Assembly (NCBI GenBank): GCA_019058295.1 | Contig: JAHPZI010000021.1 | Span: forward strand, 32,001 to 96,000 | DNA length: 64,000 bases | Source of the DNA: Promethearchaeota archaeon | GTDB lineage: Archaea > Asgardarchaeota > Lokiarchaeia > Sigyniarchaeales > SOKP01 | Reading direction: 5' to 3' | Shown here: piece after piece, positions 1 to 64,000 of the stretch | How positions within the stretch are numbered: the stretch's first letter is position 1 | How the letters are laid out: every line of letters begins with the position of its first letter | Made by a program: the position numbers and the translations under genes | Notes under the pieces: model-generated | Told to the model about the DNA's origin: nothing | Seen by the model: the letters and a program-made list of their open reading frames with translations, nothing else | Database searches by the model: none

Positions 1-1
1 A

Positions 2-3000
2 ATTTCAATAGGGAAACCTTATGATTATGTTTTATCTGCTCACGGATTTCCGATTGGGGATTATGTTGATACAACTGATTATTGTGAAGTAAAATCTAAT
101 GAAGATTCAGGCCTCATGCTCAGCTCAGAATCACCATTACCAATAAGAGACTATAGACTTGCATATCTACCTAACGGAAGTAAATATATTTTGTTTAATG
201 AGACAGAAACTAATATTATGTCAAATTATGCAGATAATTATGCGGGTGATGACTATTATATTATGGTAGATTATTGGGCAAATGAGAAATTTTCACACGG
301 TTTAGATTATGATATACTAGAGTATCCAAATAATGCGACAGCTTATATCAAATGGAAATATAGATCATCTTCATCTACATCTTTTACCTTACATCCTGAC
401 CTTAGTTCAAATTCAAGTTTTAGTGTGTATTATTCCGCACTCCAATGGGCATTTCAAGATGCAAGATACATAGATACTAAGACAGACTTAATTATTTTTA
501 ACCCTACGAAAACTTCTCAGATTTCTGTTCCTTATGATGAGGATGCCACAGAAGAGACCTTTAGTATTCAAAACATCGTTCCCGAAGATCAATATTTAGA
601 TTCCTCTATTTTCACTCATATAACAATGACAATCTGGGATGGTCAATACCCTGATTCAATTCAAGAATATAAACTTAATACTATTATTAGTGGGTTGATC
701 GAGCCAAAGATTCCAGAGGACCCCGAAAATCCAAAGTATTATTTCTACACGCTTGATTTTGATGTTTTAAAAGATCTCCTTTCAGATGTTAAGGCAGGCT
801 ATACAATCATCCCTTATACATATGTTAGCGTTGGCGTTCAATTCATTCCTGATCAGATGAGATATCCATTATCTACAACACCAATTAACTATCAATATCT
901 TAACTATGAGGTTTCTGATGAAATTCCTAATCCCAGAGACTACGCAATTAAGCTTACTATTCCTGATGATGATAATTCTCCTGATGATAGGGATATATTC
1001 TATTCATATGAAGATCCTGATGATGATCACCCAAATTTTCATGATTATGTTAATAAAATTAAAGATAATTGGATTTATTTTAATGATGTTAATATACCTG
1101 ATGGTCAAGAGATATATGTCGAGTATACTTATAAACTTAGTTGCGGTCTCCTCGAAAAGAAACATTTTACTATGATTACCTATCCTTGGACGCGGGCATT
1201 TGACACCATATTAGGTGATGTACTTCAAGATACTTCAAGCGATTCTGGAATAACATATCGCGAAAGATACCGGAAAACGAGTGGAGGTTCTATAATTACT
1301 CCTTTTGAATATAGTCTTTCAGCAGAAGATACATATTCTCTTTACTTGAGTTATCGTCTCAATTCTCGAGAGAACATGGACCTAAAGATACCAATGGATT
1401 ATGCTAAATATGTTGAAATCCCTAATGATTATAATAAATATTACGTTTTTGACCTCTTTAGATATGGTTTTGAAGCGTATCTTGATATTGTTGAGAATGA
1501 CGAAATAGTGGTTTATTATTATAATAAATTTGGACAGAAATTCTTTTTAGATGAAAGTTTGTGGGAAATTAATTTTGAACTTAATACTATAAAAATATTT
1601 ACTGATAAGACTGGGCAAGGAGGATATGATAGAAATCCTATAACGAATCCTAATCCAAATATGCCTCATGAATTTTATGTATCATTTAATACTGGTTCAG
1701 GAGATAAGGAGTATTACACTCATAGATTTTCATACAATCCAAATGATCCAATTGAGTTTTCATTAGATGTAAGTAATTGGGAATTAAAGAACGGAGATAG
1801 ATTGGGCGTGATCCCTAATCTAGGAGGATACTACTTTATGAATGAAGATGAAAGTTCATATACAGAGATGGTTTGTCACGCCTCTCAGATTTCCTCATAT
1901 ATAAACGATGGCCAGAGCTTGATATTTGATATGCATACCGAGTTTATGGAAATGGATTATAGTGATCTGCTTCAAGATATTCGTTCGGGCGAATTCCTTT
2001 CTCTTTATATTCAAGCTAATATGATAAATTATGAAAGTTTAGAACGATTGGAGATAAATTTAAGGACATTAGGAACGCCATCGGTTATCTTTTCAACACA
2101 GGTAATGACACGAGAAGAGCTGATGATGAATGATTTTGCCATAAAGATTGATTTTCCTTTAGGTTCTCCTGATTTACAAAATATAGGATCGATTGAATTT
2201 GTCCCCATTTTCAGAACAGATGAAGAATATTCAGTTGGTGCAGAATCAGTAGGTATTCCTCATTTTCAAGATATTCAGTGGAGTGAAGAGAGCGCATATT
2301 ATGATGAAGACGGAAATAAATTTATGTCTATAATCTTGGAAGAAAAATTGATGGCTATTCCAGATGTTGCTTATTTGTTTAATACAAGACTTGATCATCT
2401 CAAACTCCCAGAAGGAGTAAAGGTCACATCATATTCTCAAAATGACGTTTTTGGGTCTGAAGAATATATCTTAGAAATTCCTAGTACTTATATTAACCCA
2501 GAGAGCCCAGAAGGAGTAAAAGAGATTTTAAGTTTTAAGGATGGAGAAAATATAATTATTCGTTATTATTCTCCAGTCGAGAAAGGCTTAAGTCTTACAA
2601 TCGGAAAATTATATTTTGATAGTAAGCCATATGGCTATGATTCCGAGAATCCAGTCGCAGAATTTATGCTAGTAAACGCAGACAATTCCTCTGATTATTT
2701 GAATTTTACAGATAATTATTATTTATCAATTCCAATAGATATGACTCCATTTAATACGGAGTTTATGGGCTCATATAAAGCAATAAGATATGACTTTAAT
2801 TTAATAGACAATCTTAAAGGTTCTTTTGGAGATGCTGAAGTTGTCGGTACTCATGGAACTAATATAAGATTTGTCGATGAGGCTGAACTTTATGATGCAG
2901 AATGTATTATTATTGATGAATGGCAAGGAAAAGAGAAAGTTATTAGACTTCAAGGAGATGGGTCTGCTACTGGAGAGATGCCTTACATTGGTCATAGAAG

Positions 3001-6000
3001 GATTCAAGACACTTCAGGAACCATCGAGTTTTTGATTGGGTCTAATGACGTTTCTTCGAATTATGTATTTGGGGTAGGTGAGGAGGGAGTTGCTTTTGTC
3101 GGGCTTATCTGGATTCAAGGCTCATATTTATATTACCAAGATGAGAATTTTGATCTTCAAAAGATTCAAGATGATCCGATTCAGAATAATGTCTTTTATC
3201 ACATTAAAATAGAATACCATGACACTACTAACACTTGGGATATTTATGTAGATAACATGATTGTTCCAGAGGTTGAGGGTGCTCTAACTACTATGCCTCA
3301 AGTTGACGGAGTTGATGGTTTTATGCTCCAAAATCAAGGGGATTCATCAGATTATCTTTATTTGACCGATTATAAAGATGATCAAGGCTTTAATTGGGGA
3401 GAATTAATTCAAGTTGATGAAGTTGATGATTTCTCTCATATTGTTATTTCAATGCCTTATCTTTCTGATGAATTAACATTAGATTCAATGATTATTCAGC
3501 GAAATACAGAAGATATATCCCCCGACTATATTGCAACTGATGAGAGGGTTTGGGAATATACATCTTTAAAGACATTCATCTCAGGAGAGGATCCTTCGAC
3601 TGATGAATATTATTTTAATATCCCATCAGATATTTTCGGAGGTGAAGATTGGTTAGATTACTTACTCATTTCAGATGAGAATTATAACCATTATCAAGCA
3701 ATTATTGTAGAAAATGATGATCCTGAGAAAAATACAGACGATTATCAATTAATTTGGAATCCTTCAGGCGGGTATTTTGAATGGAATGATGGATTTGATA
3801 AGTATTCTGAATATTTTGGCATGTTAATTGAAGCACCAGAAATAATAGAGAACAATACAGAACTGAGCATAGAGTATTGTGTAGAAGATTCTTGGAAGGA
3901 GCCAATAATTCTTAGCTATCCAAATATAGTTTATGATACTGTTGATATAATTTATGATTATGACTCTTTACTAACACCTCATTACGAAGAATGGTATGGT
4001 GAATTTCACGAAAATTCAGACTATGATTATGAAGTTGTCCAATATTATCCAATAAAATTTACGATATATACCGAAATCAATGATTATACACTTAATATAG
4101 AAGAAAAGCTTGGGATAGAGGATTTATCCACTAATGATTTTATCAATTTGTCCATTTGTAAGGTTACTGGTCTTAATGCTACTTTAGATGATACAATACT
4201 TGATTGGTCTTACGACTCTACAACAAAAGATATTACTATTACTAATCCAGATCCATCAAACGGATATCTAAATCAATTTGATATTATCATAGTAACTTTA
4301 AACTTTTCAGCTGGACCTGTTTCTCATTCATCTGAAATAATCTTTTCAGATGAGTTTTATCAGACTTATTTAAGTGAGCAAACTGATACTGGATATCAAA
4401 CTCTATATGACACATTCTATGATCTTTTTTCTATTGAATTTCAATTTAAGACTACAATAGGGGAATATTTATTTGTTGCAGATTCAGAGGCAATTATTCA
4501 AGGATATGCGTTTGAACCTATCGATTATTCGAAAAATACTCTATTAACTAATGTAAATAATATTAACACGATTACCCATTATTATTATGCTTCATATCTT
4601 AGATTTGATATTTTTGAAAACGAATTCAATACAATTTATCAAGCAGATATTGATATGGATGGGACTCCCGAATATAAGCAAGAGATCGATTCGGATAAAG
4701 ACGGAAGAATTGATATAACCAAGTATGGTATTGAGGATCCAGAAAATCCTTTGGATGTACTATGGTATCTCATTATTCAAGACTATGAGACAACTTCGGT
4801 GATGAAAGAGAAAAGAGTAGAACCCGAGTCTCGTACAGAATGGTTTGATATTGATGATAAATTATTTGCCACATACAAGTTTTCATGGAAAGAATTCGCT
4901 GAGGGTATAATAGGGGATATTGAAATAGACCCAATGGAACTTATTGAAGTTCTACAAAAGGATCCCATTGCTCAATTGAAATTTTTTGCTGATATTTTCA
5001 TAGAAGGGCTGATAAATTTATTAAATACTTTAGCATCAGCATTTGGGGCGCCTGATATGGACTATTGGGCACAAAAATCTTTGCAACAATACTATGATCA
5101 GGAAACTACGATAACATCAAAGTATTATAGTATAACAACTGATAGAGATTTAGATGGATATACCGATTCTCAATATATCTATGAAATGAAAGATATAAAA
5201 ACAGATTTAGAGGTTACTAGCGTTGAAGAGACCATCTTAGCAGCTCGGCAGTATAAATTTATGGATCGCCTTTCAGAATATATAGCGAAAGTTATTGCTG
5301 AATGTTGTGATATTGTTCAATGGGTTGCTAGTCTCTGTAGTACAAGTTCTCAGTTTGATCCAAGGACTGATGGAGCAGCATTACATTTCAAGGAAGATCC
5401 TATATTTAATGATAAACTTACAAAAGAAGATTTAGAAAGAGGTCATGTTTCGCATGCCTCACTTAGTAGTTCTTTTGTTGAGTACCATAAAACCACTTTG
5501 ATGCTCTATTCCACAGAACAGGTTTCTGAAACAATTACCGTTCAAGATTGGAATCAAGGAGAGATTGAAGAAACGAGAGTATATGAAGATAAATTTTATA
5601 ATAATTATCGTGATCTTTATGAAGGAGACGATATATTAATAAAGAATCTTGCAACAAATCAACTACAATCAATTTCCTCAGATGTGGGATTTCCAGTTTC
5701 AGAACCAGAATCGCTTGAGTGGGATGTTCCAACATGGGAAGAAAGGGGATACGACTCAATACCAGTCAAATACGATTCATTAACGATTACTGGTGAAGGA
5801 GAATCTGACACAGGAGAATCCACCACAATAAATTACTATGAGAAAGAAGTCAAGATTGTAATACCAAACCGTTATTGCCTTGCTGATGATTACCTAAAAA
5901 CGATACCTGAGGAAAGAACAGATGAAGGCAATGCAGAATTTGATGTAACCGGAATTTTTATAACTCCGAATAGTGGTAAAGTGTATTATACCAGCGATAA

Positions 6001-9000
6001 GGAAACATACAAGAAAGGTGAAGCAAAAACTGAAGGGCATTATCTTTATTATGACTCTGATCTTAACGGTTTTTACGAAACCGTCTATATTTTAGAGCCC
6101 GAATCTGGAGGCAAATACAAAGTGATGGCAATAGGTTATAATTATGATAATGATCATAAATTCTCTCCTTATTCTAGAGTAGATACAGGTACAACCATAG
6201 AGGATTCTTTTGATAGAATCTCAGATATGACTTTCCATTTTATTAGATTCTGGAGATATCATATGGGACGCTTAAAAAATTGCGAATTGTTATTTCCAAA
6301 AGAAAATTATGATGGATATCAAGCGAGGGATACGATTTTTTCCATTTCAAAATTAGTTAATTATGAGAAAGGCACACCCAAGACAGAGCTTTTTTATGAA
6401 GTCCGGCATAAGGTATATGATGATTTATGGGAACAATATAAAGGAGATTTCTATGATAGTCTCGGTGAGCAAGTATTAATGTTAATAGTTGCTACAGGTC
6501 TTCAGACTGTAGTTAAGGTTGCCTTTGATCTAGCAACTTATCAGACAGCAGGTAAATGGTTTGGTAGAGCTACATTTATATTTGTTTACACTTTAATGTC
6601 GAAATATTTTATGGATAAAAAGATGCACGAAGCGCAAGCTCTGCAACGAGCTTTTACATTTCATTCTATTGAGCATGATAGACGGAATCCTAAATCTATT
6701 AATGAAAGAGCATGGGGTGATAAGCTTATCGGCGACTCAATGATTGCGGCGATCATCGGTCATCCAAATGCATATTACAGTACTGCTTTTGGCGTAAATA
6801 ATGAAAATGGACGAGAATATACTGCGGATGTTCTTGTATCGCCACCAAATCCTTATAGAATGTATGATGCTGCTGGCATTATCGCATTCCTTGGCGCTAA
6901 TATAGGCGCATCTATGGTTTCTCTATTTCCAATAGTGATCGGGACACTTGCAAACTGGATAGCAAGTATCGTAGGTGGAGAAGTTTATACGGAGGCACAG
7001 ATGCAAGATATTATTTTTAAGATGGATCCTGATATGATGGGCTCATTAGAATTCGATGATGTTAATTTAGACTATTCTCTTCTTACTAATGAATTATTTG
7101 CATTACCTTTTATTACAAGCGAAGAAAAAGGTACTCGAACATATGGCTATTTTGAGTATTCCGGTCGTGGTGGGGGTGGAGATAATTTTATGAAACAGAG
7201 TTATAGATACAATACTCTTGGGTATCTTGAACATCAAATTGAAGAAAGGACATCGGGCGATTTGGATACCATACGAGCTGTCTGTGTTAACGGCAAACCG
7301 TATTATGAATTTGTAAATTCAGGAGATCCAGAAACCTTTACGAGTTTACCAGCAAGTCCGTTATATCAACCAATTGTCTTAAGCAAGAAAAGATATAACG
7401 AATTGAATAATGAGAAATTGAAAGGACATATGTACGTTGTAGCTCGGGCGAGAGCGGCAGAAGAGACTCGTGGAATAAATCCATATGATTTAACAATTTA
7501 TGAAAAAGAATTTTATAAAGCAAAAATCCCACTAAAATATACATTTAATTATCCTATTGATTCTGTAACAATTGAAGTTAGACGAGTTCGAAACGATCGT
7601 CTTGAAGACGAAATAAAAGTAAAATCTTCATATTACGTATTAGATGGAGGACATCTTTATTTTACTGAGACTCTTGATCAGATTATAGAAGAGGATATTG
7701 ACGGATGGCGATCTTGGCAAATATATGATGATTATTATTATTTAATTCATATTGAATTTTATCGATTTGTTGCCATGGATGATTCTGAAGAACAAAATCG
7801 CCTTGCGTTAACTCAAGCCACTTCTTATGCAATTAGTGATTATTTTAACCAATATGAATATGCTGCAACCGGAGCAAGTATGATTGCCGAACTAGCTTTT
7901 ACAATTCAAATAACGACACTCTCTACTGCTATTACATATCCTTTTATGGTTCTTACTGAGTCGGCTTCGAAGGCGGCTGAAGAGAGAGGGAAGACGAAAG
8001 GATTGATAGAAGCTGGAGTTGCAGATACTGGGCAAAAAGAAATATATGAAGCTGGATATAAATGGCTTTTAAAACAATTTATAAAAATGGCATTTTCCAA
8101 AAAGACTCTTCTAAAATTTGCGAAGGCAGTAGTAATGGAGACGCTTGAAGAAATTACCATTGACTCATTATTCGAAACAGCAATACCTGAATTAGTAAAC
8201 ACTTTCGGCGGGACAGATTATATTGGACAATGGTTATCTTCTCTTGCACAATCTATAAGAGAGCAAATACCCTGGGGACGTCTTATTGGAATAAATAAAC
8301 CTGATTTGGATATTCTTCAAGTAGTTACTGATTATATGGCAAATGACGAGTCTATAACAGAGAAAGTAGCACAATATAAAATAAAATATAAAGAAGAGAA
8401 GAGTGAAGAAGCTCGTAAGAAATTACAGAAAGAATTTATAAAACAACTTGTGAAACATATGGATGCCAAGTTCAAGCAGAAAGGTATTGCTGATTTGATC
8501 CTAGATTTAATTTTGAAACAAATAAGGAAAGGAACTCTTAAAGGTTATACTTATCAACAAGCTATAATGTATTTCAATACTTGGCTGAAAGCCAATAATG
8601 CTGATCTAGTAAACAAGTTCTTAAAGATAGGACAAGATGATTTCGGAGAGATCCCTATACCAGCTATGAGTGCTGAAGCGATTGATTTTATCAGCACCAT
8701 TGTTCAGAAACTAAAACTTCCTAGAGTTGTGCAAGCTGTTGTTATCCTCAATAATCGTATGTTAAAGCATCAAGTATCTCCTGATTTGAAAGTAGCAGCT
8801 AAGATGAACGAACGTATTAAGAGTACTCTTGAGGAGACACTAGCGCCCGAATTCCGAAAGAAAAAAGAGCAAATGCATCTATTCGACAAAATTGAAAACA
8901 TGAAGCAAGGGCAATCAAGTTTAGATACTATCGATAGGGCTTCAAAAGTGGCAGAGGGCATGGAGAAAGCAAGAGCCGAACAACCTAAAGGAATTGGTGT

Positions 9001-12000
9001 ACGTCTTGGCGAGGCACTTAGAGGAATACAGAAACTTGCCGAGTATATAGACCCAAGATCTAGGGTAATCAGGGGGAAAACCGAAGAAAAATCAATAGGT
9101 TGGATATTTGAGCTAACGGAAGAGATGAAGAAGGCAGGGAAGATCAGAGTGAAAGACCTTTTTGCCAAGATTAGAAAGGAGCATAATGTCTTTAAGGACG
9201 CCAATGGTAATGACATCCCAATAGCAATAGAGATTTTAGGTGAGATAATAGGGGTACAGCTTGAGGTCGGGGGTGAGATTTACCGTCAGACCATTGAGAC
9301 GAAAAATGAGGATGGTAAATGGGAACAAATGACAGTTACAGGAGATACGGATTGGCAGAAGGTTAAAGATTTTCTAAACTTTAAGACTGATCCAGAGAGT
9401 ATGAAGAATAAAGAAAATCATATTATTGTTCGAGTCGCTGAGCGAGATCAGAATGGTCAATGGGTAATCTCGGGCATGCCCGAATTTACGGGAAGAGATG
9501 TAAGAGCTTCTTGGGTCTATAAGGATTTACCTGCAGCGCTTAGATTTAGAGCTGAGAACAGTCATCTATTCGGAGGTATAAGTACTTTTGACAGCATTTT
9601 TAATACTCGAAAAAGAGCGGAATTATTGAATAAGTTTGCTGAGAATTTTTATGAAAAAATAAAAAAACCAGCTGAAAAGCATTTCAAAGAGCTTTTTGAG
9701 AAATTTTCGGTAGAGGAGGTTTTCAAGAAAATGTTTTTTGATGGTAATGTCTATTCATCCGAAGCTAAGAAGAGGTTCATGGATGAGAACGGTTTATTAA
9801 AGACAAAAGAATGGAATAAATGGGTTAAATTCTGGGAGAAATATTACAAGGATCACTATTCAAAAATGTTTAAAAATACTGATGCTGACACGATGGAATG
9901 GCTTATTAATAATCGTATTGGTGCTGTTATTGCGGATTATATTTCGAGGGAATTTCTTAAAACCGGAAAGGTGCAACCGAGTACCGAGGGGGTTTCATAC
10001 TCAACACAAGATGATATGATTAATAATATGCAAGAGCTAATGAATAGAGATGACTTAGATTTCCAGATTAGAAAGATGATTGCTCATTTTTCTGTAGGTA
10101 AAGGTCAAACAGCACTTTATCAAGCGATTGCTGAGTGTGTTGAAAATGGAGTGAAAGAGGAATCATTAATAGTTAACAATAATCCTGGAGCTTATATTGG
10201 TGCCATTTTAGAAGCACAGTATAAATTTTCTGTCGCTGTGGTGGCCATGGCAGAGGCATTTAAAAAGATTGGATTTAAGGAAATAGATGGCGCATATCAA
10301 TGGATGGAGTATACAAGTTATATGAAATTGCGAGGTGATTTTGTTTCAGATGGATTAAAGGCTTCCAACGAAAAAGACAACAAAATAATTGCTGATCTAT
10401 ATGAGCGTATGCTTAATGCCGACATTAAAGCCTCTAAGTATGCTCCTCAAGACGCCCGAATATTTGATTGTCTAGTTGCCATATTTAGAGAGAGTATTTT
10501 ATCGTTCCATTGTAAGAACACTGGAAAACTGATAAGGAATGGTAAGCTCTCAAAGTCATTATCCAATACTCAATTAAAAGGTTTAGCTGCGGACTCTCTT
10601 TCAACAATATTTCCAGATGTATTTCTTTATTTATTCGAAGAAAATTCCAGACCTGATCGAAAGCATATCTCGGAGTTAGTTGGTCCTGTAGATATAAATA
10701 CAATAAATAAACTTTTAGAACAAAGGGTCGCAATGGATAAACTTTCTAAGGTAATAGGTTCTGATGGGACTCTTAAGGGTCCTGCCGAACAAGCTTTCTA
10801 TCAAGAGATTGTTGAACTTATAAATAAGGAAATAAAGAAGGAGGGAAAGACGACAAAGCAAGAAGTTAAGGACTTAATATTTAAATTAATTAACGATCCA
10901 GATATATATAAAAAATTCAAAGATATAGCTAAAAAGACATTTGGAAAGGATAAAGCAAAGCAGATGGGAACTACTTTTTATTCAGATGCCAGAAACAAAT
11001 TTACCAATTCAAAGGTTCTCGATACATTAATTTGTACATATTCTGGAGGCGTGGAGGTGGTGTGGGTCACTGATCTGGGATTCCATCTTAAGACCGATAT
11101 AACTTTACCTTTTAATTCTTTGCCAAATAACATTAGATATTATGATCCAACTGACTCAAATTTTGTGTCAGACTCAGCTATTCTTACTAAATCTAAATCT
11201 ATTCTTACCAATTCTAAATTTGGCGAACTTATAGAGAGAGGTTTCGTTTTTATGGTGTGTCATATCAGAAACGGTCCTAATCAAGCTGAGAACTTTCTTT
11301 TTGCAATCCCACCTGGGGTTGAATTTGGTAAGATATATGATTCATTTAGCCTTCCAGAGAACGCTTTTGTCGGGTACTATAACAAAGAGGACGGCAAGAG
11401 ATATATTGTACTTTTAAACGATCGCCAAGGAAATGTCTTATTTAATAAGTTTGTTCTGGTGGCAGGGGAGTTTCAGGATTTAGGAGAGAATTGGTACGAG
11501 ACAAACTGGGATGAGGAGGAAAGAGAGATAATATATGAAGGAAGGATAGTGAAAATGAAAGTCTTAGAGTACGTTCGCTCAATGATATGGTCAACCGGTA
11601 AATCGTTCCTTCCTTTTATTCAAGAAGCCGAGTATAGGGTTGTCCCTGTAGATGCCTATAATACACATTTACCCGCAGAAAAAATTTCCCCCGCGACAAA
11701 GAGAAGTAGACTTGAGGTAATACTTAATCCTAATCCAGATCCAAAGACTTTAGAGAAGCTAAAGAGTCTTGCTACCGTGCTTTATCAGATGACCGGAACA
11801 ATTAGCCTAAGGCGAAAAAGAGCAGAAGTTAAGCAATTATTTTACACGAATGATTTTCTTAATCTTTTCAATGATGGAGAACTATATACTATTCTTGGGT
11901 TCAGCGAAATCATAAGAAAGGGATTAGCACCAAGAGATGGAGATTTCATTAATACTCCGGGTAATGTACTTTATGATCCTAATCTCGCTACTGATTGGCT

Positions 12001-13999
12001 CAAATTAATTAATAGACATTCGGTGTCAAGGGATCCCAATACTGGTGATCTGAAATTAGAGCTTAATAAAGCAACCGATAAGGAATTTTATAATGCATGG
12101 CTGACATTAATTCAGAATGACATAAGACGTGGTGGCTCAAGGTTTATTGATTATGCCCGTCTCTTATTTAAAATAAATCCAGAGACCGGTTATCCCGATC
12201 TGACTCAACCAAAAAGATTTTCTCTCGGTAGATACTTCACTGTTGATGAAAGAACAACTTCCTATACCAATGATATTGCTCTAGTCGAGGCAATTGATAA
12301 GACAATGACAGGGATATTCGGACATACTGGATACGCGTTAATATTCTCCGGCATGATGTCATTTACCGAAGATGCATCATCTCCTAATAGAATTAGGGTA
12401 GATTCACTCTTATTTAGTTTGGAGCAATTAGGTGCTCTTTTCAACAGGTTTGGTATTAAAGCGCTTAATACAAGATTAGGAGAGCTTGGTGTTTATAGAA
12501 AAAGTCATTTAACGGCTCAAGGCCTTAGCGTTCTTTCATCATTCTTTTTCACAGGATATTCACATATTGTTAAGGACGTTGTTAAAATAACAGCTTCCGG
12601 TCAGGAATCGTATGAAACTGCATTAAGGGTCGCTTCAAGCTCTAATGAGGGCGCTTTGAATGATTATTTTCTAAATTATCAACCCTCGGGAGGACTATCG
12701 TACGCAAGAGCAACGAATTTATTTATAAATAGTGAATATGTGAAATATACAAAAGATATTAACCTTGAAAGAGAAAACACAGTCGGAAGGGGAATGCTCC
12801 AAGCGTTAATATTTGAGAAGATCGATGAAAAACTCTATGATATGTTTGTAAAGACCAATGGATATGAGCAATTTGAACAATTTAAAAATAATCCAGAGTT
12901 TTGGCATCTTTGGACTGGAATTATGTTAAAAAGTATTGTACGCCAGTACATTGATCAGCCTTCCTCAGTAATGGATTCGAAATTTGCAGTAGAAATAAGG
13001 AATGCCATAATGAATAAGCGAGATGCTCGTATCAATATTCAATCAACAGCCACATTTTGGCCATACACTTCAAATAAGTTAATTAAGAGAGGGGTCGAGA
13101 TAATTATTCGCTATGATGAATTAATGAAGATTATTAATGATATTTACTTTACTTTAGTATTTGGATATAGTGGAGCTAACACTTATAAGCAACACGGTAG
13201 TATGTCTCCTGCTGGTTACGATCTTGCGTTCGACTTGCATTGGACAGATGAGTTGCAGGGCAAGGTTATGAAGGCATACGATACCCTCTGGAATATGTTC
13301 AAATTAAAAGAATATGGTCCTAATGAAGAATATAAAGCTTATTTTTATGCAGGAACGGGCGGAGGTTTTAGCACTAAGAGGACCCTCCATGATAATTATG
13401 GACAATTAGGTTTTGTTCTCCATTCTTTTCCATTTAAACCCGGAAATGATATGGAATTGCATAAAGCCATTCAAAGTATTCTTTTTTATACATTTTCCTT
13501 ACCTGATGTATTCTGTGTTATTAAAACAGGTACATCAACTAACGATGATACATTTTTAGTTTCAAATATTTTCAGTACCTTTTCTACGGAAGATGTAATG
13601 TCATCTTCCGGTGTTGATGATACATTCAGCCTTACACCGTATTGGGCCGAATATATACGCGACGATGTATTCGGTTATTTGGATGAGAATCCTGATATCA
13701 CTGAAGAGGAATTATTATCTTACTTTCCTGCAGAACGTCATGATGATGTTAAAATGTTCAAATTACAGTATGAACTCGGGAACGTATTTTCTGATACCGA
13801 CATTAGATTCTTTTTGGGATTTCATGATGCGGGAAAGACCACACACAATGATGAGACTCAGAAGGAGATGCTTGCATGCATATGGCAATTATATTTCAGT
13901 AATTTATTCCTTAGGAGATTGGAGGCTATGGGTGTTGATAGGCCATATTATTATGTTAATTTAGAGGATCTAACAAGAGACAAATATTTAACATCATAG
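2..13999 (+). CDS. Giant (>4,660 aa, 5'-truncated) protein: acidic extracellular-type N-terminal region with a ConA/LamG-like segment and DxDxDG motifs, central hydrophobic helices, basic helical C-terminal region
   Basis: ORF track gives 116..13999, but the same frame is stop-free from position 2, so the true start probably lies outside the window. Motifs: DIDMDG (nt ~4646), DSDKDG (~4688), DRDLDG (~5141), DSDLNG (~6053). Hydrophobic segments at ~6470-6600, ~6870-6975 and ~7865-7955. Confidence 0.85.
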   Translation: MSIGKPYDYVLSAHGFPIGDYVDTTDYCEVKSNEDSGLMLSSESPLPIRDYRLAYLPNGSKYILFNETETNIMSNYADNYAGDDYYIMVDYWANEKFSHGLDYDILEYPNNATAYIKWKYRSSSSTSFTLHPDLSSNSSFSVYYSALQWAFQDARYIDTKTDLIIFNPTKTSQISVPYDEDATEETFSIQNIVPEDQYLDSSIFTHITMTIWDGQYPDSIQEYKLNTIISGLIEPKIPEDPENPKYYFYTLDFDVLKDLLSDVKAGYTIIPYTYVSVGVQFIPDQMRYPLSTTPINYQYLNYEVSDEIPNPRDYAIKLTIPDDDNSPDDRDIFYSYEDPDDDHPNFHDYVNKIKDNWIYFNDVNIPDGQEIYVEYTYKLSCGLLEKKHFTMITYPWTRAFDTILGDVLQDTSSDSGITYRERYRKTSGGSIITPFEYSLSAEDTYSLYLSYRLNSRENMDLKIPMDYAKYVEIPNDYNKYYVFDLFRYGFEAYLDIVENDEIVVYYYNKFGQKFFLDESLWEINFELNTIKIFTDKTGQGGYDRNPITNPNPNMPHEFYVSFNTGSGDKEYYTHRFSYNPNDPIEFSLDVSNWELKNGDRLGVIPNLGGYYFMNEDESSYTEMVCHASQISSYINDGQSLIFDMHTEFMEMDYSDLLQDIRSGEFLSLYIQANMINYESLERLEINLRTLGTPSVIFSTQVMTREELMMNDFAIKIDFPLGSPDLQNIGSIEFVPIFRTDEEYSVGAESVGIPHFQDIQWSEESAYYDEDGNKFMSIILEEKLMAIPDVAYLFNTRLDHLKLPEGVKVTSYSQNDVFGSEEYILEIPSTYINPESPEGVKEILSFKDGENIIIRYYSPVEKGLSLTIGKLYFDSKPYGYDSENPVAEFMLVNADNSSDYLNFTDNYYLSIPIDMTPFNTEFMGSYKAIRYDFNLIDNLKGSFGDAEVVGTHGTNIRFVDEAELYDAECIIIDEWQGKEKVIRLQGDGSATGEMPYIGHRRIQDTSGTIEFLIGSNDVSSNYVFGVGEEGVAFVGLIWIQGSYLYYQDENFDLQKIQDDPIQNNVFYHIKIEYHDTTNTWDIYVDNMIVPEVEGALTTMPQVDGVDGFMLQNQGDSSDYLYLTDYKDDQGFNWGELIQVDEVDDFSHIVISMPYLSDELTLDSMIIQRNTEDISPDYIATDERVWEYTSLKTFISGEDPSTDEYYFNIPSDIFGGEDWLDYLLISDENYNHYQAIIVENDDPEKNTDDYQLIWNPSGGYFEWNDGFDKYSEYFGMLIEAPEIIENNTELSIEYCVEDSWKEPIILSYPNIVYDTVDIIYDYDSLLTPHYEEWYGEFHENSDYDYEVVQYYPIKFTIYTEINDYTLNIEEKLGIEDLSTNDFINLSICKVTGLNATLDDTILDWSYDSTTKDITITNPDPSNGYLNQFDIIIVTLNFSAGPVSHSSEIIFSDEFYQTYLSEQTDTGYQTLYDTFYDLFSIEFQFKTTIGEYLFVADSEAIIQGYAFEPIDYSKNTLLTNVNNINTITHYYYASYLRFDIFENEFNTIYQADIDMDGTPEYKQEIDSDKDGRIDITKYGIEDPENPLDVLWYLIIQDYETTSVMKEKRVEPESRTEWFDIDDKLFATYKFSWKEFAEGIIGDIEIDPMELIEVLQKDPIAQLKFFADIFIEGLINLLNTLASAFGAPDMDYWAQKSLQQYYDQETTITSKYYSITTDRDLDGYTDSQYIYEMKDIKTDLEVTSVEETILAARQYKFMDRLSEYIAKVIAECCDIVQWVASLCSTSSQFDPRTDGAALHFKEDPIFNDKLTKEDLERGHVSHASLSSSFVEYHKTTLMLYSTEQVSETITVQDWNQGEIEETRVYEDKFYNNYRDLYEGDDILIKNLATNQLQSISSDVGFPVSEPESLEWDVPTWEERGYDSIPVKYDSLTITGEGESDTGESTTINYYEKEVKIVIPNRYCLADDYLKTIPEERTDEGNAEFDVTGIFITPNSGKVYYTSDKETYKKGEAKTEGHYLYYDSDLNGFYETVYILEPESGGKYKVMAIGYNYDNDHKFSPYSRVDTGTTIEDSFDRISDMTFHFIRFWRYHMGRLKNCELLFPKENYDGYQARDTIFSISKLVNYEKGTPKTELFYEVRHKVYDDLWEQYKGDFYDSLGEQVLMLIVATGLQTVVKVAFDLATYQTAGKWFGRATFIFVYTLMSKYFMDKKMHEAQALQRAFTFHSIEHDRRNPKSINERAWGDKLIGDSMIAAIIGHPNAYYSTAFGVNNENGREYTADVLVSPPNPYRMYDAAGIIAFLGANIGASMVSLFPIVIGTLANWIASIVGGEVYTEAQMQDIIFKMDPDMMGSLEFDDVNLDYSLLTNELFALPFITSEEKGTRTYGYFEYSGRGGGGDNFMKQSYRYNTLGYLEHQIEERTSGDLDTIRAVCVNGKPYYEFVNSGDPETFTSLPASPLYQPIVLSKKRYNELNNEKLKGHMYVVARARAAEETRGINPYDLTIYEKEFYKAKIPLKYTFNYPIDSVTIEVRRVRNDRLEDEIKVKSSYYVLDGGHLYFTETLDQIIEEDIDGWRSWQIYDDYYYLIHIEFYRFVAMDDSEEQNRLALTQATSYAISDYFNQYEYAATGASMIAELAFTIQITTLSTAITYPFMVLTESASKAAEERGKTKGLIEAGVADTGQKEIYEAGYKWLLKQFIKMAFSKKTLLKFAKAVVMETLEEITIDSLFETAIPELVNTFGGTDYIGQWLSSLAQSIREQIPWGRLIGINKPDLDILQVVTDYMANDESITEKVAQYKIKYKEEKSEEARKKLQKEFIKQLVKHMDAKFKQKGIADLILDLILKQIRKGTLKGYTYQQAIMYFNTWLKANNADLVNKFLKIGQDDFGEIPIPAMSAEAIDFISTIVQKLKLPRVVQAVVILNNRMLKHQVSPDLKVAAKMNERIKSTLEETLAPEFRKKKEQMHLFDKIENMKQGQSSLDTIDRASKVAEGMEKARAEQPKGIGVRLGEALRGIQKLAEYIDPRSRVIRGKTEEKSIGWIFELTEEMKKAGKIRVKDLFAKIRKEHNVFKDANGNDIPIAIEILGEIIGVQLEVGGEIYRQTIETKNEDGKWEQMTVTGDTDWQKVKDFLNFKTDPESMKNKENHIIVRVAERDQNGQWVISGMPEFTGRDVRASWVYKDLPAALRFRAENSHLFGGISTFDSIFNTRKRAELLNKFAENFYEKIKKPAEKHFKELFEKFSVEEVFKKMFFDGNVYSSEAKKRFMDENGLLKTKEWNKWVKFWEKYYKDHYSKMFKNTDADTMEWLINNRIGAVIADYISREFLKTGKVQPSTEGVSYSTQDDMINNMQELMNRDDLDFQIRKMIAHFSVGKGQTALYQAIAECVENGVKEESLIVNNNPGAYIGAILEAQYKFSVAVVAMAEAFKKIGFKEIDGAYQWMEYTSYMKLRGDFVSDGLKASNEKDNKIIADLYERMLNADIKASKYAPQDARIFDCLVAIFRESILSFHCKNTGKLIRNGKLSKSLSNTQLKGLAADSLSTIFPDVFLYLFEENSRPDRKHISELVGPVDINTINKLLEQRVAMDKLSKVIGSDGTLKGPAEQAFYQEIVELINKEIKKEGKTTKQEVKDLIFKLINDPDIYKKFKDIAKKTFGKDKAKQMGTTFYSDARNKFTNSKVLDTLICTYSGGVEVVWVTDLGFHLKTDITLPFNSLPNNIRYYDPTDSNFVSDSAILTKSKSILTNSKFGELIERGFVFMVCHIRNGPNQAENFLFAIPPGVEFGKIYDSFSLPENAFVGYYNKEDGKRYIVLLNDRQGNVLFNKFVLVAGEFQDLGENWYETNWDEEEREIIYEGRIVKMKVLEYVRSMIWSTGKSFLPFIQEAEYRVVPVDAYNTHLPAEKISPATKRSRLEVILNPNPDPKTLEKLKSLATVLYQMTGTISLRRKRAEVKQLFYTNDFLNLFNDGELYTILGFSEIIRKGLAPRDGDFINTPGNVLYDPNLATDWLKLINRHSVSRDPNTGDLKLELNKATDKEFYNAWLTLIQNDIRRGGSRFIDYARLLFKINPETGYPDLTQPKRFSLGRYFTVDERTTSYTNDIALVEAIDKTMTGIFGHTGYALIFSGMMSFTEDASSPNRIRVDSLLFSLEQLGALFNRFGIKALNTRLGELGVYRKSHLTAQGLSVLSSFFFTGYSHIVKDVVKITASGQESYETALRVASSSNEGALNDYFLNYQPSGGLSYARATNLFINSEYVKYTKDINLERENTVGRGMLQALIFEKIDEKLYDMFVKTNGYEQFEQFKNNPEFWHLWTGIMLKSIVRQYIDQPSSVMDSKFAVEIRNAIMNKRDARINIQSTATFWPYTSNKLIKRGVEIIIRYDELMKIINDIYFTLVFGYSGANTYKQHGSMSPAGYDLAFDLHWTDELQGKVMKAYDTLWNMFKLKEYGPNEEYKAYFYAGTGGGFSTKRTLHDNYGQLGFVLHSFPFKPGNDMELHKAIQSILFYTFSLPDVFCVIKTGTSTNDDTFLVSNIFSTFSTEDVMSSSGVDDTFSLTPYWAEYIRDDVFGYLDENPDITEEELLSYFPAERHDDVKMFKLQYELGNVFSDTDIRFFLGFHDAGKTTHNDETQKEMLACIWQLYFSNLFLRRLEAMGVDRPYYYVNLEDLTRDKYLTS

Positions 14000-14004
14000 A
14001 TGAT

Positions 14005-15363
14005 TTAAAATTTTAAGTATACTTTTATTCCTTTTTCTTCCAATATATTTTTTAAATACCAATCTTCCCTGATGTTAGTTCCAATTAACCATAAATTCTT
14101 TAATGAAGGAAGGTTGATTATTTCTTTTGGAATATCTCCTAATGGATTGCGGGATAGCCTAATATCTTCTATAGTTTCAATTTTAAATATTGATTTCGGT
14201 AGATATTTCAGTTTATTTACCCCAAGTTCGAGTAATTTCAATGATTTAAGATTACCAATAGATTCGGGAATTGACTCAAGAGAATTTGCTTCAAGATATA
14301 ATTTTTTTATTGCTTTTAAATTTCCTATAGATTCGGGAATTAATTCCAATTTATTACCACCAAGATTTAGATATTCAAGCGAACTGAGGTTTCCAATGGA
14401 ATCAGGAATCGTACTTAAATTATTATCGCCTAAATCCAGATACTTAAGTGAATTAATATCTCCTATGGATTCGGGGATATATTCTATTTCATTCTTGTAT
14501 GCATTCAGATGCTCGAGCAATTTAAGCTCTCCTATCCATTCTGGCAATTTTTTTAATTTTCCGACTTGTAAATCAAGATACTTCAAGTACTTTAATTCCA
14601 ACAGCCATTCAGGTAATTCTTCATTAGGTACAGCATAAAGAATCAAAATCTCGAGATTTTTTAATTTTTTTATTTGTTCTGGGATTTCACTAAGAGAGGC
14701 ACAAGTGAGATTAAGCCCCGCTACTTTACCATTTCTCCATAATATATTTCCATTAGATTCTAAGCGAGAGATAACAATGTTAAATTTGTCCAACCCGTTA
14801 ATTTGTAAATATTCGTGAGCGATCATCTCCAATTCCTCGATAATTTCGATATCCGAATTAAATAGCGCTCTTCGCTCCTCTTTTGTTAGGGCATCTATAT
14901 ATCCTTCATCATAACATAATAACTCCCGTATCCTTGTTGGGCCTTCCAGAAACCGCTTCACGACCTCTTCTTTAAAGACCCTTTTTGCCAAGGGATCACC
15001 CACCTTCGTTAATTTTTTCAAGAGAGGGAATGCCAGATTAGAATAAAGTAATCGTGTATTATAATTATTTTCTGCCCAGACCTGCATATTAGAACAATGT
15101 GCCCAAAATCTTGTTTCAGGAGGTATATCGATCAGATCAGGTTCGAATGTTTCTAATGAAGGATCTAATGAATGATCTAAATGTTCAGCAAATTCATCGA
15201 TGGATTTTATATTTTCAGTAAGATTTTCTATTTCATTGATAGTCTTTCTCATTAAAAGATATTTACATTGTAAATATGGATAGTCAGCTCCCTTTACGTA
15301 GATATTGGTTTCTCCATCTTCTAATTTCAGCGTTATATATTCATTTACTTTAAATTCTTCCAT
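14005..15363 (-). CDS. Leucine-rich repeat protein with Lokiarchaeia-type conserved N-terminal domain
   Basis: C-terminal half is LxxLxLxxNxLxxIPESIGNL repeats. The N-terminus (EFKVNEYITLKLE...FWAHCSNMQVWAENNY...LAFPLLKKL) resembles the expanded Loki LRR family as I recall it. Confidence 0.9.
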   Translation of the reverse strand: MEEFKVNEYITLKLEDGETNIYVKGADYPYLQCKYLLMRKTINEIENLTENIKSIDEFAEHLDHSLDPSLETFEPDLIDIPPETRFWAHCSNMQVWAENNYNTRLLYSNLAFPLLKKLTKVGDPLAKRVFKEEVVKRFLEGPTRIRELLCYDEGYIDALTKEERRALFNSDIEIIEELEMIAHEYLQINGLDKFNIVISRLESNGNILWRNGKVAGLNLTCASLSEIPEQIKKLKNLEILILYAVPNEELPEWLLELKYLKYLDLQVGKLKKLPEWIGELKLLEHLNAYKNEIEYIPESIGDINSLKYLDLGDNNLSTIPDSIGNLSSLEYLNLGGNKLELIPESIGNLKAIKKLYLEANSLESIPESIGNLKSLKLLELGVNKLKYLPKSIFKIETIEDIRLSRNPLGDIPKEIINLPSLKNLWLIGTNIREDWYLKNILEEKGIKVYLKF

Positions 15364-15547
15364 CTTTTAAAAAATAACTTTTCTAATTATTCTATGATAT
15401 AATAAGCATTCAGAAATTTAAATTTGATCTCCCTCAAGATTTTTGGACATAGATACAACCATGTTTTTCTATTGAATTTTTCTTTTTTTTTATTTTACGA
15501 TTATAAGTGTTTAAAATAAATCCAATATCTAAATCTTGAGATCTGTC

Positions 15548-15793
15548 ATGCATTAATTAAAGAATAGTCTTAAAGAGATTTAAGAATAGATTTAGTTAAT
15601 TTCTTTAAATACTATTTTAAGGTTAAAATTTCGTGTTATAAATTAGAAAATGAATAAAAGATATTACTTTAAAAATAATTCATTTGAAAAAAAGAAAATT
15701 TGACATATTTCTGTTAGGTTTTTAAGCTGATTTTTTCACGCTTATCTTGTTTTTTTTGTTTAGCTTAAATGTTTAGAACCTGCCAACATTTTT
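15548..15793. repeat. ~245-bp non-coding direct repeat, copy 1 (upstream of LRR gene 14005..15363)
   Basis: Aligns by eye along its length with 19117..19361, including shared blocks such as taaaatttcgtgttataaatta, aaaatgaataaaagatattactttaaaaa and aaatgtttagaacctg. Confidence 0.9.
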
Positions 15794-16377
15794 CTCTGAT
15801 CTTCCTGTAAGGAGAATTCCGAGCATTTCAGATTTTCCCCCTGAGGAGAAGAAATTGCATCCTCAATAGAAAACGCTAAAATGGAACTTCATGCTTTTAT
15901 TTATCGAATAAAATCCAAACAATTAGAGGAAGCTGAACCGCCCTCATCCCTATATGACAGAGAAGAAGTGGATTTATAGAAACTATTGATATTGTGCTTC
16001 GACCTCAATTGGTTCTCTATAGTAATTGCAAATCTTTAATTTTTTAGAAGTACTACTTTAAGATTATAAATTCAGCTCTTAGAATTCCTAATTTATTTCT
16101 TATAACTAAATTATTAATTTGTCTTATGAAATAAAAACTTTTTAAATTGCAAAGATTGTATAGAGTGCTATAAAATGGTATAAATCTTATTTTGGTTGTT
16201 GGAAAGGATGGTCTTATGACTGAGAAATGTTTTAGGATTGCTGAATACTACTGTTTTGTCTTAGAAAGAGCAATTCTGAAACGATATAAAGATTTCAAGA
16301 AGAAATACTATAAATATGACTAGATTATCATCTTTTGGTGAGGATAAAAAAAGCTTAGAACTACAGAAAAATAGAAA

Positions 16378-18801
16378 TTAACTAAAAATAGATTCAAAAT
16401 AATCTAAAGCATGTTTTTTTACATTTCTAAAAAATTTTTCATTAAAGGGATTTAAATCACGGTTATTTTTTAACCAGTTATTTAAGAGCGAGATAAAATC
16501 TGTCAATTTGTCCACACCCTCTTCGATGAAATCATCTCTCATGTCTTCATAATCATAGTAATCTTTTAATTTTATTTTTGAAGAATAAACATTGTTTTTA
16601 TATATATAGATAATAGGAATGTACTTTTCAATATTAGTTGCATATTTATTATTACAATCTGCATTCAATTCTCCTCTCTTTATCAATGAGACATAATAAT
16701 CCTTATCAATCTTTATCCCTTTTTTGACAAAATTAAATATCCTAAACGTACCAGAAATAACCTCAGATTGCTTTTTTTTATTTTTTTCCATTATATTCTT
16801 TACCATATAATCAATAAAAAAATCATCTAAACTATTCACTATTTTAAATAATGGGCTATATTTACCATCTTTGCTATGTTCACTCTCTATTTTCTTCTCG
16901 GAATCGATCCCGACTATTTTATCAACATATAATGCGATTTGTTCTAAAATAAATTCCATTTTTTCATTATTATAATTTAGAAGCTTTAAAAATTCACTAA
17001 AATCCATAAAATCTAATAAAAAACATAATTTGGTTATAAATATATCTGGTTTAAACCATAGATTAATCTTGGATCTAAAAATATCTACTATTTTATCTTT
17101 AAATTCAGGTTCCTTTGTTTGATCTTTTATAACGTTTAAAAGTTTAAGTGCTGAAGTATCTATAACATCTTCCTTTGTAAAAATATGTTCCAATAAATAA
17201 TCGATGTAATAAATCCCAATTTTCTCTAAAAAATATATTATATCTTTTGGGACATTACCCAATTTATCATCAACTTTTGCTAATAGAATTTGTATCAATA
17301 GTTCCCTGTTGTTTTTACCTAGTTTTCTGTCGATAAAACGCTTAAGGATCATCTCATTTAATTTTTGGGGCAATCTAGATTTTAGAATATTTTCATTATC
17401 TTGTGTTACTAATTTCTCTAACATTTTTTTATCTAATGAGTCTAAATAGTTAAAATACTCGTCAATAGATAATTTTTCTATTAGTTTATATGAGATACTT
17501 ACTAAACTTTCAATATTTTTAAAATTAAAATCATGAATGAAAGATTTCAGAGTATTAATATCACAAGATAATTTAAATATAGTATTCTCTTTTGAGATTG
17601 GGTCTAATTTGATGTGGTATTCTAAGAATGCCTCAGAAGAATATGGATTGGATATGCATCTATCAATTAGATTTTCTTTTAGAGACATAGGTAAATCTGT
17701 AATATTATTCTCTCTTAAATCAATTGTTCTGAGAGATTTTATGTTGGGTAACGATTCAGGGAGTCTCTCTAACCTATTATTCCTCAAATCTAATTTTTGA
17801 AGCATTTTTAGATTTCCTATCGACTCTGGGAGAATCTTTAATTTATTTCCATTTAAAGATAATATTAAGAGTGATGTAAGGTTGCCAACGGGCTCTGGAA
17901 GAGTCTCTAAAAAGTTTTCATTTAAAGATAATATTAAGAGAGAGGTAAGGTTGCCAATAGACTCTGGAAGAGACTCTAATCCGTTTCCATTTAAAGATAA
18001 TATTAAAAGCGATGTAAGGTTGCCAATAGACTCTGGAAGAGACTCTAATCTGTTTTCATCTAAAGATAATATTAAGAGAGAGGTAAGATTGCCAATAGAC
18101 TCTGGGAGTGCCGATAGCTCGCATTCACTAAGTCCTATTCCCATAACTTTATTATTCTCGGTTATAAAACCCATCTTAGTATCCCGCTTCATTCTAAGTA
18201 CTTGATTAAACTTTAAATTTGTTAATGTTTCTATTTCTTGAAGTGCATCTATTTCATATTGCGGAATTTGAGCATCTCTTAAGGCTACATCCTTAATTCC
18301 CCTCATTTCACCTAGCTTGGTCTCCACATCGCTTACAATTTCAGTTATAAGCTTTTTTCTTTCGGGAACGATAGATACTTTTGTTTGGGGAAGATTGATA
18401 TTTCCATCTAAGTGTAATAAATTATATTTACCCTGTCTCATCTTATTAATATGGTTAAATACATCGAAATTTGATTCATTAATCATACTTGAAATTTTAT
18501 CTACTTCTAATGGTTCATTTTCTATTAGTGTACTAATGATTTTTCTATTAATTCTTTCTTTCATGAGAAAATAGTAAAGTGCGTGTTCTCCTTCCATCTC
18601 ATAGGGGTGGAATAATTTGTATCCAAAGTATTTAAACTTCTTGATATTATTGGCTTTTATTAGTTCTTTTAATTGAAGTTTAATATAATTCTCAATAAAT
18701 GTAATTCCATCAAGAAAGAAATCACTAAAGGTAAATTGTTTTAATATTGAAAAGATATCACTTGGAAATTTTTTGATATATCTTAAAATTAAATCCTTCA
18801 C
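16378..18801 (-). CDS. Leucine-rich repeat protein with probable N-terminal winged-helix segment and helical C-terminal region
   Basis: LPESIGNLTSLLILSL repeats. RKIISTLIENEPLEVDKISSMINESNFDVFNHINKM is wHTH-like. GTG start. Confidence 0.85.
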   Translation of the reverse strand: MKDLILRYIKKFPSDIFSILKQFTFSDFFLDGITFIENYIKLQLKELIKANNIKKFKYFGYKLFHPYEMEGEHALYYFLMKERINRKIISTLIENEPLEVDKISSMINESNFDVFNHINKMRQGKYNLLHLDGNINLPQTKVSIVPERKKLITEIVSDVETKLGEMRGIKDVALRDAQIPQYEIDALQEIETLTNLKFNQVLRMKRDTKMGFITENNKVMGIGLSECELSALPESIGNLTSLLILSLDENRLESLPESIGNLTSLLILSLNGNGLESLPESIGNLTSLLILSLNENFLETLPEPVGNLTSLLILSLNGNKLKILPESIGNLKMLQKLDLRNNRLERLPESLPNIKSLRTIDLRENNITDLPMSLKENLIDRCISNPYSSEAFLEYHIKLDPISKENTIFKLSCDINTLKSFIHDFNFKNIESLVSISYKLIEKLSIDEYFNYLDSLDKKMLEKLVTQDNENILKSRLPQKLNEMILKRFIDRKLGKNNRELLIQILLAKVDDKLGNVPKDIIYFLEKIGIYYIDYLLEHIFTKEDVIDTSALKLLNVIKDQTKEPEFKDKIVDIFRSKINLWFKPDIFITKLCFLLDFMDFSEFLKLLNYNNEKMEFILEQIALYVDKIVGIDSEKKIESEHSKDGKYSPLFKIVNSLDDFFIDYMVKNIMEKNKKKQSEVISGTFRIFNFVKKGIKIDKDYYVSLIKRGELNADCNNKYATNIEKYIPIIYIYKNNVYSSKIKLKDYYDYEDMRDDFIEEGVDKLTDFISLLNNWLKNNRDLNPFNEKFFRNVKKHALDYFESIFS
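17822..18108. repeat. 69-bp tandem repeat (about 4 units) encoding near-identical LRR units
   Basis: taaagataatattaa recurs at 17854, 17923, 17992 and 18061 (period 69). Confidence 0.95.
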
Positions 18802-19116
18802 TTTATTAAATCCTCTTCAGATTTAATTATCTTAAAACCATCATTATACTTGAATTCTTTCATATCTTATAAAATTAAAACTTTTGTCTAATATAATAAT
18901 ATTATATATATTTAAAAGCCTTAAATTTCTGAATTTTTTTTACTTACTTTAATTAAACTTGAATGTATTTCTTTTAATCTAAAATTACATTCTTTACTAA
19001 TATTAAAAATAAAATTCTGAAAATTTCTTAAATCCCTCAGCTCCCCCTTTATGTTTATTATACTTCATTTAAATTATAACTATTCATTAAATTAGAGTGA
19101 ATTAATTTTTTAAAAA

Positions 19117-19361
19117 ATGCATTAAACACAGAACCATCTTAAATGGATTTAAAAATAGATTTAGTTAATTTTCTTATATATTATTTTAAGGCTAAAATTT
19201 CGTGTTATAAATTACAAAATGAATAAAAGATATTACTTTAAAAAAAATTCATTTGAAAAAAAGAATATTTGACATATTTCTGATAGGTTTTTAATCTGAT
19301 TTTTTCTTGCTTAACTTCTTTTTTTGTTTTACTCAAATGTTTAGAACCTGTCAACATTTTT
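19117..19361. repeat. ~245-bp non-coding direct repeat, copy 2 (upstream of LRR gene 16378..18801)
   Basis: Aligns with 15548..15793. Confidence 0.9.
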
Positions 19362-19405
19362 ATAACTGAGATTAGGTTTTATTTAATGCCAAATTAACCT
19401 ATTGT

Positions 19406-19448
19406 TCAAATAAAATTACATGAAGGGGTAAATCGTCCTCTCTTTTTT
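19406..19448 (-). pseudogene. Duplicated 3' end of msrA (41-bp exact copy, [13 protein letters not shown])
   Basis: 19408..19448 is identical to 25285..25325. The copy ends in TGA where msrA has TAA. Confidence 0.85.
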
Positions 19449-19458
19449 GAGAGATAAA

Positions 19459-19543
19459 TAAATATTAAACAAGAGCATCATGACTAATATTAATGTTCAA
19501 TAATCTCAATGCTTCGATTCCAATTATAAATTAATATATTTTA
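19459..19543. repeat. ~85-bp imperfect direct repeat, copy 1 (upstream of MFS gene)
   Basis: Aligns with 24723..24808 (shared tcaataatctcaatgc.tcgattccaa.tataa). Confidence 0.85.
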
Positions 19544-19658
19544 TATTATTCAATATTTTAAAATTGGACGCCAAAAAATAAGAAGTGGAATGTCTGGGGG
19601 GTCAATATTCTTGAAGAATCCGAAACATTTAAAATAATTCTATTATATAAATATTTTT

Positions 19659-20960
19659 ATGAGGAATTCGCCCGAAGCTACAGAAATAGGAAAAGACACT
19701 TTTAAGAGAGATATTATTTTAATTGGTATCATTACTCTCGGGGCAATTATGTTTGGTTTCTTCGAAGCAAGTTTTTTTAATACCTACTTAGAGCACGTAC
19801 TTCGATTAGATTATATTTACATTGCTATTATGGTAAGTGTATCAGCTGTTTTTGGATTAATTTTCTTATTGGTATTTGGTGTAATTAGTGATAATACTCG
19901 ATCAGAGAAGTTTGGTCGGAGGAGACCATATCTTTTATTTGGAAGTCTTGTTTCTGGAATCTGTATGATCATATATCCTTTTTCTCCTGAGTTTATCTGG
20001 TGTTTTATACTTGATGCAATTATTATTGGTGTCTTCTCAAATATGTACTATGCGGCTCAGAGAACGCTCGTTCCTGACTTGATTGAAATAGAGCATCGAG
20101 GAAGAGCTAATGGTTTAATAACAATTTTCTCAATTATAGGAATAGTTATCCCTATTTTTCTTATGTTATTTGTAAATCAATTTTATAGTGTTAAGAGAGG
20201 CGGTTCTACATATATAACTCAAGAGGGCTATATTTTTGCATTATTTTTAGGGGGATTAGCATTGATTATAGCAGGGGTAGTAGGATTTTTCTTTTTGAGG
20301 CATATTCCACCATCAGAACTTGAACCTAAAAAGAAATTCTTTGATGATTTAAAAGAAACATTTCAATATGATGAGTTAAGAAAACATCGAAATTTCTTTA
20401 GACTTATTATAGCTATGACCGTTTTCAACTTAGGATATAGAATTATTTTTCCTTTTCTTTTTAATTATATTTTTAGTCTAGGACTTAATACAACGACATT
20501 AATACTTGCTTTAGGAATTTTAATCCCCGTTATAGTTTTTATTACATTAGCTATGGGGAAACTAGCAGATACTATAGGTAGAAAAGTTTTAGTTGCTCCA
20601 GTATTAATCATTTCTTCAATTGGATATTTCATGATTCCTTTCTTAAGACCCACTAGTATATTAAATATGATTTTATTAATAATCGCAATAACATTAGTTT
20701 TTCTCTCAATAGCTTCAATTCAAGTACCACTCGCAGCGTGGCAACAAGACCTCCTCCCAGAAGGTAAGCGAGGGCAATTTTTAGGTATACTTAATGTTAT
20801 TTTTACAATATCTCAAATACCTGGGGCAATTATTGGAGGAGTAATTGCTGATTCCATGGGTCTTGCTTGGATTTTTGCTTTTGCACCAATTTTTCTCTTA
20901 GCGTCAATTCCGCTTTTCTTAAGGGTTAAGGAAACATTACCTGAAGATTTAAAGTTCTAA
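19659..20960 (+). CDS. MFS transporter (GPH/MalT-like sugar transporter)
   Basis: About 12 TM helices. Motifs GVISDNTRSEKFGRRRPY and GKLADTIGRK. Confidence 0.9.
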   Translation: MRNSPEATEIGKDTFKRDIILIGIITLGAIMFGFFEASFFNTYLEHVLRLDYIYIAIMVSVSAVFGLIFLLVFGVISDNTRSEKFGRRRPYLLFGSLVSGICMIIYPFSPEFIWCFILDAIIIGVFSNMYYAAQRTLVPDLIEIEHRGRANGLITIFSIIGIVIPIFLMLFVNQFYSVKRGGSTYITQEGYIFALFLGGLALIIAGVVGFFFLRHIPPSELEPKKKFFDDLKETFQYDELRKHRNFFRLIIAMTVFNLGYRIIFPFLFNYIFSLGLNTTTLILALGILIPVIVFITLAMGKLADTIGRKVLVAPVLIISSIGYFMIPFLRPTSILNMILLIIAITLVFLSIASIQVPLAAWQQDLLPEGKRGQFLGILNVIFTISQIPGAIIGGVIADSMGLAWIFAFAPIFLLASIPLFLRVKETLPEDLKF

Positions 20961-20987
20961 TAATTAATTATAAAATAATCTAAAATT

Positions 20988-21857
20988 ATGGTTGAGAGGA
21001 ATATGAATTTAAAATATCCTATAGCTGAATATGGAGCTCTATTTGATGCTCACGTGCATACTTATTTCGATTACCATGATGGAATGATTACACCTCAGCA
21101 ATTGATAAAGATGACATTAAAAAAAGGATTTAATTATGTCTGTGCAATGGCCCATGATACTATTCGAGGAGTAAAAATAATAGAAAAATTAGCCAAAAGT
21201 TTTCATCTCCCCTCAATCCCTGCTATGGAAGTTTCTACAAATTATAATCATATCTTAGCATTTGGGGTACAGGAATGGCCTTATCGGAGGGCTTGTTGGG
21301 ATCCTGATGTGGTAATTGAATATCTGCGAGAGCAAGATTGTGCTATTTTCCTCGCTCACCCGTTTTCTGATCCACATGATGGTCTATGGACCCCAGAGAT
21401 TGTAAAAAGATTAGATATTGATGGAATTGAATGGACAAATTCAACGGCCTATATGAAAAATTGGAAGACACATAAAGTCTATCAAAATATACCTAAGGGG
21501 AGACGCATTGCAGGATCAGATGCCCATACTACTTCGGTTTTCGGTACTGCCTTCACACAAGTGGATCTAAATAGTGCAGATCCCGATGATCTTGTGGCTG
21601 CAATGAAAAAAGGTAAGTGTAAAGCCTACTCTGGTACTGCACCTCATCACATAGCTCTATATATGTCAATAAAGTGTATTATATGGAATAAGATTATTAA
21701 GAGACGGCGGATTGAAGGACGTCATATAATTCCAGACGGGGACCGCCCGGGGAGTATTGTTCCCAGTATCATAAAATCAAGTGCAGAATGGGTAGAGAAA
21801 ATAATGAAAAAACCTGAAAATATCAGAACTAAAGTCTGGGTGGATGGGTCTATTTGA
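20988..21857 (+). CDS. PHP-domain metal-dependent phosphoesterase
   Basis: Motifs DAHVHT, HD, EVST...H, AHP and GSDAH. Confidence 0.9.
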   Translation: MVERNMNLKYPIAEYGALFDAHVHTYFDYHDGMITPQQLIKMTLKKGFNYVCAMAHDTIRGVKIIEKLAKSFHLPSIPAMEVSTNYNHILAFGVQEWPYRRACWDPDVVIEYLREQDCAIFLAHPFSDPHDGLWTPEIVKRLDIDGIEWTNSTAYMKNWKTHKVYQNIPKGRRIAGSDAHTTSVFGTAFTQVDLNSADPDDLVAAMKKGKCKAYSGTAPHHIALYMSIKCIIWNKIIKRRRIEGRHIIPDGDRPGSIVPSIIKSSAEWVEKIMKKPENIRTKVWVDGSI

Positions 21858-24694
21858 AAACTGGGGAACTTGAATATTCAAACAAATTTATTAAGCGGAT
21901 ACAAATTATACCTGCTTTATTAAATATTATATTAGCCTGCTTGATTGAATATGTTGTTCTTGATAACTCTCAATTTTGGGACCAGATTAATATCGAAGCT
22001 GAAAGAATTTTTTTTATTACCTTTGATTTTGTTTTTTTCTTAATTATTTTAGGGATTATTATAGGAGGTTATTGTTTATTTTACATATATCTTAGTTTTA
22101 AATCTCCAGAAATTGCCCAGATCCCTCTCATTAGTGGATTAGTTGTTTTCTTTACTATGTTAATCGAATTTTTTCTCTTCATGATTATTTTTCAAAATGA
22201 AATGATTGATGTGTATCAAATATACAATTTAATGGGCTCTCCAATTGATTTAATCGTGTATTTGATTCTATTTAGCATTTTGCTCTTCATAACAATTCTA
22301 ATCATTTATAAGTTCCCTCTTCTATGGAAATTTTATTCTATCTTGAACCATGAGAACAATAAAAGCATTTTAAAAACACCAAACCAACATGATACATCTA
22401 AGTATTCTAATAGAGATAATAAGAAGTTGCGATTTTTGGAAAAAAAGTTACGTCCAAAGTTTATTCTTAAATTGATCTCTGTTTGGTTTATCATCTTTGC
22501 ACCTTTATTGTGCTTTTTTACGTTTCAACATCCTCGGTTAATATTTTGGGAATATTATTTCTATCAGTTTGATTGGACTTCTCCTTTTGTATATCTTCAT
22601 ATTTTAATGTTCATGGTATCTCTGTTATCCGTTATAGTACTTACTAAAACAAAGTCACTAAATTCTGATTCCATTAGATCCAGTTTGGAAAAAAGAAGAT
22701 ATGTTTTATTATTACTTTTATTATTAGGTTCTTTATTCATACAAGTTATTTCTCTAATCGTTTTAGGATTACAACAATCCTTAATTTTGATTATTTACAA
22801 TCCACTCTTTTTTATGACTATTAGTTTTTTCCTTGCTTTTTTTGGTAAACTTTTACTATCAGAGAGATGTAAAGTCTTATGGAGTAAATTAAGCACCGTG
22901 TCAAAAAGAAAGCCTAAGGCTAATCACAATAAATTAACAAAAAAAAGATCAAGGTTATTTTTCATCTTGATAATTACATTACCCATATCATGGATGTGTT
23001 TTTACCAACCCATGTTCACCCTTATGCCATCAGATCTGCCAGAATCATATGATGCTAAATATGTCCAGAATTCTTATGAAGATCTCACATTGACTCAAAA
23101 GACGCTATTTGATGAAGTTCTTGAAGATCAATTACCAGTAGGATCAAGTTTATCCACATATCTAAATGATACCTTGAGTACGCGCACGGCAGTCAGAGTT
23201 GCCAGTGGGCTCCTATTTAGAAACCATGAGGGTGATATTGAATGTGCTACAGAAATTATTAAATGGTTGCTAGCTCTGCAAAAAACTGATACTTCTAAAG
23301 AATCATATGGCACATGGAAAACTTCGGTTGAGAATGACAAGGACGATGATAATTGGAGGGAATTTATAGGTTTGGAACTAATTATCATCCTTGAACGTCA
23401 TGAAGATAAATTACCTTCTAAATTGGTTTCCCGTATCAAAGAATCATTAATTCTTGCAGCCAAAGGAGCAAAGGATCGCGGTGTTGAACCCACTAAAACA
23501 AATATTGCCATTATGAGCGCTTTTTTGATGGCCTACGTAGGGAAAAATATGAATAAACCCGAGATTGAAGAGAGTGGTCTTCTTAAAGCTTGGCACATTT
23601 ATATCCTTTTCAATCGGCATGAGTCTTTTACTGAATTCAATTCACCAACGTATAATGGGGTGGTAATGCTGGGACTTGCATGCTGGCGGGATATAGGCCC
23701 ATGTGAAGAAATGAAAGCAATGGGAGCAGAAATGGAAATAAAATTATGGCAACATATTGCTGCTGTTTATCATGCTGGATTTAAAAATATTGTAGGTCCT
23801 TTTTTTCGTAGTTATGGAATGGATATGACTAAATATAACGCACTTATTGGCATTTGGATCACTCTTGCCCTCGATGATCTTGGAAAAAGCCCATTAGCAC
23901 TAAAAAATGGGCCGGATTATTACGAGCTTAGTAATATTTTCCCTGCAGTTCAGGTAGGGCATTGCGAAATAGATTCTGTTATTAATAGTCTAAAGAGTTT
24001 TAAAAAATATAGGTTCGTTGAAAAACAGATTCCTAGCTCATTAGACTATTTTTCAAAAAAATATAAAGCAACAATATGGATTGATGAAGATATGATGATG
24101 GGAGGAGTAGAGGGATACCACAGGTATTTATTATACACAAAGCAAATTAAGGTTGGTACTATTTATTGGAATTCCACAGTGAATGAATCGTTATCTTGGC
24201 TAATGGTCCCAAGCCTTAATGCTCAAAATGTTAAAGTATCTGAAACAAAAATGAGAATATGGAGAGATGATAATGTAGATACCTTGACGTTTTATGTAAA
24301 TGGAAAAGATATAGATACTTCTGACTTCAAGAAAAAAGAGTGGGATTTACCAGGAATTAAAATAATTAGTTCAATAGATCCTTCTTTATTGAAAGTAAAG
24401 AAAATAGATTCGGATGAATTTAGCTCAGATTTTGAAGTGAATCATAACCTTGATACGATTTTTGAGATCAAATGTTATACAAACGAGGTAGAACTGACTA
24501 TTAACCACGAGGACAGTAGTGGAAACGGAGAGTTTGACATTATAGAGTTTTTTACGAGCCCCTTAGGATTGGTTACACTCTCAGGAATTGGAATCGCAAT
24601 GGTGGTAGGCGTCGTGATGGTGTTAAAAAAGAAGAAAAAAGAAGATGACCCGATATCTCAAATAGGTCCTGATATACCACTTCAAGTTGATTGA
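21854..24694 (+). CDS. Multi-pass membrane protein with large soluble (alpha/alpha-toroid-like) domain and C-terminal TM anchor
   Basis: Multiple N-terminal TM helices. Soluble domain has D.NWREFIG, TNIAIM and EFNSPTY.G motifs. C-terminal TM is followed by KKKKK. Overlaps the PHP gene by 4 nt. Confidence 0.75.
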   Translation: MKTGELEYSNKFIKRIQIIPALLNIILACLIEYVVLDNSQFWDQINIEAERIFFITFDFVFFLIILGIIIGGYCLFYIYLSFKSPEIAQIPLISGLVVFFTMLIEFFLFMIIFQNEMIDVYQIYNLMGSPIDLIVYLILFSILLFITILIIYKFPLLWKFYSILNHENNKSILKTPNQHDTSKYSNRDNKKLRFLEKKLRPKFILKLISVWFIIFAPLLCFFTFQHPRLIFWEYYFYQFDWTSPFVYLHILMFMVSLLSVIVLTKTKSLNSDSIRSSLEKRRYVLLLLLLLGSLFIQVISLIVLGLQQSLILIIYNPLFFMTISFFLAFFGKLLLSERCKVLWSKLSTVSKRKPKANHNKLTKKRSRLFFILIITLPISWMCFYQPMFTLMPSDLPESYDAKYVQNSYEDLTLTQKTLFDEVLEDQLPVGSSLSTYLNDTLSTRTAVRVASGLLFRNHEGDIECATEIIKWLLALQKTDTSKESYGTWKTSVENDKDDDNWREFIGLELIIILERHEDKLPSKLVSRIKESLILAAKGAKDRGVEPTKTNIAIMSAFLMAYVGKNMNKPEIEESGLLKAWHIYILFNRHESFTEFNSPTYNGVVMLGLACWRDIGPCEEMKAMGAEMEIKLWQHIAAVYHAGFKNIVGPFFRSYGMDMTKYNALIGIWITLALDDLGKSPLALKNGPDYYELSNIFPAVQVGHCEIDSVINSLKSFKKYRFVEKQIPSSLDYFSKKYKATIWIDEDMMMGGVEGYHRYLLYTKQIKVGTIYWNSTVNESLSWLMVPSLNAQNVKVSETKMRIWRDDNVDTLTFYVNGKDIDTSDFKKKEWDLPGIKIISSIDPSLLKVKKIDSDEFSSDFEVNHNLDTIFEIKCYTNEVELTINHEDSSGNGEFDIIEFFTSPLGLVTLSGIGIAMVVGVVMVLKKKKKEDDPISQIGPDIPLQVD

Positions 24695-24722
24695 AGTTCA
24701 ATTTCAAAAATTATTTCAATGG

Positions 24723-24808
24723 TAAATCTTAAACATAACCATCATCACTAATATCTAATGCTCAATAATCTCAATGCATCGATTCCAAGTATAAGTTTAT
24801 ATATTTTA
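24723..24808. repeat. ~85-bp imperfect direct repeat, copy 2 (upstream of coiled-coil gene)
   Basis: Aligns with 19459..19543. Confidence 0.85.
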
Positions 24809-24837
24809 GAAAATAATAATAATGAGGGAGAAGTTTT

Positions 24838-25248
24838 ATGTCAGAAGAAATAGAATCAATAAATCGTATACTTAGGGATCTAGAAGAAAAAATTTCCAAA
24901 ACAGAAGAAGCAGCTTCAATAGAAGAGACATCCATAAAAAATAATATTGATTTAGAATTTAATGAAAAAATAGAAGCTGCTAAGGTCAATTTAGAGAAAG
25001 AAATGGTTTGGCTAAAAGAAGCGGAAGAAAAATATAATGAATGGAAGAAAAGATTCACCGATAAAAAAGTATATGTTAAAACCTTAGAAAAAACATTAAA
25101 CACCTTAATGACACAAAAATCAAATACATTAAAGACAAAATTAAAACCAGTATTAGATAACAAAGAAAGAAAGATTAAAGATTTTCAGAAAGCTATAAAG
25201 AATTTAAAAAAAAAAAAAAACAAGATAGAAAAAGCGTCAGAAAAATGA
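24838..25248 (+). CDS. Hypothetical coiled-coil protein
   Basis: E/K-rich heptad pattern. SD-like gaggga upstream. Confidence 0.75.
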   Translation: MSEEIESINRILRDLEEKISKTEEAASIEETSIKNNIDLEFNEKIEAAKVNLEKEMVWLKEAEEKYNEWKKRFTDKKVYVKTLEKTLNTLMTQKSNTLKTKLKPVLDNKERKIKDFQKAIKNLKKKKNKIEKASEK

Positions 25249-25282
25249 TTAAGTAAATAATGAGAGATAAATTTCTTTTTTT

Positions 25283-25783
25283 TTAAATAAAATTACATGA
25301 AGGGGTAAATCGTCCTCTCTTTTTTTCTAAATATTGTTGATGATACTCTTCAGCTTGCCAAAATTTTGATGCAGGTACTATTTCCGTAACAATAGGATTT
25401 CTATACTTCTTAGACTCTTCTACCCTTTTCCTTGAATTATGTGCTTCTTTTTTCTGTTCCTCATTTAGATAAAAGATAGCTGATCTATATTGAGAGCCAA
25501 TGTCAAATCCTTGACGATTCAATGTGGTGGGATCATGAATATCCCAAAATACATCAAGCAAATCTGTATAAGAAATAATGGTTGGATCAAAAGTCACTTC
25601 CACTGCTTCAGCATGGCCCGTTTTATGAGAACATACATCTTTATAGGTGGGATTCGGAAAATTACCCCCTGTATAACCAACTCGAGTAGAAATTACACCT
25701 TTTAATTTTCTAAACTGTGCTTCTATACCCCAAAAACAACCTGCTGCAAAAATTGCGATTTGATATTCCATATTAATATTCAA
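25283..25783 (-). CDS. msrA: Peptide-methionine (S)-S-oxide reductase
   Basis: Motifs [15 protein letters not shown] and AEEYHQQY. Confidence 0.97.
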
Positions 25784-25922
25784 AAAATAAAAGAAATTAT
25801 AATTATTTTTTATTTATTATAAGAAATTAGCCCCAAATAGGTTATTCTTATAATTTACAGAGATTCATCCTTTTTATTATATAATACAACTATTATAATA
25901 CCTATTTTTTTATATTTACTAT

Positions 25923-26303
25923 ATGAAGTCTAAAGTACCTAAAAAGAAAGAGTTAACAGAAGAGCAAAAATATGTTCTATATCAAAAGGGCACTGAACGA
26001 CCGTTTACTGGAAAATTTTGGGATAATCATGAGGATGGCACTTATAAATGTGCAGGATGCGGTTCTGAGTTGTTTTCTTCTGATACAAAATTTGATTCCG
26101 GAACCGGTTGGCCAAGTTTTTATGATGCACTCGATCCTGAGAAAGTTGAACTAAAGACAGATACTAGTCTTGGAATGATCCGGACCGAAGTCGTGTGTAA
26201 AAATTGTGGCGGTCATTTAGGGCATATGTTTAAGGATGGTCCAAAACCAACAGGATGTAGGTATTGTATTAATTCAGCTTCTTTGGATTTTGAATCGAAA
26301 TGA
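25923..26303 (+). CDS. msrB: Peptide-methionine (R)-S-oxide reductase
   Basis: Motifs GTERPF, two CxxC, GWPSF, HLGH and RYCINS. Confidence 0.97.
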
Positions 26304-26420
26304 TTAATAATACGAGAACATTTTAGTTGAACTTTGTAAACTTTTTTTTTGTTAAATAATTAAATAAAAAAACTATTCTATGTATAAATTTTAAAAAATA
26401 AAAAAAAGAATCTATAAGAA

Positions 26421-28199
26421 TTATTTATTCCACAGCGGATCTGCTTCCTGCAATTGTCTTCTTTGTACTTTCCCTAAGACATTTTTAGGGACTTCCTCAA
26501 TAAATTCTATAATAGTAGGACATTTCCATTTTGTTAAGTTTTCCTCAGTCCAAGCTTTTAATTCTTCTACTGTGATTGTATTTTCATATTCTGGTTTTAT
26601 TTGTACCCAGGCTTTTATGATTTCTCCTACTTTGCCAGCGGGATCAGGAAGTCCAGCAACTGCTGCCTCAGAAACAGCTTCATTCTTCATGAGCATGGAT
26701 TCCACTTCTTTTGGAAAGACTGAATGACCTGCTACTTTGATCAATTGCTTTTTTCTATCCATTATGGTGATCGTTCCATCTTCTCTCATGAAACCAATAT
26801 CTCCTGTTAAAAGCCATTTTCTACCATCCCATTCTTTAATCGTGTCAGCAGTTTCTTCTGGCTGATTAAGATAACCCTTCATAACTTGGGGTCCACATAC
26901 ACAAATCTCACCCGTGTTTTCTTCTCCATACTTTGATCCTGGTAATCCATCTGCTATAAGCCCTTTATTAAAATCTTCTGTTGGAAAAATTGCCCAATCT
27001 GTTCCTGGAAAAGGCATCCCGATTGTACCTAATGGACTTTCTCCAAATAGATTACCCCCACTTACGACTGGACTCGCCTCTGAAAGGCCATATCCTTCAA
27101 CTATCCTACCTCCTGTATTTTTTTCGAAAGCTTCTTGGACAGGTTTATGCAGTGGTCCGGCACCCGACACACATAATCTTAATTTCCCCATTATATCATA
27201 ATCTTGAATTTCAGGAAAATCTGCTAGTCGCTTAAATAAGATTTCTGCACCAGCATAAGCTAAACCTTTGGGGGCAGGAATTTCTTGAATTTCTTTCAAC
27301 AATTCTTTTGTAGGAGGAGGTCTAGGAAAGAGCATCATCCATCCTCCAGCAGCAATAGAAAATGTCATTACAGCAGTCATAGCAAAAGAGTGAAACATTG
27401 GTAATACACCTACATCACCAAGACCAGGCTCTTCACCTCCAAACCATAACATACATTGGATGGCATTGGAAACTACATTGAAATGAGTTAAATCTGTGGC
27501 TTTCGGAACTCCAGTTGTACCACCAGTCATTATATAGGTAACGGTATCCTCTGTTGGATTTATTTTTACATCAGGTAAATTTGGGGTAGTTTCTAAAAGA
27601 TCAGTAAATTTATAAGAAGGATCAAATGTTACTTTACCTTTAGGAATTTTTCCTATTAATTTACCTAAAATTCTTAGAGCTTTAGGAATCCCAATTGCCA
27701 TATCTGCCACATTTGTATATATCACAAAATCTAATTTGTGTTTGCTGAGAATTGGTTCAACTAATTCCTTCCATAGCGCATCAAGTGTAATTAATGCTTT
27801 AGCATTAGTTATTTCTAAGTGATGAAGTACTTCTAATGGTTTATAAGTCGGATTTATACCTGTAGCGATAGCACCTAATTTTGCGCACGCAAAATATGCA
27901 ATCACATATTGAAAACAATTTGGCAGTAGAAATGCTATACAATCATTTTTTTTGATTCCTAAATTATGTAAAGCTGTAGCAAAAGAATCAATATTTTTTC
28001 CTAATTCTTCATAGGTCATCCAGGTTTCTAAGAACCACATTACGTTTTCATTAGGATATTTTTTTCTCTGTGTCTCAAAAAATTCTCCAAGCGTTATTTC
28101 TGGAAAATCATAGTTTTTGGGTACATTTTTTGGCCACCATTTCTTAAACCATGCTTTATCTTCATTTACTTGCCATTTTTTAGACATAATTTTAATCAC
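26421..28199 (-). CDS. Long-chain fatty-acid--CoA ligase (AMP-binding family)
   Basis: Motifs TGGTTGVPK, EGYGLSE, TGDIG, DRKK and PKNVLGK. Confidence 0.92.
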   Translation of the reverse strand: MIKIMSKKWQVNEDKAWFKKWWPKNVPKNYDFPEITLGEFFETQRKKYPNENVMWFLETWMTYEELGKNIDSFATALHNLGIKKNDCIAFLLPNCFQYVIAYFACAKLGAIATGINPTYKPLEVLHHLEITNAKALITLDALWKELVEPILSKHKLDFVIYTNVADMAIGIPKALRILGKLIGKIPKGKVTFDPSYKFTDLLETTPNLPDVKINPTEDTVTYIMTGGTTGVPKATDLTHFNVVSNAIQCMLWFGGEEPGLGDVGVLPMFHSFAMTAVMTFSIAAGGWMMLFPRPPPTKELLKEIQEIPAPKGLAYAGAEILFKRLADFPEIQDYDIMGKLRLCVSGAGPLHKPVQEAFEKNTGGRIVEGYGLSEASPVVSGGNLFGESPLGTIGMPFPGTDWAIFPTEDFNKGLIADGLPGSKYGEENTGEICVCGPQVMKGYLNQPEETADTIKEWDGRKWLLTGDIGFMREDGTITIMDRKKQLIKVAGHSVFPKEVESMLMKNEAVSEAAVAGLPDPAGKVGEIIKAWVQIKPEYENTITVEELKAWTEENLTKWKCPTIIEFIEEVPKNVLGKVQRRQLQEADPLWNK

Positions 28200-28467
28200 T
28201 TTTTTTAGATAATAAGTTCTTGATAAATATTGATATCATAATTTTTAAATTTTAATTAAATTATTTATAAAACCATATTGAATCTTAAGACATAGCTCGA
28301 TCCCTAAAATTGCTAAAAAGAACTATCGTGATTGATTATAATCATTATATTTTAATATATTCAATTCCATTAATGTTATTGAAAATTAATTACCAATCTA
28401 AGGTGGACGTGCAATCTGCAATAAATGCTATTGTGAGAATATTCAAAAATGTTCAATTGTAGGACTT

Positions 28468-28689
28468 ATGCCCATAGACTTTTGCTGTACTTTATGTGTT
28501 TATTATGATTCTGAAAAAAAATGTACTAAAGCGCAAATTACCCCAAGCACAAGTGCTTCCAGCATAGAGAGCAAGATAAAACTTAAAAATGCCTCGATTA
28601 GTGGTGATCAGTTAAAAGTTTTACTTGAACAAGAAGGTAAAGAATTTTCTATTTTCATAGATCTTAGAAAATATTTAAATTCTATTTAA
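28468..28689 (+). CDS. Small hypothetical protein with N-terminal Cys cluster
   Basis: CCTLC...C motif. Preceded by agga. Fills an intergenic gap. Confidence 0.5.
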   Translation: MPIDFCCTLCVYYDSEKKCTKAQITPSTSASSIESKIKLKNASISGDQLKVLLEQEGKEFSIFIDLRKYLNSI

Positions 28690-28692
28690 AAT

Positions 28693-30174
28693 CTAATTGT
28701 TAATTGGGCGTCCTTTCTTATGGATTGCTTTACCTAATACATCTTGAGATGCTTCGCGTACAATCTCTGATAGAGTTGGATGACTGTGTATCGTAGAATT
28801 AATATTTTGAATTGTTAAATCATTTTGCATTGCCAATGCAATTTCTGCAATTAATCCAGAGGCTCCAACTCCCATGCATGATGCTCCAATGATTTTATTA
28901 GTTACTTTATTACATAAGATCTGTAAAAATCCTGAATCTTCCCCCATACATTTAGCTTTACCATGTGATTGATAAGAAAATAGCCCCATAATCACATCTA
29001 TACCCTGATTTTTAGCAGATTTTCTTCTTATTCCAATAGAGCCTATATTAGGGGAAATAAAGATTGTTGCTGGAATTAAACTATAATCTGCTCTCATTTC
29101 CTTTACTGGGAATCCCCCGATACGAGATAAAGCGTTTGAAACAGCAATATCACCTTCATAACTAGCTACATGAGCTAGAAGAAGTCCTCCAGTAACATCT
29201 CCTATTGCGTAAATCCCTCTAACGGAAGTTTCTAAACTAAAAGGATCAATCTTTATTGATCCTCGGTTAGTTTTTATATCAAGTTTTTCTAATCCTATAT
29301 TTTTTGATTCTTTTTCCCGACCAATTGATACTAAACATAAGTCTGCCATATGGGTAGATTTTTCAGCATTATTTATTTCTTCTTTGGGAACGGATGCGTC
29401 ACATGTTATCGCTTTAACTCCCGAACCTGTATTTTCTATAGATAATACATTTAGCGAAGTATGTATTTCTATTCCTAATTTCTTGAATTTATTTTCTAAC
29501 TCCCTAATTATTATAGGTTCTTCAGTTGCTATCGGCTTATTCAAGTATTCTAACATAATTACTTTACTTCCAAAGTGATTAAATATATAAGCAAATTCAC
29601 ATCCAATGACCCCTGCCCCAATTATTAACAATCGTTTTGGTATCTTATTAAAACTTGGATCTAAAATATCATTGCTGGTCAAAATTCTTTCATGATCAAT
29701 GTTAAAGTTAGGGATTAGCGTAGGTGAAGAACCAGTTGCAATAATAACTGTTTTAGTAGTTATAACTTCATTATCTTTCCCTTGAATTGAAATTTTAAAT
29801 CCTGTATCAATATTACCTCCAATAATTTTACCATGTCCTTCATAAACTCTGTTTTTCCAAGCTTTCTGTAAAGCTATTATCCCCTCAACCAATTCTTTAA
29901 CAACTTTATTCTTTCTTTCTATAGCTTTAGCAAAATTTACGTTAAAATCCTTAATTTCTATTCCGAATTCTTCAGCTTTTTCTTTAATTTGTTCAATTAA
30001 ATAAGCCGACTCGTACAAAGCTTTTGTTGGGATGCACCCACGATTAAGACATGTTCCGCCTAATTTATCTTTTTCAATCAAGGCTACTTTTGCACCGTAT
30101 TGAGCTGCCCTTATAGCTGCTTGGTATCCCCCCGGTCCTGCACCAATAATGGTAATATCATATTGTTCTTCCAT
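28693..30174 (-). CDS. lpdA: Dihydrolipoyl dehydrogenase
   Basis: Motifs GAGPGG, GGTCLNRGCIP, GAGVIGCE and HPTLSE. Confidence 0.93.
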   Translation of the reverse strand: MEEQYDITIIGAGPGGYQAAIRAAQYGAKVALIEKDKLGGTCLNRGCIPTKALYESAYLIEQIKEKAEEFGIEIKDFNVNFAKAIERKNKVVKELVEGIIALQKAWKNRVYEGHGKIIGGNIDTGFKISIQGKDNEVITTKTVIIATGSSPTLIPNFNIDHERILTSNDILDPSFNKIPKRLLIIGAGVIGCEFAYIFNHFGSKVIMLEYLNKPIATEEPIIIRELENKFKKLGIEIHTSLNVLSIENTGSGVKAITCDASVPKEEINNAEKSTHMADLCLVSIGREKESKNIGLEKLDIKTNRGSIKIDPFSLETSVRGIYAIGDVTGGLLLAHVASYEGDIAVSNALSRIGGFPVKEMRADYSLIPATIFISPNIGSIGIRRKSAKNQGIDVIMGLFSYQSHGKAKCMGEDSGFLQILCNKVTNKIIGASCMGVGASGLIAEIALAMQNDLTIQNINSTIHSHPTLSEIVREASQDVLGKAIHKKGRPINN

Positions 30175-30319
30175 CTTATACTCAACTTCTTTGTTTAATC
30201 CATATTAATTTCTTACTAAAAAATGAAATAACATATAGTTCACATAGAATAATTCACTTAATAAAGTATTTTGTATTTATCTTGCTCATATAGCGATTTC
30301 AATTATAAATTTATATATT

Positions 30320-31243
30320 TTAAAAAATAGTACTTTTCTTTACCATATGATGCGGTTTATAAGACTCTTTAGCTCTTCTTAAGCCTAAGATTCCCAAGTC
30401 TTGCTCTCGATTAATGAAAATAGCAGTTTCAAAGCAATTTTTTAAGAATAGATTATTTATTGCTTGATATGAACCTTCATAATCAATATGAGCTTTTTCT
30501 ATATGAATAACCGCTGTTTCATTATTTAGCATTTCTCCCAATGTGTATGCTACACACTTTTCATCCACGCAAATAATACACCCTTTAAGATTTAATTTAA
30601 AATAATTATCCAATGCTTCATCAATAGCTTTCTGCTCTTCTAATAAATCCTCATTTCTTTGACACTCGTTCATATCACACCATTCAATTTGTAATTCTCG
30701 AACTTTATCTATATGTTCTTCAGTTATAATGCTAAATTCGTAATTATATTGCTCAATAAATTTATTTAACCACCTTCGTTTTTGGCGATATTTATTTCCC
30801 GCTAGAGAAATCAGATCTTGTTTATTATACACATAATCCCAATTATTTCTATCTTCTAAGATGGTAAATCTCTCATTTCCAAAAGGAAATTCCTCTTTTA
30901 TATACTCCACGATTGATTCAGGTACTTTATGAAATTCAATATTTTCGAATTCTCTGAAGAGTTGTAGAATCATTTCTCCCGGATATGGACCAATCGGTGG
31001 AATAAAATAAATTGGGTTTTTTTTAACCGAATTGGGCGTTTTCCATTTAGTTAAGTAGGTTTTTGAGAAGATTAATAAATGTTTTTCTATCTCTGTAAAG
31101 AGGAAATCGTAATATTTCCTCCAAATAAACAAGTTCGTAAATGTAAGTTCTGAAATTTCAGGGGAAAACTTTTCAAAATATTTATCAAACAAAGGTTTGT
31201 CAGAAAGTTCTATTTCTTTTGCGCCTTCTAAGTTTATTCTCAT
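30320..31243 (-). CDS. DUF2156-family protein (phosphatidylglycerol lysyltransferase C-terminal-like, GNAT fold)
   Basis: Motifs FTNLFIW, DYVY...L.GNKY, HIEKA and INREQDLG..GLRRAKESY.P. Confidence 0.9.
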   Translation of the reverse strand: MRINLEGAKEIELSDKPLFDKYFEKFSPEISELTFTNLFIWRKYYDFLFTEIEKHLLIFSKTYLTKWKTPNSVKKNPIYFIPPIGPYPGEMILQLFREFENIEFHKVPESIVEYIKEEFPFGNERFTILEDRNNWDYVYNKQDLISLAGNKYRQKRRWLNKFIEQYNYEFSIITEEHIDKVRELQIEWCDMNECQRNEDLLEEQKAIDEALDNYFKLNLKGCIICVDEKCVAYTLGEMLNNETAVIHIEKAHIDYEGSYQAINNLFLKNCFETAIFINREQDLGILGLRRAKESYKPHHMVKKSTIF

Positions 31244-31244
31244 A

Positions 31245-32396
31245 TTAATCTTCTACCTCAACGATTATATTCAAATGTTGAATCTTAGAATTAATCAATG
31301 CTATGACTATTTTTGATAAATTTCTCAAGTTTTTAGCATGTTGGATTTTTTCATCGATTTGTTCGTGTAAAAATTCATGAATCATGTCCCTCGTTGCCTC
31401 TGGCCCATTAGTTTTCATATATTCTTGCCAATGAATTGAAGTTCTACATACATTTTTAATATCCTCATCAGAATATTCTTCCTTATCGTACAAAATATCG
31501 TTATATTTCTCTATCGCTTTACTTACTCGTTCTAAGTGATCCGCTATTGCCAGAGCTGTTCGACATAGAGTAATTAAGTTAGATATGATCCGGGTATTCC
31601 TAGTATTAGCCGCTTCTTTAAAAGCATTCCAAGCGTCTAACCATTCTTCTTTATGTGGCCCATCAATTCCGTTATTAACCATAGCCACATTAATAACATC
31701 ACTAATATCTACATTATGTCCTCTTTTAAGTTTCTTATTAAAGATTTGTCTAAGACTTGTTCCTTCAAGATATGCTCCCGCACCGAAATCCAGTAATTGA
31801 TTAGTGTCGTTAGCGGCAATTAATGTATTTTTTTCGTTTTTATCTGATAATGGATTTTCCCAATGAATATCTTTTTCCCATTCTTTCGTTGTTGAATTTC
31901 TTACGAAATTGCACTCTTTGAGCCCATGTTCTAGTAGCGAAACTTGAAATGTCCAAAAATCAATATCATCAGTAAATCTTTTTCTCCGCCAGTCTCTCGT
32001 AGTATATTTACCCAAATATAGTTTTAAGGTTCCTCTAACTAGCGCGAATTTACCATGTTTTAATGCTTTTTTTGCTTCGTCACACCTTCTATTTTCAGGG
32101 TCGTTTGAGCATGCAACAATCAGATTTAAGACTCTTCGAGCCTCCCCAGCAACAATATCACAAGGAATACTACCGTCAGAAGGATATGATCTTGACCCCC
32201 CATCTAAGTATTTCTTAAATAATTCAAGATCAGCATTAGGTATTACATAATAGGGATTGTTAAACATTTGTTTGCTAAAAATATAGTGAGTAAAACCATT
32301 TTTATCTGTGTAAGTTTTATCTAATAATGGAGACACATCTCTAAGGTTATCACCAGGTTTTATCGCATCTGCTTTATTATCCCAAATGTCTGCCAT
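31245..32396 (-). CDS. Putative nucleotidyltransferase (AbiEii/DUF1814-like motifs)
   Basis: RFTDDIDF matches the R-x-T-x-D-x-D motif, preceded by ALVRGT. C-terminal KKLKRGHNVDISD. Confidence 0.55.
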   Translation of the reverse strand: MADIWDNKADAIKPGDNLRDVSPLLDKTYTDKNGFTHYIFSKQMFNNPYYVIPNADLELFKKYLDGGSRSYPSDGSIPCDIVAGEARRVLNLIVACSNDPENRRCDEAKKALKHGKFALVRGTLKLYLGKYTTRDWRRKRFTDDIDFWTFQVSLLEHGLKECNFVRNSTTKEWEKDIHWENPLSDKNEKNTLIAANDTNQLLDFGAGAYLEGTSLRQIFNKKLKRGHNVDISDVINVAMVNNGIDGPHKEEWLDAWNAFKEAANTRNTRIISNLITLCRTALAIADHLERVSKAIEKYNDILYDKEEYSDEDIKNVCRTSIHWQEYMKTNGPEATRDMIHEFLHEQIDEKIQHAKNLRNLSKIVIALINSKIQHLNIIVEVED

Positions 32397-32475
32397 GATG
32401 TTTTTTTTGTTTTTAATCTATTATTGGTTAATATTGATATTTAAGACTTGGTTTTATAGATAATAAAATTTGATG

Positions 32476-34524
32476 TTATGAAATTGATTCTAAGTACTCA
32501 ATCATTTTCATTGAATCTGTGGTTGGAGGTTTACAGGTTTTGTTAATACAAACATATGCGGTAGCTTTTTCTTGGACTTTATCAAACCATTCAATAAAGT
32601 TTGAAAATTTATCAATCTTTGGAGGATAATTCTCTGTTGGGCGAAATATTAAGACTTTATTCGGAATATAATCATTATTTACGGTTTCTAACATTGAGTT
32701 GGTATCATCTGAATTTGTATCTCCAGCAATAACTAAGGAAAATGTTGGACCAACACCAAAATCTACCGCAATTAAAAACTGAGTATAGGCAATTGGAGTA
32801 CTCTCGATCTTTTCTGCGAATACCCTTCCCAACAAATCAGCCTTTTTTTCAAGATCTGTATCACCTGTAATATAACTTAATCTAAGGAGATTTGACATAG
32901 CTACAGAGTTCCCTGAGGGGATAGCACCATCGTAAATCTCTTTTTGTCTAGAAATTAATTGTTCTCCATCATCTGGATAGAAATAAAACCCAGCAATATC
33001 ATTATCCCAAAAATGCTCAATTAATTCGTTATTTAAATCAAGAGCGATTTTAAGATATTCAGTATCAAACGTAGCTTCATATAATTCTATTAATCCCCAT
33101 ATAAAGAACGCATAATCATCTAAATATGCTAAAATTTCAGCTTCAGAATCTCTATATCGATGTAGTAATCGATCATCTGCATTTTTCATAGCTTTTATTA
33201 TGAAATTCGCAGCCTTTTGAGCTGCTTCTATATATATCTTTTCGTTTAAGATTTGCCCTCCCTTAGCTAAGGCAGCAATCATGAGGCCATTCCAATCCGT
33301 TAGGATTTTGTCATCTTTAGAGGGATGGATTCTCTTTTCTCTTCCATTGAAAAGTTTTTCTCTTATTTTTTCTAATCTGGGACTGTTAATAACATCAAGA
33401 GTTTGAAGATGTAAAATATTATTACCAGTTCTTCTTTGTGTGGATTCTTCTAAAAAATTTCCCTCTTTCCTCGTATTATATTTTTGGAAGATGTATTCTG
33501 CATCATCTTCTTCAAGAATTTTTTGAATTTCTTCTTCACTCCAGACATAAAATTTACCTTCTTCACCTTCACTATCGGCATCTTCTGCTGAATAAAAACC
33601 ACCTTCTGGTGAAGTCATATCTCGTAGAACATAAGAAAAAATTTCTCTCACGGTGTTCGCGTAAATCTCTTTTTTGGTTGCTTGATAGGCCTCTAGATAT
33701 GCGATTGAAACGAGAGCTTGGTCATAAAGCATCTTCTCGAAATGAGGTACTAACCATTTTTGATCAGTAGAATAGCGATGAATTCCAAATCCTATATGGT
33801 CGTAGATACCTCCTTTTCGCATATATTGAAGGGTTTTCTCAACCATCTTTAAAGCATAATCATCTTTAGTTCGTTTCCAATATCTTAGTAAGAAGATAAG
33901 ATTATGCGGAGTGGGAAATTTTGGAGTACTGAATCCTCCAAAATTTTGATCAAATCGGGCTCTAAGTTGTTCATATGCTTTACGGAGCGTTTTTTTATTT
34001 AATTTTTCTCCCGGAGCTTCATTAGTCATATTATTTAAAGTAAATGTTATCTGATTAGCGGACTCTAAAACCTTTTCTTTTTCAGAGTTCCATAACTGCT
34101 TTATTCGAGATATTAAATCCATTATACCTATACGCCCAAATCGGCTTGTTTTTGGAAAATATGTACCCGCAAAGAAAGGTTTTTTATCGGGCGTCATAAT
34201 AATAGTGAGAGGCCATCCGCCCTGTCCTGTCATCATTTGGCAAACAGTCATATAAATCTTATCAATATCGGGGCGCTCCTCACGATCAACCTTTATAGAA
34301 ATAAATACCTCATTCATTAATTTTGCAATTTCGGTATCTTCAAAAGATTCATGAGCCATTACATGACACCAATGACAGGTTGAATATCCAATCGAAAGAA
34401 AAATTGGTTTATTTTCTTTTTTCGCTTTTTCAAAAGCTTTTTCTCCCCATGGATACCATTCAACGGGGTTGTTGGCATGTTGGAGTAAATATGGGCTTTT
34501 TTCATTAATTAAATTATTAGAAAT
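32476..34524 (-). CDS. YyaL/SPATA20-like thioredoxin-domain (DUF255) protein; true start probably ATT at 34524
   Basis: Frame is open upstream of the ATG at 34359 and encodes [25 protein letters not shown]...[11 protein letters not shown]. Other motifs: [11 protein letters not shown] and [17 protein letters not shown]. Confidence 0.92.
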
Positions 34525-34556
34525 TGTTTTATATCCCCTCTTCCCAGTTTTTACTA

Positions 34557-35123
34557 TTATTTTGGAATATACTTATTCATAAAAATGAATTCTTCTAACT
34601 TTTTTCTTGGTGGTCTGCTTTTTTCCCCTAACTTCATTGGTTCAGAAAGAACAGGATTTACTTCTTTTGAATGCTTTCCTATATTTATTAAGGTAATTAA
34701 TCTCATTTCTTCCGGGATATCTAAAATTTTTTTAGCCTCTTCTTCTTTAAAGCCTGCTATTGGATGCGCAACAAGATCCAATTCAGTAGCCCTCAAAATT
34801 ATAAAAGCTGTTGCCATCCCTGTATCAAATAAATAATATAGTCTTTCACCAATGATGCAATCATTTTCTGGTTTACTAAATACCGCTATTACTAATGATG
34901 CTTTTTCAACCCATTTATTTCCTGAAGAAAGAGTCTTAAAAATTTTTTCTAATTGTTCTCTATCATGTATAAAAACGAAGTTCCAAGGTTGTTTGTTCAT
35001 ACAAGAGGGTGCGATTTGCGCAATTTCTGCGAAATCTTTAATTAACTCTTCAGTAATTTCAACTGGTTCAAGAGATCTATAAGCTCTTCTTTCATTAATA
35101 GCTTTTTTTACATCCATTTTCAT
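34557..35123 (-). CDS. Nitroreductase family protein
   Basis: Motifs [15 protein letters not shown] and DTGMA. Confidence 0.92.
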
Positions 35124-35310
35124 ACCTCCATTACTTAATTTAATTTAATTTATAAAAAAAGAATTAAAAATTAATTGATTCCATTCTAAATAGCATTTAA
35201 ATTTAAAATTTTAAAAGATTATTTCTATGAAATATTTAGAAAACAGTATTTTCAAGAAATATTAACCAATAGTTTTGAGAAATAGTTTTTAAATTATAGA
35301 TATTAAAAAA

Positions 35311-35496
35311 TTACATTGGAAATCCTAGGAATATGTAAGGAGAGTATCTCGAAAAATGATCCCAGAATTTTGTTTTCTTTTTCTTTTCTTCATCTTGAGG
35401 TTTTTCTTCGTTTTCCTCTGCTTCTATTGGCTTGGCATCATCTATTTTTAATTCACTTTTGCTTTCTATTGTATCTGACATATTATCTACCTCCAT
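35311..35496 (-). CDS. Small hypothetical protein (charged N-terminus, aromatic C-terminal tail); likely start at second Met (35481)
   Basis: GGAGG precedes the second ATG. Protein-like composition in an otherwise empty intergenic region. Confidence 0.55.
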   Translation of the reverse strand: MEVDNMSDTIESKSELKIDDAKPIEAEENEEKPQDEEKKKKTKFWDHFSRYSPYIFLGFPM

Positions 35497-35705
35497 TTTT
35501 TTATTTATATTCTAATTCAATTATATGAATTTCTATTAAATATAGAAAAAATGAATTATTTCAATCTTAGCACTTTAAAAATTAAATATTATTAAATTTT
35601 GAATTACTAAAATAAAGGAATTGAATGGAATTCAATTATAATATATAAAAAAGAAAGAAAATGATAATTTTTCTCTTTTTGAATTAATTATACTGAAAAA
35701 AGTTA

Positions 35706-36830
35706 TTATATTCCTTTAGTTTTTGAAGATTCATCTTTTTGTTCTAAAAATAATTTTCCTATAGCGATATCTTCAACATGTAATCTTTCTCTCAATAGAT
35801 TTTGAATTTGTAATTCCTCAATTTTTCTACCCTCTTTCATGAAATCAATTCCGCATAATATACTTGCCAAATGAATCACTGAATTTATTGTTGGAGTTGG
35901 CACCCCAAGGAATTTCCCTAGTGAGGAAATTGGGACAAGCCCGGTGGGTACATCTTCAGTAAAGTATCTGGTTATTAATTGAGTTGGAGCATAAATATCT
36001 TGGTATGCTTCCACCTTTTGGATTGCCTCATAGATTGTTTCCGCCTTTATACCATATGACTTTTCAGCCCATTTGTGATATCTCAGCTGTTTTAAACCTA
36101 ATTTTCCAAAAATTTCATTAATTTCCATCTCAATCATTTCAAGAACTAAACATACTCGTGGAGTTGTTCCTTCTTTATAAAATTTAAATTTTTTGCCAAA
36201 ATCCATTAACCCTGCGTTAAAAAGTGAGATAGTGGGATGCAATAACATCCCAATATTATTAAGGGTTATTTCAAAATAATCGTCAACGGGTTCTAATTGA
36301 GGAAAAACATCTTTTATTATTTCATAAACTAGATCATTATATTTATCTGGAAAGCAAGAAAAGCCAACAGAATCCTTTATTTTAATAATATTTACTTTAT
36401 TTTCAGATAATTGTCTTGAAGTAAAGAGTAAAGTTTGAGTTTCACCGACAAAGATCGGTATGTTTCCTCTATATTTTTCAATAATTTTAATAAATTCAAT
36501 GGAACCAAAGGTTCTTCCTGGATTTAAAATAATCATTTGTCCTTGAGATAAATAAGGAGCAATCATTTTCGCAATCTGTTTATGAGCTGAGGCTGGTGTA
36601 ACTACCATTATTAAATTAGCGTCATTAACGGCCAATTTGATGTCTTGAGTTATACAGTCTAATGGAAAGAATCCATTAAGTTCTCCAGACGCTTCTATAC
36701 CACCATTTTCAATGATATCACAAATTCTTGTAAAAGAACGATTATAAAGAGAAACGGAATATCCTTTTGAAGCTGTATAAGCGGCAAATGCTCGACCACC
36801 TGATCCAGCACCTATAACACAGACCCTCAC
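35706..36830 (-). CDS. NAD/NADP octopine/nopaline (opine) dehydrogenase family protein
   Basis: Motifs GAGSGG, LNPGRTFG, LNNIGMLLHP, FYKEG and RYFTEDVPTGL. Confidence 0.9.
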   Translation of the reverse strand: MRVCVIGAGSGGRAFAAYTASKGYSVSLYNRSFTRICDIIENGGIEASGELNGFFPLDCITQDIKLAVNDANLIMVVTPASAHKQIAKMIAPYLSQGQMIILNPGRTFGSIEFIKIIEKYRGNIPIFVGETQTLLFTSRQLSENKVNIIKIKDSVGFSCFPDKYNDLVYEIIKDVFPQLEPVDDYFEITLNNIGMLLHPTISLFNAGLMDFGKKFKFYKEGTTPRVCLVLEMIEMEINEIFGKLGLKQLRYHKWAEKSYGIKAETIYEAIQKVEAYQDIYAPTQLITRYFTEDVPTGLVPISSLGKFLGVPTPTINSVIHLASILCGIDFMKEGRKIEELQIQNLLRERLHVEDIAIGKLFLEQKDESSKTKGI

Positions 36831-38575
36831 TGAATCATCACCCCATTCGGGGAGAATTCTCCTTGAAGTTCTTTTTTTGATAAAAATTTATCAGAATTAC
36901 AAGCAATAATAATTTTAATTCTTTCAATCTCATCCATAACTTTCTGAGTTGATTCATCCCAAGAATAGCAAGCGCCATCCACAATTTTTGTTTTAATCTG
37001 TCCTAATGCAAACTTATTATTCTTTAAATGTGGCGCATCAAAAATTCCATATTTAACAAGACGAGTTAAAATTTTATAATTCGTCCATGGCCTCATTAAT
37101 TCTGCTGAGGTTTTTGCTAATCTAGGAATTAAATTAACTATCCATTTCGCTTGTCTTATTAATTCTTCTTTTCTCTCTTCAATTCTCTTATCGTCAATTT
37201 TCAAATTACTAGAGTATACTTGATTAATTACTTGATCTACAATATTACAACTTTCAATTATATCTTCAGGGCGAGCAGCATGACTTGCTTCAGAATAAGA
37301 CACAACATGTACAATGTCTGGCTTTATTGATAATTGTATTAAAGTGGAAGCTGCTAATTGTCCCTTAGCTTTTTCTAAGTTTAAAGGAAAACTTGCTAAT
37401 CCTGTTCTTACTTGTGTTATTACTTTGAAAGAATCATCAACTAAAGTTTGAAGTAGTTCATTTTTAGCATATATTTTTGCTAAGTCCATTTTAAAGGAAC
37501 TTGCTGGGGGAGTATTAAACATGAATTGGGCAATAAAGTGTTTCACACCTAATTTCTTTGCTATTATTCCACATAGATACATATCCGCGACAGCTACGGC
37601 ATCAGGAGCATCTCTTAAACTCCAGTGGTGAGGATCATTGATTTCTACAGGTATATTATTTTCTGCGTGCCATTTTATTGCCGCTAAATGTTGTTTTATT
37701 GAGATTTTTAACGTTAATGGGCCTCTACTGTCCATCTGATTAAACCAAAAGATTGGAATTGCTGCCCATGCATTTTTTATTGTCTTCTGATACAGTTTTC
37801 CTAATTTTATAAAATCCCTCGTACCAGCATAAATCCTCAACAAAGGAAAATTTCCTCTTAATCGTGCTTTATGCAATTTAATAAAATCTTCTTTAGATCT
37901 TAAAGGAACACCTCCCGCTCCAGATAGGTTCTTAATTAGCTCTTTTGGATGAAAATAGTTCGATTGAGTATTTTGATCAGGTGCAATTGAAATTATATCT
38001 AAAATTTCGGACTCAGCTAACTGCCTTATTCCTTTAATTGTTTCTTCTAAATTTGGCAAACCGAAGTGAGCTCTGATAATTGGATAAGGTTTTTTCCAAT
38101 TTATCCTAGAAATTATATCCATTGGAATTTGAGCTTTCTTATGTTTTGAAATCTTATCTCTTCTCAACAGTGAAATTATTTTGTATTTTGATTCACCACC
38201 TATAAAAAATTCGTCAATTGAATCAAATTTTCTCGCAAATTTTACGACATCAGGGGTACCTGCGAAAAATAAATGTTTCGGCTTATATGATAATTCATTA
38301 TATTTTTTGAAAAATTCTTTAAGAAGGGGAATGACGGTTGTAGGAGTTAATCGATAACTTAATCCTACAATATCAGGCTTTTCCCTAATTATATTATTAA
38401 TTATATGAGGGATTGGTGTTGCAGGACCTAAAAATATACAATCATAACCTAATTGATGAGCAATATTAATGAAATTATATGTGCCAGCAACATGAACACA
38501 TTGACCGAGACAGGCAGTCAAAATTCTTTTCTTCTTATTTTTCCTTTCTCTATTAATATCATTTAATTTTTTCAT
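36827..38575 (-). CDS. Cobalamin (B12)-binding domain protein with uncharacterised mutase-like C-terminal domain
   Basis: N-terminal CVHVAG (variant of DxHxxG), LG and VGLSY. Conserved-looking HHWSLRDA, RTGL and HVV motifs. 4-nt overlap with the opine dehydrogenase gene. Confidence 0.8.
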   Translation of the reverse strand: MKKLNDINRERKNKKKRILTACLGQCVHVAGTYNFINIAHQLGYDCIFLGPATPIPHIINNIIREKPDIVGLSYRLTPTTVIPLLKEFFKKYNELSYKPKHLFFAGTPDVVKFARKFDSIDEFFIGGESKYKIISLLRRDKISKHKKAQIPMDIISRINWKKPYPIIRAHFGLPNLEETIKGIRQLAESEILDIISIAPDQNTQSNYFHPKELIKNLSGAGGVPLRSKEDFIKLHKARLRGNFPLLRIYAGTRDFIKLGKLYQKTIKNAWAAIPIFWFNQMDSRGPLTLKISIKQHLAAIKWHAENNIPVEINDPHHWSLRDAPDAVAVADMYLCGIIAKKLGVKHFIAQFMFNTPPASSFKMDLAKIYAKNELLQTLVDDSFKVITQVRTGLASFPLNLEKAKGQLAASTLIQLSIKPDIVHVVSYSEASHAARPEDIIESCNIVDQVINQVYSSNLKIDDKRIEERKEELIRQAKWIVNLIPRLAKTSAELMRPWTNYKILTRLVKYGIFDAPHLKNNKFALGQIKTKIVDGACYSWDESTQKVMDEIERIKIIIACNSDKFLSKKELQGEFSPNGVMIQ

Positions 38576-38639
38576 AATATCATCTCCTATTATTATTTAG
38601 GAGTAAAATTTAGGCGAGTTTCGCAATTTATTCACAAAA

Positions 38640-38666
38640 TCGGATTGAAAATTCTTCACAATCCGA
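38640..38666. promoter_or_regulatory. Inverted repeat TCGGATTG-N11-CAATCCGA (candidate operator or hairpin)
   Basis: Perfect 8-bp arms at 38640-38647 and 38659-38666, next to a TATA-like element upstream of the B12 gene. Confidence 0.45.
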
Positions 38667-38923
38667 CTCTTTTATATTAAAAATAGCTAAATTAATGTGG
38701 ATCTTTGTTAGAATAATAATCAACTCTATATATCTAATATATGGATTCTATATTTAAATATAACGGTCATTTAAATAAGTATGAAACTAATATTTATTTA
38801 AATAAATAATCCTTTTACTAATGCAAGATCTCATCATAAATATAAACATTACATTTATATTTTTTTATATCTATTATATAAATAAGAAAATTTATTATTT
38901 TTCATATAAAAATATTTTAATTA

Positions 38924-39160
38924 GTGATATTTATTCCTGAAAACAAATCTGTTCAAAGGAAAAATACTTCACAAATAATAGAAAGCATTTATAGTGCTCT
39001 GGGAGATGGAAGATATCACACTATTAGTGAAATTTCCCGTCTTGCTGGGTCGAACTGGACAACAATAAAAAATCAAATTGATATTATTGTAAAAATTCAA
39101 GAATTACCAAACCTAAAAATAATAAATGCTTCAAAACAAGTCTTAGTGAAAAAACAATGA
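38924..39160 (+). CDS. Small winged-helix DNA-binding protein
   Basis: IYSALGDGRYHTISEISRLAGSNWTTIKNQI is HTH-like. Confidence 0.65.
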   Translation: MIFIPENKSVQRKNTSQIIESIYSALGDGRYHTISEISRLAGSNWTTIKNQIDIIVKIQELPNLKIINASKQVLVKKQ

Positions 39161-39227
39161 ATTTATATATTTTTTATCATGTTTATTTTAATAAAATGGT
39201 TAAATAAATCATTATACTATTAATAAT

Positions 39228-40130
39228 ATGAAAAAACAAAAGGCTTTTAACATAACTTATTTAATTGGATTAGCTGGTTCATTTTTTTTTATGATTTGGA
39301 TCTTTTTATTTGAATTATATGTGTTAAATTATTCATTTTTAGTATTTTTCTGGGTTGTGAAATATTTATCTGGCTTTGGACTAATTTTAAGCATTGCTAA
39401 TGGATTTTTGTTATTATTTGATAAATTTAAGAATGATCTTAGTAAAAGAGGAACAAATATTCTTATCGTTCTCCAATTTGTAATACCTATATTATTTGTA
39501 ATATACGCGATTTACCGTATTTTTTCAAGTTTTTATGGTGGTTCAGGGATCAGAATGGTTGGTGTCTGGGCAGATTTTTATGTTTGGATAGATGATATTA
39601 TATATATCTATGGTATCAGTTCTCTGCTTATTACTCTTTATATTATTCCAATTATTCGAGATGAATTTGATGACGCCGTAAATCAGACTAGATTATCCCG
39701 ATTTAAAGTTGGCGCAAAATCCATTGGAAGAGGAATTAAGAAGAAATATTTTAGTATAAGAAAGAAACATGCAAAAGTTCAGCTCCAAGATCAAATTACA
39801 GGAAAAGAAGTGCTTGTTTCATGGAGGAATAAATTTGCTGTGTATTTAATGATTCCCATAGCAATAGGCTCTTTATTACTAATGCCCTTAGCATTCATCT
39901 TAATTGTACTATGGTTGAAAATATTATTTTTTGAAAATATAGATATAAAACTACATGAAAAAATTGCCTTACTAATCTCAATAATCATTCTAGGGGTTGT
40001 GGCTATCTTAGCTCCTTATTTAGAACTAGTATTTTATGCACAGATTAGTGATTTATTTTGGACAATCAATATATTTTATCTTATAGGAATCGGTGTTGCA
40101 TCTTTCATATATTTTAGAAAAATAATCTAA
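39228..40130 (+). CDS. Hypothetical integral membrane protein
   Basis: About 7 hydrophobic helices with a basic cytoplasmic loop. Confidence 0.8.
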   Translation: MKKQKAFNITYLIGLAGSFFFMIWIFLFELYVLNYSFLVFFWVVKYLSGFGLILSIANGFLLLFDKFKNDLSKRGTNILIVLQFVIPILFVIYAIYRIFSSFYGGSGIRMVGVWADFYVWIDDIIYIYGISSLLITLYIIPIIRDEFDDAVNQTRLSRFKVGAKSIGRGIKKKYFSIRKKHAKVQLQDQITGKEVLVSWRNKFAVYLMIPIAIGSLLLMPLAFILIVLWLKILFFENIDIKLHEKIALLISIIILGVVAILAPYLELVFYAQISDLFWTINIFYLIGIGVASFIYFRKII

Positions 40131-40199
40131 AGCAAGTTTAAATATTAGAATTTTAAAAAAAAGAGAAAAATATCAGAAAATATTTAATTTTCTTCTCAA

Positions 40200-40868
40200 T
40201 TAATATGCAACTTTTTTAAAACTCGTTGATTTGAAATGAGGGATTATATTTTCAAAGATTTTTCTATTACTTTCGGGATAATGTCTTGAATAATTAATAA
40301 GCTTATCTTTAGAAATATACTTTAAATATTCGGATATATCTTTAATAATTTCGACATTACTCCTTTTACTGAGTTTCCATAAATAAATAAAATCTAAAAT
40401 TGTTTTTTCAAGATCAGAATAATAAACCTTCTTTTTTATTATTCCAAAATTTAAAAGTGATGATTGCAATATTAAAAACTTAAGCTTAAAACGGTCAATC
40501 TTTGACGGTTTACGTTTAAAAATTTGATTATTTATTATAAACAATTCCATATCATGGTCATTTTGGATTCCATTTAACGTTAAAGCTGTATATAAACCAA
40601 AATACCATTTTTGTATATTTTTTAATTTAAGACCTTCTGAGATAAGGTCAAAAGGTGCAAGATTTATTCTATTTGAGATGAACTCTTCCCTACTTTTAAT
40701 ATAATATATTCCCTTAACAATCTTGAGTAAATAACCTCTCGAAATGAGATATTTAATTATATTATTATACTTATAATATAAGGCTTTACCATACTCTTCG
40801 AGCTCTTCAGATGTAATAAACTTTTTTTTCTTTAACCTTAATTTCTTTAATAATCGATTAGTAGACAT
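40200..40868 (-). CDS. AbiEi-like (type IV TA antitoxin / transcriptional regulator-like) protein
   Basis: wHTH with L..RGYL.KI.KGIYY, then YFGLYTAL and SDLEKTILD. Confidence 0.7.
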   Translation of the reverse strand: MSTNRLLKKLRLKKKKFITSEELEEYGKALYYKYNNIIKYLISRGYLLKIVKGIYYIKSREEFISNRINLAPFDLISEGLKLKNIQKWYFGLYTALTLNGIQNDHDMELFIINNQIFKRKPSKIDRFKLKFLILQSSLLNFGIIKKKVYYSDLEKTILDFIYLWKLSKRSNVEIIKDISEYLKYISKDKLINYSRHYPESNRKIFENIIPHFKSTSFKKVAY

Positions 40869-40949
40869 CTAATTTAACCAAATTTTTTTTTAATTTTTAT
40901 TTCCTGTAATAAATATTAATATAGTTAAAGAACTAAATGAAGAAAAAAA

Positions 40950-41231
40950 TCATGAACATTCTAATTTAAATAATACTGAATAAGTCGGAATATAGAACTT
41001 ATCTTTCTGTTTCACAGCTACGGTATGGAAAAATTCCGCCAATCCTAAAAATCCTTTAATAACTTCCTCAGCTCCCTCAAATTTAAAAGTTACTGTAGCT
41101 ACTGTATTTTTAGTACTAAAATTAACTTTATCATAAACTCGTTCATCAACTAAAGGAATTTTCATCTCACCTGCATTTTCGTACACTTTTTTAATAAAAA
41201 TCTCATTATTTCCCATCTTATCACCTCCCAT
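40950..41231 (-). CDS. Hypothetical protein (likely start at second Met, 41216)
   Basis: GGAGGTGA precedes the second ATG. Confidence 0.7.
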   Translation of the reverse strand: MGGDKMGNNEIFIKKVYENAGEMKIPLVDERVYDKVNFSTKNTVATVTFKFEGAEEVIKGFLGLAEFFHTVAVKQKDKFYIPTYSVLFKLECS

Positions 41232-41272
41232 CTACTTAATATATATTAGAAATCTAATTATTTGGAGAAATT

Positions 41273-41530
41273 TCATTTACTAAGTTCTTTATTTATAATT
41301 TTAATTATTTCATTGCTATATAATTCATGATTTCCAGTAGATTCCATTTTCATTAACAATCTACTGATTTGTCGTTTAGCAATGGGACGGAATCTTTCCA
41401 AATCAATTGAATCTATCTCATTTTTCTTGAGTGAATTTATATCTTCTTTTTTTTTATATTTTAAATGTTCTTGATAAATTTTTCCACGATAATGATATCT
41501 TTTACATTCCATGCAATAATATTTTTCCAT
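41273..41530 (-). CDS. Small zinc-finger-like protein
   Basis: CMEC-x3-H-x8-H pattern. Confidence 0.7.
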   Translation of the reverse strand: MEKYYCMECKRYHYRGKIYQEHLKYKKKEDINSLKKNEIDSIDLERFRPIAKRQISRLLMKMESTGNHELYSNEIIKIINKELSK

Positions 41531-42057
41531 TTTCTTTACTAAATCTTATTGTTAATTTATCTTTTTTATTAATTTTAGATTTTTGATTAATATTATCCAT
41601 GATAAATTATCTATATATATCTAAACTTTCAACTTATGCTTTTCTAATTTTTAGCAATTCATTTAGAATGCAAAGAATTTAGTTTTTCTTCTATTGAGTT
41701 TGTTCCATTAATTATAAAAAATTTTTTTTAAATTAATGGAATAGATAAGATAAAAGGATATTATCCCATAATTACATCTATAATATATAAAGTAATTATT
41801 ATTTTTAATTTTTATTATAAAAATGGTATAATATTTGCATTGTTTAATGAATATATCTTTTAGTTTTCTTTTTTATTTCTATTCTCTTAAATAATGGCTC
41901 GTTGAGCACTGAAATTCTAAGTCTTAATCCAATTTAGTTAATGTCGTTATAAAATTTTTCTTAACAGACAGAATCATTCTAAAGAAAATTTTCCATATTT
42001 GTTTTCTTTATTTTTAAGTGGTAAAATAAAAATTAAAAAAGAATAAATAATTTGAAT

Positions 42058-44031
42058 TTAGATCTTTAGCTTTTTTCGTTCTTCTAATAAATCGTCAACT
42101 ACGGATGGATCGGCTAATGTAGTGACGTTTCCGATATCAGTACCAGAAGCAATAGCTTTAAGAATTCGGCGCATGATTTTCCCACTTCTTGTTTTAGGTA
42201 AGACATCAGCAAATTGAATTATATCTGGTTGGAATACAGGTCCGATTTCTTTTCGGACATGCATTTTTAACTCATTAGCTAACTCATCAGACTTTGAAAC
42301 ACCCTCCATTAGAGTCACGTATGCCCAGATTGCCTGTCCTTTAATTTCATGAGGAAATGGAGCAACTGCAGCTTCAGCGACTTTAGGATGACTTACTATC
42401 GCAGATTCCACTTCCATAGTTCCAATTCTGTGCCCTGATACTTTAATTACGTCATCAAGCCGTCCTAAAATCCAATAATATCCATCTTCATCCCTTCGTG
42501 CACCATCATCAGTATAATAATAACCAGGATATTTCTCCAAGTATGTTCTTTTGAATCGCTCAGTATCACCCCATACATCTCTGAGCATTCCTGGCCATGG
42601 ATTTGGCCCTATTGAGAGATATCCCCCCTCCTCTGGATCAGTCACTTCATCCCCTTCTATATCAAAAATGACTGGATTAATCCCAAAGAAAGGTAAACAA
42701 CACGAGCCTGGTTTTGTAGGTGTAGCAGTGGCAATAGGAGTTAAAAGAAATCCTCCAGTTTCTGTCTGCCAATAAGTATCTATTATTGGGCATCGTTCTT
42801 TTCCAATTATTCTATGATACCATGTCCAAGCTTCAGGATTTATAGGCTCACCAACAGTTCCTAAGACTTTTAATGAACTAAGATCATGACCAAGCACAGG
42901 CTCATCACCATATCTCATAATAGCTCTAATTGCTGTAGGTGCCGTGTAAAAATGAGTAATCTTATAGGTTTCAACCATATCCCAGAATCTAGTAACATCA
43001 GGATATGTAGGAACCCCTTCAAACATTACCGTTGTTGCACCATTTGCTAATGGTCCATAAACAATATAGCTATGACCTGTAATCCAGCCAACATCAGCTG
43101 TGCAAAACCATATATCCCCTTCTTTAATGTTAAATACAACTCGATGTGAAAAGGATGTATAGAGAAGATATCCTGCTGTTGTATGCTTTACACCTTTCGG
43201 TTTTCCAGTTGTTCCACTTGTATAGAGAATAAATAAGGTGTCTTCAGAGTCCATAACTTCTGGTTCACATTCATCACTTATTCCTTCAATGAGGTCATGA
43301 TACCAAATATCTTTATTAGTATGCGGGACTTCATTTCCAGTTCTTTTAACTACAATCACATGTTCTATTGTTGGAACTTCATCAATAATTTGAGCAACAT
43401 CTGCCATTTTTGGATATGTCCTTCCAGCTCTGGCTGTTTCATCACTAGTAAATAAAAGCCTAGAGTTTGAATCACCTATTCTATCTTTTACGGCTTCTTT
43501 GGAAAACCCTCCAAATACAATAGAATGGATGATACCTAGTCGTGCACATGCTAGCATTATAATGGCTAATTCGGGAATCATAGGAAGCCAAATGGTAACC
43601 CTATCTCCTTTCTTCAGCCCTAACTTTTTCATTCCATTAGCAACTTTACAAACTTCACTTTTAAGCTGGTTAAATGTAAATGTTCTTCCCTGCCAAGGTT
43701 CATCTGCTTCCCATATTATTGCTAATTTATCTCCTTTTCCTGCTTTTATATGACGGTCAATGCAATTATAACTCACATTTAGTTTTCCTCCAACAAACCA
43801 TTGACCAGGAAATAAGTCAGTTTTTTGCCAGACTTTTTCATAAGGTTCAAACCAATCTAAAGATTGTGCTTGTTCAGCCCAAAATCCCTCAAAATCTTCT
43901 ACACTTTGTTTCCATAGTTTCTTATATTCATCAAAAGACAATCCAGTTTTGGCAAATTCTGGATTTAACTTTGCTGGGTCAAATACTCTTGTTTCAGTCA
44001 AAACTGTTGCGATTTTTTCTTCTTTCGACAT
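42058..44031 (-). CDS. acs: Acetyl-CoA synthetase (AMP-forming)
   Basis: Motifs YTSGTTGKPKG, WITGHSY, DTYWQTETG and PKTRSGKIMRR. Confidence 0.97.
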   Translation of the reverse strand: MSKEEKIATVLTETRVFDPAKLNPEFAKTGLSFDEYKKLWKQSVEDFEGFWAEQAQSLDWFEPYEKVWQKTDLFPGQWFVGGKLNVSYNCIDRHIKAGKGDKLAIIWEADEPWQGRTFTFNQLKSEVCKVANGMKKLGLKKGDRVTIWLPMIPELAIIMLACARLGIIHSIVFGGFSKEAVKDRIGDSNSRLLFTSDETARAGRTYPKMADVAQIIDEVPTIEHVIVVKRTGNEVPHTNKDIWYHDLIEGISDECEPEVMDSEDTLFILYTSGTTGKPKGVKHTTAGYLLYTSFSHRVVFNIKEGDIWFCTADVGWITGHSYIVYGPLANGATTVMFEGVPTYPDVTRFWDMVETYKITHFYTAPTAIRAIMRYGDEPVLGHDLSSLKVLGTVGEPINPEAWTWYHRIIGKERCPIIDTYWQTETGGFLLTPIATATPTKPGSCCLPFFGINPVIFDIEGDEVTDPEEGGYLSIGPNPWPGMLRDVWGDTERFKRTYLEKYPGYYYTDDGARRDEDGYYWILGRLDDVIKVSGHRIGTMEVESAIVSHPKVAEAAVAPFPHEIKGQAIWAYVTLMEGVSKSDELANELKMHVRKEIGPVFQPDIIQFADVLPKTRSGKIMRRILKAIASGTDIGNVTTLADPSVVDDLLEERKKLKI

Positions 44032-44179
44032 TTAATCTCACTATTTTTCTATCCAATATGAATTAAGATTTCCAATGCAAGTAATATTATAAAACAATTT
44101 AAAGATTTATTTTAAAAATCATAAATATTTAATGAATAAAAGTGTTATATTTATAACAAATAAATAGATACCTTTTTGC

Positions 44180-46084
44180 TTGTTTGATCTGAAGAAAATG
44201 GAAAATATAGAACCTAACTGGAGGGAAAAATGGAAAGACAAGGAAATTACTGCTGAAGAAGCAATTAAAATGATCATTCCGGGAAATAGAGTATTTATTG
44301 GTACTGGGTGTTCAAAACCACAGGCATTAATTACTGAATTAATAAAACAATCTGATTGGCTAATGGACACAGAAATCCTTCACTTCTTAGATATTGGTCC
44401 TGAAAAATATTTTGATAAAAAAGCCGAAGATTTTTTTAGACATAATACACTTTTTATAGGAGCTAATCTACGAGAGGAAATTAACAAAGGAAAGGCAGAT
44501 TATACACCTATTTATGCAAGCGAAATTCCTTCTTTATTTCTTTCTGGACGAAGGCATATTGATATAGCTCTTATTCAAGTAACACCTCCAGATCCTTATG
44601 GATTTTGCTCTTTTGGAATAAATGTGGATATAACAAAACCTATATCTCAATCAGCTTATTTAACTATTGCTGAAATAAATCCTCAAATGCCGAGAACCCT
44701 TGGAGATAGTTTTGTTAATATAAAAAAAATTGATTATTTTGTTTATAATGACACACCCTTAATAGAATATCATTTTGATGAACCTGATGAGATAGCTGAA
44801 AGAATAGGACAAAATGTAGCTAATTTAGTTCAAAATGAATCAACCGTCCATGTAGGTTTTGGAGACTTGCCAAACGCAGCTCTAAAATATCTTAAAGATA
44901 AAAAAGATTTAGGCTTCCATTCTCATTACATTACAGATGAAATCATACCTCTTATTGATGAAGGCGTATTAACTTGTAGAAAAAAGAATATCTTTCCAGG
45001 AAAGATTATTACTAGTTTCGCATTAGGAACTAAAAAATTGTATGATTTTATAAACACAAATCCTTTCATTGAATTCTATCCATCAGATCAGGTTTGTGAT
45101 CCCCGATTTATTGGAAAAAATGATAACTTAGTTTCAATTAATTCTGCTAGACAGATTGATTTAACTGGACAAGTTAATGCTTCAACAGAAGGATATACCT
45201 TTTATTCAGGATTGGGAGAAACTATTGATTTTATGAGAGGTGCTGCGTTTTCTAAAGGAGGCAAACCCATTATAATATTACCCTCAACTACAAGAGATGG
45301 TAAAAAATCCCGAATTGTGCCCCATTTAGATGAAGGTGCTGGAGTAATGTTATCGCGTGGAGATGTCCATTATATTATAACCGAATGGGGTGTTGCACAT
45401 TTGCACGGGAAGACTATACGCGATCGAACCCTTGAACTAATCTGTATAGCGCATCCTAAGTTTAGGCCACAATTATTAGAGGAAGCTAAAAGATTAAATT
45501 ACATTTATTCTGACCAAATGTTATGCTGTGATGAGGATGGAGAGATTTGTATTTACCCAAAACAATACGAGACCTATTTTAGGACTAAACAAAATGATAA
45601 AATTATCATTCGTCCTGTAAAAACTACTGATGAACCTCTTTTAAGAGAGTTATACTATTCATTAGATGAAAAAGATCGATATTTACGATTTTTTGAAATT
45701 AAAAAAGAATTTACTCATTCAAAAACTCAAGGCGAAGTAAATATTGATTACAATAAGGTTTTTTCGATTGGAGCATTTATAGGAGATCTTTCCAATCAAA
45801 AAATGATTGGAAATGCAACATATTATTTTAATCCAAGAAATAACATGGCAGAATTTAGTTTCACCGTAAATAGTGAATGGCGTGGGCATGGTATTGGTTC
45901 CTACCTTTTAAATCACTTAATCATAATTGCTAAAGAGCGTGATATTAAAGGTTTCTACGGAACGATTCATATTCAAAATAAATCTACAATACATCTATTT
46001 CAAAGACTTGGTTATACAAAGGTCACACCACCTGAACCAGGAGAAAATGAACTATTTTTTGAATTATTCTTTGAAAGAGAATAA
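44180..46084 (+). CDS. Acetyl-CoA hydrolase/transferase-like domain fused to C-terminal GNAT acetyltransferase
   Basis: IDLTGQV, DFMRGA and ITEWGVAHL.GK motifs. C-terminal IIRP...D, YLRFF, AEF and WRGHGIG. Confidence 0.9.
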   Translation: MFDLKKMENIEPNWREKWKDKEITAEEAIKMIIPGNRVFIGTGCSKPQALITELIKQSDWLMDTEILHFLDIGPEKYFDKKAEDFFRHNTLFIGANLREEINKGKADYTPIYASEIPSLFLSGRRHIDIALIQVTPPDPYGFCSFGINVDITKPISQSAYLTIAEINPQMPRTLGDSFVNIKKIDYFVYNDTPLIEYHFDEPDEIAERIGQNVANLVQNESTVHVGFGDLPNAALKYLKDKKDLGFHSHYITDEIIPLIDEGVLTCRKKNIFPGKIITSFALGTKKLYDFINTNPFIEFYPSDQVCDPRFIGKNDNLVSINSARQIDLTGQVNASTEGYTFYSGLGETIDFMRGAAFSKGGKPIIILPSTTRDGKKSRIVPHLDEGAGVMLSRGDVHYIITEWGVAHLHGKTIRDRTLELICIAHPKFRPQLLEEAKRLNYIYSDQMLCCDEDGEICIYPKQYETYFRTKQNDKIIIRPVKTTDEPLLRELYYSLDEKDRYLRFFEIKKEFTHSKTQGEVNIDYNKVFSIGAFIGDLSNQKMIGNATYYFNPRNNMAEFSFTVNSEWRGHGIGSYLLNHLIIIAKERDIKGFYGTIHIQNKSTIHLFQRLGYTKVTPPEPGENELFFELFFERE

Positions 46085-46142
46085 TTAATTAATCACTCAA
46101 GATATATGGAAAATAAAGATTATATTTAAGAGGATATTAAAG

Positions 46143-46850
46143 ATGATGAGAAGTAGAGAAGAAGAACACATAGAGGGAGGAGGTCGTATTCGTAGCATTA
46201 TCCTAGGATTAAATGATGGTTTAATTTCAACATTTACTCTTCTAGTTGGTATAGCAGCCGCCACTATTACAAAAGGAAATGCGATTGTATTATTGGCAGG
46301 TATTGCAGCTATGGTCTCAGGGGCAATATCGATGGGGTTAGGAGAATATGTTTCTTCAAAATCAGAGTATAATTATATTAAAAATGAGATGAAGAAAGAA
46401 GCCGCTGAAATCGAATTATTTCCAGATGAAGAAAAACTGGAAGTAAGAGAAATGTTTGAGAATATGGGATTAAAAGGAGATACTTTAAATTCATGTGTAG
46501 ACACGATAACTTCAAATAAAGAAACTTGGCTTAATTTCCTCTTAAAAAGTGAATTAGGATTGGAAGAACCCGAAAATCCCGCATTAGGAGCAATACTAAC
46601 TTTTTTTTCTTTTATTGGCGGTGCATTAATTCCGCTCTCACCATATTTCCTAAACTTAGGAATGATATCATTGATTATAAGTTCAATAATTTCTTTCTCT
46701 ATGCTTGCGATTGTGGGTTCGCTGAAAACAAAAATCACAGGTGAGACGAGGTGGAAAGGTGCTTTAGAAATGATAATTATTGGAACTATTGCTTTTATAT
46801 GTTCTTACTCAATTGGGTTATTGCTTGAGCAGTTCATAGCTGGCTTGTGA
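46143..46850 (+). CDS. VIT1/CCC1 family iron/manganese transporter
   Basis: Motifs ILGLNDGL and GAISMGLGEYVS. Confidence 0.93.
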   Translation: MMRSREEEHIEGGGRIRSIILGLNDGLISTFTLLVGIAAATITKGNAIVLLAGIAAMVSGAISMGLGEYVSSKSEYNYIKNEMKKEAAEIELFPDEEKLEVREMFENMGLKGDTLNSCVDTITSNKETWLNFLLKSELGLEEPENPALGAILTFFSFIGGALIPLSPYFLNLGMISLIISSIISFSMLAIVGSLKTKITGETRWKGALEMIIIGTIAFICSYSIGLLLEQFIAGL

Positions 46851-46856
46851 ATAAAT

Positions 46857-47426
46857 TCAATCAACTTTTTTGAAAAATTTTTGTTCATGATCACAATTAG
46901 GACAAGTTTTTGGAGCTTTTCTTAATTCAACATTTCCACAAATAGTGCATACATATATATCAATTGGTTCAATATTTTCCTTTTTGTCAAGTTTTTTTAG
47001 ATAAGCAATGTATAATTTACTATGAACTATTTCAGCTTTTCTTGCTAAATCAAATGAGAATTCTGCTAGATAAAGATCTCCTTTCTTAGCATCTTTTATA
47101 AAACTTTTATACATTTTTTTGAATTCAAAAGTCTCTCCTGCTATTGCTTGAATAAGGTTATTTCTTGTATCTTGAACTTGTTTTTTTAGCTCTTCTTCAT
47201 TGGTTTTAACGATTTCATTTGCATTAACTTCAGAATTGGTAATTTTTGCAATCGCTTGTATGTGATTTTTTATATGTATACTTTCTGCAGATGAGATCGC
47301 TCTAAATAAATGAGCAATTTCGGAATAATTCTCTTTTTCTGCTTGTTCAGCAAAGAGCTCGTATTTTATCTTAGCATTGGTTTCTCCGTTTATTGCTTCT
47401 TTTAAATTATCTATAATTAATGACAT
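46857..47426 (-). CDS. Rubrerythrin
   Basis: GE...ExxH di-iron motifs and a C-terminal CxxC...CPxC rubredoxin site. Confidence 0.93.
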   Translation of the reverse strand: MSLIIDNLKEAINGETNAKIKYELFAEQAEKENYSEIAHLFRAISSAESIHIKNHIQAIAKITNSEVNANEIVKTNEEELKKQVQDTRNNLIQAIAGETFEFKKMYKSFIKDAKKGDLYLAEFSFDLARKAEIVHSKLYIAYLKKLDKKENIEPIDIYVCTICGNVELRKAPKTCPNCDHEQKFFKKVD

Positions 47427-47589
47427 TTCAATCTAATCGAATTTTTTTTCTGAATTATATTAATTTCTTTTTCTTTTAAGAATTTATTACTATCCTAATA
47501 AAAATTCTTTCAGTGAAAAACCTATTCTTTATAAATAATAAATAAATAATAATATATAATATTCAAAATCAAGTAAACGGAAAAGAAAA

Positions 47590-47655
47590 ATGTTTAGAGA
47601 AAACTTAAAAGATCCTTCATCAGCTTGGTTTTGTTGTTGGCGTTGGCACGCATAG
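47590..47655 (+). CDS. Putative trp leader peptide 1 (MFRENLKDPSSAWFCCWRWHA*)
   Basis: 21-codon ORF with 3 Trp in the last 9 codons, directly upstream of trpD. Homologous to the leader upstream of trpE. Confidence 0.8.
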   Translation: MFRENLKDPSSAWFCCWRWHA

Positions 47656-47758
47656 AGCGTGCGCAATGGCTTTAATTATTTTTAGAATTTCTTGCTTTTT
47701 TCTCTTTATAATTCTTAAAATTTTATGTTTGAATTGTAAAGAATAAAGGGGTTTTCTA
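47638..47758 (+). promoter_or_regulatory. Putative attenuator RNA structure upstream of trpD (stop-codon hairpin plus U-rich second hairpin)
   Basis: GCACGC-ATAGA-GCGTGC hairpin at 47646..47662. 47703..47714 pairs with 47731..47742, with outer TAGAA/TTCTA pairing. Confidence 0.65.
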
Positions 47759-47808
47759 CAATATTAGAAATTCTAAATCTTAAAATTTTAATAAAAAAAA
47801 TAAAAAAA

Positions 47809-48873
47809 TTGAATAGGATGACAGAAGAAAAAATAGTTGATGGTTTGAAAAAAATAACTCAAAAAGTAAGCTTAACAAGTGAAGAAGCAGAAAATATAAT
47901 GAGAGAGATAATGTCTGGTAAGGTACAAGACGCTCAATTAGGAGCATTTTTAACAGGTTTAGCTATGAAAGGAGAATCTGTTGATGAAATCACAGGATTT
48001 GCTCTAATAATGAGAGAATTTGCAAATCAAATTGAACCTAATGTAGAAGGAGATTTATTAGATACTTGTGGAACTGGAGGAGATAAAATTAAAACATTCA
48101 ACATTAGTACAATTTCGGCCTTAGTTGTTGCAGGAGCTGGAATACCTGTTGCAAAACACGGAAATCGAGCTGTAACTGGTACATGTGGTAGTGCAGACTT
48201 ATTGGAGGGGTTAGGGGTGAAAATTGATTTACCTCCTGAAGAAGTTAAAACTTGTATTGAAAAAGTAGGTATTGGATTTATGTTTGCGCCTTTATTTCAT
48301 CCGGCGATGAAATATGCTATGCCTACTAGAAGGGCTTTAAAATTAAGAACTGTGTTTAATATACTTGGACCATTAACAAATCCTGCAAATGCCAAGTGTC
48401 ATGTATTAGGTGTATTTCAAAAAGATTTAACTCCTGTTATGGCCAAGGTACTAAATGGCTTAGGTGCAAAACATGTTTTTACAGTTCATAACTCATATGG
48501 TATTGATGAAGTAGCACCAGTAGGAATAAATTATATCACAGAAGTGAATAATGGAACAATTGAGAGTTATGCAATTACCAATGAAGATTTTGGTATTCCT
48601 GATTGTTCGATAAATGATATATTAGCGGGAAATTTAGAAGAAAATCTTAAAATCGCAGTCAATATCTTAAAAAATAAAGTTATCGATTCAAAATACAACA
48701 CTGTATTAATGAACGCAGCATTAGCTCTTAAAAGTGTAAATAAAGCAAGCGATATCAAAGAAGGAATTGAAATCGCTAAAAATGCTATTGAATCTGGAAG
48801 TGTTTTTGAAAAACTTAAACAATTTATCGAAGTATCTGGCGGAAATCAAGACAAGTTAATGAGTTTATTATAA
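47809..48873 (+). CDS. trpD: Anthranilate phosphoribosyltransferase (likely ATG start at 47818)
   Basis: Motifs DTCGTGGD, NIST, KHGNR and FNILGPLTNP. Confidence 0.97.
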   Translation: MNRMTEEKIVDGLKKITQKVSLTSEEAENIMREIMSGKVQDAQLGAFLTGLAMKGESVDEITGFALIMREFANQIEPNVEGDLLDTCGTGGDKIKTFNISTISALVVAGAGIPVAKHGNRAVTGTCGSADLLEGLGVKIDLPPEEVKTCIEKVGIGFMFAPLFHPAMKYAMPTRRALKLRTVFNILGPLTNPANAKCHVLGVFQKDLTPVMAKVLNGLGAKHVFTVHNSYGIDEVAPVGINYITEVNNGTIESYAITNEDFGIPDCSINDILAGNLEENLKIAVNILKNKVIDSKYNTVLMNAALALKSVNKASDIKEGIEIAKNAIESGSVFEKLKQFIEVSGGNQDKLMSLL

Positions 48874-48883
48874 AAGAAATAGC

Positions 48884-49702
48884 TTGAGATTAATGAGTTC
48901 GAATAAAATAAAAGAAATAGTGGAGCAACGGAAAAAATCTATTCAAAGAGATGTAGATTTCATGAGAGATTTAGGAAGTGAGATTATCAAAAAGAATCGG
49001 GGACCTTTAAGTGAGATTATTAAATATAATCAAGGGATTTCGATTATCTCAGAGATTAAACCAGCCTCTCCTACTTTAGGCGATATTAAAAAGAATATTA
49101 ATGTTAAGGCTATTGCTACAGAAATGGAAAGTGCAGGAGTAATTGGTTTAAGCGTTTTAACTGAACCAAATTATTTTAATGGTTCCTATGAGAATCTCAA
49201 GTTAGCAGTAGAAAGCACGAAATTGCCGTGTTTAATGAAAGATTTTGTTGTTGATGAGATCCAATATAAAATTGCTGCTCAAATAGGAGCAACTAATATT
49301 TTGATTATAAATTCAATTAGCAATTTGGAGGATTCATACCGCAAAGCTTTAGAATATAGCTTAGAACCTCTGATAGAAATCCATGATAGTGAAGAACTCA
49401 ATGATATTCGTCATTTATATGATATAGGTTTAAAGCCTGCATTAATCGGAGTGAATAATCGCAATTTGAAAACATTAAAAATTGATTTAAACACATCAAA
49501 AGTAATCATTCCGAAGTTGAAGGAAGAATTTGGAGATAAAATTCAAATTATTAGTGAAAGTGGAATAAATACAGAAGATGATATTAAGTTTTTACTTCAG
49601 TATAAAGCTAATGCATTTTTAATTGGTTCTTCAATAATGAAATCGAGTAATATAAGAGAAAAAATATTGTCATTAAGAGGTTTAATTAATAAAATAGGTT
49701 GA
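48884..49702 (+). CDS. trpC: Indole-3-glycerol-phosphate synthase
   Basis: Motifs EIKPASP, SVLTEP, KDF, GVNNRNL and SESGI. Confidence 0.95.
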   Translation: MRLMSSNKIKEIVEQRKKSIQRDVDFMRDLGSEIIKKNRGPLSEIIKYNQGISIISEIKPASPTLGDIKKNINVKAIATEMESAGVIGLSVLTEPNYFNGSYENLKLAVESTKLPCLMKDFVVDEIQYKIAAQIGATNILIINSISNLEDSYRKALEYSLEPLIEIHDSEELNDIRHLYDIGLKPALIGVNNRNLKTLKIDLNTSKVIIPKLKEEFGDKIQIISESGINTEDDIKFLLQYKANAFLIGSSIMKSSNIREKILSLRGLINKIG

Positions 49703-49706
49703 GAAA

Positions 49707-50018
49707 ATGGATTATAGAATAGATTTTGAGAAAATTAAATGGAAAGAACCTGCGATTGGTGTAAGATTTAAGTCTTTCATATCCAATAATAAACAAGTAC
49801 GCTTGGTTGAATTTACTGATGAATTTATAGAACCTGATTGGTGTACGAAAGGACATATAGGTTTTGTATTAGAAGGAGAATTAGAAATTAATTTTGATGG
49901 AAAGTTAGTTAAATATGGAGCGGATGATGGTATATTCATTCCTAAAGGACCAGAACATAAACACATGGCAAAATGCATAACTAAAACAGTAAAATTAATC
50001 TTAATAGAAGAAATTTAA
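49707..50018 (+). CDS. Cupin-fold protein (DHCW-cupin-like)
   Basis: WCTKGHIGFVLEGEL...HKH. Confidence 0.8.
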   Translation: MDYRIDFEKIKWKEPAIGVRFKSFISNNKQVRLVEFTDEFIEPDWCTKGHIGFVLEGELEINFDGKLVKYGADDGIFIPKGPEHKHMAKCITKTVKLILIEEI

Positions 50019-50031
50019 AGGTGAAATATAA

Positions 50032-50679
50032 ATGGAGTACATAAAAATATGTGGCTTAAAAGAAATCGAACACATTGAATTATGTAGGGATAATGATGCT
50101 AATGCCGTAGGTTTCATATACAATGTTCCTAGTTCTCCAAGAAATTTGGAAAAATCCAAATTAATGAATCTTTTAAAAGACATTCCTAAGAAATTATTAA
50201 CTGTAATTGTATTTAAACCCCAAAATATCTTAGAATTAGAAAGAGTAATAAATGAAATAGATGTTGATTTATATCAGATTCATAGTAATTTTGAAAATCT
50301 AGAAATGGAAGAAATTCAACCTGAATTGAAAAAAAAGATTATTTTAGCATTACAAGTAAATTCTTCCAATAAAGATGATGTAATTTATAAAATTAATAAA
50401 TATTATGACCAATTTTTTGGTTTTTTAATTGATAATAGTGAAGGTCATGGTACAGAATTTAATTTCAATATCGTTGCAGATATTATAAATAATACCAAAG
50501 GAGCGAGTATAATAGTTGCTGGAGGTATTGATAGTAACAATATTGAAAAGATAATTAGAGATTTAAACCCTTATGGAATTGATATAAGTAGTTCATTAGA
50601 ATCCGAAAAGGGGGTTAAAGATCCATTAAGAATTGAAAATTTTTTAAAAAAAGTAAATGAAATTAAGAAAACATTATGA
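50032..50679 (+). CDS. trpF: Phosphoribosylanthranilate isomerase
   Basis: Motifs IKICG, SPR, QIH, AGG and DISSSLE...KD. Confidence 0.93.
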   Translation: MEYIKICGLKEIEHIELCRDNDANAVGFIYNVPSSPRNLEKSKLMNLLKDIPKKLLTVIVFKPQNILELERVINEIDVDLYQIHSNFENLEMEEIQPELKKKIILALQVNSSNKDDVIYKINKYYDQFFGFLIDNSEGHGTEFNFNIVADIINNTKGASIIVAGGIDSNNIEKIIRDLNPYGIDISSSLESEKGVKDPLRIENFLKKVNEIKKTL

Positions 50680-50688
50680 GGGATAAAA

Positions 50689-51891
50689 ATGAAATATAGT
50701 GGGAGATATCCTAATAAGTGCGGTAAATTTGGGGATTTTGGAGGTATTTTTGCTCCAGAGGTTCTCATGCCAGCACTTAATGAGCTTACTGAAGCTTTTG
50801 AAAAATATAGAAATGATGAAAGTTTCAAAAAAGAGTTTTATCAGATACTCGAATCATATGGGGGTCGTCCAACACCTTTATTTTATGCTAAAAGATTAAG
50901 TGAAGATGTAGGATGCAAAGTATATTTGAAAAGAGAAGATTTACTTCATGGTGGAGCTCACAAATTAAACAATGTAATAGGACAGGCATTATTAGCCAAG
51001 AAAATGGGAAAAACAAAGCTTGTAGCAGAAACAGGTGCAGGGCAACATGGATTTGCTACTGCTATTGCTGGAGCTTATTTCGGCATGGAAACAAAGGTAT
51101 TCATGGGAGAAGTTGATATCGCCAGACAAGCATACAATGTATATCGCATGCAATTACTTGGAGCTGAAGTAATACCTGTAAAAATTGGTTCGAAAACATT
51201 AAAGGATGCGATTAATGATGGACTTAGATATTGGATCACCAATGTGAGAGATACTCACTACTTAATGGGAAGCGTTGTCGGTCCACATCCATATCCGCTA
51301 TTAGTGAGAGAATTCCAAAGAGTTATTGGAATTGAAACTAAAAAGCAAATAATGGAGTTAGAGGGTAGATTACCTAATGCAATCATCGCTTGTATTGGTG
51401 GTGGAAGTAATGCTATAGGAATAATGTATGATTTCATTGAAGATGAGAATGTCCAGTTAATTGGAGTTGAGGCTGCTGGAGAAGGATTAGAAACAGGAAA
51501 ACATTCAATAGCATTAGGGTTAGGTCGAAGAGGAGTATTACATGGATCCTTAATGTATCTATTACAAAATGAATATGGTAATATACTAAAGACACATTCT
51601 ATAAGTGCAGGACTAGATTATCCTGGTGTTGGCCCCGAACATTGTTTTTTAAAAGAATTAACAAGGCTTAGAGTAGAAACTGCAACAGATAATGAGACTT
51701 TAGCGTCTTTTCAAAAATTATCCGTTATAGAAGGAATTATTCCTGCATTGGAGTCATCACATGCACTTGCGTGCCTGGAAAAAATTAAGGGTGAGTTTAA
51801 TAAAGATGACATTGTAATAATTAATTTATCTGGTTCAGGTTCTAAAGATCTAAATATAATCAAACAGCGTATGGAGTTTAAAGTAAAATGA
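50689..51891 (+). CDS. trpB: Tryptophan synthase beta subunit (TrpB1 type)
   Basis: Motifs [24 protein letters not shown] and [11 protein letters not shown]. Confidence 0.97.
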
Positions 51892-52718
51892 ATCATACAA
51901 ATAGAATCTTGGACCTTTTTAATGATAAGAATGCATTAGAGGAAAAATATTTTATGCCCTTTCTAGTTTGTGGAGATCCTTCGATTGAACAGTTTATCTC
52001 AATGATTGAAAAAATCGATCCTTATATAGATATCCTTGAGTTAGGCATTCCTTTTAGCGACCCAATTGCTGATGGTCCTACCGTTCAAGAGGCAAATATG
52101 AGAGCATTCGAGGCAGGCATCAATACAAAAGTCGCGCTCGATACAATTAAGAAAATCAGGACATTTTTCCAAAAACCGATTGTTATTTTAACTTATTACA
52201 ACATTTTAATTCAAGGATCAGAGACAATAGAAAGTTCATTGGATAATACATTGAGAAGATTCAAGGAAAGTGGGATAGACGGAATTGTTATCGCCGATCT
52301 TCCAATTGAAGAAGCAGGTTTAGCGTTAAAATATTGTAAAAAACATAATATATCCCTTATATTTTTAATTGCTCCTACAACTACAGATGATAGATTAGAA
52401 AAAATCTTGAAAGAAGCAAGAGGATTTGTCTATTTAATATCTATATTGGGTGTTACCGGTGCTCGGGAAAAAATCGCTCAAATCACGAAAGAAACGATTA
52501 AAAGAGTAAAAAGTAAAATCAAAACCAAAATTCCAATTTTCTTGGGATTCGGTATATCTACACCGGAACATGCATCCACTCTAGTTGAATTAGGAGCCGA
52601 TGGAATTATCATTGGCTCGGCAATGATAGATGTTATTAAGAGAAATCTAAGCGATTTCACCAAAATGGAAAAAGAACTTGTGGAATTTGTATCAAGTATA
52701 AATAATGCGATTAAGTGA
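51888..52718 (+). CDS. trpA: Tryptophan synthase alpha subunit
   Basis: Motifs [18 protein letters not shown] and GFGIS. Confidence 0.97.
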
Positions 52719-52728
52719 TTAAATTAAA

Positions 52729-53913
52729 ATGTCAAATAATATACTAAAAGTCGGTGTGATTGGGTGTGGAATTATTGCAAAAATAGGACACTTACCATGG
52801 TATAATCATTCAAAAGAGGCAAATATAGTCGCTTTAGCAGATCCCGATGAGAAGAAGCTTAAAAAAGCAGGAAAATTATATAATGTAGAGAAATTATATA
52901 CTGATCCAAATGATCTTATTGATGATCCTGAAATTGATGCTGTTAGTATTTGTTCACCTCATTGGGCTCATGCTCAACAAACAGTAAGAGCTGCTGATAA
53001 CGGAAAACATATTATTTGTGAGAAGCCTATTGGGACCGACTTAAATCAGATTGATGAGATGATTAAGGCTGTTGAGAAAAATCAGGTAATTTTCCAAACT
53101 GCTACACAAAAAAGATTTAGTCCAGGGTTCCAAATGATAAAAGAAGATCTATTAGAAGGAAAACTCGGTGATGTATTCCATGCGTCTATTTATTGGTATC
53201 ATTTCATACCTGACTTAGATATTCCATGGATAAGAAAATCTCTGGATTTTTTAAAGAAATTGGGTATTGATATAGAAAAAAATATGGGTGCATGGAGATT
53301 AACAGATGAAAGAGCAGGAGGGGGCGACTTAATGGATCATGTTCCTCACTATTATGATTTATTTAGATTTTGGTTTGGTGATGTCGCTACAGTAAGCGCT
53401 CAAGTGAGAAGAGTCTATAAAAGCAGAGCTCATGAGGATCATGGCGCAATGCTTTTTTCATTTAAAAATTGTGAAACAATTGCTGTTTTTGAAAGATCTC
53501 AGAATATAACTGGACGAGTAAAAGGTGAAGAATTAGGACGAATTCACGGCACGAAGGGTTCATATTACTTTGATGTGCCACATGAATATAACTTAGAACC
53601 AATGGAAATTAAAAAATTCATGTTCTCTTTAAAGAATTATATCGTGAATCGAAAGAAAAAGATAAAAATCAAGTATCCAAAAGATAAATGGAACCTTAGT
53701 TATGCTAGAGAAATTCGGAGTTTTATAAACCAATGTCTGGGAAAATCAAATGAGGATGTTGGATTTCCAGAAGAATGGATCCCAACAATCTATGATGGTA
53801 GGGCTGCTTTAGAAGGAGTCCTAGCGACTTATGAATCGTCTCGAACAAATCAAACTATCCATTTACCATTAAAAAGTTATTCTCCAATCAATTGGAAAAA
53901 TACAGTGGAGTGA
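52729..53913 (+). CDS. Gfo/Idh/MocA family oxidoreductase
   Basis: Motifs GCGIIA, CEKP and GGGDLMDHVPH. Confidence 0.92.
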   Translation: MSNNILKVGVIGCGIIAKIGHLPWYNHSKEANIVALADPDEKKLKKAGKLYNVEKLYTDPNDLIDDPEIDAVSICSPHWAHAQQTVRAADNGKHIICEKPIGTDLNQIDEMIKAVEKNQVIFQTATQKRFSPGFQMIKEDLLEGKLGDVFHASIYWYHFIPDLDIPWIRKSLDFLKKLGIDIEKNMGAWRLTDERAGGGDLMDHVPHYYDLFRFWFGDVATVSAQVRRVYKSRAHEDHGAMLFSFKNCETIAVFERSQNITGRVKGEELGRIHGTKGSYYFDVPHEYNLEPMEIKKFMFSLKNYIVNRKKKIKIKYPKDKWNLSYAREIRSFINQCLGKSNEDVGFPEEWIPTIYDGRAALEGVLATYESSRTNQTIHLPLKSYSPINWKNTVE

Positions 53914-53925
53914 TTTATTAAAAAT

Positions 53926-54438
53926 ATGATTGATTATGGTCATACTTGCTTATTGATCTTTGCTCAAGGTACTTGGAAAGAAAACTATAGAATGAGATTT
54001 TTAAAGAAAATTAAAGCTAAGTTTATTACTTCAATGAAAATAGATGACATTGATCTCTGGGGCGAGAATGAGCAGATTCCTTTATTTGATCCTAATCATC
54101 CAGAAGCAAATGATAATCCCTGTGAATTATGTGATCCTTTATCTGAGATTTTTTTAAAAAAGAAAGGACAGAACGATGGTTTTATTCTTTTCTCACATAA
54201 CGTTCTTGGATGGGATGGAATGAAAGATTTTTTTCTATATATTTTAGGAGAATCAAATGTGAAAAAGATATATTACTTAGAATTGGATGGATTTTCTTAC
54301 TTAGTTAGTACAAAGGATAGGATTCCCGAAATCCTAAATGCTTTAAAAGAGAAGAAAGTCAATAGATCTACTTTCTTTGATCTATTTGAAAAAGAAAAGA
54401 TAGAATTTAGTATAATATATGAAATTTTAAAATATTAA
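53926..54438 (+). CDS. Hypothetical protein
   Basis: 170-aa ORF 12 nt downstream of the oxidoreductase. Confidence 0.7.
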   Translation: MIDYGHTCLLIFAQGTWKENYRMRFLKKIKAKFITSMKIDDIDLWGENEQIPLFDPNHPEANDNPCELCDPLSEIFLKKKGQNDGFILFSHNVLGWDGMKDFFLYILGESNVKKIYYLELDGFSYLVSTKDRIPEILNALKEKKVNRSTFFDLFEKEKIEFSIIYEILKY

Positions 54439-54478
54439 GTTTATATTTGCGAAATATAAGAAAAGAAGAGGAATAGAA

Positions 54479-55378
54479 TTAGAAATCATTAATTTTAATG
54501 TTGTTTTCCCTAAATAAGGATTTAATTTTTCTTTTTGTATCAATTGTAAGCCATTCAGAATAGTTGTATTCAGTTTCCAATCCAATTTTTTCTGATTTTG
54601 AAAGCCAAAGCGGATTGTAAGGTAATAACCAGACCTTATCTATGTTTAAAGATTTGAAATATTGTATCCAACTCCTTAGATTTTCTTCCTTTAAGGTAAT
54701 TTCTGGAATCAGAGGTATTCTCGGTAAGAGTTCTATACTTTCATTTTTTATTAAGTATTCAAAATTGCTTAAAATTAATTGATTAGGGACTTTACAATAT
54801 TTTTCATGTATATTTGAATCATATATTTTTAAATCGAAGTAAATGAGATCTAAAAAGGGTAACACTAATTCTATAAATTTCTCATTATTATAATAACCAC
54901 TTGTTTCAATGCATATATGAATTCCATACGTTTTCAGTTCTTTCAACAAAGCATTTAAATATTCCATATGAAACGTAGGCTCTCCCCCAGATAATGTAAC
55001 TCCTCCCCCTGTATTATCATAAAATACTTTATCCCTCAATATTAATTCGGCTAATTCTTTAATATCATATTCCTTACCTACATATTTATAAGCTTGATTA
55101 GGACAAACTTCTATACATTTACCACATAAATCGCAAATATCTCTATCAATTCTATATTGATTAGAGAAGTTGATTGCTCCTTTTTTACAATGACTCATGC
55201 AAATCGTGCATTCACTACAATCTTCTTTAGTGAATGATAGCTCTTGATCAGCTTTCTTAGTTTCAGGATTTTGGCACCATACGCATGAAAGAGGACAACC
55301 CTTAAAAAAAATTAAGGTTCTAATCCCAGGGCCATCATCTAATGCATTTCTTCTAATATCTACGATTAAGGTTTTCAT
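54479..55378 (-). CDS. Glycyl-radical enzyme activating protein (radical SAM with ferredoxin insert)
   Basis: Motifs DGPGIRT, GCPLSCVWCQNPE, two ferredoxin-type Cys clusters and SGGEP. Confidence 0.95.
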   Translation of the reverse strand: MKTLIVDIRRNALDDGPGIRTLIFFKGCPLSCVWCQNPETKKADQELSFTKEDCSECTICMSHCKKGAINFSNQYRIDRDICDLCGKCIEVCPNQAYKYVGKEYDIKELAELILRDKVFYDNTGGGVTLSGGEPTFHMEYLNALLKELKTYGIHICIETSGYYNNEKFIELVLPFLDLIYFDLKIYDSNIHEKYCKVPNQLILSNFEYLIKNESIELLPRIPLIPEITLKEENLRSWIQYFKSLNIDKVWLLPYNPLWLSKSEKIGLETEYNYSEWLTIDTKRKIKSLFRENNIKINDF

Positions 55379-55421
55379 TTTAAATAAAAATTAATTGAGA
55401 AATCATCGCTTTTAAAGAAAA

Positions 55422-58388
55422 TTATCTTGCGTTGAATTCAGTTCTTTCTATAAGTTCTATTTGCATATTTTTATTTATTTTTGTGAAGTAGGCATTATAT
55501 CCAGATATCCTTACTAATAACCAATGGTAATTTTCTGGATGGACCATTGCGTCTCTTAACATATCAGAGGTTACTATGTTAAATTGCCATTGCATTCCTC
55601 CTAAATCGATAAAACTCTGCACGTATCCTGTAAAAAGATCTAATGTTTCTCCATGAGAGTCTCCTGGATGGGGCACCAATTTAACGTTATATGAAGCATT
55701 ATTTGGCATCTTTAAATGGTCTAAACTTGCGATTGTACGTATATTCTGAAGCAAAAGATCAGAGCTTCCTGGAGCAGGAGTTAAACCGGGTGTTAATGCC
55801 TTTCCTTTCTTTCTGCCAGAGGGCAGAGCGCCTGTAAGCATTCCATAACCCACATGATATGATATAGACCAGTATCCAACAAGATAAGTACCCCCTCTGT
55901 AATTCTTTTCGGATTTGTATAAATCATAACAATAATCTAATAAATCATCAGCAATATCTTTAGTTCCAGGTTCATCGGATCCAAATTTAGGAACTTTTTG
56001 GATTTTATTAAGTAATTCTGCAGAACCATTCTCAAAATTATCTTTTAAAGCATATAATAAGGTTGAATAATTTATTTCCTTTTTATTATATATCAGATCT
56101 TTTATTACTAATAGACTATCAACAGCATCCGTAAGAGACACTAATGCTACTCCAGACGTATTATAAACAGCACCACCTTGTACGAGATCTTTCCCCTTTT
56201 CTAAAGGACCGTCATAAAACGCAGATAAAAATGGAGTAGGTTTGATATATTGATGACTTTCACCTAAATAGTTATTAATTTCAATTGATTGATCAATTAA
56301 ATATTTCAATTGTGTTTTATAGGCACTATAGAAATCCTCAAATTTTGGAAAATTGTCTAGATCAGGGAAACCTGTTTCGGGTCCCACTTGTACTCCAATT
56401 AAAGGGTGAATGCCATTATTTAATGCCATTTCAAGCGGAGCAACCATATTTAGAAGCATTGCATTAGTATGACCGAAATGCTTTCCTACAACAGTTGGTT
56501 CTACACAACCAGTAGCAGCCCAATCTCTCGCATCTTCTAAAGCAAATCCTTCATTAACAAGAGCTTCAATCATTGCTTTATCATTATGTATTGAAGGGCT
56601 GGAAACCATATTTATATTAACCTCTGTTAGGCGTCTTAGATATTCTTTAGAATTTATACCAGAATAATATCTTGCATTCATATTGGGATCCTGAAAACAC
56701 AACATTTCATTTGTTTTTAAAATAATGAATGTCATATCATTAACCGCATTATTACCATTACGATCTACACCACCAATTGTAACCGTATCATCTGAGGAAC
56801 TACCACCAAATAATTTATTTCCTATAGAAGGAATCAATGGATCATGGTCATTGATTCTTAAGATTAAGTTTCCTACAAGCTCAATGGATTTATTGATTAT
56901 TTTCTCTTTTTCCTCATCGTTCGATGTTTTTTCCATTTCAGATAAGAAATATGGCTGCAGCATTTGATCTAATCTTCCTATACTCATTGCAGAATTAGGA
57001 TTCTCGCAATGAATGCAAGTAAAGCACGTCCAAATTGACTGAACTGCTTCTTGTAAGGTTTCTGCTGGTTTAGCAGGTACTTTAGCACATATTCTTGAAA
57101 TTTCTTTCAATTCATCTATTCGTAGGGCTTGCTCAGGATCATTTGAATCTAAGCTTTCAGCAATTCGCAAGGCTTCCTCGCTCAAATGGTTAGCATAAGC
57201 TAAAGCCCCATTAATAGCAGTTTGAATTGCTTTGTAGAAATTTTTCTTTTCATCTGAAGTGGCCTCCGATTCCATTTTTACTGCTTTGTTTCTTATGCTT
57301 TCTAACCCTTCATTTAGTATCTTCGGAAAACCAGGAACTGTATGTGAAATGGCATTATTCTTCATCATAAAGTAGAAGACCCATCTTTCCTCGATCCATA
57401 ACGATTTAGGGTTATGCTTGTTAACGCGACAATGCTCTCGAACATTTCTTTCCATCCAGTAAGGAAACACTTCTTGGCTTAATATATCTGCATCTTTAGG
57501 GGCAATATCGTTAGGATTAAGCTCGCGAACACCTAATGATTGTAATTCCGGCCAAGCAGCAGTACCAATCAATTCAGGATAAATTGGAATCCCTACTTCT
57601 TTTGATGTAGTGGAACCTGCGATAAGGAATTGACCATGAATTATAGGTTTTTTATTTGACATTATGTAATTTACTGCCCCCGCGTTTCGTAGTTCTGGAT
57701 CAAATGGATTCCCAGATTTATCAGTTTCATAACCATTTTCTAAATGATACTCTGTCAACAATTTTGCTCGTTCAACGCAAATTGCAGGTTTTAATGCCCT
57801 TCTTCGACTTTTAAGATACTTTAAACGTGGAAAGTCATTAATAGAATAATTTGCTAAATAAGGATCCTTTAAATAATGCACGTTATCAATTTTCCGATTT
57901 AGTGCGTCACTTTTAAGCTTTCTATTTTCTTCACCTTTTTCAATTTCTTCAATCGAATGTATTAAACGGTTTTCGGGACCTTTATAACCCTTAATTTTAG
58001 CACCCGTGGCGAGTGTAGTAAGATATGAGAATTTAGTAAGATATGCCATATTACCTTCAAAAGACATTGAATTATCTAAAAGATATTCGAGTGTTTCATC
58101 TGCAGATTTATCCCAAGTTTCTGCTAGAGTCGCCTTATCTTTATAGATTATTTTTATGTTTGGATCATCAACTATCCCTTCTTCGGCAGTTATTTTTCCA
58201 TTATCAAAGATTAATTTTAAATTAAATCCACCATCACGAGTTGTAAATTGATATTTGGCATTAAAAATGAATCCTGTCTTCTCGTTATAAATTTCCTTTC
58301 GCAATCTTCTGCGTGTAAAAACTATATCTAAAAGTCCAAGAGTTTCTTTAAATTTCTCTAATGATTCATTAATTTCAGCTTCATTCAT
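55422..58388 (-). CDS. Glycyl radical enzyme (non-PFL, GCVE type) with N-terminal SCP2-like domain
   Basis: Motifs GCVEP, VRISGY and SIGRLDQ. The N-terminal ~130 aa has an SCP2-like pattern (G..DDPNIKI...LLDNSMSFEGNM). Confidence 0.9.
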   Translation of the reverse strand: MNEAEINESLEKFKETLGLLDIVFTRRRLRKEIYNEKTGFIFNAKYQFTTRDGGFNLKLIFDNGKITAEEGIVDDPNIKIIYKDKATLAETWDKSADETLEYLLDNSMSFEGNMAYLTKFSYLTTLATGAKIKGYKGPENRLIHSIEEIEKGEENRKLKSDALNRKIDNVHYLKDPYLANYSINDFPRLKYLKSRRRALKPAICVERAKLLTEYHLENGYETDKSGNPFDPELRNAGAVNYIMSNKKPIIHGQFLIAGSTTSKEVGIPIYPELIGTAAWPELQSLGVRELNPNDIAPKDADILSQEVFPYWMERNVREHCRVNKHNPKSLWIEERWVFYFMMKNNAISHTVPGFPKILNEGLESIRNKAVKMESEATSDEKKNFYKAIQTAINGALAYANHLSEEALRIAESLDSNDPEQALRIDELKEISRICAKVPAKPAETLQEAVQSIWTCFTCIHCENPNSAMSIGRLDQMLQPYFLSEMEKTSNDEEKEKIINKSIELVGNLILRINDHDPLIPSIGNKLFGGSSSDDTVTIGGVDRNGNNAVNDMTFIILKTNEMLCFQDPNMNARYYSGINSKEYLRRLTEVNINMVSSPSIHNDKAMIEALVNEGFALEDARDWAATGCVEPTVVGKHFGHTNAMLLNMVAPLEMALNNGIHPLIGVQVGPETGFPDLDNFPKFEDFYSAYKTQLKYLIDQSIEINNYLGESHQYIKPTPFLSAFYDGPLEKGKDLVQGGAVYNTSGVALVSLTDAVDSLLVIKDLIYNKKEINYSTLLYALKDNFENGSAELLNKIQKVPKFGSDEPGTKDIADDLLDYCYDLYKSEKNYRGGTYLVGYWSISYHVGYGMLTGALPSGRKKGKALTPGLTPAPGSSDLLLQNIRTIASLDHLKMPNNASYNVKLVPHPGDSHGETLDLFTGYVQSFIDLGGMQWQFNIVTSDMLRDAMVHPENYHWLLVRISGYNAYFTKINKNMQIELIERTEFNAR

Positions 58389-58592
58389 TTTAATATTCCC
58401 CTAGTCTTAGAAATCTCGAATTTTTTTATTATTAATTGTTTTTAGTTATCCTAATTTTTAAATATCATCATTCTATTTAACAAGCTTCGTTTTAAATATT
58501 AGAATAAAAGATTAATAATTGGATAAAAAAAATATAAATACAACCTAAACCTTATTCTATTAAAAAACCTCAAAACAAGTTGTTTACTAAGT

Positions 58593-58664
58593 ATGAATAA
58601 TATGAAAAATAGTGTTGATTTTCAAGAACCAACTTGGTTTTGGGACTGGCGTTGGCACGCATAG
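58593..58664 (+). CDS. Putative trp leader peptide 2 (MNNMKNSVDFQEPTWFWDWRWHA*)
   Basis: 23-codon ORF (alternative ATG at 58602) with 4 Trp in the last 9 codons, directly upstream of trpE. Confidence 0.8.
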   Translation: MNNMKNSVDFQEPTWFWDWRWHA

Positions 58665-58735
58665 AACGTGCGCAATGGCTTAACTTATTTTAGGATTTCT
58701 TTTCTTATAACGCATATAAAGAATAAGGGATTCTA
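58647..58735 (+). promoter_or_regulatory. Putative attenuator RNA structure upstream of trpE
   Basis: GCACG-CATAGAA-CGTGC hairpin. Second hairpin at 58691..58735 (TAGGATTTCTT...AAGGGATTCTA). Confidence 0.65.
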
Positions 58736-58810
58736 ATTCAAATTTTAATTATTAAGTTTTTTATTCAATAAAATAAATGATAAAAGAAATAGAAAAATAG
58801 TGGAATTGTA

Positions 58811-60304
58811 ATGGAATTTGATATTCATATTGAAAAAATTGGAGAATTGGATGATATATTTGGGTTTTATAAATATTTAGTGAAACGTTATGATTTGAAA
58901 AAACATGCTTTATTAGAGTCCGCTTCAGAAAATACAAAAGAAACCTTATATAGTTTTATTGCAATGCAACCGGATTTCATGCTTGAAATTAATGAGGATA
59001 AGTTTAAAATATATGATATCTCTACTGCCCGAGGGGAAAGAATTAAAGAATACGTAGAATCTAGAGATCCTGCCGTGGAAAGACCGCATAATCCCTTGCC
59101 ATTTAAAGATAATGTCGAATATAATATGGTTGCGCTCGATACTTTGAGCCATCTCACACCTTATTCTAATCTTCCTTTCACAGAATTATTCCCAAGGAAC
59201 ATCTTTTACGGCGGGATGCTTGGGTATATAGGGTATGACGTAGTTGCTCCTTATGTGGGTTATAAATCTACAAGCGAATTTCCAGATATTTTAATGGGGC
59301 TCTATACAAAAGCATTGGTCTATTCACATAAATCAAATGCATTATTCATGATTGATAATAGCATTAATGATTATTCAAAAGATAAAGATATCCGATATCA
59401 ACTCAGCTTATTTAATAGAAATCATAATTCAGATGAAGTTGGAGAAATATCCTTGGATATTGAAGAGGTGGATGAATCTCATTTCAGATCCAACACAAGC
59501 AAGAGTGCTCATGAAAGAATGGTAGAAAAGACAAAAGAATACATTTATGATGGAGATATTATACAAGCAGTTATCTCCCGAAGGCTCTATACAGAGACAA
59601 AAATAGATCCTATGGCAATTTATGAGGTTCTAAGAGTTCTTAATCCATCGCAATATATGTACAATATAAATTTTGGTAATATTCGCATCATTGGGAGTAG
59701 TCCAGAAGCACTTATCTCAAAAAATAAAGATATTCTTAATACTGTGCCAATTGCCGGAACCATAAGAAGAGGCAAAACTCCAGAAGAAGATACAAAATTA
59801 GAAAAGGAATTGTTAGAGGACCCAAAGGAAAAGGCTGAACATATCATGCTTGTGGATTTAGCACGCAACGACCTCGCAAAAGTTTCATATCCAGGTTCTG
59901 TTGATACATTTGAACTCATGACAGTTCAAAAATATCAAAAAGTTCAACATATTGTTAGTAAAGTGAGAAGTAAGACACCTCTTGATGGGTATCAAGTTCT
60001 AAAAAGCGTATTCCCAGCAGGTACTCTTTCAGGAGCACCTAAAAAGCGTGCTATGGAAATAATACAAGAATTAGAAACAGAATCGAGAGGACCTTATGGG
60101 GGTGGTGTCGGCTATTTCTCATTTAATGGAGATATGGCGTTTGCCATTGCGATTAGGACACTTTTTGGGATGAATGGTACATATTTTGCTCAAGCAGGAG
60201 GCGGGATTGTCGCAGATAGCCAACCACATGAAGAGTACACAGAGACCTACAATAAGTTATATAGTGTTATAAAATCGATAAAAATTGCGGAGGCAAGAAA
60301 ATAA
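58811..60304 (+). CDS. trpE: Anthranilate synthase component I
   Basis: Motifs LLES, NPSQYM, SSPE, PIAGT, EHIMLVDLARND and PAGTLSGAPK. Confidence 0.95.
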   Translation: MEFDIHIEKIGELDDIFGFYKYLVKRYDLKKHALLESASENTKETLYSFIAMQPDFMLEINEDKFKIYDISTARGERIKEYVESRDPAVERPHNPLPFKDNVEYNMVALDTLSHLTPYSNLPFTELFPRNIFYGGMLGYIGYDVVAPYVGYKSTSEFPDILMGLYTKALVYSHKSNALFMIDNSINDYSKDKDIRYQLSLFNRNHNSDEVGEISLDIEEVDESHFRSNTSKSAHERMVEKTKEYIYDGDIIQAVISRRLYTETKIDPMAIYEVLRVLNPSQYMYNINFGNIRIIGSSPEALISKNKDILNTVPIAGTIRRGKTPEEDTKLEKELLEDPKEKAEHIMLVDLARNDLAKVSYPGSVDTFELMTVQKYQKVQHIVSKVRSKTPLDGYQVLKSVFPAGTLSGAPKKRAMEIIQELETESRGPYGGGVGYFSFNGDMAFAIAIRTLFGMNGTYFAQAGGGIVADSQPHEEYTETYNKLYSVIKSIKIAEARK

Positions 60305-60903
60305 TGAAAATCCTATTTATTAACAATTATGATAGTTTTGTTTATAATTTGGTCAATTATATCTGTCAATTAGAACCCAACGGCCAAATTATTATCGAGG
60401 ATAACCATATTGCGGTGGACAAGATTAAAGAAATGAATGTTGATAAAATAATTATTTCACCAGGACCTGGACATCCTAAGTATGACACGGGCACAGTAAT
60501 TCCCATCATTAAAGAATTTTATTCCAAAATACCAATATTAGGAATTTGCCTAGGGCATCAAGCTATTGTCGAAGCTTTCGGCGAAGATGAGAATATGGAA
60601 TATGTGGGCAGAGCTAAAGTAGGGCCCATGCACGGCAAGGAATCTAAAGTCTTTCACGACCAAGAAACAATTCTTAAGGACATCCCTAATCCACTCCAAG
60701 TAATTAGATATCACTCACTTTCCGCAAAATCCGATATTTTACCCCAAAACCTTAAAATTAGTGCGACTGCGGATGATGGCACAATCATGGGGGTTAGGCA
60801 TAAACAATATCCTATAGAAGGGGTCCAATTCCATCCCGAGTCGATAAAAATGAAACCTTATGGAATACAATTATTAAAAAATTTCTTAGAATTAAAAATA
60901 TAA
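60304..60903 (+). CDS. trpG: Anthranilate synthase component II (glutamine amidotransferase)
   Basis: Motifs NYDSF, SPGPG, GICLGHQ, RYHSL and QFHPES. TAATG stop/start overlap with trpE. Confidence 0.95.
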   Translation: MKILFINNYDSFVYNLVNYICQLEPNGQIIIEDNHIAVDKIKEMNVDKIIISPGPGHPKYDTGTVIPIIKEFYSKIPILGICLGHQAIVEAFGEDENMEYVGRAKVGPMHGKESKVFHDQETILKDIPNPLQVIRYHSLSAKSDILPQNLKISATADDGTIMGVRHKQYPIEGVQFHPESIKMKPYGIQLLKNFLELKI

Positions 60904-60955
60904 GAATTTATCTAAAGTTTCTTGATGAAAGAAATAGTTGAAAAAAATAAAAGAA

Positions 60956-62620
60956 TTAAAGAAATGGAGCTGCATTCGATAAAGTAAATGCGAAGGGTGC
61001 TAATGTGCTTAGTAGACAAGTTATAATTATTGTAGTTACAATAGCTCCCGCAATGATATTACCAGATTCTTTATAGAGAACCGCTAATACAAATGAACAT
61101 AGAAGAGTAACAGGGGTTGCTATTATCAGAAAGATCATAGTAAAATAATTATTGGATACTACACAGAATAAGATTATATAGAAATATAAATATAATATCT
61201 GAAATAGAAATCCTAATACTCCAGTTTTTATTAATCCCTTTGGTTTGTCTCTAAGTTTTGTTTGGAACAGTAACTGCATAAGTATTCCGAGTGTTATCAT
61301 AATTAAGAAAATAATAGTAAAATAGATTGGAACCCAAGGCAATTTAAATATTGAAGGAATCCATCCGATATAATTGAATCCAAATGTGAGAATTAGTATA
61401 CTATAGAGAATTCCTCCTAAGATGATCCCTAATACAATATTTCTAAAAATTAATTCTTTCGGTTGTTTTAATGATTTTAGTATATATTCTTTTAATGAAG
61501 AATCCGACTTTTTAGCAATATTTCGGAGGAGCAATAGGATACCGAAGGCTTGTCCAAATAAAAGCATAGTAAATAATCCAGCAATGCTGAGAGGAAGTGT
61601 AAAGAGGATCCATGACATAATGACCATTCCTGGAATTCCAAATCCCAAGGAATATAATATTAGCTTTTTCGATAAACTCCTTACACTTTCGTTCGGCTCC
61701 TCAATCTCAATAATTTCCTCTTCCTTCTGATGCAAGATTACCCTTGAAAGTGGTTTTATCAGTAAGAAAAATAACCCAAGTCCTGCTGTTACCTGCATTA
61801 CCAGAATCCAAAATCTAAAATGGGCGTAGAAATTTTCATCTGGAGCTTTCACATTAGGGAATGTGTTTACAACCCAGTATCTTGCTTCCCTTATAAAGTC
61901 TGAATCCCAAGCAAGGGTTAAATGATCGCTATTATCATCAAGATAAATCATTGAAGCATTACGTTCAAAATCTCCATATAATTTATTCACATAGACATTT
62001 TTCGTTTTTTTACCTAACCAATCCCCCATTTCTGTTTTAGTTCTTTCCAAGGGATGTGCTTCATCATAACGAGCTTGGATCATGAGAATATTCAAACTTC
62101 TATTAGAAATATCATCCTTTTCGATTTCCAAGCCTGATCCGACTAAAATTAGACACTTAAAATCATCATCTTCCTTGACTACCCTATTTCCCGGCCATCC
62201 TCCCATGCTATATCCAAGGTATCCTAAATTATGTATGTCAACATCGCTTCTTTCATCTAAGTACTTTTTTACTGCTTTAACATCCCTGTCTAATTTATCA
62301 AAACTGATAGCTCCCGTACTTTGACCATGTCCTCTAAAATCTAGTGTTACTACTATAAAACCAGCAGCGGCCATTTCAATCGCGTAACCTTTTAAAAACT
62401 CTTTAGTTGCGGAACCACCATGCCCCAAAATCATCGCTTTCATCTTCTTATCACCATTAATTGGTTCGAATACATTAAAATAAATGGTAATACCATCATC
62501 AGTTTTAGTTGTCAATCCATATGTCACCTTAACACTCGCAGGTGTTGCAAACATAAAGACAGTGCCCAAAATAAAGCATGAAATAAGAATAGAACCAGTC
62601 AAAATCCGTTTTCTGTTCAT
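60956..62620 (-). CDS. Membrane-bound alpha/beta hydrolase
   Basis: Motifs DFRGHGQS, GYSMGG, D and DH. N-terminal TM/signal and multiple C-terminal TM helices. Confidence 0.9.
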   Translation of the reverse strand: MNRKRILTGSILISCFILGTVFMFATPASVKVTYGLTTKTDDGITIYFNVFEPINGDKKMKAMILGHGGSATKEFLKGYAIEMAAAGFIVVTLDFRGHGQSTGAISFDKLDRDVKAVKKYLDERSDVDIHNLGYLGYSMGGWPGNRVVKEDDDFKCLILVGSGLEIEKDDISNRSLNILMIQARYDEAHPLERTKTEMGDWLGKKTKNVYVNKLYGDFERNASMIYLDDNSDHLTLAWDSDFIREARYWVVNTFPNVKAPDENFYAHFRFWILVMQVTAGLGLFFLLIKPLSRVILHQKEEEIIEIEEPNESVRSLSKKLILYSLGFGIPGMVIMSWILFTLPLSIAGLFTMLLFGQAFGILLLLRNIAKKSDSSLKEYILKSLKQPKELIFRNIVLGIILGGILYSILILTFGFNYIGWIPSIFKLPWVPIYFTIIFLIMITLGILMQLLFQTKLRDKPKGLIKTGVLGFLFQILYLYFYIILFCVVSNNYFTMIFLIIATPVTLLCSFVLAVLYKESGNIIAGAIVTTIIITCLLSTLAPFAFTLSNAAPFL

Positions 62621-62814
62621 AGTATCTACTCTTACTTATTGGATATTAAATAAATTTTAGATATTATGAGTAGTTTATTCTTGGTTTATTTATAAGTGTT
62701 ATTAAGATTATCAAAATTTAGAACTAAATATTGTTCTATAAAACCTTAAATTAAAAATTATATCGTAAAATTAAAATCATCAGAATATAATATGAATGTA
62801 TAGGAGTGATTTAA

Positions 62815-63045
62815 ATGACTATACTAAAAATAGAACAAGGTCAATCGCAAAAGATTGTAGATTTAGAAATTAAAGTCTTAGAAATTGAAGAATTAAATTA
62901 TGTTAAATTTTCTATTAATCAACATGGAACCATCGTAAAATTTGGTGGAGGGCAAGAGGACAAATTCACAGCATTTGAAAAAATTTTCGAAGTCAAAGAA
63001 ATAGGGAGATCACTTTTAGTTTTAGAAGTGATTGATGATAAATAA
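62815..63045 (+). CDS. Hypothetical 76-aa ORF (possibly a degraded trpG-like remnant)
   Basis: Good SD (aggagtga). Lies immediately upstream of a trpG 3' remnant. Confidence 0.45.
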   Translation: MTILKIEQGQSQKIVDLEIKVLEIEELNYVKFSINQHGTIVKFGGGQEDKFTAFEKIFEVKEIGRSLLVLEVIDDK

Positions 63046-63070
63046 CTAAAATTCATAGGAAAATGAGAAA

Positions 63071-63158
63071 TTTCCTATTGAAGATGTTCAATCCCCCCGA
63101 ATCCATTAGAATGAAGCCTCATGGAATGCAAATCCTGAAAAATTTCTTAAAATTATAA
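63071..63158 (+). pseudogene. Frameshifted remnant of the trpG 3' end
   Basis: Reads FPIEDVQ-(frameshift)-PESIRMKPHGMQILKNFLKL*, compared with TrpG YPIEGVQFHPESIKMKPYGIQLLKNFLELKI*. Confidence 0.85.
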
Positions 63159-63191
63159 ATTTTAATTATCAAAGTCCCCTTTAATTATATT

Positions 63192-64000
63192 ATGAAGGTT
63201 GCAATAACCGGAATATCCTCAAAATTGGGACATGTAATACTTCCATTACTTGAATCTGATCCAGAAATTACTGAGGTCTTAGGGATTGATCTTAAAGAAC
63301 CCGAGACATCTTATTCAAAAGTTAAATTTCTCCAACGAGATGTAAGGGATGAATCTCTTGCGGAAGAGTTCAAAGGATATGATATATTAATGCATTTGGC
63401 TTTTATTGTTAGGACACCACTCCCTAAAGATTTCTTTTCTATTAATGTAGATGGGAGTAAAAATGTTTTTAATTCGGCTATTCAAGCGGGAGTTAAGAAA
63501 ATCATTTATGCTAGCTCTATTGCAGCTTATGGAAGCTTTCCCGACAATCCTATTCCAATTACTGAAGACCATCCTATTAGACTTGCGGAACCCAAGTTTT
63601 ACTACAATGAAACTAAATACCTCGTCGAAAAATACTTAGATAAGTTGGAGAGTGAGAATCCTGAGATTATTTTTACTCGATTCCGCCCTTGCATTATATT
63701 ATTTGGAAAAGCTTTACTCATGAATGATAAGAAGGTACTAAGCATAGCGCCTGAGGTTCCATTTCAATATATCTGGGGAGATGATCTAGCGCAAGCATTC
63801 TATTTAGCCACTAAAAAGAATGCCCCTGGGATCTTTAATATGGCGGGAGATAATCCACTTACATCTAGAGAGATTGCTGAAAGATTAGGAATGAAACTTG
63901 TGACAATAAATTGGCACGTAGCAAAATTTTTAGTGGGTTTCACCTATAAATTACACTTACAAAAGAAAATAAACACCGGTTGGGTGTGGGCTGCTCGATA
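63192..64000 (+). CDS. NAD-dependent epimerase/dehydratase (extended SDR), 3'-truncated by the window end
   Basis: MKVAITGISSKLG..., HLAF, NVDGS, YASSIAAYG and YNETK (YxxxK). Absent from the ORF track because there is no stop in the window. Confidence 0.88.
   Translation, partial: MKVAITGISSKLGHVILPLLESDPEITEVLGIDLKEPETSYSKVKFLQRDVRDESLAEEFKGYDILMHLAFIVRTPLPKDFFSINVDGSKNVFNSAIQAGVKKIIYASSIAAYGSFPDNPIPITEDHPIRLAEPKFYYNETKYLVEKYLDKLESENPEIIFTRFRPCIILFGKALLMNDKKVLSIAPEVPFQYIWGDDLAQAFYLATKKNAPGIFNMAGDNPLTSREIAERLGMKLVTINWHVAKFLVGFTYKLHLQKKINTGWVWAAR

Follow-up and report, generated by a model that had tools for sequence, protein, structure and literature searches.

Does an archaeon gauge its supply of Trp with a ribosome that translates a short leader peptide in front of its trp genes? 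Attenuation by a leader peptide is textbook knowledge and is regarded as a bacterial mechanism, and our search of the full-text literature for such attenuation in archaea found no description of it and returned only bacterial work. The question is raised by a locus in a 64,000-nucleotide stretch of DNA from a Promethearchaeota archaeon (the whole stretch is called the window here, and all coordinates refer to it), for which a preliminary description had proposed that a small Trp-rich ORF upstream of trpD and the RNA structure around it form a ribosome-mediated attenuator. Here, we report that a leader with Trp codons is indeed present in cis to the trp genes and is conserved, whereas the output step of the proposal is one that we only infer. 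The best explanation overall, to which we assign a probability of about 0.72, is a structured cis-acting leader in which the translating ribosome senses charged tRNA-Trp, working as proposed below; taken by itself, the reading of the element as a Trp sensor that is read by the ribosome and acts in cis on the trp genes is one that we regard as highly probable.

The leader ORF (47590..47655, plus strand) runs from an ATG at 47590 to a TAG at 47653-47655 and, as read from the sequence and backed by homologous Trp-rich ORFs in relatives, encodes MFRENLKDPSSAWFCCWRWHA*, with Trp codons at 47626, 47638 and 47644, i.e., 3 Trp among 21 residues, compared with an average of 1.1% Trp in the long ORFs of this genome. 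Its end lies 162 nt from the trpD ATG (47818), in agreement with the ~160 nt noted earlier. Pfam assigns the genes that follow, in this order, to trpD, trpC, a cupin gene, trpF, trpB and trpA (47818..52718, plus strand; trpB is also recognized by NCBIfam), which bears out the operon first described as trpDC-cupin-FBA, FBA being trpF-trpB-trpA. The gene on the 5' side encodes a rubrerythrin (Pfam) on the opposite strand, and the leader ORF therefore sits in a divergent intergenic region.

A chance origin of the Trp-rich leader ORFs is excluded. Short ORFs with at least three Trp in their last 12 codons number 41 among 35,394 in the genome, and four Trp are found only in the leader of trpE, a second copy described below. 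Six Trp-rich short ORFs are intergenic, namely the two trp leaders, two that precede unrelated genes, and two without a gene within 500 nt; in this genome scan only the trpD and trpE leaders precede Trp genes. When the whole genome was scanned for leader ORFs with an excess of another amino acid (His, Met, Ile, Val, Leu, and others), no convincing case emerged; the candidates precede unrelated genes (carbamoyl-phosphate synthase small chain, JAB protease, metallo-beta-lactamase, NTP-transferase, and a proteasome subunit) and are therefore taken as chance.

The nearest TrpD loci are in metagenome assemblies titled Promethearchaeota, as NCBI calls the Asgard group, and the contig of the window also carries two TFB (TFIIB) genes; on both grounds the element is archaeal. 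The source genome is 79% complete, has 31% G+C, and contains one tRNA-Trp(CCA) gene. For comparison we used the trpD loci of 18 genomes, all of them metagenome assemblies, that share its genus, family, or order and have 44-95% protein identity. The preliminary description had suggested looking for short Trp-rich ORFs upstream of trpD in Asgard relatives, and one was found on the trpD strand at 17/17 loci with readable DNA there. Their endings differ (..TWFWVWCWHA*, ..FRWQWLWRA*, ..FWSWQWPWRWQ*, ..IAWSWRR*, and ..WTIWAWRL*), their lengths range from 14 to 35 codons, and the distance from the leader end to the next ORF is 130-280 nt; the leaders of the closest relatives have only two Trp codons. 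A wider search gave 80 trpD loci for an Asgard versus non-Asgard control, in which the cut-off of at least three Trp in the last 12 codons was reached at 15 of 22 Asgard loci and at none of 58 non-Asgard trpD loci. Phylum-wide, Trp-rich ORFs upstream of trpD also occur in four further Asgard families. In one family (f33) the leader ends in ..LWRSWWWI*, and in a closed 6.0-Mb genome of the same order (G171) MCTTTMSSGKIVDISLSLDNKAWPWHKL* lies ~320 nt upstream of trpD. No Trp-rich ORF was seen upstream of trpD in the other Asgard families of the phylum-wide comparison; the reason may be that their operon begins with a different gene.

A profile of the element was built from 21 leaders; since the covariance model came out without base pairs, it is a sequence-only profile. 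It matches 108 of the 135 family genomes, some of them from genera where no trpD was found. Among 20 sampled matches away from trpD and trpE, 15 precede trpB2 (assigned by NCBIfam NF009057 and TIGR01415, above cut-off), two precede trpA, two precede a gene for a GNAT-methyltransferase fusion, and one has no ORF; a Trp-rich leader ORF is present in 19/19 of the sampled matches having an ORF, some with five or six Trp in 18 codons, e.g., MATVNNWAWRWQWPWRWR*. Trp-synthesis genes of four kinds, trpD, trpE, trpB2, and trpA, thus have the element in front of them. This spread over gene contexts is the strongest single argument that the element would respond to Trp.

Is the ORF coding? In the 45 nt before the stop, TGG occurs 95 times in frame versus six times out of frame in the leader set, a test that is partly circular because the frame was picked by its Trp count. 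TGG spacings of 3, 6, and 12 nt are all present, including adjacent WW, and all of them preserve the frame. Of 29 leaders, 27 have an ATG in frame 14-35 codons upstream as well as a stop 0-4 codons past the last Trp, and the leader codons upstream of the Trp cluster are not conserved. Shine-Dalgarno (SD) motifs are rare in the source genome. The leader ORF is presumably translated, as judged from these patterns of frame, start, and stop. We also observed that the in-frame ATG is kept although stop codons are frequent in AT-rich DNA.

A DNA search of the genome against itself returned a second copy of the leader in the same window (58630-58701, 86% identity). Its ORF (58593..58664, plus strand) encodes MNNMKNSVDFQEPTWFWDWRWHA* with four Trp and lies 146 nt upstream of trpE, the first gene of trpE-trpG (58811..60903, plus strand; Pfam). 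The 86% identity between the trpD and trpE leaders spans the first Trp codon to the 5' arm of the P2 helix (see below). Codons 5' of the first Trp are unrelated between the two, and an in-frame ATG is present in both. What the two leaders have in common is the TATAAATA box, the P0 helix, the Trp codons, the P1 helix, and the P2 arms. A trpE with its own leader occurs only in three genomes (G000, G005, and G007), where other genes part trpEG from trpA. In the remaining genomes compared, trpE follows trpA, 3-4 kb past trpD and in the same orientation, and has no leader. Since the trpE leader is confined to genomes in which trpEG has split off, the leader was copied at the operon split, and a duplication that goes with an operon split is what is expected of a cis-acting control element.

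The TATA-like region placed upstream of the ORF by the preliminary description is seen again as TTTATAAATA at 47528..47537 (plus strand), with transcription expected to start near 47558-47562. The TATAAATA box is located ~35 nt upstream of the P0 5' arm in 6/6 trpD and trpE leaders of the genus, that of the trpE leader transcript being at 58533..58540 (plus strand; from the sequence and the box comparison), and type-B relatives (defined below) have a ATATAAATA box at an equal distance upstream of their clamp arm. A promoter spaced as is common in archaea would put the transcript start a few nucleotides 5' of the first helix arm. In the leaders compared, no box keeps a constant distance to the trpD ATG; the DNA before trpD is, however, so AT-rich that it may contain an internal promoter.

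The leader RNA is structured. The folding energy of the 261-nt trpD leader has z = -3.3 relative to shuffles, and 63-nt windows around the stop have a mean MFE z of -0.94, which is so modest that folding energy alone is weak evidence. Two types of leader can be distinguished, i.e., type A, which is the type in the window and ends in ..WRWHA*, and type B, which ends in ..WQWPWRW.* and precedes trpD in other genera as well as trpB2. RNAalifold on MAFFT alignments recovered only the core of P1 in type A and only P1 in a wide type-B set; it missed the other helices because their arms are out of register in the alignments, and P0, P1, and P2 were therefore assessed by duplex energies. Please note that P values for the helices are too optimistic, since related sequences are not independent.

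Type-A leaders have three helices, P0, P1, and P2. P0 pairs the 5'UTR with the first Trp codon or codons: in the trpD leader, the 5' arm CAAAAUCAAGU at 47564..47574 pairs with the 3' arm GCUUGGUUUUG at 47623..47633, which takes in the first Trp codon (plus strand; duplex z = -2.65, with folding in agreement), and in the trpE leader the arm at 58569..58585 pairs with 58626..58644 (plus strand; z = -4.0, by duplex energies and folding), over the first two Trp codons (58635 and 58641). The P0 duplex has z of -2.6 to -7.2 in 8 of 10 type-A leaders, and the partners vary by lineage (CAAAAUCAAGU/GCUUGGUUUUG, CAAAACAAGUUG/CAACUUGGUUUUG, and CAGAUCAAAUUA../..UAAUUUGGAUUUG). P0, like the clamp of type B, ends 5-14 nt upstream of the leader ATG.

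P1, the stop-codon hairpin, is common to types A and B and to distant families. In the trpD leader it occupies 47641..47668 (plus strand), with the last Trp codon in its 5' arm: GCACGC (47646-51) pairs with GCGTGC (47657-62) around a loop, ATAGA, that contains the TAG. The stop codon comes to lie in the loop because the last Trp codon pairs with the sequence just past the stop. The extension of this GC-rich hairpin by CGTTG/CAATG, which the preliminary description had noticed, also agrees with the folding, the two segments being CGTTG (47641-45) and CAATG (47664-68) with one bulged G in between. The trpE leader folds into its own P1 at 58650..58677 (plus strand), again with the stop codon in the loop. 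Between lineages the arms read GCACGC/GCGUGC, GCGCG/CGCGC, GCGCC/GGCGC, GGCGUU/AACGCU, and GGUGGA/UCCACC; matched arms give -11.5 kcal/mol versus -9.2 kcal/mol for swapped arms, and 0/20,000 permutations were as good. The stop codon is in the apical loop in 21 of 36 leaders, compared with 20% of shuffles.

Downstream of P1 by 11-33 nt, the trpD leader has a U-rich stretch (47679..47701, plus strand) with U5 (47679-47683) and U6 (47696-47701), which as read from the sequence are candidate archaeal termination signals; in other type-A leaders, runs of U4 to U8 are found at the same position after P1. The trpE leader has a further U6 tract between P2 and trpE (58757..58762, plus strand), whose function may be similar. 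The second long hairpin, P2, had been placed at 47683..47758. It is present, but it is larger than that (47681..47777, plus strand; folding and type-A comparison): the outer helix UUUAGAAUUUCU/AGAAAUUCUAAA pairs 47681-47692 with 47766-47777 around inner stems at ~47695-47714 and ~47731-47751. In the trpE leader, P2 (58690..58736, plus strand; folding and type-A comparison) has 17 bp with three G-U pairs. An outer helix UUAGAAUUUCU/AGAAAUUCUAA of 8-18 bp is found in 12/12 type-A leaders; it encloses a loop of ~20-75 nt and contains as many as four G-U pairs, and since G-U pairs work only in the plus-strand RNA, P2 is not a DNA palindrome.

Type-B leaders have a clamp helix in which the 5'UTR pairs with a segment downstream of P1. 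Its pairs range over A-U, G-U, and G-C, 10 of 15 pairs have changed on both sides, and the covariation score, tested on a hand-given structure, is 0.230 versus 0.157 in shuffles and was matched by 0/500 shuffles; 83% of cells are paired, compared with 32-52% when the partners are slid. Further helices of type B, P3 and P4, also have compensatory changes.

How could a stalled ribosome be read out from such a leader? The preliminary description had the ribosome position switch the hairpins or alter the exposure of the U tract, and in that form the switch finds no support in our folding. When a ribosome footprint of 30 nt was masked on the Trp codons or on the stop in both copies in silico, P0 and/or P1 melted, no new conserved pairing appeared, and P2 was unchanged. 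A classical alternative-hairpin switch was accordingly rejected, as the masked footprints gave no antiterminator. A scan for bacterial-type terminators, i.e., a GC hairpin directly followed by a U run, gave no site in either leader. As there is neither an alternative pairing nor such a terminator, the readout of stalling is only inferred. Two further candidates were also discarded: a predicted 7-bp pairing between the freed 5' end and the sequence preceding the trpD ATG, which G007 and G006 do not share, and sequestration of the trpD or trpE start codon, for which there is no conserved complement.

Briefly, in the mechanism that we propose, each trp unit would begin with a ~230-nt structured leader RNA holding a 21- or 23-codon ORF, the last ten codons of which, with 3 or 4 Trp codons, would be the sensor of charged tRNA-Trp. 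If Trp is ample, the first ribosome would reach the stop and leave, P0 and P1 would re-form, and the re-formed P0 would shut the leader start region, the leader being read by one ribosome only. If Trp is scarce, the ribosome would wait on the Trp codons and hold P0 and/or P1 open, because each of the Trp codons is part of a helix arm. A folded P1 just 5' of U5 and U6 would favor premature termination by the archaeal polymerase; these tracts would emerge as P1 becomes able to close, whereas a stalled ribosome would block this closure and act as the antiterminator, letting transcription proceed into trpD or trpE. In the read-through transcripts, P2 would fold over the U-rich stretch. P0 and the clamp would keep further ribosomes off the leader, as would be expected if the decision is made a single time while transcription proceeds. 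Sensing of the Trp codons by the ribosome is well supported by the comparisons above, and expression of the trp genes would then follow the Trp supply.

The steps of this proposal differ in how far they can be trusted. Archaeal polymerases terminate at oligo-U without a hairpin, and the role of P1 in termination is therefore conjectural. A ribosome at the stop codon would also open P1, and the model thus needs a fast release of the ribosome while the polymerase pauses. That the output is transcription termination falls, in our estimate, a little short of an even chance. Only tentatively do we suggest an Asgard transcription attenuator with a mechanism unlike the bacterial one, in which the ribosome holds P1 open, the eukaryote-like polymerase or FttA/aCPSF1 needs P1 to stop at short U tracts, and P0 or the clamp restricts sensing to the first ribosome.

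The explanation that survives best beside this one keeps the leader ORF as a Trp sensor that works by stalling and moves the output to translation initiation of the first gene, or to mRNA stability or processing. Two relatives point in this direction: at one locus (L077) a UCCUC 4 nt past the leader stop pairs with the trpD SD GAGGA 49 nt downstream, and at another (L021) a local anti-SD hairpin encloses the trpD SD, and another SD-like box lies upstream. The negative terminator scans of both leaders agree with it, as does the lack of a clear U tract after P1 in GC-rich relatives. As a general account it is nevertheless unlikely, because trpD and trpE in the window have no SD and the leader has no conserved pairing to their start codons, runs of U5 to U8 occupy a constant position downstream of P1 in type-A leaders, and P0 and the clamp apparently limit leader translation to one round, which suits a co-transcriptional decision. 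As L077 and L021 look translational, the output may differ between lineages.

Less probable again, and in our view quite unlikely, is that the conserved element is bound by a protein, either a Trp-activated RNA-binding protein on UGG repeats or a DNA repressor on palindromes (P1 and the AGAAnTTCT-like P2 arms), with the ORF being incidental. Many UGG codons do recur at a 6-nt period (UGGCNN), like a repeat-binding site, both P2 arms are strongly conserved in sequence, the P2 3' arm alone is a 13-nt palindrome (TTAGAAATTCTAA), and the masked folding gave no RNA output switch. Against a repeat-binding protein, the TGG spacing is always a multiple of 3, with the frame bias given above, and ATG and stop are kept in 27 of 29 leaders with unconserved codons upstream, none of which a TRAP-like protein needs; moreover, TRAP-type attenuation uses (G/U)AG repeats, whereas the repeats of the leader are UGG. 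Against a DNA repressor, the helices contain G-U pairs, which are mismatches in DNA, their arms change in step, the P2 loop varies over ~20-75 nt, and the elements lie downstream of the TATA box and not over it. P2 as two palindromic DNA operators was likewise judged less likely, given its G-U pairs, lineage-specific helix extensions, and variable spacing. The earlier remark that no trp regulator was recognized holds, in this 79%-complete genome, for two known regulators: neither TRAP (TrpBP, PF02081; the B. subtilis control was detected) nor TrpR (PF01371) was found.

It is very improbable that the ORF arose by chance within a structured non-coding RNA (e.g., a T-box-like one) or that it encodes a peptide acting in trans: UGG and a conserved UGGC/UGGU past P1 could pair with the anticodon and NCCA end of tRNA-Trp, and a C-terminal motif W-R-W-H-A or W-x-W-R is conserved, but an Rfam search of 46800-48200 with E up to 10 gave no relevant match, T-box or other, and none above chance, the frame is kept with its start and stop in five gene contexts, peptide N-termini are unconserved while the C-terminal residues coincide with helix arms, and the element is always found in cis to a Trp-synthesis gene, whose strand it shares.

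If the ribosome-read leader is what it appears to be, archaea would gauge amino-acid supply by ribosome speed, transcription-translation coupling would serve as a regulatory device in the closest prokaryotic relatives, or sister group, of eukaryotes, and archaeal termination could be regulated by RNA structure and ribosome position. The same attenuation logic would operate as a regulon (trpDCFBA, trpEG, trpB2, and trpA) over many Asgard lineages with an RNA architecture of its own. For annotation, a Trp-rich mini-ORF may be used as a mark of Trp genes, and the GNAT-methyltransferase is, by its leader context, a candidate Trp-linked enzyme.

TrpY in Methanothermobacter and TRAP in Bacillus are protein-based systems for Trp-dependent control of trp genes, and TrpY is, to our knowledge, the one characterized archaeal case of trp control. 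The present leader would likewise place trp genes under Trp-dependent control, whereas its conserved features are in-frame codons and RNA helices instead of a regulatory protein. In the pyrBI leader and in erm/cat translational attenuation, the ribosome itself masks a hairpin; these systems sense UTP or antibiotics and end in a bacterial terminator or a masked SD. The geometry of P1 is the same, i.e., the leader ORF overlaps a hairpin and the position of the ribosome would decide the folding, but neither of these systems senses an amino acid, and their bacterial terminator or masked SD is not present in the window. Mycobacterial polycysteine leaderless short ORFs, which as described in the preprint are unannotated, first in their operon, and sense Cys (bioRxiv 10.1101/834739), resemble the present case in that a short ORF rich in a single amino acid senses that amino acid, and, by that description, differ in being bacterial, leaderless, and directed to Cys.

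The closest counterpart is the trpL attenuator of E. coli and Salmonella (RF00513). In both, Trp codons cluster in a short ORF that precedes Trp-synthesis genes on their strand, these codons lie within an RNA helix, the stop is near structured RNA, and U-rich sequence comes after it. The host of the present leader is archaeal, however, and the leader has no match to RF00513 (Trp_leader) in a search of the whole genome in which the E. coli control was detected. Neither the 2:3 antiterminator nor the 3:4 hairpin-plus-U-run terminator was found in the Asgard leader, whose stop codon lies in a hairpin loop and whose 5' end is joined to the first Trp codon by an extra helix. With no Rfam match, no 2:3 or 3:4 hairpins, and a different architecture, the leader acts like a leader-peptide attenuator yet stands outside the trpL family: its Trp codons alternate (W-x-W-x-W) where those of trpL are tandem, and one Asgard leader family serves up to five gene sets.

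Tryptophan synthesis is patchy in G000, the genome holding the window, and in its family f1; trpD was detected in 65 of the 400 Asgard genomes of the sampled set and in five of the 10 genomes of G000's genus (G000 included). Many of the genomes devoid of trpD retain trpB2 under a Trp leader, and the keeping of this leader-controlled gene without trpD suggests indole salvage. In the window itself, trpC and trpF of the trp operon are separated by a gene for a 103-aa cupin (49707-50018), and a gap of ~6 kb (52729-58388) separates trpA from the trpE leader; this gap holds a GFO/IDH/MocA oxidoreductase, a 170-aa ORF with no match in Pfam and, on the opposite strand, a radical-SAM activase and a 988-aa glycyl-radical enzyme. 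In the related genome G006, the distance from the end of trpD to trpE is only 3.5 kb. A mini-ORF, MVNLKHNHHH (window 24719-24751), is without link to his genes and is probably due to chance; an ORF of 136 aa with no match in Pfam follows it after 87 nt.

In two relatives, G004 (L194:1235-2389, minus strand) and G191 (L209:1184-2338, minus strand), a gene encoding a GNAT acetyltransferase-methyltransferase fusion of 385 aa is preceded by a type-A Trp leader of its own, ending ..FFISWFWVLHWHA*. In G191, this gene shares a strand with the trpD leader and follows it at a distance of ~7.5 kb. The substrate of the fusion protein may be Trp or a Trp derivative.

Among type-B leaders, the hairpin P3 (GUGCUUUAU..UUGAUUUCCAA..UAAGGUUACAC; columns 214-254 of the type-B alignment A3, e.g., L008:979-1269) is conserved, with compensatory changes. 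Its CACAU has two possible partners, i.e., an upstream AUGUG or a downstream AUGUG (P4), and such alternative pairing ~40 nt before the structural gene makes a switch possible. In several relatives, a conserved ORF of 75-99 codons separates the leader from trpD (L008:1236-1490, L009:1248-1487, L010:2556-2780 on the minus strand, L058:400-696, L059:428-697, and L063:439-687); these ORFs share the pattern ..LINK....GPEK..TAKFIAENY.DVY.. and have no match in Pfam.

Shine-Dalgarno (SD) motifs are rare in G000, where GGAGG precedes ~3% of long ORFs. In the Borrarchaeum-type relative L077 (601-705), UCCUC stands 4 nt past the leader stop and pairs with the trpD SD, GAGGA, 49 nt downstream. Upstream of trpD in another relative, L021, CCCUCCUU holds the SD AAGGAGGG in a hairpin; another box, GGAGGG, is located upstream. 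Both arrangements have the appearance of a read-out of the same Trp sensor at the level of translation.

Follow-up and report, generated by a model that had tools for sequence, protein, structure and literature searches.

A putative tryptophan-sensing leader precedes trpEG in an Asgard archaeon and is an old paralogue of the leader before trpD

The trpEG leader and its paralogue before trpD

The anthranilate synthase genes trpE and trpG of a Promethearchaeota genome are preceded by a short open reading frame (ORF) with four tryptophan codons. We analyzed a window of 64,000 nucleotides (all positions below refer to it) from this metagenome-assembled genome (MAG), which comprises 3.2 Mb, has a G+C content of 31%, and is 79% complete. 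The genome encodes a TATA-binding protein (TBP) and an actin (407 bits), and its closest relatives in public genomes are labelled Promethearchaeota, the Asgard group formerly called Lokiarchaeota; AMARA_1S shares 95% TrpD identity. The relatives AMARA_1S and TEKIR_6S come from lake sediments. The leader ORF has 23 codons, reads MNNMKNSVDFQEPTWFWDWRWHA, carries its four UGG codons within the last 9 codons, and ends 146 nt before the trpE start codon. Eleven kilobases upstream, a second leader ORF, MFRENLKDPSSAWFCCWRWHA, ends 162 nt before trpD, the first gene of the trpD-trpC-cupin-trpF-trpB-trpA operon. The features of both loci are listed in Table 1.

Table 1. Features of the trpEG leader locus and of the paralogous trpD locus (window coordinates; helices, promoters and termination signals are predicted)
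Feature	Coordinates	Strand	Details
TATA box, likely promoter of the leader transcript	58533..58540	+	TATAAATA preceded by an A-run; 52 nt before the leader ATG
Leader ORF of trpEG	58593..58664	+	23 codons plus TAG (58662-58664); UGG codons at 58635, 58641, 58647 and 58653
Hairpin P1	58650..58677	+	Outer stem CGUUG/CAAUG, inner stem GCACG/CGUGC, one bulged G; stop codon in the loop; last UGG and the Arg CGU codon in the 5' arm
U-rich tract after P1	58678..58710	+	Overlaps the 5' arm of P2
Helix P2	58690..58736	+	Long irregular hairpin closed by UAGGAUUUCU/GGGAUUCUAA
T6 tract, candidate archaeal termination signal	58757..58762	+	20 nt after P2
trpE, anthranilate synthase component I	58811..60304	+	TIGR00564 at 435 bits, TIGR01820 at 434 bits
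trpG, anthranilate synthase component II	60304..60903	+	TIGR00566 at 179 bits
Paralogous cassette before trpD	47530..47777	+	TATA box 47530-47537, leader ORF 47590-47655 (3 UGG), P1 47641-47668, T5 47679-47683, T6 47696-47701, P2 47681-47777
trpD-trpC-cupin-trpF-trpB-trpA operon	47818..52718	+	Headed by the paralogous leader

The preliminary description of this locus had reported a second Trp leader in front of trpEG that shares a 35-nt block with the leader before trpD, and this observation is confirmed. The block at 58647-58681 matches 47638-47672 at 34 of 35 positions. Widespread occurrence of the block at loci unrelated to Trp had been named beforehand as grounds for rejection; it occurs exactly twice in the 3.2-Mb genome, even with up to three mismatches allowed. 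A covariance model of the core also finds only these two sites (94.7 and 90.1 bits). Its next hit, on contig 14, scores 27.7 bits, lies between two convergent gene ends, and carries no Trp ORF, which excludes it as a third member of the regulon. Nor is there a leader before trpS, which has only a short upstream gap, and no trpB2 gene was found. Thus, only two loci in this 79%-complete genome carry the element, in line with the two-member, cis-acting Trp regulon that had been proposed: promoter, leader ORF, hairpins, and then the trp genes.

Chance is excluded as the origin of these ORFs. Tryptophan makes up 1.14% of residues in long ORFs, and only 22 short ORFs in both strands of the genome (6.4 Mb) have three or more W in their last 10 codons. 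Other W-rich short ORFs precede a proteasome subunit, a DUF389 protein and an unknown protein, and we take these as chance. As a control, none of 61 non-Asgard trpD loci retrieved with the same query has such an ORF within 600 nt upstream, whereas 12 of 19 Asgard loci do at that strict threshold.

The homology between the two loci is wider than the 35-nt block. It runs ungapped for 77 nt at 82% identity and, with gaps, from an identical TATA box at an identical spacing from each ATG, through a shared 5' leader motif, the W cluster and P1, into P2. P2 is 97 nt long before trpD and 47 nt long before trpE but keeps the same closing stem. The two copies, which had been described as independent, are therefore paralogues of one cassette and not independent inventions.

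Distribution and ancestry of the leader family

W-rich leader ORFs lie 130 to 500 nt before trpD in all 24 loci of the taxonomic family that have enough upstream sequence. Their tails read WRWHA, WFWRA, WLWRA, WPWRWQ, WPWR, MPWRY, WWRV or WWRA. Similar ORFs occur in other Asgard families. A search of 121 family genomes (denoted G000, G004 and so on) with the covariance model recovered 14 further copies, of which 12 carry intact leader ORFs: four before trpE, five before trpA, and three before a gene for a GNAT-methyltransferase fusion. One of the other two is a decayed copy, and one is cut by a contig end before the same GNAT-methyltransferase gene. Leaders of the TWFWxWRWHA type precede trpE-trpG in G041, G048, G063 and, as a remnant, G058; trpA-trpE-trpG in G004, G009, G014, G054 and G018; and the GNAT-methyltransferase gene, located just after trpG, in G078 and G082 (where the trpG end is seen in the locus), by coordinates only in G100, and also in G004. 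In total, orthologous ORFs precede trpE or trpA in 11 other genomes. The N-termini show orthology: the sister trpE leader MNHLNESTGFCKSTWFW resembles MTELNNNYDFCKISWFW before trpA in G009 and MNNKKEHHCFYKITWFW in G018.

The trpE copy is an old paralogue rather than a recent duplicate. On a maximum-likelihood tree of 24 cassettes, the trpD leaders of the genus (G006, G000, G007 and G005) form a clade with 99/99 support. This clade excludes the trpE leader of the window, which groups with trpE and trpA leaders of other genera, and at 82/92 with the G005, G007 and G063 trpE leaders. We had initially considered that the trpE copy arose when the operon split in the G000/G005/G007 clade, but the model search and the tree led us to withdraw this idea. 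The trpE copy has kept its four UGG codons and P1 through long separate evolution, which is stronger evidence of function than a recent duplication would be. By contrast, the trpD leaders of this clade have lost UGG codons to UGU: G006 has four, this genome three, and G005 and G007 two.

Coding and RNA signals in the leader

The pattern of Trp codons indicates that the frame of the ORF matters. In the last 12 codons of 27 leaders, TGG is in frame 94 times and out of frame 3 times. An ATG-started ORF spans the whole W cluster in only 4 and 1 of the 27 loci in the two other frames; the W frame has one in 27 of 27 (ORFs of 17 to 35 codons), although this is not a test because that frame was chosen for having one. 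Length differences between orthologous ORFs are 3 or 6 nt, and the N-terminal codons drift freely while the ATG and the frame are kept, as the preliminary description had noted for the two copies. A TATA box with an A-rich run before it lies 42 to 55 nt upstream of the ATG in 35 of 39 leaders, and the leader would be the first ORF of the predicted transcript, although in DNA of 31% G+C an internal promoter between the leader and trpE cannot be excluded.

Folding places the stop codon inside a hairpin in 25 of 27 leaders. At least eight different stem sequences keep complementarity (GCACGC/GCGUGC, GGCGCG/CGCGCU, GGCGUU/AACGCC, GCGCC/GGCGC and others), and the outer stem alternates between CGUUG/CAAUG and CAGUG/CAUUG. 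On a model-based alignment, 92% of cells pair and three pairs change on both sides, as they also do in 9 of 500 shuffles. Single-sequence folding z-scores for the P1 window are modest (mean −0.9), and RNAalifold on a MAFFT alignment of 26 leaders gave no structure because the hairpin arms were misaligned; we therefore relied on per-sequence folds and the model-based alignment. The regulatory codons lie in and just before the 5' arm of P1, a helix whose formation a stalled ribosome would prevent.

The constraint on the peptide tail is mainly on RNA. Across the family, tails read WFWRA, WLWRA, WPWRWQ, WPWR, MPWRY, WWRV, WHWHA, WPWHA and WRWHV, so that the WRWHA-stop motif is not invariant, contrary to what had been proposed; what is kept is the UGG codons plus the nucleotides of the hairpin. 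One base pair runs from C-G (trpD copies) through C.A (this trpE copy) to U-A (G007 trpE), and this last step restores pairing at the cost of an Ala-to-Val change at the last residue. Arg codons in the leaders are CGY in 36 of 43 cases (84%), against 16% in the long ORFs of the genome, which fits the GGCG stem. A TnaC-like arrest peptide, in which the nascent W-x-W-R-W-H-A chain and free tryptophan would stall the ribosome at the stop codon and so block a termination factor, is therefore not supported. The stop codon does lie in a conserved context, a W-R dipeptide is present near the C-terminus of nearly all leaders, and U-rich RNA next to the stop could be a loading site for aCPSF1/FttA. However, W-R is encoded by the UGG-CGY that forms the stem, the length of the tail before the stop varies, and the logic would be wrong for a biosynthetic operon, because free Trp would induce it. 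We regard this reading as very unlikely.

P1 is also an inverted repeat in DNA, lies between a promoter and trp genes, and is shared by two trp units. It could in principle be an operator for a dimeric, TrpY-like repressor, with the ORF irrelevant. However, it lies 110 nt or more downstream of the TATA box, inside the predicted transcribed region, and its arms change in a compensatory way between genera while the loop varies from 4 to 11 nt, which suits RNA and not a protein site. An operator does not explain the in-frame UGG codons, and no regulator gene is adjacent (the neighbours are rubrerythrin and a glycyl radical enzyme). We consider this the least likely of the alternatives. TrpY of Methanothermobacter controls archaeal trp genes in response to tryptophan, but it binds DNA boxes at the promoter, whereas here there is a predicted translated leader with RNA covariation.

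Downstream of P1, the 40 nt are 52% U and 28% A in 24 leaders, against 37% U and 45% A in flanking windows, although the loci are related and the test overstates the difference. A P2 closing stem of the UAGAAUUUCU/AGAAAUUCUAA type recurs in at least 15 leaders of all classes, with an interior that varies from about 20 to 75 nt. In 9 of 9 trpE- or trpA-class leaders in which the 3' arm of P2 was recognized, a U6-U10 run begins 18 to 20 nt after the matched arm motif. Complementarity between the sequence after P2 and the first trpE codons is ancestral to trpD leaders too and is probably coincidence.

The back half of a classical attenuator was not found. The 3' arm of P1 has no better downstream partner than shuffled controls do (z about 0 in 21 leaders), and folding with a parked ribosome imposed leaves P2 unchanged, so that mutually exclusive antiterminator (2:3) and terminator (3:4) helices are absent. 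Neither P1 nor P2 is followed at once by a clean U run, and a terminator scan found no G+C-rich hairpin followed directly by a U run at either leader, although such a bacterial promoter and terminator scan is uninformative for an archaeon. The U-rich zone and the T6 tract instead fit archaeal termination, because archaeal terminators are U tracts of 4 to 7 nt that work without a hairpin and are recognized by aCPSF1/FttA (PMC8716108); their use at this locus is inferred.

The conserved core (GUUGGCA, UGGCG, CAWUGG and the P2 closing stem), the conservation of the P2 arms in sequence rather than by covariation, and the lack of an antiterminator partner could also suggest a structured RNA read by a trans factor, such as a protein, uncharged tRNA-Trp or tryptophan itself, with the ORF a by-product of UGG-rich sequence. 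This is unlikely given the strong frame bias of UGG and the free drift of N-terminal codons in a maintained frame. There was also no Rfam match at gathering score in the window, including to the Trp_leader model RF00513, and none at E up to 10 in 58480-58830 apart from two noise hits.

Furthermore, a Trp-specific ligand or tRNA sensor would not explain an analogous leader for a second amino acid. An 18-codon ORF with ten Ile codons, MNKIIPIRVIGIIIIGII, lies 103 nt before a LeuA/CimA-type synthase gene on another contig and is followed immediately by a 14-bp hairpin that ends in a U run (U5). Ile-rich ORFs sit 91 to 118 nt before that gene in 13 of 15 complete family loci, counting that of this genome, and in three loci of a sister family. 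Cognate-codon leaders are therefore a general device in these archaea, and leader-peptide sensing, as read here, would not be a one-off. No other candidate in this genome was convincing: MVNLKHNHHH (24719-24751) follows a gene end and precedes an unknown ORF, and we take it as chance; an F-rich ORF precedes a ThiF/E1-like gene; Y-rich ORFs precede an MntR-like gene and an unknown gene; and a Met-rich ORF precedes carA.

A proposed ribosome-mediated attenuator

We propose that the element is a tryptophan-sensing leader, that is, a ribosome-mediated attenuator of trpEG, and we consider this reading probable. In this view, transcription would start about 25 nt after the TATA box. When charged tRNA-Trp is plentiful, the ribosome would run through the four UGG codons and leave quickly at the UAG, P1 would close, and RNA polymerase, moving through the U-rich stretch, P2 and the U6 tract without a ribosome behind it, would mostly stop before trpE; closed P1, together with the absence of a ribosome, would favour termination in the U-rich zone or at the U6 tract. 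When tRNA-Trp is scarce, the ribosome would stay parked on the UGG codons, P1 would stay open, and more polymerases would read into trpE-trpG. P1 would thus be the only ribosome-sensitive element of a two-state switch. Because a ribosome at the stop codon also opens P1, the model needs a kinetic argument, with a short stay at the stop against a long stay at hungry UGG codons, and it does not explain how an open P1 would prevent termination 20 to 100 nt further on, given that archaeal RNA polymerase is reported not to need hairpins to terminate. FttA has been proposed to compete sterically with a coupled ribosome (PMC11616081). P2 could be a platform at a fixed distance from the U6 tract, could protect the U-rich RNA, or could act as an anti-backtracking block.

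Our analysis establishes the anatomy of the element, its conservation, the in-frame Trp codons, the covariation in P1, the position of the predicted promoter, and the exclusive link to trp or trp-linked genes. In contrast, we infer from sequence alone, in an uncultured MAG, that the ORF is translated, that stalling is the signal, that read-through responds to charged tRNA-Trp, that the output is transcription termination rather than RNA stability or translation, and which U tract and factor would be used. The preliminary interpretation is thus partly supported: a real second Trp leader heading trpEG, its restriction to two loci and its cis-acting layout hold, the arrest motif is not supported, and a link to the origin of eukaryotic uORF control is speculation that no data here address.

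A further possibility is that the leader is its own short transcription unit, ending at the U6 tract and making a small RNA or W-rich micropeptide, with a separate trpE promoter just downstream and any link to trp expression indirect or in trans. The T6-10 tract does lie at a fixed distance after P2 and is followed by AT-rich, TATA-like sequence about 40 nt before trpE, and bacterial trp attenuator RNAs and peptides can act in trans (PMC7298713 and PMC7968998). However, the cassette is always directly upstream of, and co-oriented with, trp or trp-linked genes in about 40 loci, stays attached when the genes are rearranged, and has an unconstrained peptide N-terminus. The sequence after the T tract also lacks the A-rich BRE plus TATAAATA seen at the leader promoter. 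We therefore give this alternative little weight.

The layout matches the front half of the Escherichia coli trp attenuator (trpL type), in which Trp codons sit in the 5' arm of the 1:2 hairpin and the leader stop codon lies between the two arms. A short leader ORF with clustered Trp codons directly before trp biosynthesis genes, U-rich sequence downstream, and separate trp units that each carry their own leader are also shared. The host, however, is an archaeon with a eukaryote-like RNA polymerase and no Rho or NusA-type machinery, and a long A+U-rich P2 and a spaced U6-10 tract stand in place of the antiterminator and the intrinsic terminator. The two-state logic is that of single-hairpin switches, namely translational attenuation of cat-86 and ermC and the mycobacterial poly-Cys leaderless sORFs (bioRxiv 10.1101/834739), in which a parked ribosome holds one hairpin open, passing ribosomes let it re-form, and no three-helix switch is needed; in the mycobacterial case, the cognate amino acid is sensed through its own codons. 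In those systems, the 3' arm hides the ribosome-binding site of the next gene, whereas here the next start codon is not paired with P1 and the output is more likely transcriptional. As in the Rho-dependent attenuation of the tna operon, a ribosome held near the end of the leader could shield adjacent RNA from a termination factor, which in archaea would be aCPSF1/FttA. TnaC, however, needs a conserved peptide and free Trp and induces a catabolic operon, whereas here the peptide is variable, the proposed signal is Trp codons, and the operon is biosynthetic.

Leader-peptide attenuation is the textbook example of gene control that depends on coupled transcription and translation and, as far as we could find, is described only for bacteria. 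Full-text literature searches for leader-peptide attenuation in archaea found only bacterial work, and a review of archaeal transcription-translation coupling does not mention attenuation. Our findings open the possibility, which we consider somewhat more likely than not, that Asgard archaea run a general, bacterial-style leader-peptide sensing system on a eukaryote-like transcription machine. Portable cassettes (promoter, cognate-codon mini-ORF, P1, P2 and U tract) would be copied in front of different transcription units (trpD, trpA/E/G, a GNAT-methyltransferase gene and, as an Ile version, the LeuA/CimA-type gene) and would work without an antiterminator helix, with a ribosome parked on hungry codons controlling U-tract or FttA-dependent termination. 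This would be the first ribosome-mediated attenuation in Archaea and a new mechanistic variant of it. If our reading is right, the two long-diverged copies in one genome, together with the copies before other units in relatives, form a natural mutational series that shows which parts are essential (UGG codons, P1, the P2 closing stem and the U tract) and which are free (N-terminal codons and the P2 interior). The leader would also give a defined natural template for asking how a ribosome influences termination by an archaeal, Pol II-like polymerase and its CPSF73-type factor, and it would show that coupling is used for regulation in archaea, in the lineage closest to eukaryotes.

Isoleucine-rich leaders and other upstream ORFs

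In the genome under study, we identified an Ile-rich leader ORF, MNKIIPIRVIGIIIIGII followed by a stop codon, 103 nt before a LeuA/CimA-type synthase (loci L083 and L166). This ORF is followed by a 14-bp hairpin that ends in a U run. Ile-rich ORFs were found 91-118 nt before that gene in 13 of 15 complete loci of the taxonomic family, counting this genome's own, and in three loci of a sister family.

A different conserved motif (GUGAGGUAUAGCCUUUGG type), readable as a short ORF M-x-Y-x-L/V-W, lies upstream of trpE or trpD in other Asgard families (loci L062-L068, L058, L060, L056 and L059). In some of these, the motif is followed by W-rich ORF tails, such as LWRSWWWI, LPWWHWF and TTWFCWLFWYW, each ending at a stop codon. 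Furthermore, in genomes with the WQWPWR-type leader, an unannotated ORF of 76-100 aa with no Pfam match lies between the leader and trpD and overlaps the trpD start (locus L036, with equivalents in L029, L030, L038, L040 and L042).

Coordinates of the additional features
Feature	Location	Strand
Ile-rich leader ORF	this genome (G000), contig C28:23096-23152, outside the window	minus
trpD leader of this genome, Trp-to-Cys codon changes	window 47626-47655	
Cupin-domain gene	window 49707-50018	
3' end of trpG	window 60835-60899	
Second copy of the 3' end of trpG	window 63096-63160	
Decayed leader copy (locus L210)	genome G004, contig C147:3794-3864	
Unannotated ORF between leader and trpD	L036:1242-1499	

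Rearrangement around the trp genes

The trp operon of this genome contains a 103-aa cupin-domain gene inserted between trpC and trpF. Next to trpEG, a second copy of the 3' end of trpG (80% identity over 65 nt) lies 2.2 kb downstream and is a relic of rearrangement. In a family genome, G004, a decayed copy of the Trp leader, in which two TGG codons have become TAG and TGA, is followed by a truncated trpA (118 aa, 56% identity). This looks like a dead duplicate of the cassette together with the start of its gene.

Trp leaders before a methyltransferase gene and divergence of the trpD copies

A Trp-type leader (MTTIKKNLSLRKFFISWFWVLHWHA followed by a stop codon), with hairpin P1 and helix P2, precedes a 385-aa GNAT-methyltransferase fusion and a second methyltransferase in the family genomes G100, G078, G082 (loci L219, L220 and L221, respectively) and G004 (L209). 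The end of trpG lies just upstream in G078 and G082, whereas in G100 this follows from coordinates only. These genes may represent a Trp-regulated modification pathway.

After the trpD and trpE cassettes diverged, the trpD leaders of this clade lost Trp codons to Cys codons (TGG to TGT; also loci L027 and L031). The trpD leader has four Trp codons in the relative G006, three in this genome, and two in the relatives G005 and G007, whereas the trpE leaders keep four. This difference may reflect different sensitivity of the two units.
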